64,000 bases of DNA from the human T2T-CHM13v2.0 reference genome, Homo sapiens: the NCBI RefSeq assembly GCF_009914755.1, contig NC_060926.1. One strand, 5' to 3'. A model generated the notes under the pieces. The model saw only the letters and a program-made list of their open reading frames with translations. It searched no databases and had not been told where the DNA came from. A program made the position numbers and the translations under genes. Shown in pieces: positions 1-64,000 of this stretch. Every line of letters begins with the position of its first letter. The first letter of the stretch is position 1.

Positions 1-1939
1 TCTTTGGCTGAAGATACAAGAAACTTGAAGATACAGTGCTTCCTGGAAAACTTATGTGTACACTTCAATCATTCATTTATATACAAATCAAGCTTATTTG
101 TGTAAGATCAGCATGAGGCCAAATCCTCTGGATATTTGAAATAATTGGTTCAGCAGAGTGTCTGCATGTAGAAGTAATCTTTTGCTTAGGTCTAGATATT
201 TATAAACACTAAGTTTAAAAACTTGGGCATTTATGAAATTCCAACAGCAGGAAAGAATAATTCAGGCAGCAAGTGAATCCTACTCAGAGGCTTATTTTCA
301 AAGCTTACGTTAATGTTTACAGTATATCTGAGGAAACCCTCAGAAGGAAGTTGTTTTATATGTGCAGCACCAGCCTCTGAAACCAATGTGTGGCAGAAAG
401 ACTGTCACTTTTTCTAGGCTGTTAAAATACAAATGAAACGTTTTCAAAAACCAGTCAGACAGATGTTCCAGGTGCTAAGTTTTCATAATTTTACATGTTA
501 CTGTTTCCTATTTCATCACTTCATTAATTCAACTCTACTAACAAAGACATTAATATTTCTATTTCTGCTCTCAACCAATCACTCTGAATACAATACACTC
601 AAAGGATTTCACTTTCTAGTAATGCATTTTAAGACACGCTCTCTGAGTGTGTTTTGCATCTGAATGTGGTGACATGACAACCTTACCAAAAAGTTAAGAA
701 TTCATATTAGGTAAGGGAAATTAGCTTTGAAATCTTATTCTTGTTTCCCTTGTTACTTCCCTTACTTCCCAGCTTTAATAACTAACCTTTTTTTCTTTTT
801 CCTCCCATAGGCTTTCTCTTGTCAAGATCTTGTCTTTCAACTCTGTTGGATAGCATATTTATCTTAGTTTCAGCCTTGAATTCTCACTTGGACATATTCT
901 ATTTCCCTACCAGAGTGTAACCCCAATATAAGGACTGACAGTCAAGCTCTACTACACCTCTTAGCCAGTTTCTCCAGATAATAACGAATACCATACACAT
1001 TCACAGGCCATGTTCTAAAGGATTCTCAGAAGGTACACCACTTTGAATTTATCTATTCTCCTTCTCTTATGCTAAATTTTGCTAGTAGAAATGTGTGACT
1101 TAGGTTATTAAACCTCTCAATGTGTCCTCAATTAAAATTCAAAAGTTTCTATGAAGAAAAGCTTGGATTGAACACTTTAATAGATTTTTAAAATAAGATT
1201 TCAAAGAAAATATTTTGCTCTAAATGGTACACAGGATGGGTGTCCAGAGATCATGCAGTCTGAGTAATAGAAAGGTCCAGAAGAAGGATGGGGACATGTC
1301 CAAAGCTACTCTAGCTGTTTCACACGCTTACCAAATCTGACATATTGATGTGAAAAAATTAAGTATGTGTTATTAGAAAAGTAACTTTAGTGTTTCCAGA
1401 GAATATTATTAATGAAATGTACAAAAATTTTGTTAGCAAATCCATAGCAAAATATGTCAAACATTGTTGCCTCCATTTTAGACATGTTCATGATTAAATT
1501 AGGACTGATTTTTAGGACCAAAAACTGAAAGAGAGAGAAAAAGTAAGAAAGAAGAAATTACAATTTACATGGTAATTCAAAATGTCTGAACATAGCATAC
1601 TAAAGATTCTTGAGTAACTCACTCTATTTGATCTTCTTATTTCCAGGTCACTTGATACTTTTTCTAAGGATGTTCTTACAAGTCAAGAAAATAAAAATGT
1701 TAAACAGTTAGGGCTGAAAAGTCTACCATTTACAAATAATACTTCCTCTTTACTAACAATTATTTTCAGATATTAAATTTGTCTACAAGAAATTTACAAA
1801 CATAGATATATGCACAGATATAAAGGCAGAAGAAAAATTCTGAACAATTACCAGCAAAAAAAATTCACGTGGCTGATCCAGGCAGGGGAGGCTTGAAATC
1901 AAAGGTTGGTTTGTGGTAATCTCTGCTCATTAAAGCTCA

Positions 1940-2278
<339 letters not shown>

Positions 2279-2371
2279 CTAGAGAGAAACATAAGGAAGG
2301 TACCATGTAAATGGAATAAAATAAAAAGAGCTCACTCAAATGAACTGGGGCACTTTTAAATAAATGATTTG

Positions 2372-2705
<334 letters not shown>

Positions 2706-2711
2706 CTATGA

Positions 2712-2825
2712 TGTCATCATCTGTAAATAGGATATTAAAACCCACCTTGAATAATTGTTATGAAAAACCAAATAAATTCTATATAAAATAATTGGTACTA
2801 TGTAATATGTTATTTAAATAGTTAT
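2712..2825 (+). mobile_element. MIR fragment
   Basis: catcatctgtaaataggata...aattgttatgaaaaaccaaataa resembles the MIR core and 3' end. Confidence 0.4.
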
Positions 2826-3008
2826 CCTGAATGACTCTATACTCATACCTATAGTCATACTATTATGGCAGTTTTAATAGTAGTTCCACAAGTTAGTTAC
2901 AGGTATATGAAGAGATGTGGGAAGGCTTTTTGTGGGTAAAGTATTTGAGAGAGGATTTGAAGAATAACCGAAACCGGTTACCATGTCTCTGGTGTATTAC
3001 ATTTAGTC

Positions 3009-3309
3009 CAAGTTTTCCAAAGTGCGTTTTGTGGAACACTAAATTCCCAGGATGTATTTATAGATATTCTATGATTAAAGATTTCTTAGAACACAGAAGA
3101 TTAGGTAGCACTGAAATAAACAACACAAGTATGTATTTGAAGATTTAATTTATATATCAGTAATACAAATATATGCATGGTGGTGGGAAAGGAGCATAGA
3201 AGAGAGTATACAAGTTTCAAAAACTCATTTTATCATTAAAACAGTACTTTTCCCTAAAGGAAAGCCCAAATACTTTGTAAATGATGTGTTTGCAATTTGG
3301 AAAATGCTG
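3009..3309. mobile_element. hAT-Charlie-type MITE (old)
   Basis: Inverted termini caagttttccaaagtg...tttggaaaatgctg; flanked by NNNTANNN-type 8-mers atttagtc / atctacat. Confidence 0.45.
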
Positions 3310-4202
3310 ATCTACATTTTTGCTTCTGGGACATTTAGCTAAGTACCAGAGGGCTTCATGTATTTTTCTTTAATATATGCAAAGGTAGGACTTTTGGTAC
3401 ACTACACGTTAAGTAAAATCAGAGCTTTAAAATGTTTCATTGAGATATTTGAACCCTATGCAAATCCCTGCTGATCAGTGGCAAAATAAATACAAAACAC
3501 TAATCTGCAGGTGGTACAATCTCTGTCTAGGAAGCAGCAAAACGGGGATTAACCCACCAAAATAATTAAGACTATGTTTTTCAAATTCAAAAATGGTATA
3601 GGAATATAGATCAATGATCAGGCATTGCTATGTGTATGGGGTTGGGTGGGAGTAAAGGGGGAAAAGCAGCAAATGGTGGCTCATGTGACACATAACTGTC
3701 AACCTCTCAAAGATTTTCCCAAGGGAAACTGCTGGCCACTTGAATGATTCAAGAAATATTAATAAATTTGCCTGAAGTAGATACTTTATTTAACAAAGTT
3801 GTTCATCTGCATGTTATGCAAATATAGTATCTATCTCTCTGTGCCAGTGAGAGCACAAAAGCATTTGAAAGATTGTCCCTACCATGTTTTCCATTCTTTG
3901 CTATGCAATTATGAGCAATTTTCCTAAAATTACAAATCAAGAAAATATTTAGGGGATTTAAAAATGTATTGTAATTGCTTCCTAGTGATTTGTGGTATAC
4001 ACATACACACACACAAACACACGGAGACACATGTAAACATACACAGTGAAACAAAAAAAAACCAAACTGTATAAAGGTAAAAAGCTTGAAGGGAATCTAT
4101 TCAGGGTATATGTGCAATATAGAGTATTTTTGGCTTTTCAGGATGTTATGATGAAAACTCAGAGATGGTGAATTTAAAGAGGGGGGCAACAAGGTCTGAG
4201 AA

Positions 4203-5408
4203 TATTTTATTTACATTTTATTTTATATTTTAATTGACACATAATAATTGCACATATTTGTGGGGTTCACAGTCTTTCTCTCTATATAATATGTAGTAAT
4301 CAAATCAGTGTTATTAGCATATCCATTATCTTAAATGTTTATTATTTGTATGTTGGGAACTTTCAATATTCTCCTTCTAGCTATTTGAAACTCTATATTA
4401 TTACTAATTAGAGTCAATCTACAGTGGTATAGAACACTAGAACTTATTTTTCCCATCTAACTGTAATTTTGTATCCTGTAACAAATATCTTCCTATCTCT
4501 CTCTTTGTTCTACTCTTCCCAGCATTTAGTATCCTCTGTTGTACTTTTTACTTCTATGAGATCAACTTATTTGTTTTGCACATATAATTGAGAACATGCA
4601 CTGTTTATGTTCCTGGCTTATATAACTTAACAAAATTTACTTTCCCACTAACAGTGTATAAAATTCTCCTTTTCTATGCATCCTCATCAGCATTTGTTAT
4701 TTGTTGTCTTTTTGATAATAGTCATTCTAACTGGGGTGAGATGATACCTCATTGCAGTTTTGATTTGCATTTTCCTGATGATTAGTGATGTTGAGAATTT
4801 TTTCATTTACTTCTTGGCCAGACTGACTGTAAGTCTTCCTTTAAGAAATGTCTGTTCAGTTCATTTGCCCAATTTTAATCACATTTTTTCTTCTGCAGTT
4901 GAGATGCTTGAGTTCCTTGCATTTTCTGAATATTATTATCCTGTCCAATGAATGGTTTGCAAATATTTTCTTCCATTCTGTAGCTTGTCTTTTCACTTTG
5001 TGGATATAATTCCATTTGTTTATGTTTGTTTTTGATGCCTGTGCTTTTAAGATCTTATTCATAAAATCTTTTTCCAGACCAACATCCTGAAGTGTTTCGT
5101 TATGTTTTATTCTAGTAGTTTTATAGTTTTGGGTCTTATATTTAGATGATTGATTCATTCTGAGTTGATTTTTATATAGGGAGAGAAGTGGGTGTCTAGT
5201 TTTATTCTTCCGCATATGGATATCCAGTTTTTTCAGCAGCATCATGTATCAGAGAGACTTCTCCAGTCAGTGTTTTTGCCACCTTTGTCAAAAATCAGTT
5301 GGCTGTAGATATGTGGATTAATTTCTGGATTCTCTATTCTATTCCACTGGTCTATGTATCTGTTTTTATACGCTATCATACTCTTTACATTATTGTAGGT
5401 TTGTAGTA
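4203..5408 (-). mobile_element. L1MA-type LINE 3' portion with internal deletions
   Basis: T-rich tail, L1MA-like 3'UTR reverse complement; minus ORF 4856-5245 has degenerate ORF2 similarity (VKRQATEWKKIFANH). Confidence 0.85.
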
Positions 5409-5949
5409 AGTGACTTAAGTAGGGTCTTAGGATGGGTTAAGAGAAGCACCACTCAGAGGTGTGGAAATCTACCTCCAGCTAGTTCTAAGGACATTTTAGA
5501 AGGTAACAGATGGAGAAAGACATGCAAAAAAAGTAAGACAATCTTTTTAAAGGTGTAAAGGTGTGATAGATATCATGCTAGATTGCTTTGTTTTGATTTT
5601 TTCTTCTCTATTGATTTGGTAATCCTTATAAACAAATAGATGATTCATTCACTGTAATTAATTAGTAAATAAATAAAAATAACTTGAACCAGCAATCCAA
5701 CTCAATCTGCTAATGCTGTGCAGGTCATTCACTGAGTAATTATTATATTATATCTTCCAAGTAATAAAGTAATGGACAGTCTACCTTGGTATCATGATGT
5801 TGCTTATGTGTGTTGTCTTCAATTGATTCATTTATTTATATTACAAGCAGGTACTCAATGTCAGGAACTATACCAAGTGTCAGATATAAAACAAAAGATA
5901 ACAAAGTCTTTGTACTCAAGTATTGCTCAATCTGTTGTGAAAAATTGGC

Positions 5950-6420
5950 ATAAAAACCAGGTGTGCCTTCTCAGATCCCTCAACTGCTATTCATTTACCT
6001 TCTCTGGTAGTACCCACTTCCACCAAGTTGTCATTCCTTTTTCAGATGTGCATGAAGCACCATACCAGAGAGATATGGAACTCTATTTTCAGAATTTTTC
6101 AGAATGTCCACTGGGCAGCCAGCTGATTGAACTCAGAAATGGGACATGTTCTCTCCCTATGCGGTGAATCTATAACTGTGAGGATAGGAAGCAGAAAGGA
6201 TCCAGGCACATACACTTCCCCTACTGTAGAAGGCTACTTTGAACGGTACTTCTCTCAATCCATTGTAAGTTCTGCATGCTGATTCATCTGCTGTGTCTCA
6301 TCACTGCTGAATGTGAAATGTTAACCACAACCGTGAGGAACTGACTTTCATTGCATCACATCAGTTGCTTCTTTCTATTTTCTGTCATTCTCATCACTCT
6401 GGGCTTGTGCTTCCCAGGAT
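5950..6420 (+). mobile_element. Possible ERVL LTR (LTR16-like) remnant
   Basis: Weak resemblance to recalled LTR16-family sequence only. Confidence 0.25.
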
Positions 6421-7571
6421 ATTTAGCACATTAATTCTCCCAACTTACTGTATTTCTACTGATCCTGGGATAATAAACAGTCATGGAGGCAAAGGGATCC
6501 ATTAAGAGGTGAAATAACTACTATAAAAATAGGAAGTTAATTATTAAAAATTAGGAAAACTAAATAGTAATGAAAAGATTGCCTAACACTTATTGAGTGT
6601 CTCCCATGTGCTAGACACTTTAAATTTAGTATGTATATTTTAAAAAAATTATCCTCCAGGGTAAATATTTTTTTATTATACATTTTAGGAAAATGCAGAG
6701 CAGATAAGTATGCCTGACAAAGTTATGCAGATAATATTGGTAAAATTATATTTAAACCTGAGGTTTTCTATGTTCGCATACAGTATTTTTTTCTGCTCAA
6801 TGCTTAAAAGGTCAGGGAGGTCTTGCTTGGGGATGTAGCTTTGGTAGTAAAGAAGTTCACAAGAAAAAAAGGACTTTCCAGGCTGATGGAACAATGTGAA
6901 TGAAGGGGCATATACAGTGTATGACAACCTGACTGTTCAAATCAGAGGATTAGAGCTTTCTTTGTTTGCAATGCTGCTTGGAACTTGAGCACTACTACTG
7001 ACCATGCCACTACAAGCAACGTATTCCAGAGAAAAAAGGTCAAAATTGAGAAGTAAATTTCATCTTGCCAATGAAGAATAAAGAATGCCTTACTACCACC
7101 TGCTGATTTCTTACACTTTTGTTCGATGCTTATTTCTAATACAAAACATTTACAAAAATGTTTAATACAAGACTATTTACAAAAATATAACCTAAAAATG
7201 TGACATAAACTTTAAAATAATCAAGTTTCTTCTTAGATTTTGAATTGCTCTATAACGTGGACATTGGCCTGATGTATCAGGGATAAGAAATAGACCATGT
7301 TGTTTTAGGAATGTCAAGGTCACTGCTGGAATGGCATTTACATGCTGATGAATGATCTGTAGTTTGCTGAGCTGGAAAAGTCTCAGAATTGTCAATGCTT
7401 GAATAAATAAATAAATGAATAAATAACAAGAGTCAAAGGCAATGATTCAGAAATAATAGACTTGAAGCGAATAAAGTGGTTAAGTATGGAATTAACCTAA
7501 GGGGAAGTGGATGAAAAGGGGAGAAAAAGGAATCCCTGTCAAAACCAATCCTTGCTTAAGAGTTTACTTCC

Positions 7572-9312
<1,741 letters not shown>

Positions 9313-12300
9313 AAGAATATCTTTCTTGTGGAAGAGTGTGTTCTATCATGGAATAATATACAAAAGCCATTGGCTTTCTCTCCTTTGGTATCTTTTGCTT
9401 TTAGATTGTTATCTTAGTGAGTCTTATTGATATGAAAATTTACCCTTTAAGCATAACAGTGGGATTGTGCTATTTTATCCGATAAAGTATATGATCAACT
9501 ATGCACCCTGACATCTCAGAAGAGGGTAAATTAGCATTCTTCTTTGAGTGTGGTGGGATGGAAGAAATCTAAGGGAGAAGACAAAGGTTCATAGATGTAC
9601 AGATACTGGTGAGATGGCAGATTCACAAAATCAACAAGTATCACAAAATTTTAAGGTATTAGGAATAGAATAAATAGATTTGTGGAGGACATGTCGGCAT
9701 CACTTCTTGGGTGGCTGAAGTTACTTTTGCCGTAAAGCATTACATAAAGAAATAATATTGATTGAAGAGAGGAAAGCATGAAAGGAAGGAGGGAGAGAGG
9801 ATAAAATCCTTCATGTTGCTGCTTCTTGTAATTCTGTAACTATTACATATTGCTCTATGACTTTGAACAAGAGTATAACACTCATTATCTTTAATTTTTC
9901 TCACCTGGAAAATGAAATTTAATATTTTATATGCACTGAAGCAGAGAACTGAAATAGCTGATTCTCAATTTTCTAACTCTTTTAAAGTTATTAGAGAGAG
10001 CAAGATATATCCACAAAAGCCTAAAAATGAGGCAGACATAGGTTAGAATCTTGTCTCTTTGCTTTTCTGGTTGAATTGACTTGAGTAAGTTATTTGCATG
10101 TTTTGGGTTATTTTGATTCTATTAAGAATTACCCAAACTGCTACAAAAGATGGTAGATTAGATATAAGAGAAATAGCGGAGCTTAGAGTTACAACATGAA
10201 GATTCTATTTTCCAATAAACTTCAATAAACATAACTTTTTTTGTTTTTCTTTTTTTTCTTTAGAACTTTTGGTGTTCATTTCCTTAATGTTTAGCTTTTT
10301 AGAACCGTCAGTTTGACCAATAATTTCAGAGTCTGCCTGGTTTTCTCTTGTCTTTTTTCTGAATATAATTTATTTTAATTTTCTCCTATCATGTTGGAGA
10401 TTCTGATTGATAGATTTACAATAGAATCTCCTTTTTAACAATATGTGATAGGATCATCTCATAACAAAATGCCAGAACTATAAATTATACATTACCATTC
10501 TGGAAAATCCTTATTCCATAAATCCTTGTCCACTTGTCCCTGGCAAATTGAGTTTGTGGAAACTACCACAGAACTTGTTCCAGCAGGCTTACAGAGGTAA
10601 GGTAGAACACCAGAAACTGCTCATAACCATAGCTACAGATCCATAATTGCTATCACCTGTTGGCCTAGCATCTCTCACTTTCTACCATCATTAATGACTA
10701 GTATTCACATAATCTCATCCCTGAAGTTCTAAGTAAATGTTCTCATACGTAGAGTTTCTATAGCTGCCTTTGGCTCCCTTAACCTTAGCTCTCCAAATTC
10801 TATATGATCAAAACTAGCTCTGTTGGCAACACATGATAAACATGAGAATAATATTGTAAGAAGATTTATCATTGATAGCATTGGTAGTTTATGCAAATTC
10901 TTGGAAAATTAATACTAGAGTAAATGCGGACCTAAAAAGGATATGAAGAGGAGGGAGCAAAATAAAAGTTCACAGTTTAGAAAGATCTCCTTCAGAACTA
11001 GGAAAAGAATCAATTGAATGTGAAAGTAGGTGAGTTTATGAAAGAATAAAAGAAACAAGCTATATAGCATTTTGTACAAGTGAAGAATTAATAGAACATT
11101 GTGTTGAAAAAGTGTGAATAAAAAGAAACAGGACTAAACAAGGGACATTAAAGGAGTAGAATCAACATGAAGTTTAACTAGAAGTGAGAAGTGAGGGAGA
11201 AAAGTAAGCTAAGAATGTGCCACAGGACTCTGGCTTGAGATACCTTGTGACTAAGAAATATTATAGATTTGAACAAAATATAAGCTTATTTTTAGGTTTA
11301 AGGAATATGATATTTCTCTGGGTCATACAAAGAAATTTGTCAGGATTTTGGAAACCAAGAGTGAAGAGTGTTGCAGGATGGAGAAGTTAATAGTTTCAAA
11401 GTTTCATAGAATTTGCACATCTTAGATGCTGCAGGGAAGCAAGAAAGGTGAAGACTGGACATTTCTTATTAGGTTTCTGCCCAAATCCGGTTACCCTTCT
11501 TTAAAAATGTAGTTTAATAACTTGAAGCTAGATCACAAGAACAGTATGAGGTAAAGCCATAAGATCTCTTTTCACAAATCAACTTCTCCTCAAATAATAA
11601 AAGCAGCAACACATTGCAAATTTTATACTAATTTATATTTTCCAACAGTTGCTAAAAAAAAAAAAAAACCGGCCTTCCATCAGTTTTCCCTTTGTCCATC
11701 AGATCAAAGTTTATGTATGTATGTATGTAGATATGTTTGTATGTATGCATGCATACATATGTATATATTTGTGCTTAAATTATTCAAAATTTATTCATTC
11801 AATTACAAAAAATATTAATGTTAATAGCAACTTCAGGATGAGCATATGATGAAGTCTTGCATGATTTTCTTCAAGCCCAAGGAGGCAGCCCTCTATGTGT
11901 CCTATAATGTCAGATAAGGCTAGTAACCATGCTTTCATCCGACTCCTCTCACTATCTCAACAGTCTCCATTGTCCCTGGTGTCCTATTCTAAATCCAGTT
12001 CACTTCCTGGGATCATGTTGTACATGAAGTAAACCTCACCAAACCACCAACAACCAGTGTTTTCTTGGGGGAATACTTGAACATTTAATTTCTGAAACAT
12101 TTTGGATCTCCTCCGTGAGATATATTACTTAGCACCAAGCTTTTATTAGTATCTGTACCATTTGTGTTAACATTATCAATATAAACATTTGGGCCATTCC
12201 CTTAAAAGCACACGGTTCTCTCAAGTCGCTCATCTTTGAAATTTCAGAGCTCTCCAAAATTTTGCTTAAACCTTTATAACAATTCTCTGAATCTGTATAC

Positions 12301-12539
12301 CCCAAAGCACTGGAATCCCTCTAAGATATCTCTGTTTCTAAAAAACAGGGGGCTCTTAGAAAGTTGATGTGAAAAAAACACATTAAAAGTTGTTTCCTAA
12401 TATTCATCCAGTCTTTTTTTTTTTTTTTTTACATTTATGGCTTCTTATTTGTTAGTATGGAAACATCACGTGCTTTGTCATTTTCAGAAGGAAGGATGGG
12501 TTGGTCAACTTCCTTCATCTCTCTTTATTCTAAAGAGTA

Positions 12540-12952
12540 GAATAGTTTTTAGCTAGTGCCTGGCTACCCTGGATAAAGACATAGGAAGAATCATTCTGAT
12601 GTAGCTTTGTAACTAACTGCGGTCCATTAAATATAAATGGAAAGGTCTGGTGGTACTTCTTAGAAGCTTTCTTTAAAAGAGAGCCTCCAAATCTACTTTT
12701 TCTCATCATGGTCTTGATCCTGCTACCGTGAATGAAGCTGCTGCCATCTTGGAATATAAAGATGAAGGCCACATGCTGGAGACAGTAGAGCAGTGAGCTG
12801 GAAAAAACCTTGTTCCCTAATACTTTGTGATACATGACTGCTATCCTGAAACCTTAATGTTTTACTGTTTAACTTATTGGAGAAGAAATAAACTATGACA
12901 TTATTTTATTATGCTACTTACTGGGGAGTTTATTGTTAATAGCCCTAATACA
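12540..12952 (+). mobile_element. MaLR LTR (MLT1J/K-like)
   Basis: gctgctgccatcttgg...gaaggccacatgctgg...gaagaaataaac...cctaataca terminus. Confidence 0.55.
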
Positions 12953-13759
12953 ATATTCTTTGCATCTATGCAGTTATTTTTCTCTCTCTGTAAATATATT
13001 ATAGCTCAAGTATAGGTCAGTGTCATCTTACAGCCATAAATTGTTAACATATATAAAGTAAAATTCATGACAAATTTAGACTTAATAGAATTATTCAACC
13101 TAAACACAAATTGGTTATAAACAGACATACAAAAGAACAATTAAATCTAATAGTAAATAAACTTGTGGATCAATTACCAAAAACTTCATGATTCCCAGAA
13201 ATATATTTTACTAATAACATTTTAATCTAGTGAGCAACATGTTTCTAATCTTAAAATAATAAAACCTTCCCACATAAATTGTAATTTTAATAGATACTCT
13301 CCATATTCACTTGACATATAATTAATTTGAATAATAAATATATTAAAAGTAAAATATATCATGTACACTAACTTAACTTATTAATTAAATCTTTGTAAAA
13401 ACAAAATGATCCACCATAGAAACAGAAGAGTGCTCAGAAAGTTATCTTTCACTCTTTCTCCTTTATTGTCAATTTTTCTGTGGACATCCAAGTTTGCTTT
13501 ACATTTACATGTTTTGCACACTAGTTTTTTATCTAGTAAATGAGATATTCAATTTTTACTTTCTTGGAGTTGTAAGGAAAGCTTTGACCATAAATTATTT
13601 TGGACAGGACAAATTATCCTTGAGTACAGAGATTATTAATTTCAGGACATTGAAATGTCCTTAAGAATTGGAATTGCCCCATTCTACAATGTCCTTGTCA
13701 GTTAATTTGCCAATCAGAAGAAATCTGCCTTTGAGAGGAATATTATATGAGGATTAAGT

Positions 13760-13976
13760 TGTAGCATTCTATTCGATTATAGGATGACAATAGTTAACAG
13801 TAATATACAGTTTCAGATAGCTAGAAGGAGAGTATTGAATATTCCCAGTGGATACATTGAGGTGATGGATAGACTAATTACCCTGTTATGATCATTATAC
13901 ATTATATGCATGGAAACAACATGTGTACCCATAAATACGTAAAAATGTTATTTGTCAATTAAAATAAAATAAAAAT
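13760..13976 (+). mobile_element. L1MA 3' end fragment
   Basis: atagctagaaggagagtattgaat...gaggtgatggat...tgtcaattaaaataaaa. Confidence 0.75.
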
Positions 13977-14081
13977 CAATGATAGGAAGGGTAACTTCAG
14001 CTATGGTGGCATGAAGAGTTTGACAAATACCTCCCTCCCAAACAAATGTAACACTGGAACAATTTTTCAAAAATAACTCTA

Positions 14082-14590
14082 GTAAGTTCTTATAATTTTA
14101 TGTTGCCTCAGCATTCATCCTGAATATAAATCGAACTTTCTTATACCAGAAGCACGCTCAGTCACCCCTGACACAGTTTCTAGCTCTCTGCCCCCTCTCA
14201 TTTCTTCCATATAGTCAATCTAGGTATCTACTTTATACAACTGCCACCTGGCCACCTCCCTATGGGAGAACTAGATATAACCTACTTGACTACCCCACTG
14301 ATCTCGACACCTCCCATAGACTGCACATTTTTGCTACAGTGACCATCTCTCAGACACAGTCTTAGCTCCAGAACTCATGTCTGCTTGCTCTAAATTAACC
14401 TTTTGAACTTACTAGGAGAAACCTGCTTAGGTTATGATTTAGACCCCAGTAAACGTCTCAGTAGGTCAATAGGTATCTCTTTCTCTCTCTTCCCACCAGC
14501 TGGTTAGGCATCCTGCTTTCTCTGGACTTCCTGTCTGCCCTCATCGATTTCTCTTTTCTCTTGTAGATCTGTGAATTATAAAATTCTTCT
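14082..14590 (+). mobile_element. Solo LTR-like element (ERV class, family uncertain)
   Basis: LTR-like composition; ctcagtcacccctgacacagtttc motif; degenerate poly(A) signal near 14447; family not confidently recalled. Confidence 0.4.
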
Positions 14591-14681
14591 TTTACTAAAC
14601 AAAACGAGAGAGAGAGAGAGAGAGAGAGAAATCCTACAAAAGTGAAAGGAAGGAGTTTGTTAAAGCAAAAAAAGCTGCATC

Positions 14682-14830
14682 TACTATGCCTGGCTTCACA
14701 GGCTTTTAACATGTGTAGCTCTACATTGCCCTGTGCTCAGAGGGGCCCAAACCTTGCTTAAATGGTTTTGAAAAAGGAGACTCACATCTTCATTTTTCAC
14801 TGGGATCCACGAACTCTGATGCCAGTTCTG
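14682..14830 (+). mobile_element. MER91A-like hAT-Tip100 MITE
   Basis: ggcttcacaggc...gccctgtgctcagaggggccc...catttttcactgggatccac...gccagttctg. Confidence 0.55.
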
Positions 14831-14850
14831 GTATCAAGAATATGTATGTG

Positions 14851-15216
14851 GGCCAGGTGCAGTGGCTCATGCCTGTAATCCAAGCATTTTGGGAGGCCAC
14901 GGTTAGCAGATCCCCTGAGGTCAGGAGTTGGAGACCAGCCTGGCCCGCATGGCAAAACCATGTCTCTACTAAAAATTACAAAAATTAGCCGGGTGTGGTG
15001 GTGCACACCTGCAGTCCCAGCTAATAGGGAGGCTGAGGCAGGAGAATTATAGGGAGGCTGAGGCAGGAGAATTGCTTTAATCTGGGAGGCGGAGGTTGCA
15101 GTGAGCTGAGATTGCACCACTGAACTCCAGCCTGGGTGACAGAGCAACATCCCATCTCAAAAAAAAAAAAAAAAAAAAAAAAACAGAAAAAAGGAAAGAA
15201 AGAAAGAAAGAAAAAA
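14851..15216 (+). mobile_element. AluSx-like with internal 25-bp tandem duplication
   Basis: Alu body with A/(GAAA)n tail; TSD aagaatatgtatgt at 14836-14849 and 15217-15230. Confidence 0.93.
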
Positions 15217-16477
15217 AAGAATATGTATGTATGTGTGTTTATTTTACCGAATATAGTAGCATGCTATCTTGTGATGGAAATCCATATACCTAAAATATTT
15301 TACAAGTAACGACAACAACAAAATAAGGCTGTTAAAATTTGGATAATATTCTTTAAAAATATTATGATTTAAAGAAATTGATTGAGGCCAAATAGTCTGT
15401 GACTTAAAAAAAATGCCATTGAGGTTACTGAGAACCTAATCACAACGAAGGAGCCGTAGGGAGAAACTAAATTTTAGCACATACATATTCTCTTTCCTTT
15501 TTCAAAACAAATGATGTTTTAAGAGACAAAGTTGCTCATTGTGATTGTTATAAATTATCATATATTAACTCAGATGTTGTATAACATTAGTTGTTAAAAT
15601 CAATTATATTTTCTCTTGGAGACATTATTTTATTGAAGAAGAATAAATAACACAAATTACAATTTTTTTCAAATTGCAATCCAAGTAGCAGCATAACAAT
15701 GCAGTATCATTTAGTTAATTGTCTCAGCATGTTACATGTTTGAAAGACGGAGTATCTGTACTTCTAATATCATGTAAATCCAGTAGGGAGGAAAGAGATC
15801 CAGATTTGGATAAGTTAATCTTTTATATAACATTAGACAGAATAGGTTCTATAAGCAGATTAGGTGTTAAGAATCTGCCTGTGGCAGCCCTCTTACTTCT
15901 AGTTAATACAGCCTTGCTTTTCTAATCGTCTAGTTTATGAATATCTTTTATTAAGCTTATTTGTTTGTTCTAAAGCCTTAGTATCTTTGTTATGCACAGG
16001 TTTTAACTTCATCTTACTGTTTCTAGTAATGAATCAACTCCACACTTAGATTACAGGGCCGTTTCATTTCACTTTTGCAAGAGATCAGATCTCCCTTCTC
16101 TGTAGCAATCTTTGTCCATAAGATTAGGAAAGAAAACTGGTATCTAATACAGTCATGCATTAACTTTTAAATAATTCCTGTTATCAGCCTAGCATTATCT
16201 TCAGTGGTACCTGGTGCCCAAGACATTTCTGAGGTTCTGCAAGACAAATTGTCTACCTAATTCTATGGGCACCTAGAATAACTTTCCTATTTGCAAAGTC
16301 CTTTACACATAGTCCTTCATTTATTTTCTAAAAAAAGATTGATTTCTTGTCCATAGCTACCTCTCATTTTTGTTTTGTGTTATTTGTTTTAAATGATGAT
16401 ATTGTTTTGTTTCACTTTATTTCCTCTGATGTCATTATAGAATAAATTCATGTAGTTATTTTTCTGTGTTTACCTAC

Positions 16478-16798
<321 letters not shown>

Positions 16799-17689
16799 TG
16801 TAGATTAATTAATTAAATACTGAGGAATATTCTGATATTCCTGCAGACATATCGCCCTTACTTCCTCTCTCCCTCTCTCCCACAATCCTCTTCATCCCCA
16901 CAGTGAGATTTATTCTCTTAATATTCAATGCATATACACAAAATATGAAGATTACATAGACCATTTGTTAACCTCCTAGAAATCAGCTCTATTTTGTTGT
17001 AGAATTACATATAGTGTCCTGGACTTGCAAAGAAATATGGAAAATTTATTGAATCTCTGATCCAACGCAGCAAAGAGACCCCAACACAACTCTTCAGGCT
17101 TTTCATTTCAGCCATACAATCAATCTGTCTGATTTGGTTTCCCTCGTTACTGAGCCAAATTTTCATTTAAAGGAGTTGAGCAATTATTTGTTCACTACAT
17201 AGACACAGGCTTGGGCTATGATCTTAGTAGTCGATAATGCAGAATCTCAATTTTCCTATATGAAGAATGGCACAACATAAAAAGGGCAAATTTCTGGGTA
17301 TCTGATTTTTCTTCCAGCTTATCTGTATCTAGAACTATCATAAATTGTGTCAATCCCCTTTTCTTCAATACTTGCAGGTTTCCAGTCATTGAAATTGAAA
17401 TGATTCATTTGATGCCCAATCTGTCCGTATCATAATCATTTCCATGAGTTTGTATTATTTTCTAAAAGTAAAGGGTTCTCTAAATGAGAGAATCTTCAAT
17501 TCTTTACGCTATAATTTTTATATTATAAAATAGAAACATCTGTCCAGTACATAAAGGAAGTTAATAAAATATTTTAAAAAGAAAAAAATTACTTATGGTA
17601 AAATTGCTACAGAACTATGAATTTTAAATATTTTATAGAGATAAGAAACAACAAGTTATAGAAATTTGGAAATCAGAACTGGTATTTAA

Positions 17690-17830
17690 TTTCCAGATAC
17701 ATAACTTTAATGGTTGCATGGCTTTAGATAAATGCTTTACCCAAGTTCTCAGTTTTCCCCTTCTGTAGAACAGTGACAGTAATTTACCTGCATCATATAG
17801 TTCTAAGAATAAGAGGAGTTATAATTTATG
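17690..17830 (+). mobile_element. MIR fragment
   Basis: gcatggctttagataaatgcttta...ctcagttttccccttctgtagaa MIR core-like. Confidence 0.5.
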
Positions 17831-18080
17831 TTCAGAAATTAAGTGTGCTTTTTTGGTATCTAATTATCCAGAGTGCTTGTGGTCACAATGTTAGACTCAT
17901 TCCAATAAAAAAGACATGTGTCTAGCATGTTTTGAGAAAGGCACTGAGTTCTCTATCTTCCAAATGATCCCTTGTGCCATACATCTTGTATATAATTCAC
18001 AAAATACCTAAAGGAACCCACCTCTAACTGGAGTACAGATTTGAACTCTGCTTAAATCTGGTGCCTGAGTGGGCAATGAC

Positions 18081-18245
18081 ATGTGTGTGTGTGTATATAT
18101 GTAAATACATATATACAAACATATATACATATAAACATACATACATATAAACATATATATCATATATATGATACATTTGTAATGTATATTTATAAACATA
18201 CATGCATATATGTATACATATACATGTGTCTAAGCATGTGCATAT
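18081..18245. repeat. (TG)n/(TA/CA)n low-complexity microsatellite
   Basis: Direct reading. Confidence 0.85.
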
Positions 18246-19021
18246 CTTCAAGTTCCAAAGCACTGACATCTCAATTTAACTCCCAATATCTATTTAATTT
18301 ATGCTATTTTATTCTCAAATTCATGTTAACGATTATTGGAAACAAAACAACATGACAGTCTCTTTGATATTTACTAGATATATTTTCTTATTTACTGAAC
18401 ATAAGTTTTTCATTTCTAGTGTAACATCTTTTTAATCTTACTGCATGTCTTAAGTAAATCATCCAGTGTGTCAGGAATATTGGAAGAGGTTGCTAAGTTT
18501 TTATGTGCTGAGTTGGATCCATGTAAGTAATATACTAGAATCATTCTGGCCATGGAAGTGAGCTTTTTGCTCAATGAACTGGATACTTGCCTTAACTTAC
18601 CTATTTTTTAAATAAATAGGCTTTATATTAGTTAGAGGAGTAGAGTCTTTTTGCATTTCCATTTTTAGTGCTAAAACACAGAAAATAGCCATGATATGGC
18701 AAGAGATATGAAGTAGTTCTCCACATAATTCATACAATATAGTGAACTAAGGGATATATTTAAATTTACTGAATGGGAAATTAGATCACGACTCAACATT
18801 TAATCAGAATAGATGATTGTTGTACAATGCCCAGATGCACATGAGATGTGCCTATTTCATTATGAAACCAGAATAAGAAAGGTAGAGTGAGCTGCAGATT
18901 GTCCAGAAGTATCCACGAGAGAATTGTTTTATTGTTTAATTGTTAGATGAGTTAACATTTTAAATAACCTTGATTTGTCTGAGGCAGGTAAAATAAGATA
19001 TGCTCCTTCCTCTGCTTACAG

Positions 19022-22173
<3,152 letters not shown>

Positions 22174-22269
22174 GCTTAGAAAGTATATTTTGAAAACATT
22201 TTTTAAAAGTTTGTTGCTGCTATGGAATGGGTCTTTCTAAACAAACGCAATTTAAAACACACTAATTGC

Positions 22270-22720
22270 TTTTGTTGGTCTTAAAATAGACCAAAATCTT
22301 TAACGTGGTTTAATATGACTCAACTCGACCTGGCCCCTGCTTCCCTCCAGCCTTGTCTCTACCATTCTTTCTTACTTTTCAGACTCCAGCCAGCCAAAAA
22401 ACATGTTTTCAGTCAGTTGTATTGAACCTGTTCCCTCTTGATAGTGGACACATCCTGATTCCTTCTATCTGAAATGCTTCACTGTTTGCCTAGCTAACTG
22501 CTATCCTTTAGACTCAGTCAAATATTGTTTCCCATGTCAAGCCTTTCCAAAACTTCCAGAGCATCATAAAACTTATTTGAAATTTGAAAAATATATTTGT
22601 AGGATTACCTGGTTACTCTATTTTCCTCACTAGAGCATGCGATCTCTTCTCTCTCATACATATGTCACTAATAGCCTACTTTATAATATCTGACATAAAA
22701 GTGGGTGAAGTGGGTGTTCG
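22270..22720. mobile_element. L2 fragment
   Basis: cctggcccctgcttccctccagcc...actccagcc...cctcactagagc, L2-like. Confidence 0.45.
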
Positions 22721-22789
22721 GTACAATTAGTTAAACATATTAAGTATAATATACAAAGAAGCCAGGCTCCAAAGTCCACATGTGTTAAG

Positions 22790-23046
22790 AATTTTACTCA
22801 TATGAGATGCTCAGAAAAGGCAAATCTATGGAAGAGGAAAGCAGACTAGTGTTTACCTAGGACTGAGAGTGGGAAAGGGAATGGGGATAAACTGTTAACT
22901 GGCATGAGGGATCTTACCAGAATAAGCAAAATGTTCTAAAACTAGATTATAGTGACGGTTGCAGGACTCAGAAAATTTACTACAAATCATTAAATTGTAC
23001 ACTTAAAATGGGTGAATTTTATGATATGTAAATTATTCATCAATAA
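22790..23046 (+). mobile_element. L1MB/MC 3' end fragment
   Basis: aggcaaatctatggaagag...ttctaaaactagattatagtg...aattgtacacttaaaatgggtgaattttatg. Confidence 0.75.
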
Positions 23047-23079
23047 TGATCTTTAGTTTGGTGTAGTCTGGCTTTTTTA

Positions 23080-23605
23080 TTAGCCATGACAGAAACCTAC
23101 TTAGGAAAGATTCCTTTATGTCCACCTGTAATGACCCATGTGAGTACTTTCACAGATTCCCTCAGACCTTCTAATTCATTTCTATGTGCCTCTTCATGGC
23201 TTCTTTGGGTCTTTGCCTTAACAGCCTGCATCACAGGCTTTCTTTGGAATGCCATCCTGGACTACTGAAACCACCTTCCCCATTTATCAGAGAGACTGGA
23301 GTGACTGCGGTTTTTGGATCTCCAGGGTGGGTCTTAGCCAATTAATAGCTGCTGCAGGAGGATGGAGAGCAAGCTTCCTTAACTTTATGGGGAACAAACT
23401 CTGAGCAGTAATGCCTGCTCCTGATAAGGCTGATGGCATCTTTTCAGTATTTTTGTCTGGAAATGCACATTCTCAGCATGTTTTCCTTCCCTTTTTTGCT
23501 TTGTGGATGTAAGATTAGTCAGGTTCTGGGAGCTCTTCTTTAATAAATTCCTTGCTCAAGAACCTGCACCTCAGGGTCTGTTTCTGGCAGGACTTGACCC
23601 AAGAT
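23080..23605 (+). mobile_element. ERVL LTR (LTR16-like)
   Basis: Terminus aataaattccttgctcaagaacctgcacctcagggtctgtttctggcaggacttgacccaagat. Confidence 0.5.
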
Positions 23606-23821
23606 GCTGACCCTTCCAGGAGCACCTGTTTTGATGTTGCAAACTTTCAAAAATAATTGTGAGAAATTTACTATTATCCTAGTATTTCATATTCTTTTTT
23701 TACAAGTCCCAGACTTCACATATTCTGTAATTGCTGAGGATGCCCTGAAAGGTTCTTCCTGCCCTTTTTCCCTTACATACATTTAGATCTAGCCTAGACA
23801 TTATCTTGACTCAAGAAGTAG

Positions 23822-23987
23822 GGCTGGACACAGTGGCTCATGGCTGTAACCCTAGCCCTTTGAGGGGCTAAGGTGAGAGTGTCAGGAGTTTAATGCTACA
23901 GTGGGCTATGTTCACACCACTGCACTCCAGCCTGGGTGACAGAGCAAGACCCCACCTCTATTAAAATAAAATAAAATAAAATAAAAA
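23822..23987 (+). mobile_element. Monomeric Alu (FAM/FRAM-like)
   Basis: Single arm with (TAAAA)n tail. Confidence 0.75.
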
Positions 23988-24734
23988 ATTTAAAGCCTCC
24001 CTCTTAAATTCTAATATAAATTGAGTATTTCACCTCTGACTACATAGTATCCTGTGCTTGTATATTTATAGCATTTAATTCACTTCATAAAAATTCCCTC
24101 TTTATTCTTGATCTTTCCTTCTCAACTGTGCAAATCTGAGAGCAGAGATTTTATCTTTTATTTTCAGCTTCCTCATGCCTAGTATAACATATAGAAGGTA
24201 TGTGATTAATACTTATTGATTCAAAATAATTGAGTAATCTATATTTATTAATATGGAATGCTGTGTAATATATAACTATAAATTTCAGAAAGTTGCAGAG
24301 CCATTTATACATATAAATTTTCTTATATAGTTATCTATTATATATACGTATTTGAAAAATAAGCACTAGTGTCTATGTCTGTGTATTGGAGGGCATTTAT
24401 GATTTATAATCCATAATTTAACCTTATGTCATAATTTTACCCAAGCAAATAGTTAATGCAATGTAAGAAATAAAGAAGAAAAACATGCAAGGAGGGAGCT
24501 TGAGAACTGATAGTGTTTATGAATTACCAGAACAGGGAATATTGTTTTAGTTGTGGTTGTTGTTGTTGTTGTTGATATTGTTCTTGTCAATATTAATGTT
24601 GTTCTGCTACAGGAGAAGCAAGGTTATGTTCAGTATCAGTTATATTCCGACATGTACATTCAGTATTACTCATATCCTGACATGTACTGCCTTTTCAGCT
24701 TACACATAAGCTGAAAGAAGCCACATTGTTTGGC

Positions 24735-24965
24735 TATTATTAGGATTTATAGCACTGTAGAATTATTATAGTTAACAATAATATATTAAATAGTTTTAAG
24801 TAGCTAGAAGAATATTGAACATTTCCAACACAAAAAAGATAAATATTTAAAATGATGGATATACTAATTATCCTCATCAGATCACTGTACATTATGTGTA
24901 TTGAGACATCACTATAAACCTCACGGATATGTACAATTATTAGTTGTCAATTAAAAAATAAAATA
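24735..24965 (+). mobile_element. L1MA 3' end; its A-tail is the DHFR retrocopy insertion site
   Basis: tagctagaagaatattgaac...gatggatatactaattatcct...tgtcaattaaaaaataaaa. Confidence 0.75.
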
Positions 24966-25028
24966 GGCCAATCTTGGCCGTGCATCTTGGTGTAGTGAGC
25001 AGGCTCGGAGGTGCTCATCGCTGCTGTC

Positions 25029-25591
25029 ATGGTTAGTTTGCTAAACTGCGTCGTCACTGTGTCCCCCCAGAACATGGGCATCGGCAAGAACGAGGACCTG
25101 CCCTGGCCACCGCTCAGGAATGAATTCAGGTATTTCCAGAGAGTGACCACAACCTCCTCAGTAGAAGGTAAACAGAATTTGGTGATTATGGGTAGGAAGA
25201 TCTGGTTCTCCATTCCTGAGAAGAATCGACCTTTAAAGAATAGAATTAATTTAGTTCTCAGGAGGGACCACAAGAACCTCCACAAGGAGATCAATTTCTT
25301 GCAAGAAGTCTGGATGATGCCTTAAAACTTAATAACCAGAATTAGCAAATAAAGTAGACGTGATTTGGATAGTTGGTGGTAGTTCTATTTTATAAGGAAT
25401 CCATGAATCACTCAAGCAGTCTTAAACTATTTGTCACAAGGATCATACAGGACTTTGAAAGTGACACGTTTTTTCCAGAAATTGATTTGGAGAAATATAA
25501 ATTTCTGCCAGAATACCCAGGTGTTTTCTTTGATGTCCAGGAGGAGAAAGGCATTAAGTACAAATTTGAAGTACATGAGAAGAATGATTAA
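25029..25591 (+). pseudogene. DHFR: Disrupted DHFR coding region
   Basis: [33 protein letters not shown]...[16 protein letters not shown]...KFEVHEKND*; +3 nt (Pro), -1 (~25274), -4 (~25332), +1 (~25388) relative to the recalled 564-nt CDS, giving 563 nt. Confidence 0.95.
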
Positions 25592-26473
25592 TATGAAGGT
25601 GTTTTCTGGTTTAAGTTGTTCCCCCTCCCTCTGAAAAAAGTAGGTATTTTTAAATTAGAAAAAAAATACTTATGTTGACTTTAAATCTACGGATAATTAT
25701 TTCTAAGCAATGTGTTCTTATTCCCCAGTAACCTACACTATATCTGATACCATTTATGAAACATTCTTGCTGTAACTAAGTGCCTCCCCAAGACCCTGAC
25801 TGAGTCCCCAGCATGTGCTACAGTGAGCTGCCATTCCACAACCTTCACATGTGGCACTCTTGCCAGTCCTTGACATTTTCGGGCTTTTCAAATGTCGGTA
25901 GTGTTTATTAAAGATGAAGATGCACATACCCTTCCACTGAGCAGTTTCACTAGTGGGAAATACCAAAAACTTCCTGTGTGTGTATCCAGAGGTTTGTAGA
26001 CAAATGTTGCAGGCTTGTTTGTAACAGTGAAAAAATTGAAAACAACCTGGAAGTCCAGTGATTGAAAAATGAATATATTTCTGTCTCAGACTGGGGAACC
26101 CAAAGCAGATTCCAAGACTGAAATTTCAGTGAAAGCAGTTTACTTGCTAGGTCTTACCAGAAATCATCAATTGAGGTATGGAGAAATGGAACTGAGAAGG
26201 TAAGGAAACCAGTTTAAAGTCAGTAAGCAGGTTCTCATTGGTAACAAGCTCCATACTGCTGAGATACAGGGAAACCGAGGGGAGAAAGCTGGAGTATTTA
26301 TCAGCCACTCCTTGGTTGTCAGCTCCCTGTCCTGCAAGTGGCGGGAAAGTATTCCAGCTGCGCTATAGCAAGTCCCAAGTGTTTGCAATAAGAAGCTGCT
26401 GGCATGCACGGGAATAGTGAATGCCAAACACTTAAAGCAATTCCATGTTTAAGTATGTAAGCTCTTCATACTA

Positions 26474-26766
26474 TTTTTTTTTTTCAGACAGAGCATCACT
26501 TTTGTTCCCCAGGCAGACTGCAGTGGCACGATTTCAGCTCACTGCAGCCTCCTCTTTCCTGGGTTCAAGTGATTCTCCTGCCTCAGGCTCCCAAGTAGCT
26601 GGGACTACAGGCGCGGGCCACCATGCCTAGCTGATTTTGTGTTTTTGGTGGGGATGGGATTTCACGGTGTCGGTCAGTCTAGTGTCAAACCCCTGACCTC
26701 AAGTGATCTGCCTGTCTCGGCCTCCCAGAATGCTGGGATTACAGGCAAGAGCCACCGCACTCGGCA
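26474..26766 (-). mobile_element. Antisense AluS within the DHFR 3'UTR copy
   Basis: Poly(T) plus antisense Alu; cluster of A>G changes on the + strand. Confidence 0.92.
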
Positions 26767-27056
26767 GATCTTCATAATTTTTGTGTAGTAAAAAGTATAA
26801 AGTCACACATGGTTTCTTTGAAATAGTTTATAATTTAAAAAAATACAAAAGCAGGAAAACCAATTCTAATTTCAAGTGAGGGATGATGGTAGTTTGAACC
26901 AAAGGGCTGCATGTAGTATGAAATTGTGATTTAAGATATATTTTAAAGCTGGAAGTAGCAGGATATTCTGATGGAGTTTAACTTTGGTTTTGAGCCCACT
27001 GAGTCTGAGATGCCTTTGAGAAATGAAGGAAGTAGAGAGAGAATACAAGAAAAACT

Positions 27057-27328
27057 GGCCGGGCACAGTGGCTCACCCTGTAATCCCTGCACTTTGGTAG
27101 GCTGAGGCAGGCAGATCACTTGAGACCAGCTTGGGCAACATGGTGAGCCCCATCTCTACAAAAAGTACAAAAATTAGCTGGGCATTGTAGCACACACCTG
27201 TAGTCCCATATGCTAGGGGAACTGAGATGGAAGGAACAACTGAGCCCTCGAGTTCAAGGCTGCAGTGAGTCGTGATTTTGCCACTGCACTCCATCCTGGG
27301 TGACAGAAGAGACCCTGTCTCAAAAAAG
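27057..27328 (+). mobile_element. Sense AluJ within the DHFR 3'UTR copy (inverted partner of 26474-26766)
   Basis: ggccgggcacagtggctca...gagttcaaggctgcagtgag...gtctcaaaaaa. Confidence 0.9.
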
Positions 27329-27627
27329 AATCTGAAAACAATGGAACCATGCCTTCAGAATTCTAGAAAGAAAGTTATTGTCAACTGATAAATCTATTCA
27401 GCCAAATAATCAAGGGTGAAGGTGAAATAATACATTTTTAGACAAGCAAAGACTCGGGTTATCTCCATGTACCCTTTCTTGGGAAGCTAATGGAGAAAAT
27501 GCTCCAGCAAAATGAAGGAGTACACAAACCAGAGAATGACATGGATCCAGCAAATAGCATCCAACACAGGCAATATTTCAGCTATGGAGCTGGCTTTAAA
27601 AAGAAGCAGTAAAAATATTAATAGGTT

Positions 27628-27752
27628 AGCTGGGTGGAATGGCCCATGATTATAGTCTCAGCTACTCAGGAGGCTAAGCAAGAGGATGGCTTGAGCCTAA
27701 GAGTTCCAGACCAGCCTGGCCACCATAGAGAGATGTCTTCTCTTAAAAATAA
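27628..27752 (+). mobile_element. FLAM-like Alu monomer within the DHFR 3'UTR copy
   Basis: agctgggtggaatggcccatg...ttgagcctaagagttccagaccagcctgg. Confidence 0.7.
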
Positions 27753-29214
27753 TAATAGGTTATTGCCAGATTAGGGGCATTTGGGAAGAAGTTCATTGAA
27801 GATAATGCAAAGGTAAAAAAGTAAGGGGGAAGTGTTAGTTAGGCAATCATTAATTCTAGGGCAGAAAGAAGTACAGGATAGGAAGTAAGAGCATAATACA
27901 CTGTTTTTCTCAACAGTGAGCAATATGTACATAGTCATAATGATGTGGTGACTGCTTAGGCCCTAAATCTGGTAACTACTTTGGGACAATATGGGAAGAA
28001 AGGTGAAGATAATGATGGTGTAGAAGCTAAATCCTCATCTGTCATATCAAGAAATCACTATATAATGTATAAAATAATCAAGAAATGACTAAGTAGTTAT
28101 GTAAGGAAAAAAATAGAAGACGTTGCTAAAAGAGTTAAAAGTCATTGCTCTGGAGGATTAGGAGGGATGGGGCAGGGGACTGCTAGGATGTATTATAAAC
28201 TGAAGAGTCTTTTTAAAATTACAAGTATCAATATATGCATTCACTTGAAAAACTAAAAAAATAATAATTTGGAAAAACTCATGAAAGTAACTACCAGAAG
28301 GAAAAACTAAGAGAATGAAAAGTGCTTGCCTCGGGAAAGAACAACTGCCAGGACTATTGTTTTCATTGTAAGACTTTTGGATCCATTTGATTCATTTGCA
28401 TACATTTCTTTAATGAAAATAATTCTACCTTAATAAAAAGTTACCCTCATTCAAAAAAATAAAAATAAAAAATAAAGTCAGTTCAAAAATGTTTCAGACA
28501 ATTATCAGGCCTCAGCAAGTAGAAATAAATAAATATACAGTCATTCTTCATCGGCTGAAAATCATATCATGGCTGTAGAATGGTATGTGAATTTTTATTT
28601 TCATTCTCTGGGTATGGCAGTAGATATAAGACAGGCCATTTGGCACACATTGAGAGATGTGTGTGCATATATGCATGTGCTATTTCATGCACACATTTAA
28701 AAACGTAATATCATTTGTAACTTTGAGGAGTCTAGTTGGTTGCTATATGAGTAATCATTATGTTGTTCTATATCTATTAATATTGTTGATCATCACCAGT
28801 CTGAAAGAAGCTAACATAAAATCACAAAATGCCATGAAGCTGAGAACTAGTGACCCCAGGAGGAAACGAACTGACTAATGGCAAAATCTTCAGAGTTATG
28901 CCTAAAATCCTCATTCTCATGAAATGCTCTCTTTTAGAACATTTCATTTGGGACACATATGGCTTCACCAGATAAACCTTTTTACTTTACACTTTGGACG
29001 GTCAACCCACAGATGTCACATTTCCAACACCACTGAATTCTCTGAAAATAATAATAATACAAAAAGGTAAAGGGAAAGAATTTGTCACTTTGACTTGGCA
29101 GACTAAATGATGTAGATCTCAGGAGGCTGGCACTGAAGATTTTCCTCTTGGGTGCTAAACTGCAGCATAAGAAAGAAATCAACAGATAATTCAATAGAAA
29201 TTGTAGTATTCGTC

Positions 29215-29465
29215 CTTTGTTTTTTTCCTTCCCTTTTTCTGTTTTATCTTTCTCTTTTTTTTCTTTTATTTTCTGTCCTCCTTCTCCAACTTTTTCTTCA
29301 TCTGATTTCTTCTTTTCTCCATTTTTTATTCCCTCTTCCTTCTCACTTCCATTCTTCCTCCTTCCCATTTTTCAGCCTTCCTTTCTTCCCTCCTTTCTTC
29401 CTTTTCTTGTCTCCTCCTACCTTCCTTCTTTTTCTCCTCCTCCTCCTTCTTCCTCATCATCTTCT
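29215..29465. repeat. CT-rich low-complexity tract
   Basis: Direct reading. Confidence 0.85.
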
Positions 29466-29536
29466 GGTTTGTACTATTGAAAACTTTGCATTAAAACTTT
29501 GCATTATTAACACATTATTAACATTATTAAGACAAT

Positions 29537-29730
29537 GAGACCCTTCTCTAAAAAAAAAAAATTAGCCAGATGTGGTGGCACACACTTGGGAGGCTGAGGC
29601 AGGAGGGAAGCTGAGGCAGGAGGATCACTTGAGCCCAGGAGTTCAAGGCTGCAGTAAGCTGTGATTGCACCACTGTACTACAGCCTGGGTGACAGAGTAA
29701 GTACCTTGTCTCAATAAAAACAAACAAAAC
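29537..29730 (+). mobile_element. 5'-truncated AluJ
   Basis: ggaggatcacttgagcccaggagttcaaggctgcagt; internal 17-bp duplication. Confidence 0.85.
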
Positions 29731-30429
29731 ATTTGTATTTCTGAGGAAACATTCAGACAGCAAACCATGACTTGAGAAAGGATATTATCTTATAGGGCAA
29801 AACTCATTCTAATTTAGAAAATTTAAGACGAAAAATTATTTCACTTAAGAGAAAGTGTGAGAAATAGATCATTAAACAACATATGACTTGTCATTAATTT
29901 GGTAACTTCACTGAAATAGCAGTGAGTATAATTAATACAGTTGATTCAAGGGGCCAATGGTTCTCTATTCAAACTTCTGTATATTTAAAAATATATAAAC
30001 TTTGATTGCATATCAAATCTGTGGTTAAAATATCTTGAGTTGGCCAATGATATATTTTAAAACTTCCATGAATTATTGTACGTTAGTACATTCCTTATTT
30101 TAAAAATGATAGACTTCATGTGCTGTATTTCTCAAATGAAGGCGAAGAACACCTACGTTGTTCTCAATGTTTTATTTCAATACTTAAGGTATCCAGGACA
30201 TAATAAGTCTTTCTTCTAAAATTAAGTAAACTGAGAAGGTTCTTCATTCTAATTCTACTTCTCTGACTCATTTGTTCAAGAATAGAACTCTTGGGACAGC
30301 CAAACCTGATTCTCTTTTTATTTCCTCCAAAGGCACTTCTCTAACCAACTGTATTCCACCTTAAGGGAATCATTGCTTATCCAGAGTCCTCGTATGACCT
30401 GTTGACAGTGGTTTAAATATATCCATTCA

Positions 30430-30990
<561 letters not shown>

Positions 30991-31648
30991 CAGGTCATTT
31001 TTGAACAGCTATTATATGGTTCTGGCATCTATCAGAAAAAATAAATATATATAATAAGGCACAGCCTCTGCCTTTAAGAACAAACCATAATCTAGTTAGA
31101 AAGCATAGCTCTAAACATAAACTTGGTGCCATATAACTGACTAGGCTGATGATAATGACAGGGAGAAGTAACTCAGTTATGTGATTCCAAAACAATTAGT
31201 CAACAGCAGCATATGATTGCCTGTTCAGAAGTAGAGTGGAATCGACGTCCACGGAAGGGAAAATGTGTTAAGCATGGAGGTGGTCCATGAAGGATAGATG
31301 GGTGAGAGCGGGTGTGGTTAAGAAAGCATTGACAACATTTTAAAATGGAAAAAATAAAAAAACAAGAAACACCCGTATCTGGGCTTTATGATTGGTTTTC
31401 CCCTACACTATGGTCTCCTTCAGAGCAGAGAAAATGCCCATGCTTCCTACTGTATGCGCCACGCTTTTTGGCATATAGCAGAAGAGTAATGAACATCTGT
31501 CAATTGTACATATGAAATTAATTGAGAAGAGATGATTTGGCTGTAATGATTAATTGGATGAAGGATAAATTTATTTGGAGAAATAATAAAATGACTAACT
31601 ATGTACTGAGATGATAAGAATAACATTTTGGGGGTAAGCTTGATTAAT

Positions 31649-31785
31649 ATTTGTATCTAGTTACCTATTGTATCTAGTTACGTATCTATCACATGTATCT
31701 AGTTACCTATATTGTATCTAGTTACCTATCTATTGTATTGTATTGTACCTAATGTTGTATCTAGTTACCTATCTATCACATGTAT
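31649..31785. repeat. Irregular tandem repeat of TGTATCTAGTTACCTAT (~5 copies)
   Basis: Copies near 31652, 31669, 31694, 31713 and 31756. Confidence 0.85.
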
Positions 31786-34700
31786 TTTTAAATAAAGAAT
31801 AAAAAGGAGTTTGCATAGAATATTTATTAAGAGCTAAGAGTTTTCAAGTGAAGTGTTTGATGTGGCACTAGGTTTAGGAATCTCTAGTCCAATGATAAAA
31901 ATAATAAGTTAAAAGTTATTGAGTCTGAGTATAAAAATCAAATTTTATACAGTGATTTTTTCACACTGCAGAGTGTCTCAGATGAGCTTGCATTATTGAA
32001 AGAAAAATATATTCAAAACAAAATTAAGCTTAATTAGTTTTATTTACAAGTAAAGATGTTAATATTAAATAATACGTTCAGTTTGGGGAATGAGTAGTGG
32101 AAGAAGTGTTTAAAAATTGTGGTAATTTCTTCAACTCCCTCCTCGCCTCCCACGACAGACACACACTCTAGGTTTCAAATAATTTGGCTGTATTATAATT
32201 TTCATTAAAACATAATTATCCAAGTAAAATGGTGATGGATTTCTAGGTGACTTTTAACTGATATTGACCTCTTAGAGAGTAGGTAATTCATCTTAAGGGA
32301 TTAAATTGATTTTTAAATTCAGGGGCAGCTGACTCATGGTGAGGACATATAGCATAAGGTTGGTATTATGTATATTCCTGCCTTTAAATAAGTGGAATGT
32401 GCCACTGATAAGTTGATTCAGCTTTCTCTTATAATAAGGTAAAAATTAATTTGCATCATGCCAAATATTTGTGTGCTGATGTCTCATGCTGTCCAATAGC
32501 CTGGAGAACTGTCCATTATATGATGGTACAGTAAAAATGAGAAGAGCATGAAAACTCCAGTGATGCAGGCTGTTATTTTAAAACTTACAGATGATTGTTT
32601 GCAGGAATCCACGGGAAAGTATAGCAGAATAATATCAATTCAATATTTCAAGAATATAGCAGATGCAGATATATTTTAAGGAATGATAATATATTTCTTC
32701 TGCTGTATATCAGCTACTAGGGTGGAAAATAAAAGTTGTGCTAACAATGACCTTTTCTGATAAGCTCTGATCATTGTTAGGAGAATGAAATTACCTTTAA
32801 TATTTGACTTTAAGATCACCCCAGATACTTCAACTACTTGGTTTTGAAAATCCTTTTCTACATTTTTCAGTTTTATCTAATTGTTTTGCTTTTTTCTAAT
32901 TTTTTTTTTAGTTACTCAATCTCAATAAGAGGCTTAATACTACTTTTTTGCAAACTCTAAAGAGTCTTTCATGACAGCATAAATTACTGGTCTATACGCT
33001 AATTTATGATTCTTTTTAAATTCAAAACTGATGTTGGGTGGCTGGTTCACTTTTTTGTAAACTTAGAACACAATCCTCCCAAATGAGTCAAAACTAATGT
33101 TTTATCAAGCTGCTGATTTGAACTAGAAGATTTACAACTTCCATTAACTTCATTAAACAAGACTGAATGATTGTCACTGCTATTTAGATATCCTTTTAGA
33201 ATTATTGCACAAACATTGTCAGATTGTTTTATGTAAACTTCCAAGTTATTTATGCTAGCAGGAGGTAGTCTGCATCTAAAAGGGATAAACTGACTTCAGA
33301 AGAGGGAAAGAATAACACAATCTTCCACTCTCTGGCACTTTCCATTTTGTTATTTTTCTTTTGCATACATTATTTTGGATCCTCAACATTACTTCGGGGA
33401 ACTTAAGCAAGGTATCACAGTTCTGAAATTTTCATTAAATTTATTCATTTGACTAATCATCTATTTATTTAGTGAATGTTTTACCAAATTCGTACATGTG
33501 CTTGTGTTGTAGGAATGCAAAGATAGGAGCAACAACAATAAGAATAACACAAAATAGAGAAAGAAATGCACCTGTCCTCATGGATTTTTAGCCTCATAGA
33601 AAAGACAGGTAGAAAACAAAACAATTGCACATTAGAAAAAGAAAACATGCATAGATAGATAAGGGAGTACCCTGAAACATCTGGGAGCAAGGAAAGAATC
33701 ATGAAAGACATCTTCTAAGAAGTAAAATTTAGCTGAATCATGAAGTACAACTATCTTTAAATATTTTCTTTTTTTCATTATTTTGTTTCTCACCTTTGAG
33801 AACTCTAATTTGTTCAATACATTGCATCATTTTCTTACAGTTTTGTTTAATAATCCCTGCTTAAATATTTTACCACAATTTAAATTTTTCTCCATGACCA
33901 TATTTTTATCATGAGTTTTCTTTACCTGTTAACAAGTGGTACTTTTTCAATTCTCCCTTTGCCCATTCTTTATCTTTGTTTATGTGTTGTTGTAGGTCCT
34001 TTTATTTTTTATTATTATGCATTACTCAAAGATTTCTTTCCTTTCTCCTCCTTCTCCACAGCTATTGGAGTCGTTTCCAGGATTATATGGGGAGAAAGAA
34101 GATAAATATTCTCAGCTCTTCTTTGTTGCTGTGACAGAAACAGACTGTCTTGCCTATATGATGTATCTAAGACTTTTAATTTTCTCTCCTGTATTTGTTG
34201 GTGTTGTTGTTAAATCCAACTGGATGGGAAAGAAGTACTTCTGTTGCTTGTGATATTACCTTACATGTAGTTATTGAAAACAAAGAGAATGGATTTTGCC
34301 CCTCTGGGTATATTCTTATTCTGCTGTCATTTTTTGAGATTTTCCAAATCTGCATCATCCTGTCCCACAGGTGTTTTGTTTTTTTTTAGTTTTTGTTTTG
34401 TTTTGTTTTGTTTTGTTTTCCCCATGGCATCTCTCCACTTCCTCTAATTTGGCTCCTGGACAATTACAGTTGCTTTCTAAAGATATTATACATAATTAAG
34501 GCAGTTGACTTTTAACTTTCATTTACATTACTTTTTAACTTTCTAAAAAAATTTTACTACTTACCATTATGAATGGTATTTAAATTTTGTATTCTGTGGA
34601 TTTCTTGGGAAGAAATTCAATAAGATAAGATGAATGTAGCAATGCATTATTCACTCATGTTTACCTGAAGTTGGAATGTGTGTTTGAGTTAAAGGTTGAG

Positions 34701-36605
34701 TACAAATCAAATATGTGAATCTGGACACTTTGCTAAACCTCACTAGGTTCATGTCACTTCTACTAAAATAATGCCATGTCTTATATGATAGTATGTTAGT
34801 AGCAATCAATATCCCTAATGCATTCTAAGTGCTATGTAAACTGTAAAGTTCTGTATATATGATACTATTTGTTATGAATAATAATAGCAGTTTGTGTTCC
34901 CAACTATCTAACTCATAGCAAAGTCTATGCCACATCTTTATCTTTCTACCATAGAAAGGTTAAATGTGGTAGAGATGAGGTGTCAAATCTGTCAGTCGGT
35001 TGGCTAACTAAAATATAACAGCATCATAAACAAGATAAAATATAAGAATCCTTAAGCAAATGCTTTAGCAGTAAACATACTGATAAAATCAGGTCTTGGA
35101 AAGGTTTAATGTGTAAAATATGTGGAGCCAGTAGCCCTTCAGAATCCCTTCAGTAATAGCAAATTTTTAGCAATCAAATATTTAAAAATACATGACAGCT
35201 CAAAGATGCTACAAAAAAAAGCTTATGTATATACATTTAGTGCACTAGTTTCCCAGGGCTGCTATAACAAAGTGCCACAAACTGGGTGGCTGAAAACAAC
35301 ATAAATTAATTTTCTCTCAATGGTCTGAGGCTAGAAGTCCAAAATCAATGTGTCAGCATACTCATGCTTTCTTGAAGACTGTAAGGGAGAATATGTTCCA
35401 TGGTTTTAGCTTCTGGTACCACCAATAATCTTTAACTTTTCATCCTTTGCAACTGCAAAATTTCAATCTCTGAATTCACCATTATATAGAACTCTCCCTG
35501 CATTTTTGTGTTTTTTCATGTATTTATTTTGTTGTCTTATAATAATCTCAGTCATATTGAACTAGAAGCCCATCCTAATCTAGTATAACCTTGTATTAAC
35601 TTAATTAATTTCATCTGCTGCAATCTATTTCCAGGTAAATTCACCTTCTGAGATACTGAGAATTAAGACTCCAACATAGCTTTTGGGGACACAATTCAAC
35701 CTTTAAAAGTCTTCCCTTTGCTTCCCCCATCAAAAAATAAAAATAAAAATAAAGCATGGCCTTTCTGTATGCAAACCACATTCACCTGATCCAAAAGTCT
35801 TAACTATTCCAATATCAACTTAAGGTCCAAAATCTCATCAAAATCCTTTTATGGGTAAGACTCAGGATATGGTTCCTTCTCAAGCAAAGATTTTTTCCAT
35901 CTAAAGACATGAGATAAAAAGAAAACAAGTTATCTTTTTCCAATATATAACAGTGGGACAGACATAAGATAGACATTCCCATTCACAAAAAGATAAATTT
36001 GAAAGAAAAATCAGATTACCAGTCTGATGCAAGTTTGCAACTCACTTAGGTTTTAAGACTTGAGTATAATTCTCTCTGGCTCAATACTCTGTCTTCTGGG
36101 CCTTCCAAGGTAGCCTTCTTACTTGGTCTTGAATGGCAGCCTCACACTTCAGAACCAAGAGTTGATCCCACCTTCTGGAACCAATAGGTCTTATGAGCCT
36201 AGACATCAGAGGCTCCCTCCTCAGAGCCATTCTTCCTCCATTTTAACTTCTCTCTGTACTGTTCAGTACAGGTTGGCAATGTTTCTGCTGATATTACATT
36301 TTCAAAAGCCTAAGGACTCCCACAAAATCCACAGGGGTTTATGCCATTAGGCAAGAAGGTCCTCTACAAATATTTCTTCCATAATCACATGTCTATTCCC
36401 AGATTTTGCTTAGATGATTGAGTCCAAGAGTCTCAAGCCTAATTTCATTAGCAGATGGTTGTGCAGAAACAGCTTTGTTCCTGCTTCCAAACTATGCTAT
36501 CTGGATAGGCTGAAAATTTTCCAAATTATAAATTGCTGGTTTCATTTGCATTCCCTTCTTTAATTGATCTTTTCTCTTTGCATTTTAATGTAGGCAGCAA
36601 GATAA

Positions 36606-37238
<633 letters not shown>

Positions 37239-37695
37239 TAATAACAATTTACTTTTAAGTACTGAAATCTGTATTAGTTTCTGATGCCTTAATAAAGTAG
37301 CACAATCTGGGTGGCTTCTCTTAAAGCTCTGGAGGCTCCAAGCCTGAAAGCAACATGTGCAGAGAGCCACACTCTCTCAAAGGATACAGGGAATAATTTG
37401 TTTCATGTCATTCTCTTCGATTCTGGCATAACTGGCAAACCTTGTAATTCCTTGGCTTGCAGCTACATAATTCCAATCTCTGCCTCCATCATCACATGGT
37501 ATTTTCCCATACTTCTATGTTTTCATAGGTCATTTTTTAATAAGGAAACAAGTCATATTAGATTAGGAGCCCACCTTATTCTAGTTTAAACTTGTCTTAA
37601 CCTAAAAATTACATTTGCAATTACCCTATTTTCAAATAAGGCCACAAACTGAGTTACTGATGTTAGGATTTCATCATATCTTTTTTGAAGTACAC

Positions 37696-39138
37696 TATAT
37701 TAGTTCTTTCTTGCACTGCTATAAAGAAATACCTGAGACTGGTAATTAGTTACATAATAAACAAATTAGTTACTCCCAAGATACAATGGAGGTCCAGGCA
37801 TTGGGTAAATACTCCTATTCCAAAAGGGAAAAATTAGCCAAAAGAAAGGGGCTACAAATCCCATGCCAGTCCAAAACCCAGAAGGGCAGCCATTAAATAT
37901 TGAAGAGTCAAAATAATCTCTTTTGACTACTTGTCCCACATCCGGGACACACTGGTGCAAGGGGTGGGGGTCCCAAGACTTTCAGCATCTTTGTCCCTGT
38001 AGCTCTGCAGAGTTCAGCCCCCATGGCTGCTCTCATGGGCTGGCATTGAGTGCCTAAAGCTTTTCCACGTGCATGGTGCAAGCTGTAAGTGGCTCTACCA
38101 ATTTTGGGCCTGGAGGACAATGGCCCTCTTCTCACACATCCACAATGAAGCCAGGCTCTTTGCTAAAACATAGCAAGAGTGACCTTTACTCCAGTTTCCA
38201 ATAAGTTCCTAATTTCCAACTGAGTCCTCCTCAGCCTGGACTTCATTGTCTATATCTCTATCAGCATTTTGGTCAAAACTATTCAACAAGTCTCTAGGAA
38301 GTTCAAGCTTTCCCACATCTTTCTGTCTTCCTCTGAGCCCTCTAAACTCTTCCAACCTCTACTGGGTACCCAATTCCAAAGCTGTTTCCATATTTTCAGG
38401 TATCTTTATAGCAGTAACCCACTCCTGGTACCAATTTTCTATATTAATTGATTCTCACACTCCTATAAGGAAATACCTGAGACTGGGTAATTTATAAAGA
38501 AAAGAGGATTAGTCCTCTTTTGTTCTCACTCGTAGGTGGGAATTGAACAATGAGAACACTTGGACACAGGAAGGGGAACATCACACACCAGGGCCCGTTG
38601 TGGGGTGGAGGGAGTGGGGAGGGATAGCATTAGGAGATATACCTAATGTAAATGACTAGTTAATGGGTGCAGCACACCAACATGGCACATGTATACATAT
38701 GTAACAAACCTGCACGTTGTGCACATGTACCCTAGAACTTAAAGTATAATAAAAAATATATATATAGATACAGATAAAGAAAAAGAAAAGAGGATTAGTT
38801 GCCTTATGTTTCCACAGGCTATACAGGAAGCATGGCAGCACCTGCTTCTGGAGAGGCCTCAGGGAGCTTTTATTCATGACAGAAGGCAAAGTGGGAGCCG
38901 TCATCTTACATGGCAGGAGCAGAACCCAGAGAGAGAGGTGGGGAGGTGCTATACACTTTGAAACAAGCAGATCTCACAAGAGAACTCACTATTGTGACAA
39001 CAGCACCAAGGAAGATGGTGTTAAACCAGGAGAAAATACCCTCATGATCCAATCATCTCCCACCAGGTCCCACCTACAACACTGGGAATCACAATTCGAC
39101 ATGAGATTTGGAGAGGGGCACAGATCCAACCCATATCA
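37696..39138 (-). mobile_element. MSTA/B MaLR provirus with internal deletions (short LTR remnant, internal region, LTR ~38440-39138)
   Basis: ctgctataaagaaatacctgagactgg; internal agttactcccaagatacaatgg; terminus cagatccaacccatatca. Confidence 0.8.
38521..38781 (+). mobile_element. L1PA5-like 3' end inserted in the MST LTR
   Basis: cctaatgtaaatgac...ccctagaacttaaagtataat; 18-bp TSD aaagaaaagaggattagt at 38496-38513 and 38782-38799. Confidence 0.9.
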
Positions 39139-39185
39139 AAAACACTTCAAACTATAATATATAGCATTTGGCAGAAAATATTCAA

Positions 39186-42100
39186 TACAGGTGTCTTTTT
39201 GATATATTGACTTATTTTTCTTTGGATAGGTATCCGGTAGTGGGATTGCTGGATCAAATCGTAGATCTACTTTTAGCTCTTTAAGAAATCTCCATACTGT
39301 TTTCCGAAGAAGTTGTACTAATTTACATTCCCACCAACAGTGTATAAGTGTTCCCTTTTCACCACATCCATGCCAACATCTATTGCTTTTTGACATTTTA
39401 ATAATAGCCATTCTTGTGGGAGTGAGGTGATATCGCATTGTGATTTTAATTTGCATTTCCCTGATGATTAGTGATGCTGAGCATTTTTTAATATATTTCT
39501 TAGCCATTTGTATATCTTCTTTTGAGAAATTTCTATTCATGTCATTTGCCCACTTTTAATGGGATTATTATAATATTTCTTGCTGATTTGTTTGGTTTCC
39601 TTGTAGATTCTGGATATTTGTTCTTCATCAGTTGCATGGTTTACAAATATTTTATCCCATTCTGTGGATTGTTTACTCTAATTATTATTTCTTTTACTGT
39701 TCTGAAACTTTTTAGTTTAATTAGATCTCATTTATTTATTTTCGTTTTAATTCCATTTGCTTTGGGGGTCTTAGCCATGAATTCTTTGCCCAGGCCAATA
39801 TCCAGAAGAGTTTTTCCAATATTGTCTTCTAGAATTACCATGGTATCAGGTCTTCGATTTAAGTCTTTGATCCACCTTGAATTGATTTCTGTATAAGGTG
39901 AGAGATAGGGATCCAGTCTGACTCTTCCACATGTGGCTATCCAGTTATCCCAGAGCTACTTATTAAATAGGGTGTATTTTCCCCAATTTATATTTTCATA
40001 TGCCTTGTAGAATATCAGTTGGTTCTAAATATTTGGCTTTTTGTCTGGGTTTGTCTGTCTTCTGTTCCGTTGGTCTAAGTATCTACTTTTATACCAGCAC
40101 CGTGCTGCTTTGGTAACTATAGCCTAACAGTATACTTTGAAGTCCAGTAATGTGACCCCTCCAGATTTGCTCTTTTTGCTTGGAATTGCATTGGCTATTC
40201 AGGGTCTTGTTAGTTCCATATGAATTTCAGGATTAATATTTCTAATTCTGTGAAAAATGATGTTGGTATTTTAATAAGAACTGTGTTGAATCTGTAGATT
40301 ACTTTGGGCAGTATGGTCATTTTCATGATATTGATTATTCCAATCCATGAGCATGGGATATGTGTTCCCATTTGTTTGTTATCATCTATGATTTTTTAGC
40401 AGTGTTTTGTAGTTACTCTTGTAGACATCTTTTACCTCATTGATTAAGTATATTCCTAGGTGTTTTATTTTTTGCAGCTGTTGTAAAAGGGATTTAGTTC
40501 TTAATTTGATTCACAGTTTGGTTGCTATTGGTGTAGAGCAGTGCTACTAATTTGTGTACACTGGTTTTGTAACCTGAGCTTTCACAAAATCTATTGATTA
40601 AATATAGGAGTCTTTTGCAGGAGTCTTTGGGATTTTCTAACTATATGATCATCTCATGGTCAAACATTATAGTGTGACTTCCTCTTTTCCAATTTGGATG
40701 CCTTTTATTTTCTTCTCTTGCCTGATTGCTCTGGCTAGGGCTTCCAGTACCATGTTGAATAGAAGTGATGAAAATGGGTATCCTTGTCTTGTTCTAGTTC
40801 TCAGGGAGAATACTTTCAACATTTTGGAATTCAGTACGATGTTGGCTGTGGTGTTTTCATATATGTCAGATAAGTCCTTTCTATGCCTAGTTTGTGGAGG
40901 ATATTTATCATAAAGAAATGCTGGATTTTATTATATACACTTTCTGCATTTATTGAGATGATCATATGGTTTTTGTTTTTAATTCTGTTAATGTGATGTA
41001 TCACAATTATTGACTTCCATATGTTAAACTAACCCTGTGTCTCTGGGATGAAATCCACTTGACCATGGTGTATTATCTTCTTGATGGGCTGCTGGATTCA
41101 GTTAGCTAGTATTTTGTTGCAGGTTGTTGCATCAATGCTCATCAGGGATATTTGTCTGGAGGGTTTTTTTAAATTATGTCCTTTTCTGGATTTGGTATCA
41201 GGGTGATACTGGCTTAATAGAATGAGTTAAGAAGGATTCCCTCTTTTACAATCCTCTATAATAGTTTCAGTAGGATTGGTACCAATTATTCTTTGAATGC
41301 ATGGTAGAATTCAGCTGGCTGCAAATACATCTGGTTCTGGGCTTTGTTTTTTTATGATAATTTTTTATTACTGATTCAATCTTACTGCTTGTTACTGGTC
41401 TGTTCGAGGTTTCTATTTCTTCCTGATTTAATCTAGGAGGGTTTCCAGAAATTCATCCATTTTCTCTAGATTTTCTAGCTTGTGTGCATAGAGGTTCATA
41501 ATAGGTTCAAATGATCTTTTGTATTTTTGAAGTGTTGGTTGTAATGTGTCCAGTTTAATTTCTAATTGGATTTATTTGAATCTTCACACTTCTTTTCTTG
41601 GTTAATCTAGTTTATGTTCTATCAACTTTGTTTATCTTTTAAAAGAACCAACTTTTTGTTTAATTGACATTTTGTATTTTTTTCATTCGCTTTTGCTATA
41701 TCCCAGAGGTTTTGATAACTTGTGTCACTATTTTTATTCATTTCAAATATTTTTTGTATTTCCATCTTGATTGTATTGCTAACCCAAAAATCATTCAGGA
41801 GAAGATTATTTAATTTCCATGTATTTCTATAGTTTTGAGGTTTCCTTCTGGCATTGATTTCTAGTTTTATTCCACTGTAGTCTGAGAAGACACTTGATAT
41901 GATTTTGATTTTTTAAAATTTGTTGAGACTTGTTTTGTGGCCTATCATATGCTCTATCTTGAAGAATGTTTCATGTGTTGATGAGAAGAATGTTTGTTCT
42001 GGAATTCTTGGACAGAATGTTCTGTAAATATCTGTTAGGTCCATTTGTAAGTCCATTGTTTCTTGGTTGCCTTTCTGTCTTGCTGATCAGTCTGGTGCAT

Positions 42101-43370
42101 CAGTGGAGAGTAGAAATACCCCACTATGATTGTGTTGCTGTCTTTCTCATTTCTTAGGTCTAGCAGTAATTGTTTCATGAATCTGGGAGCTCCAGTGTTA
42201 GGTGCATATGAATTTAAGATTGTAATGTCTTTTGTTGGATTCATCCTTTCAGCATTATATAATGACCTTCTTTGTCTTTTTTTAACTGTTTTTACTTTAA
42301 AGTATGTTTTATCTGATAATAGAAATAGCTACTCATGCTTGCTATTGGTTTCTATTTGTGTGGACTATCTTTTTCCACTCCCTTCCTTGATTTTATTTAA
42401 ATCTTTATGTGTTAGGCGAGTCTCTTGAGGACAGAAGATATTTGGTTTGTAATTGTTTTTTATCCATTCTGCCAATCTGTATCTTTTAAGAGAAACATTT
42501 AGGCCATTTACAGCTAACGCTAATATTAAGATGTGAAGTACTGATCCAGTCATCATGTTAAATGTTACCTAGATACATTGTTTTCTTCATTGTATTATTG
42601 TTTTATAAGCCTTGTGAGTTTCATGCTTTCAAGAGATTCTATTGTGGTGCATATCAGAATTTTGTTTCAAAGTTTAGAAATTATTTCAACATTTCTTGTA
42701 GGGTGGGTCTGATAGTGGCAAATTTCCTCATCATTTGTATGTCTGAAAATGACTTTATTTCTCATTTGCTTATAAAATTTAGTTTGGCTGGACACAAAAT
42801 TCTTGGCTGACAGTTATTCTGCTTAAGGAGGATAAAATTAGGAACCCAGTCCCTTTTGGCTTATAAGGGAGGAGAAGTCTGCTGTTAGTCTGATAGGTTT
42901 TCCTTTATCAATTACCTGATGCTTTTGTCTCACTGGTCTTAGAATATTTTCCTTCATGTTGACTTTAGATACATTATTAATAATATGCCTTGGTGATGTT
43001 CCTCTTTGCAATGAATCTCCCAGGAGTTCTTTGACCTTCTTGTATATGGATATCTAAATCTCCAGCAAAGCCAGTAAAGTTTTCGTCAATTATTTCCTGA
43101 AATAAAATTTCCAAAATTTTTACTTTCTTTTCTCCCACAGGTATACCAATTATTTTTAGTTTTGTTCATTTTACATAATCCCATATTTCTTGGAGACTTT
43201 GTTCATTTCTTTGGATTTTTTTCTTTACTTTTTTCGGATTGGATTAATTGGAAAGCCATGTTTTCAAGCTCTTAAATTTTTTCTTCTACTTGTTCTGGTC
43301 TATTGTTAAAACTCTCCACTGCATTTTGTAATTCCCTAAATGTGTCTTTCATTTTCAAAAGTTCTAATTC
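39186..43370 (-). mobile_element. Old L1 (L1M1/L1PB-L1MA grade), ORF1-ORF2 body
   Basis: Minus ORFs [15 protein letters not shown]... and ILNSYAPNTGAPRFMKQLL (endonuclease); many stops and frameshifts. Confidence 0.92.
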
Positions 43371-43503
43371 CAAAAAACAGGTAAGTTGATGAGGTGATAG
43401 GTATGCTAATCAGCTCAATTGAATATTTCTCCAATGTATACATAAATTAAAACATCACATTTAACTTCAAAAGTATACAAATGTCAATTAAGAATAAATA
43501 ACT
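43371..43503 (+). mobile_element. L1MA 3' terminal fragment
   Basis: gatgaggtgataggtatgctaat...aaaacatcacat...tgtcaattaagaataaa. Confidence 0.7.
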
Positions 43504-43504
43504 A

Positions 43505-50125
<6,621 letters not shown>

Positions 50126-50439
50126 TTAATGATCTCAAAATAAAGAATAAAAACATAAATAAGATTTAAAATTTTTTTACAAGTAGATGACACATTTATT
50201 AGGTAACAATGACCTGAAACTCATAATTGTAATATTTATTATTATGATAAAAAATTGGTTAATACTGATGAATCAATAAACTTCAGATATCTATCAATAA
50301 TATTAATAAAATATTTAATTTTATTTTATTACACAGCTATTAAGTGTAACAGGAATCTCAAAAAATTTTATCTTCAGAAACTTTTTGATTCCTCATTGTG
50401 TTTTGAGTCCTAAAATTAAAGCTTAATATTATGTGCTGT

Positions 50440-50870
50440 CAAGTAAAATTGGTAAAACAGAGAGCTTCAAATGGCCTGGCCACAAATTCCCCTCTCCACT
50501 CTGCTTCCTTGGGCAAGATCTCCCGCCAAAAAGCCCTCTTTATCAAAGGGACCAGGCACAGTTCCTGATTATTCCTGAGTAGCAGGTGTCAGTTTTTTGC
50601 CAGCCCACAGAATTATGCAAACTAACCTATTATATCCTCCCATGGGAACTAAATAACACCTCACCTTCTTGATACTGCAAATCTGCCTTCCCAAACTCCA
50701 GCTTCACTCTGTTTCCAAAATGCAACCTTCATGTTTTCCTGTGTGGCATTTGGTGTTGTCTTGCCCCAGGCTGTGTGTGTGAGAAATAAATTGCTGTCAT
50801 TCTCATTTGTCCAGCATCAGGTGCAATGTGTTGGGCTATCTCCATAGCCTTCAGGTAGAAATCCATACCT
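50440..50870 (+). mobile_element. Solo LTR (MER54-like)
   Basis: ttatcaaagggaccaggcacagttcctg...gagaaataaattgctgtc; family from memory. Confidence 0.45.
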
Positions 50871-51574
50871 CACGAACAGAGTGAAGAAGTGACTAAAATA
50901 CTAATAGTAAGACAAACATTATAGTCTGGCTGTGGCTCAATGAAAGCAAGGGTAGATAAGGTCCACCTCAGGTATAGACAAGGAAAAAGTACATTGTTAG
51001 GGAATTTAAAAACAATGATAAAACTAAAAACTGGCTTCTTTTTAATTATCATCATGTACTGGTAGTGTTGGTGTTAAAACTATCCTTTTCGATGAGGTGG
51101 AACATCCTCTCCCAAATCCCCATCTATCATTGTGTACAGGAATAGCTAATGCATTACATGTTTATCATCTGATCACATGAGATCTGCAGTAAAGGAAAAA
51201 GAATCATAGCAGAATGTGACAATGTTTGAAAATTTGTGTCTAGCCAAAAACTTGAAAATCTTACAGCCTGTAGACAGCATATTGGTATCTATAAATATGC
51301 CATATGCCACTTTGTGTATGATAAGCATTAAGTGTGTTTAAGTGAAGATTATACTGTAGGTGACAAACTGAGTGTTACCAAAGCAAAGAACAAGCTCTGT
51401 GGCACATGTTACCAATGATGTCCTCAAAAAGTTTGGAACAAACAGTTATATTCAAGGACCATACGGTAAACAATCAACCAGTGAAAATCAACAGATAAGC
51501 CACTCACCAAATTTGATAGTTAATATACCTAAAATAAAAAGCCTCACAAATGCCTTTAAAAGAAAAAACAGAAA

Positions 51575-52347
51575 GATTTGCATTTCTCCAGATGCTGGTG
51601 AGGCTGTGGAGAAATAGGAATGCTTTTCCACTGTTGGTGGCAGTGTAAATTAGTTCAACCATTGTGGAAGACAGTGTGGCGATTCCTCAAGGATCTAGAA
51701 CCAGAAATACCATTTGACCCAGCAATCCCATTACTGGGTATATACCCAAAGGATTATAAATCATTACACTATAAAGTCATATGCACACTTATATTTATTG
51801 CAGCACTATTCACAATAGCAAAGACTTGGAACCAACCCGAAAGCCCATCAATGATAGACTGGATAAAGAAAATGTGACACATATACACCATGGAATACTA
51901 TGCAACCATAGAAAAGAATGAGTTCACGTCCTTTGCAGGGACATGGATGAAGCTGGAAACCATCATCCTCATCAAACTAACACAGGAACAGAAAACCAAA
52001 CACTGCATGTTCTCATTCATAAGTGGGAGTTGAGCAATGAGAACACATGGCCACAGGAGGGGAACATCACACACTGGAGGCTGTTGGGAGGTGGGGCAAA
52101 GGGGAGGGAGAGCATTAGAACAAATATCTGATGCACCAGGGGCTTAAAACCTAGATGACAGGTTGAAAGGTGCAGCATACCACCATGGCACATGTAGACC
52201 TATGTAACAAACCTGCACATTCTGCACATGTATCCCACAACTTAAGGTAAAAATTTTTAAAAAGTTGTAGTAATATTATAATGAAAACTAGCCTGAACTT
52301 GCCAAGTAAATGAATAAAATAGATCTAATTCTTCAAAAAAAAAAAAG
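51575..52347 (+). mobile_element. L1PA8-like, 5'-truncated, with 5' micro-inversion and 3' transduction
   Basis: ORF2 C-terminal remnant (HCWWQCKLVQPLWK); TSD core aaacagaaagat at 51566-51577 and 52348-52359. Confidence 0.9.
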
Positions 52348-54695
52348 AAACAGAAAGATGTGGTATTTTATGACATATTTATGGTAAAATGTAGAATGTT
52401 ATTAGCATATTACATAAGGGAAATAATCCCTATGTATGTACCCAAAACAGTCAAGATTGTTAAGAAATAAAATAAACAAAAAATATCCTACAAAATACTG
52501 TGGGGATATGGGAAGAGGGAAGATAGGACACTGTATAATTATTTTGGATTCTCTGGAAAGCAATAATAAGTTAATAGTCCTTAAATTTCTAAAGTATAGT
52601 GACTTATAACAGGGACTTTAATGACTATTGCTATATAAAAGTAAAGAGAGAAACCAGGCTTAGGTTAGACATCTATGATGCTGTTATAACTGAAAGATAA
52701 AGAGAGCATAGCGCTCTCCAAATAGAGCAGAAATAAAATGAAGAGGAAAATCTGAAGCTCATTTTGGTTATAATTTTGATTGAACCAGGTGACAATTCAG
52801 AAGAAGGTTTGAGAAACAGGGTAAATATATTTTGTTTTATTATAAACAGTAAGGAATATCAACTGTTTTGAAATGTTCTGTTAAACAACAGAAAAACATG
52901 AGACAATGACAGAGGAGAGAGATTATTAGTATAACAATCGAGATCTTGTACTTTCATCTTGTATATTTAAGGAATTTTAGAAACAGAATGATAAAACTCT
53001 AAAAACAAGAAATTATGGCTCTGTTCAATTTTATGGGAAAAAACAAATCCAAAATGTGGTAGCCTATGTCAGTTATTAAGGACCAGGTATAAACCAGCTC
53101 TGCAAAATTTGTTTAACTGCCAGGTTGCACATCTGAATGTTATTGCCATTTTTTACATGGGTCAAATTAACTTAAATTCGTCGGCAAATAGTGTAATAAG
53201 AATGACATTTCCAATTGGTTTTCCATATTTTAAATAAACTGAAATGGGAAGCTAAAAATTTATACCTGGCAACTTTTGCAACAAGGAGTGTGTTTGCTGG
53301 GAGGAGATGCAGCAATTGAGGCAGAAATAGAAGAGACATTTTGGCTAAGACACAGCATAGAGTAGATGTCTCTATGCCTTTGAAATGGTAGAAGAATAAA
53401 ATAATATGAGGAAATATGTCTTTCCCTAAGACATTCTAGTGACATATGGTGAAGATAAATAATAGAATATTGAATGAATGAGTCAATTAATAAATGGTTG
53501 TCCATTCTGAAATTGATTGAAATAAGGTTCTCACAAGAATCATTAGATCAATAGATTGTATAGCTCCATTTAATTAATTAACTAGATGTCATAAAGAGAA
53601 GGAGGGGAATTGGAACATCTCTTTAAGTACAGTGACTCACTATTAAAATGATTATTCACTTCTACAAGTTTTTCTTGAGCTCCATCTGAGTGCCAGAGCT
53701 GTTTTAACACTATTTGCATATGGAAGGAAATTATGTACTATGCCCTCTGAAACCCACTCAGAGTGTTCAGAAGTTTTGATCACTGAATATTCACTCAGTC
53801 TCATTTGGGGATGGGGGAGGAAGGCACATAGTTAGTTCAGGGAATGTCTTAAATTCACCACAAACTAGAGGCAGCACAATCGGGGATGAAAGAATGGTTA
53901 TCATTTAACTAAGACTGAGAGGACGACGACGGAAGAAAGGTGGTTCCTTTACATAGAGAAGTTTCCAGGTGGTTCTTTCACTGAAAAACATTATTTTTTA
54001 AAGATGGCATATGAAAAGGGATAATATTGTGAAACAACAGAACATTTGAAGGCAGTATCACAGTGGAAGTAACATTATACACTTTCCTATTCACCCAGGT
54101 CTAGCAATAATTATTAATTATTGATAACAGTTTTAACAGAAATGATAAAATTATATGTGAATTTCTGCCTATGACTATGTGTTTCTGGTTTCCTTTGAAA
54201 CATTCTCTCATATATGAATTGTTTTGGCACATTAGATATTACTTGCAGAAAACTGAGTTCAATTACTTTTTTAAAAAATTTAAGTACTTTAACTTTTGCT
54301 TTTGAGTTTAATATAGAATAATAGAACCTGAAGAGTCACCATGATTGTTATTCTATTTGAGATTATATTAGCAAGTCATGGAAGCATAGAATGATATTAA
54401 ATGTGACAGTACTTATAAAGTTAGGGTGGTCCTATTATCAAGATAAGTCTCAATATTTGATGCAAAATGTGCACCTGATGGTTGGAAGAGATTGCTAGAT
54501 TATTGTCATTGTCTTTGTGTTTCTCTGTCACAGCAGGCAAGAATTTAGACTCTTAAGGAAGGATGTCCCTGTAAATAGAAATGAATATATCTTTGTCAAC
54601 ATAGCCAATATCAGAGGTATCACCCACAGAATGATAGTTAGCTTTTTCATTTTGAAAATAAATAAAAATAGATATACACATATAGATGTAGACAT

Positions 54696-55063
54696 AGATA
54701 TGGTTAGAATTTGTGTCTCCCACCCAAATCTCATCTTGAATTGTAATCCCCATAATTTCCATGTGTTGAGAGACCTGCTGGGAGGTGATTAGATCATGGG
54801 GGCAGTGTCTCCCATGCTGTTCTCATGATAGTGAGTTCTCATGAGATCTGATGGTTTTATAAGTGTCTGACATTTCCTCCTTCACGCACTTGCTCTCTCT
54901 CCCACCACTGTGTAAGACGTGCCTACTTTCTCTACTGCCGTGACTGTAAGTTACTTGAAGCTGCCTTCGCAGCCATGTGGAACTGTGAGTCAATTAACCT
55001 CTTTCCTTTATAAATTACTCAGTCTCTGGTAGTCTCTCTATAGTGTGAGAACAAACTGATATA
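54696..55063 (+). mobile_element. THE1D/MSTA-type solo LTR
   Basis: gatatggtt...cccaaatctcatcttgaattgtaatcccc...gaactgtgagtcaatta...aaactgatata. Confidence 0.88.
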
Positions 55064-55565
55064 TACATACATACATGTATGCATAATATATACATACATA
55101 CATGTATGCATAATATATACATACATACATGTATGCATAATATATACATACATGTATGTATGCATAATATATACATACATGTATGTATGCATAATATATA
55201 CATACATGTATGTATGCATAATATATACATACATGTATGTATGCATTATATATACATACATGTATGTATGCATTATATATACATACATGTATGTATGCAT
55301 TATATATACATACATGTATGTATGCATTATATATACATACATGTATGTATGCATTATATATACATACACATGCATGTATGCATTATATATACATGCACAT
55401 GCATGTATGCATTATATATACATGCACATGCATGTATGCATTATATATACATGCACATGCATGTATGTATAATATATACATGCATATGCATGTATGTATA
55501 ATATATACATGCATATGCATGTATGTATAATATATACATGCATATGCATGTATGTATAATATATA
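55062..55565. repeat. AT-rich minisatellite, 27-bp then 29-bp units (~18 copies)
   Basis: Unit e.g. tatatacatacatgtatgtatgcataa; 9-aa periodicity in the ORF track. Confidence 0.93.
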
Positions 55566-55606
55566 TTTTAAAATAACAAGACACTTGAGGGGAATTTGAA
55601 GGGAGT

Positions 55607-55900
55607 ACACACATAAACACACACACACATACACATACACACATATATACATACACACACATACACACACATATACACATACACACTTATCTATATGTAC
55701 ACATATACACACACATATACACATATATAGATGTGGTTTCTCTATTCATGTGTATATATGTGTGCTTGTATATTGGGTATGTATATATGTGTGTATGTGT
55801 ATGTATGTGTGTGTATGTACTCCTTTACACACATACACACATATATACACATACACACAGATATAAACATAAGTGTATACGTTTGCGTGTGTATGTACTT
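55607..55900. repeat. (CA/TA)n and (TG/TA)n microsatellite blocks
   Basis: Direct reading. Confidence 0.85.
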
Positions 55901-56318
55901 GCTTCAAAAATGTTTTACACCCTCTTGAAAAGAGCCTAAAACTGGAGCCAGAAAATCAAGATTCTGGTTTTTTTCTCTGCCTACAAATGCTATTTGACTT
56001 TGAATAATATGCTTTATTCATCTGAGATTATAAGTATGAAAGTTGTTACAAAACATCAAAACTTCACCAGATATATTTAGGATCTTCTATCTCAAGTAAG
56101 GAGAGTATACTGCTCAATTAATTTACTCTGAAAATTTCAATAGGTAGGCCTGTATATCAATGTTTTCTATACTGCTATATTGTTATTGAGCCATTGATTA
56201 TTTTAATTTATCAAAGAAGGGTAAACGCTATTGGTTCAATTCAACTTAATTCACCTTAGTTATAATTGTGAATCAATAATTAAAATTTCAAAATTTTATT
56301 ATAAATAATGGATAACAA

Positions 56319-56624
56319 GGCCAGGCACACTGGCTCATGCCTGTAATGCCAGCAGTTTGAAAGGCCAAGGTGGGCGGCTCTCTTGAGGTCAAGAGTTCAA
56401 GACCAGCCCAACCAACATGGTGAAACTCCATCTCTACTAAAAATAGAAAAATTAGCTGGGCATGGTGGCGGTACCTGTAATCCCTGCTATTTGGTAGGCT
56501 GAGGCAGAATAATCACTTGAACCCAGTAGGTGGACGTTGCAGTGAATTGAGATCTTGCCACTGCCACTCCAGCCTGGATGACGGAGGAAAACTCCGTCTC
56601 AAAAAAAAAAAAAAAAAAAAAAAA
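56319..56624 (+). mobile_element. AluS
   Basis: Full dimer with poly(A); TSD core ggataa. Confidence 0.92.
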
Positions 56625-58118
56625 GGATAATATAGGTTTATTGGATAAAATATTTAATGTTGAAATCCTTTATATAGCATTAAAGGTTTTTCAAACATGA
56701 GTAAAATATTAAGAAAGAATACCTGATATTTAATAATAAAACTGCAATTGCTAGCTATACGAATATTAACCAGCTTATGAAAGATCTTTTACCTTTAGTT
56801 TTTCCTTGCTTGAATTAGAGAAGAGAGAAAAACTGGAAGAATTGTCGCTTAAGTGTATTATAAGAAAGGGAAACAATTACTTTTCTCCCCACTTCCCATT
56901 AATATTCCTAATTCTCAATTATTTTTTTCAGTGTTAAAAAAATCTTAATTTCTAAATATAATATAAATTTACTAATTATAAGAACATTTAAAGAATTGAC
57001 AAATTTACCTTTCTTCCTAAATATTCCATCTACCTAAACTTGTTAATTACATTTTAAATCTGCCATTGTTGAAATCTGTAATAGTTCACTTCTATGATTA
57101 CATTTTTCACTGATTTTTAGTTTTATTTCTACATTTAACTGGTTTCAATACTCACCGCCGGTCCCTTTAACTTGGTTTCTCTATTCATTTCTCAACCATC
57201 GCCATCAGGGTTTGAACAAGAAGTTTGTTTTGTTTTATTTTTTTTCCCCAATGGCCTCATAGGTGTTGTAAGAAAGAGCATTCACCTTCTCCACATTGAA
57301 AATGTCAGTCTTTTACCTTTAGCTACAGATATAAATTTAGAAGGTATAATATTCTTAGTCAATATTTTTGTTAGCATTATGAAAAACATTGCAAAAATCT
57401 TTGGTCTTTGGATGTTGATACCGACAAAGCTGAAGCCAACCTTCTAATCCTCATTTTTATACAGTTGACCCAAGAAGAGATTGAAAAACAAATACCTAAA
57501 GGACTAAAAATAACGGCATCAATTAAGAACATTGTAAAAAATATGATGCCAAAAATGTACCAGATTTGTATCAGAAGATTTTTATGGTTGTATTATTAAA
57601 TTATTCAAGAAAAATTACGGTTTTAGCTTTACCAAACATTACAAAAGATGATATAAATCTAAATACCCTTTTAGAAAAACTAGTTCCATTAAATTAAAAA
57701 ATTACAAAGCTGAAAAAATTATAGACATCATTGAAAAATACCTAGCATAAAATTCTATAGTATTTTTGAAGAATAATAAAGAACAAGTGAGGTTTATTGT
57801 AAAGGAGACTTAATTTCATGGAAGTTATTGTTCACAGTCTTATGATAAATTATTTTAACATGAATGATCAAAGTGTTAATATCTTTACTAATTAAAATTA
57901 ATTAAAAAGATGACACATTAAATTTATGTGACATAGTTACTATTATATTTAAAAGAAAATTTGGATTTCCTCAGTTTAGGAAAAAATGCTGAAAGTTAAC
58001 AGAATGATCAAGTTGTCATATTTTCAAAGAAAGTAATTACTAAAGACATATCCACAGTAAAAAAATGAGACTATAGAACCATATTTTAAAAATTGAAGCC
58101 TTTAAAAAATGTGCTTAT

Positions 58119-58423
58119 GGCTGGGTGCGTTGTCTCACGCCTGCAATCCCAGCACTTTAGGATGCTGAGTTTGGCAGATCAGTTGAGTCCAGGAGTTTGT
58201 GACCAGCCTGGGCAACATAGTGAGACCTTGTCTGTACTAAAAATACAAAGCAATTAGACAGACATGGTGGCACAGGCATGTGGTCCCAGCTACTCAGAAG
58301 GCTGAGTTGGGAGGATCACTTGAGCCTGGGAGATGGAGGTTGCTGTGAGCCCAGATCAAGTCATTGCACTCCAGCCTGGATTGCAGAGTGAGACCCTGTC
58401 TCCAAAAAAAAAAAAAAAAAAAA
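58119..58423 (+). mobile_element. AluJb-like
   Basis: Full dimer; TSD aaaaatgtgcttat / aaaaaagtgcttat. Confidence 0.92.
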
Positions 58424-59598
58424 GTGCTTATGAAGATTTCAGAAATGTAGTGTTAAGTGAAAGGAACATCACAGATCAATAAATACAGTCATAATATCAC
58501 TATTATACCAAACAAAACAAACATGTAATGTACATATTTGTACATAAATGGGTGTTAGGGTGACTAAAGGAAGCACAGGCAACTGTGGAAAATTATTTTC
58601 TAATGAAAATGAAACGACAGTGCTATGTATGTTTATTTTAGTCTTTCAATATAATACTCTAGAAACTACTTAAACTCACGTCTTAACAAAACCTAAGTAG
58701 ATCAATATAAAAAGGATTGTGAGATCAGTAAATATCCTTTACTGATATGAAAAAAATATATAATTTTAAACGCTGTTACTCACCAGTGAAAGCTTTGGTG
58801 GAGTAAGATGCTAGGTTGAAGATGTTTCTTTTTACTCTGTTTTTCTGTGTTTTATCACCTTGAAGCTTAGATATTGGCTTGGGAGGGGTCATTGGAGATA
58901 GATTGCTCTTACTTTGTACTAAAGTTTGCAATTAATGACATGAGATGCAATTATAAAAAATAAAAATTGATATATAATGAGTCAATTCAATGGAGAAAAA
59001 TCTATTTTAAAATGTGTATAAACACATACACAGCTTTAGTCATATACATGTGTATATATTTGTCTCTATGCATATATCTAAATATACCATTATAGAGCAT
59101 GAGACGATTGATATAAAATTTTCATTTCTCAACTTTTCTTATGATACTTTATAGCCTATATGTAAATTGTAAAAAAAATTTAATTTGATCTAATAATCTT
59201 TGTATTTTGAAAACAATTGAGGGCAGCAAAACAGAATTTACATAATGTGATATTTCTTCACATTAAATAATTAGATCAAGGTAGAATTCATCAAAAACTG
59301 TGTATTGGGAGACTAAATGTAAGTTGTGTGCTACAGTATAAGGAGAAGGATAAAAATCAGCTTTTGGTGCATCTGTTTTAGGATTGTTCATACTTTATTT
59401 CATTTGCAAATTAATTTTAGTGGATAGAATAAATCTTATTATTATATTACTATAGTTTATTTCAACAACAATCTGAATTAGTTCTAAATAAAGCAAAAAT
59501 TTGTAAATAAAAAATAAAAATTTGGTAAAGGCATAATTCAGTATATCAGATCCAGTGGAATGTTTATACCATCACTTTCTTCCTTTGTTATCTGTGCA

Positions 59599-59761
59599 TT
59601 TTCCTTCCTTCCTTCCTTCTTTCCTTCCTTCCTTCCTCCCTCTCTCCTTTCCCTTTCCTTCCTTCCCTCCTTCCTTCCTTCCCTCGCTCTCTCCTTTCCC
59701 TTCCCTCCCGCCCTTTCTTTTCCCTCCCTCCCTCTCTTCCTTCCTTCCTTCCTTTTTTCCC
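59599..59761. repeat. (TTCC)n polypyrimidine repeat
   Basis: Direct reading. Confidence 0.9.
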
Positions 59762-60730
59762 TTATTTATTTTTATTTTCAGATAAAATTAAACTTCCAAA
59801 ATATTTTCTAAAACTTGTAGTCTATTTATTATTGCAATTCTTTATTTAGCAAACCATAAAGCAGAACTGTTCACCATAATGATTTTTCTACTTTTATTCT
59901 TCCAAGGGGGAATTTGCCCTTTCCTGTGTTCCTTATTATAATATTCTCTGGCTTGAGTAAATGCACTGTTTTTTCTTTAAACTGAAATGGCAAGTTTGAC
60001 CTACATCTGTTTTTTTAAATCAGAACTTGTTTAAACACATAAAAATACAAATTTCAATATAAATTATTATTATTTCTATTTTTTACATATACCCCCATTT
60101 AATTTATATACAAACAATACTACGGAATCAATAATTTTGAATTAGTGACATTCGTTTTCTATTTTAGTTGTGTTTAATGTTATTTAAATGGCAGTGACTT
60201 TTTTTGGGAGTTTGATGAGCCTCAAACTTGTGCCATGTGATGCTCTGCTTCTACTGTTTAGCTCTACAGGGTAATAAAAAACTTCAGTTTATGCTGTGCA
60301 CCAGATTATCCTTTCATCTCCTTTCGATGTGAATGCATCATTTACATGTTAATGTTACATGTTAATGTTCCCTTCCTGATTACTCCTGACATCTTTATGA
60401 TAAACTAAAAAAGGAAAAAGAATTGTACCACAGTTACCAAGTGGTCACCCAGATGATGATTCAAAATATGTTGAGAGTTTTATCATTCATAAAATTAATG
60501 TTATTTTAAATAAATTATTAGTATAATTGTTATTATTACTTTTTACTAATAGAAAAGACAGACTTCTAAGAATACATTTGTGACTTCCTTGATTAATTAA
60601 AAAATTAAAAAGAAAAACTAAAACGATAGAATTTTTAGGACTCAGACCATAGATGGACCTGGACTCTTTCACTTTCTAGTTGTACAGCTTTGTAAAAATT
60701 AGTTGATTTCTCTTGTTATTAGTTTAGTTC

Positions 60731-60925
60731 TGTCACAGCAGAAATTGCACTGGAGTAAATTAAACAGGCAAGAAAGTCTTTATTCAAGAATATTACAATA
60801 AAAGAGAGAAAATAGGACTCAATCTGAACTCAGCATTGCTGAAACATAGACCTGCAGAGTTTTAAAGTGCTGGGTTGAGAGAGCAAAAAAGTACTGGAGG
60901 ATATTGGCAAAGAGGTTGATCAAAT
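60731..60925 (-). mobile_element. ERV1 LTR fragment (MER67-like)
   Basis: tgtca...ttaaacaggcaagaaagtctttattcaag...aaagtactggagg; family from memory. Confidence 0.45.
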
Positions 60926-63900
60926 GATGTTTAACATTATAAATATTTTATTATTCTGGTGCTCCACCCTACTGAAAATGTTCAGCTTAAAGACAAAATT
61001 TATTTATGTCCAACCTTAATATACAGAACCACTTTACACAATCTGCTTGACTTGAGATTCTACATAAAAAATATTATAGGTAGAATAAAATAATTAACAA
61101 TTTTGGAAAAGACAAAAACAAAAATTTGGGTATTTATTAATTGATCAACATCTGATATTTAATTTTAGATGATTAACTCACATATATAACCAGGTCGATA
61201 AAGAGGAAATTGGGTATTCTTTAAAACAAAATATACTTTTTATCATGTCCATTCTTATGGACCATGCTATGCATTTTGGAGGATTGATGCCTGTTAAATA
61301 GTTTCCAGATTACCTGATGGCAACTTCTATAAAAATAGACTCCACCAGATGAACATAAGGAACACGTGAACAGATGGCAGCAGCTTTCAGGTTTGGGTTG
61401 AAACCACATTCATGATTTTAGACTTCAGGCTTGGTTAGAATGAGGCTGCCACAGACAATCACTTTTGGAAAGGCCTCAGAGATTCCTTTTAGGACAATGT
61501 GATTCTGAGCAATATGTTCTGATGTCTTCCAGGATTAATTACACTCTGATGCTCAAAAGCTGAGCTCAAAACCAGAAGCAAGTTGACAAAACCTCCAGTT
61601 TAACTTAATATTTTGTTATAAAGAATCCCCAGTACAGCTCTGAATACACAGTCAGTTGGCAAAACCCATAGTTACAATGAACCAATAGTCAAGAGCCTGG
61701 CTCTGATGACTCTCAGGAGAATAGAAACTGCTCATGCTCAGGCTAAACAGTGATTGAGGAACATTGTAAACTGTATTTGTTACTGAAATAAAGAAGTTCA
61801 GGGTCTGAGAGAGCCTGTTCAGAATGTGCAAAAGAAACAATTCACACTTCAGGCTCGGAAAGCTGCATTAATGTCATTAGTCTACAAAAATGAAAAAAAG
61901 AGTTTCTGCCCACTTAGGTAATTGCAGAATGCTCCTGATCTTTGGTCCTGCCACCTACTTATTTCTCTAGGGTGCTCGCCCATTTCTTTTTCATCCTCCT
62001 TTCGCTAGCCAAATTACAGCTATCCTACAATTCTCGGTTGAAATGCCACATCTTCCATACGGCTTTGCCCAAAAAAAGGTTATTTCTCTCTGCTGAATCC
62101 CCCCATACCAAAAACAACAACAACAACAACAACAGACAATATAGGGGGTATTACTCTTGTGGCAATTTTATTTTTACTATTTATAATTAATTTTAAGGAA
62201 CTTTTATAATTAGTCACTGTTGGGACGAAGAGTGTGATCTCTGTAGGTAGACAGAAGCATGTTGAATTCTAGCTTAGTAACCACCAGGTTCCCTTAGCAA
62301 AACACTTAACTTCTTTAAAACCTCAGGTTCTTTATTGAGAAAATGAGGATAGCAATAGTAGGCAGGCTTATACTTTTGGAAATTAAATGATACAAAATAT
62401 GCAAAGCATCCAGTTGAATTTATGGCAAAGTAGAGATTTATTGTTGTTATTTTTACTGACAACTGCTCAAAATCATTGTTCAAACTGCATTCAACTTATC
62501 AACTGAAAAACATTTATTTTGCCCATAATAAAAATCAAAATGGGGATTTTTATTGAGAATAAGAATATATACTTAAAAATCAAAAGTATCAAAGATATAA
62601 AAGTAGATGTGAATCATTCTATTAAAACAATACCCAAACATATCATTATCCTTTTAACTATGATTCGTATATATTTAAACTGACTTTTTTTTCCCATTCT
62701 AGGCGGGCCACATGCAATTTCTTTCAAGTTAGCAGTTTCACACCATTATGTTTCATTACACACTAGGACGTGTCAAAAAGGAAAACATTTCACTGACTTG
62801 CTGATGAAAATTTAACGTGTCATTTATGTACCTATTTCTAGTTCTTAAAATGGTTTCCCAGGCTGAAATAACTTGGTGAATAAACGTGGGGTAGCTATGT
62901 GCTTTCAAGTTTTAAGAAGAGAAAAAAAAGGAAAAGAATGACTATTCAAAACCATTATTGAAGCTTGCAAGCCATATGCCTTAATTTGTAGAAGATTCAG
63001 CTGTGTGTGAGGCTATACCTAACTGGTATGATTCGAAAGGCACGAGGAAAATATCTTACTAAAAATTTTCAACTTGTGTACTTGAAATATTACTATTAAA
63101 ATGTGGAATTTTATTTGCTTTTTATGAAGTCCATATGAACATTCAAATTTTCATGACAATGATAAAATTTTCATCTTCAACCAATTACATTTATTTGTTG
63201 TCAATTTAGAAATATTTAGCAGAAAAAGAAATTTAAACTATGTAGAGGGGAGAATTGGAAATGCCCTGGAAAAAAATGGAAGAAAAAATGTAGAAAATAG
63301 CAAATTTTGCTTCAGGATACCTGAATATCTTCTACAAAATTTAATTTGGCATCTTATCATTCAATGTTAGCTGGTGTTATCAATATGAACCAAAAGGTGT
63401 CATTCAAGCACTCGTGTGTGTGTTTTGTTTTTAAATAAATTCCCCTGGGGAGTAGGATTAGGGATTCCATTATTATTTCCATCTGGAGGACTATAGAATT
63501 AGAATATGAAATAGAAATATAATATTTATTATTTTTATTTAACATTTCTTAAAGATTTTTTCAGATCCATGATTTGAATTAATTATTAAATATGAGTATA
63601 AGCTGTGGTTTTTATTTATCTAGTCTCTTTCCTCTTATCATTAGGGTAATTGTTACAATCAAGAGCTCTCTGTATATTGATGGTCATGTGTTTAATCTGA
63701 TTCTATATGAATAATAGAAATTGTATTTAAATATGGGAATCCGCTCTTGTCAGTTCCTTTCATTTCCGAACTTCAGTACTGACTGTATTTTGTAGTGATT
63801 AACTCACTTTAAATATTTCTATACAATTTTCCATTGAAAAATGCCCACATACTTTTAAATACCTTCAACCAAAAGGAATTAATTTCTTTTCAGATTTGGC

Positions 63901-64000
63901 AGAATCCAACCCGTTCCCATGTTGTCCCTGCCATCTTCATCTAGGTAAACTCCCTTTTAACAACTCCTGCAGGATATGAATGAGTTTCACAGACAGTATG

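What the first reader, a model, noticed from the sequence alone, without database searches (positions are those of the whole stretch)
26474..27328. Probable fossilised ADAR A-to-I editing in the inverted-Alu pair of the DHFR retrocopy
Seen: in the antisense Alu the mid-region reads gctGattttgtGtttttGgtGgGgat, where Alu consensus reads gctAatttttgtAtttttAgtAgAgac. That is five A>G changes in 20 nt on the mRNA-sense strand (26633, 26641, 26647, 26650, 26652), with further candidates at 26547, 26667, 26728 and in the partner Alu (27165, 27212). The three other full antisense Alus in this window (~19823, ~30856, ~37014) keep gtatttttagtagaga, which is an internal control. Four of the five core sites have a 5' T and two are TAG. 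Established: inverted Alus ~300 nt apart in a 3'UTR form ADAR substrates, the DHFR 3'UTR Alus are known to be edited, ADAR prefers 5'-U and 3'-G neighbours, and reverse transcriptase reads inosine as G. Inference: L1 machinery copied an edited germline DHFR mRNA, giving a record of ancient primate RNA editing.
Basis: partly seen in the sequence, partly recalled or inferred. Interest (0 to 1): 0.8.

Follow-up and report, generated by a model that had tools for sequence, protein, structure and literature searches.

The report
Fossil RNA editing in DHFR retrocopies
A dead copy of the DHFR gene, made long ago from its messenger RNA, carries A-to-G changes in its paired Alu repeats that are best explained as RNA editing marks frozen into DNA, and four other DHFR copies elsewhere in the genome show the same marks at overlapping sites.

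Summary
Window 26633, 26641, 26647, 26650 and 26652 are G. The parent DHFR 3'UTR on chr5 has A at all five, as do 14 of 14 unselected genomic Alus (30-32 of 34 in all).

The two Alus fold into a long duplex: 209 Alu1-Alu2 pairs in the parent RNA, and z = -15 for the window copy.

In the Alu pair, DHFRP3 has 12 well-polarised A>G against 4 T>C. That is 12 of 89 A sites against 16 of 654 outside the Alus (p = 2.6e-5). T>C is not raised.

The strongest evidence comes from the paralogues. Independent retrocopies on chr6, chr3 (intact ORF), chr20 and chr18 (young) carry G at overlapping sites in a mosaic that no single tree explains.
- Over all five copies there are 52 A>G against 6 T>C events.
- The parent lineage has 2 against 3.
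- Changed A's avoid a 5' G.

DHFRP3's private changes alone are not asymmetric (5 against 4). No primate orthologues or editing catalogue could be consulted.

Verdict: ADAR-edited DHFR mRNAs were retrocopied, confidence about 0.8. Six literature searches found no report of this.

The parts
24967..28476 (+). DHFRP3, a full-length intronless retrocopy of the long-3'UTR DHFR mRNA
   Evidence: The retrocopies on chr6, chr3 and chr18 align over q1-3510. The parent gene aligns only from q536 (window 25502, start of exon 6) onward, so the upstream exons are joined without introns. The flanks are unrelated to those of the other copies.
25029..25591 (+). Broken DHFR coding region
   Evidence: It is split into ORFs of 104 aa (25011-25325) and 72 aa (25373-25591). 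The chr3 copy keeps the reading frame open in one piece (193-aa ORF listed from an upstream GTG).
26474..26766 (+). Alu1, antisense to the mRNA; 5' arm of the duplex
   Evidence: It matches genomic Alus at 71-82% identity and pairs with Alu2 in the folds.
26633..26652 (+). Core cluster of five A>G at 26633, 26641, 26647, 26650 and 26652
   Evidence: States across copies: this copy GGGGG; chr6 AGGGA; chr3 AAGGG; chr20 AGAGA; chr18 AAGAA; parent AAAAA.
26767..27055 (+). 289-nt non-Alu spacer (loop) between the arms
   Evidence: Private changes here are A>G 0 and T>C 3.
27056..27328 (+). Alu2, sense; 3' arm of the duplex, with well-polarised A>G at 27165, 27212, 27219 and 27234
   Evidence: In the parent fold there are 209 Alu1-Alu2 base pairs.
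27628..27760 (+). Third, partial sense Alu in the UTR
   Evidence: It is visible in the alignment. This copy has no private A>G or T>C here.
28452..28476 (+). Degenerate poly(A) tail and 3' copy of a probable target-site duplication
   Evidence: aaaaaataaaat at 24953-24964 against aaaaaataaagt at 28467-28478 matches at 11 of 12 positions. The duplication is A-rich, so the exact limits are uncertain.

Best explanation
The DHFR long 3'UTR holds two oppositely oriented Alus about 290 nt apart. In the mRNA they fold into a duplex of about 210 bp. ADAR deaminated adenosines in that duplex in germline or early-embryo cells. LINE-1 reverse transcriptase read each inosine as G when it copied such an mRNA into chr2, which fixed the edits as A>G on the mRNA-sense strand of DHFRP3.

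The same thing happened separately to the mRNAs that gave the retrocopies on chr6, chr3, chr20 and chr18. As a result, overlapping but different subsets of the same adenosines are G in each copy.

Shown: the duplex, the sense-strand A>G excess confined to the Alu arms, its recurrence at shared sites, the 5'-G avoidance, and the independence of the insertions.

Inferred: the enzyme, the cell type, and that the Gs were present at the moment of insertion. About 2 to 4 of this copy's 12 well-polarised A>G are expected to be ordinary later mutations. That estimate comes from the background rate of 0.024 per A site and from the 4 T>C.
For: 1. Ancestral state. The parent DHFR and genomic Alus have A at the core sites.

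2. Substrate. The parent segment folds at -349.8 kcal/mol with 209 Alu1-Alu2 pairs. The window segment folds at -372.7 kcal/mol, z = -15.1 against 20 shuffles.

3. Strand asymmetry in the Alu pair, over 529 usable columns (117 A, 113 T). A>G against T>C:
- this copy 15 against 4
- chr6 7 against 0
- chr3 25 against 1
- chr20 15 against 3
- chr18 4 against 0
- parent lineage 2 against 3

4. Strict set, counting only sites where at least 85% of the 34 Alus carry the ancestral base, with 26641 added. This copy has 12 against 4. All copies together have 52 events at 31 sites against 6 events (p = 3e-10).

5. Confinement to the Alus. For this copy, A>G per A site is 12 of 89 in the Alus against 16 of 654 outside (p = 2.6e-5). 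T>C is 4 of 90 against 15 of 530 (p = 0.5).

6. The asymmetry follows the mRNA strand in both the antisense and the sense Alu, not the Alu's own orientation.

7. Recurrence. Where at least 2 old copies share a non-parent state and the genomic Alus agree with the parent, the classes are A>G 10, G>A 4, C>T 3, T>C 0 and transversions 0. The site patterns conflict on any tree: {P3,chr6,chr20}, {P3,chr3}, {chr3,chr20}, {P3,chr6,chr3,chr18} and {P3,chr6,chr3,chr20}.

8. Sequence preference. 5 of 45 changed A's have a 5' G, against 26 of 71 unchanged A's (p = 0.0025).

9. Independent insertions. Each copy has its own flanks, tail and target-site duplication, and the 5' ends lie at the DHFR mRNA start.

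10. The young chr18 copy has 10 private changes in the exon 6 part. All 5 that lie in Alus are A>G. Of the 5 outside the Alus, 1 is A>G.

11. A review passage states that DHFR mRNA is edited at multiple sites in its two inverted 3'UTR Alus (PMC6356570).
Against: - Changes private to this copy are not asymmetric. Strict A>G is 5 (26547, 26633, 26667, 27165, 27212) against T>C 4.
- For this copy alone, 12 against 4 gives a two-sided binomial p of 0.077. The contrast of the A>G:T>C ratio inside and outside the Alus gives p = 0.07-0.08.
- 3'-G enrichment is not significant: 19 of 45 against 24 of 72, p = 0.43.
- Core site 26652 has the disfavoured 5' G.
- Sites 26650 and 27219 are G in all four old copies, so they could instead be G>A changes on the parent lineage.
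- This copy shares 5 of chr6's 6 strict sites. That could partly reflect a common source allele rather than editing hot spots.
- Four of this copy's 15 A>G fall at positions where genomic Alus vary (26523, 26561, 27061, 27216). They may be mis-polarised CpG decay.
- 20 of the 34 reference Alus were chosen as best matches to this copy.
- No primate orthologue and no editing catalogue could be consulted.
Confidence: 0.8

Rival explanations
1. Ordinary DNA mutation after insertion. The Gs accumulated in the chr2 locus by chance, by a local mutational bias, or by GC-biased gene conversion.
For: This copy is old. It has 96 private changes in about 1840 non-Alu UTR sites. Its private Alu changes are balanced, 5 A>G against 4 T>C. 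Timing could not be checked in other primates.
Against: - The background A>G rate is 0.024 per A site, which predicts about 2 changes in 89 sites, not 12.
- T>C is not raised, which argues against GC-biased conversion.
- Genomic Alus keep A at these sites, so there is no DNA hot spot.
- The same sites are G in copies on four other chromosomes.
- The same Alus evolving as DNA in the parent gene show 2 A>G against 3 T>C.
Confidence: 0.06
2. The ancestral DHFR allele already had G at these sites. The parent later returned to A, by back-mutation or by gene conversion from another Alu, so the retrocopies simply preserve an old allele.
For: 26650 and 27219 are G in all four old copies and A only in the parent and the young chr18 copy. 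The parent lineage did change a lot: 113 sites separate it from all three old full-length copies. It also has an 8-bp duplication next to the cluster.
Against: - The Gs occur in different combinations in different copies, which one ancestral allele cannot give.
- The class 'parent equals genomic Alus, retrocopies differ' holds 10 A>G, 0 T>C and 0 transversions. Conversion of the parent would restore all kinds of differences.
- The parent keeps many private non-consensus states along both Alus, so it was not overwritten.
- chr18 differs from the parent by further A>G within the Alus.
Confidence: 0.07
3. One event inherited. The old retrocopies descend from one another or from one transcribed retrocopy (for instance the expressed chr3 gene). 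A single set of changes, whatever its cause, was then copied onward.
For: - The phylogeny of the three old full-length copies is nearly a star. Informative splits number 18, 10 and 5 sites.
- The chr3 copy has an intact ORF, and I recall it as the expressed gene DHFR2.
- Site overlaps exceed chance: this copy with chr6, 5 against 0.81 expected; chr3 with chr20, 7 against 2.63 expected.
Against: - All full-length copies start at the DHFR mRNA 5' end without foreign leader sequence, and each has its own tail and target-site duplication.
- The site patterns are mutually incompatible on any tree.
- What chr3 and chr20 share exclusively is almost only A>G, not the mix that common descent gives.
- This rival would reduce the number of independent events but would not remove the sense-strand, duplex-limited A>G signature.
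Confidence: 0.07

Closest known systems
A-to-I hyper-editing of inverted Alu pairs in human 3'UTRs, including the DHFR 3'UTR
   Same: The substrate geometry is the same: two opposite Alus about 290 nt apart forming a long duplex. The changes are A>G on the transcript strand and avoid a 5' G. A review passage reports editing at multiple sites in these DHFR Alus (PMC6356570).
   Different: Here the changes are in genomic DNA of retrocopies, not in RNA reads. Site-by-site identity with catalogued DHFR editing sites could not be tested, because the primary paper was not held.
APOBEC3 G>A editing footprints fixed in retrotransposon copies (Carmi, Church and Levanon 2011; seen only as an entry in a reference list)
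   Same: A deaminase mark is made during the RNA or cDNA phase of retrotransposition and becomes heritable DNA sequence, recognisable as a strand-specific cluster of one transition type.
   Different: The enzyme, substrate and direction differ: cytidine deamination of minus-strand cDNA gives G>A. In this copy's Alus, G>A (9) and C>T (11) are balanced, so no such signature is present. The carrier here is a cellular mRNA copy, not a transposon.
ADAR footprints (A>G hypermutation) in RNA virus genomes
   Same: Past editing is inferred from substitution spectra and from the weak (5' G) against strong neighbour contexts, as described in passages of the review PMC8586724.
   Different: Those are replicating viral genomes under selection. 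Here there is a set of dated, neutral snapshots of one host mRNA.
Ordinary LINE-1 processed pseudogene
   Same: The copy is intronless, starts at the mRNA 5' end, has a poly(A) remnant and a probable target-site duplication, and its ORF is broken.
   Different: It carries a non-random, duplex-limited A>G excess that later neutral decay does not explain.

Membership tests
LINE-1-mediated processed pseudogene (retrocopy) | Intronless copy of a spliced mRNA at a locus unlinked to the parent | tested here: met
   The parent gene on contig C5 aligns only from q536 (exon 6). The retrocopies align from q1 with the upstream exons joined. The window lies on C2.
LINE-1-mediated processed pseudogene (retrocopy) | 3' poly(A) tail and flanking target-site duplication | tested here: met
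   There is an A-rich tail at 28452-28476. The 12-nt direct repeat at 24953-24964 and 28467-28478 matches at 11 of 12 positions, but it is A-rich, so its limits are uncertain. The duplications are clearer for chr6 (aaaaccttcc) and chr18.
ADAR (A-to-I) editing footprint | Long intramolecular dsRNA that includes the changed sites | tested here: met
   There are 209 Alu1-Alu2 pairs in the parent fold. 29 of the 45 A>G sites are paired in the minimum-energy structure, 28 with U and one, at a mis-polarised CpG site, with C; the rest lie in small internal loops or bulges of the same duplex. The window fold has z = -15.1.
ADAR (A-to-I) editing footprint | A>G excess over T>C on the transcript strand, confined to the duplex | tested here: met
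   All copies together have 52 against 6 strict events, and the parent lineage has 2 against 3. This copy has 12 of 89 A sites in the Alus against 16 of 654 outside (p = 2.6e-5), with T>C unchanged. This copy alone, 12 against 4, gives p = 0.077.
ADAR (A-to-I) editing footprint | Neighbour preference: 5' G disfavoured, 3' G favoured | tested here: inconclusive
   5' G is depleted: 5 of 45 against 26 of 71, p = 0.0025. 3' G is not significantly enriched: 19 of 45 against 24 of 72, p = 0.43. Among the 13 recurrent sites, 9 have a 3' G.
ADAR (A-to-I) editing footprint | Coincidence with sites edited in present-day DHFR mRNA | not testable with these tools
   No editing catalogue is held, and the primary DHFR editing paper was not held. 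Only a review passage was seen.
ADAR (A-to-I) editing footprint | Changes present from the time of insertion (shared by all species that carry the copy) | not testable with these tools
   The held genome has no relatives, so no primate orthologues are available.
APOBEC3 cDNA editing footprint | Clustered G>A excess over C>T on the plus strand | tested here: not met
   In this copy's Alu pair, G>A is 9 and C>T is 11. The shared G>A and C>T sites fit parallel CpG decay.

The most novel reading that the evidence does not exclude
The DHFR retrocopy family is a time series of germline RNA editing. It gives at least five independent DNA snapshots of one duplex RNA, from copies with about 4-5% private divergence down to a copy with about 0.3%. 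The same adenosines appear as G again and again, for example the TAG sites homologous to 26647 and 26650, and 27219 and 27234. If this is right, site-selective ADAR editing of this Alu pair has persisted in the primate germline for tens of millions of years. Heavily edited inverted-Alu mRNAs would then also be accessible templates for LINE-1. Ancient germline editomes could be reconstructed genome-wide from retrocopies of genes with inverted-Alu UTRs.
Probability: 0.6. Interest if true: 0.75.

Novelty: new variant of a known kind. Interest (0 to 1): 0.62.

Why it matters
RNA editing leaves no trace in the genome unless the edited RNA is copied back into DNA. A retrocopy is exactly such a copy, and it must have formed in the germline or early embryo to be inherited.

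If these A>G marks are editing fossils, they record which adenosines ADAR edited in primate germ cells at several past times. That tissue and those times cannot be sampled in any other way.

The test used here is simple and could be run on every retrocopy whose parent has an inverted-repeat UTR. It compares several independent retrocopies with their parent and with genomic Alus.

The marks also matter for dating. Edited sites inflate the divergence of retrocopies and so inflate their apparent age.

Tried and rejected
- An Rfam scan of window 18000-40000 gave no match at gathering thresholds.
- The first ancestral-state rule (majority of copies plus weighted Alus) wrongly assigned sites that are G in most old copies to the parent lineage. 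It was replaced by the rule.
- Adding Alus with a fixed-length alignment misplaced the column of 26641 next to the parent's 8-bp duplication (21 A against 8 G). For that one site the free alignment (32 of 34 A) was used, and the site was added to the counts by hand.
- A Fisher test was run with a wrong denominator (800) and was redone.
- The primary DHFR editing paper and Knisbacher and Levanon 2015 could not be read, so no site-by-site comparison and no check of that possible prior art was made.
- Six literature searches and passages in eight papers surfaced no report of ADAR footprints in processed pseudogenes. The library lacks most subscription journals.
- Earlier findings of this scan were not open.
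- Considered and rejected on the data:
  - APOBEC editing, because G>A and C>T are balanced.
  - GC-biased gene conversion, because T>C is not raised.
  - An Alu-intrinsic hot spot, because genomic Alus keep A and the asymmetry follows the mRNA strand in both orientations.

Full report
**What is in the window.**
Window 24967-28476 (+) is a full-length processed copy of the long-3'UTR DHFR mRNA, annotated as DHFRP3.
- A search of the window's own assembly with 26000-28476 gave 129 matches, most of them Alus. Seven places resemble DHFR.
  - The parent gene is on contig C5 (L005).
  - Full-length copies lie on C6 (L002), C3 (L003) and C18 (L004).
  - 5'-truncated pieces lie on C4 (L006), C20 (L007) and C9 (L008).
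- By blastn the parent aligns only from q536 (window 25502, exon 6). The three full-length copies align from q1-3, so the upstream exons are joined without introns.
- The window copy has a broken reading frame, with ORFs of 104 and 72 aa.
- The C3 copy keeps the reading frame open in one piece (193-aa ORF listed from an upstream GTG). From memory I take it to be DHFR2.
- Each copy has its own flanks, poly(A) remnant and target-site duplication. The full-length copies begin at the DHFR mRNA 5' end, within about 9 nt of each other. They are therefore separate insertions of parent-gene mRNAs.

**The observation.**
- The parent has A at all five.
- In a free alignment with 34 genomic Alus, A is the state in 30-32 of 34. 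Fourteen of these Alus were taken without regard to similarity from the window and from the flanks of L009 and L010, and A is the state in 12 of 14 of them at 26633 and in 14 of 14 at the other four sites. The other 20 were the best genomic matches to this copy, which biases against the claim.

**The substrate.**
The antisense Alu (26474-26766) and the sense Alu (27056-27328) are 289 nt apart.
- The parent version of this segment (877 nt) folds at -349.8 kcal/mol with 209 Alu1-Alu2 base pairs.
- The window version (855 nt) folds at -372.7 kcal/mol, z = -15.1 against 20 shuffles.
- The core cluster lies opposite 27150-27180 of the partner arm, where this copy has a further A>G at 27165.

**Substitution spectra.**
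I polarised changes in the two Alus as follows.
- I excluded the poly-T and poly-A ends and used 26486-26760 and 27058-27320.
- The ancestral state is the parent's state where at least 70% of the genomic Alus agree with it. It is the Alu state where the parent departs from it but most old copies do not. Otherwise it is the majority of the family.
- 529 columns were usable (117 A, 113 T). 18 columns were skipped for ties or missing copies.

A>G against T>C on the mRNA strand:

| Lineage | A>G | T>C |
|---|---|---|
| this copy | 15 | 4 |
| chr6 | 7 | 0 |
| chr3 | 25 | 1 |
| chr20 | 15 | 3 |
| chr18 | 4 | 0 |
| parent lineage (same Alus evolving as DNA) | 2 | 3 |

- The parent lineage also has G>A 14, C>T 8 and transversions 7.
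- Some A>G fall at positions where genomic Alus themselves vary between A and G, which are CpG decay sites. I therefore made a strict set that needs at least 85% of the 34 Alus to carry the ancestral base.
- The strict filter drops four of this copy's sites: 26523, 26561, 27061 and 27216.
- With 26641 added by hand, the strict counts are 12 against 4 for this copy. Over all copies they are 52 A>G events at 31 sites against 6 T>C events (binomial p = 3e-10).
- Outside the Alus this copy's private changes are balanced: 16 A>G in 654 A sites and 15 T>C in 530 T sites.
- Per site, A>G is 6 times more frequent in the Alu pair (12 of 89 against 16 of 654, p = 2.6e-5). T>C is not (4 of 90 against 15 of 530, p = 0.50).
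- The asymmetry follows the mRNA strand in both arms, although one Alu is antisense and the other sense. This excludes a property of the Alu sequence itself.

**Recurrence across independent copies.**
The five core sites read:

| Copy | 26633 | 26641 | 26647 | 26650 | 26652 |
|---|---|---|---|---|---|
| this copy | G | G | G | G | G |
| chr6 | A | G | G | G | A |
| chr3 | A | A | G | G | G |
| chr20 | A | G | A | G | A |
| chr18 | A | A | G | A | A |
| parent | A | A | A | A | A |

- Take all sites in the two Alus where at least two old copies share a non-parent state and the genomic Alus agree with the parent. The classes are A>G 10, G>A 4, C>T 3, T>C 0 and transversions 0.
- The sharing patterns include {this copy, chr6, chr20}, {this copy, chr3}, {chr3, chr20}, {this copy, chr6, chr3, chr18} and {this copy, chr6, chr3, chr20}. 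Several pairs of patterns show all four combinations, so no tree explains them without repeated change at the same adenosines.
- What chr3 and chr20 share exclusively is almost only A>G. Common descent would give a mix of changes.
- In the non-Alu UTR only 2 of the 14 sites shared by two copies are A>G.
- Overlaps of the strict site sets exceed chance:
  - this copy with chr6: 5, expected 0.81, p = 1e-4
  - this copy with chr20: 5, expected 1.75, p = 0.014
  - chr3 with chr20: 7, expected 2.63, p = 0.004
- The three old full-length copies form a near-star. 113 sites separate them jointly from the parent, and 18, 10 and 5 sites support the three possible pairings.

**The young copy.**
The chr18 copy is almost identical to the parent.
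- In the exon 6 part (2975 aligned bases including ends) it has 10 private changes, once the intron and post-tail ends are set aside.
- All 5 changes that lie in Alus are A>G, at positions homologous to 26609, 26647, 26664, 27170 and 27668.
- The 5 outside the Alus are one A>G, two T>C, one C>T and one C>A.
- One of the five, at 26647, is the same TAG adenosine that is G in three old copies.

**Sequence preference.**
Of the 117 ancestral A's, 45 are G in at least one retrocopy.
- 5 of these 45 have a 5' G, against 26 of 71 unchanged A's with a defined neighbour (odds ratio 0.22, p = 0.0025).
- 3' G is more frequent but not significantly so: 19 of 45 against 24 of 72, p = 0.43.
- Among the 13 recurrent sites, 9 have a 3' G.
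- That ADAR disfavours a 5' G is established knowledge. It is also stated in a review passage I read (PMC8586724).

**Interpretation.**
The simplest account of all this has three steps.
1. ADAR edited the Alu duplex of DHFR mRNAs.
2. LINE-1 reverse transcriptase read inosine as G.
3. Several such mRNAs were inserted at different times.

A review passage confirms that present-day DHFR mRNA is edited at multiple sites in its two inverted 3'UTR Alus (PMC6356570). I could not read the primary paper or any supplement, so I cannot say whether the same adenosines are involved.

**What speaks against it, or limits it.**
- For this copy alone the evidence is moderate. 12 against 4 gives a two-sided p of 0.077. 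Its private changes are 5 strict A>G against 4 T>C. The contrast of the A>G:T>C ratio inside and outside the Alus gives p = 0.07-0.08.
- The case for this copy therefore rests largely on the seven sites it shares with other copies, and on those copies being independent.
- Sites 26650 and 27219 are G in all four old copies and could be parent-lineage changes.
- The high overlap with chr6 may partly reflect a common source allele.
- No primate orthologues were available, so the timing of the Gs is untested.

**Rivals.**
- Post-insertion mutation fails for three reasons: T>C is not raised, other Alus show no hot spot, and the sites recur on other chromosomes.
- An ancestral G-bearing allele with later reversion or conversion of the parent fails for three reasons. 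The copies show a mosaic. The class in question holds only A>G and CpG transitions. The parent Alus keep many private states.
- Descent of the copies from one another would reduce the number of events, but it is contradicted by the 5' ends, by the separate target-site duplications and by the incompatible patterns.

**Known or new.**
Deaminase footprints fixed by retrotransposition are known for APOBEC3 in retrotransposons; I saw that citation only in a reference list. ADAR footprints are described for viruses.
- Six searches of the held library surfaced no report of ADAR footprints in processed pseudogenes, or in DHFR retrocopies in particular.
- The library lacks most subscription journals, and one possibly relevant paper was not held, so prior description cannot be excluded.
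- I class this as a new variant of a known kind.

Noticed in passing
L003 (contig C3), whole 3'UTR; ORF at L003 4378-4959 (-): The chr3 retrocopy has an intact ORF and is probably DHFR2 (name recalled). It carries the heaviest footprint: 25 A>G against 1 T>C in the Alu pair, with 14 private A>G in Alu2 alone.
   Followed up: partly
L004 (contig C18): This very young retrocopy has 10 private changes in the exon 6 part. All 5 that lie in Alus are A>G, including the TAG site homologous to window 26647.
   Followed up: yes
window 27761-28440 and homologues: Private A>G against T>C in the non-Alu 3' end of the UTR is 9 against 4 in this copy, 10 against 1 in chr3 and 5 against 6 in chr6. I did not look for a pairing partner for this stretch.
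   Followed up: no
L005 (parent DHFR), homologous to window 26460-26645: The parent lineage and chr18 have an 8-bp duplication inside Alu1 next to the core cluster. They also lack about 17 bp at the Alu1 5' edge that the old copies keep, apparently one copy of the Alu's own target-site duplication.
   Followed up: no
non-Alu UTR, alignment: Take the sites where all three old copies differ from the parent (not polarised). Sense-strand purine transitions number 28 and pyrimidine transitions 14. This may be a transcription-linked asymmetry in the parent gene.
   Followed up: no
L006 (C4), L007 (C20), L008 (C9): These are three further truncated DHFR retrocopy pieces with their own flanks. The C20 piece covers only window 26572-27497 equivalents and lacks the mRNA 3' end.
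   Followed up: partly
window 25011-25591: The DHFRP3 coding region is split into two ORFs of 104 and 72 aa. An extra CCC lies near codon 13 relative to the other copies.
   Followed up: no
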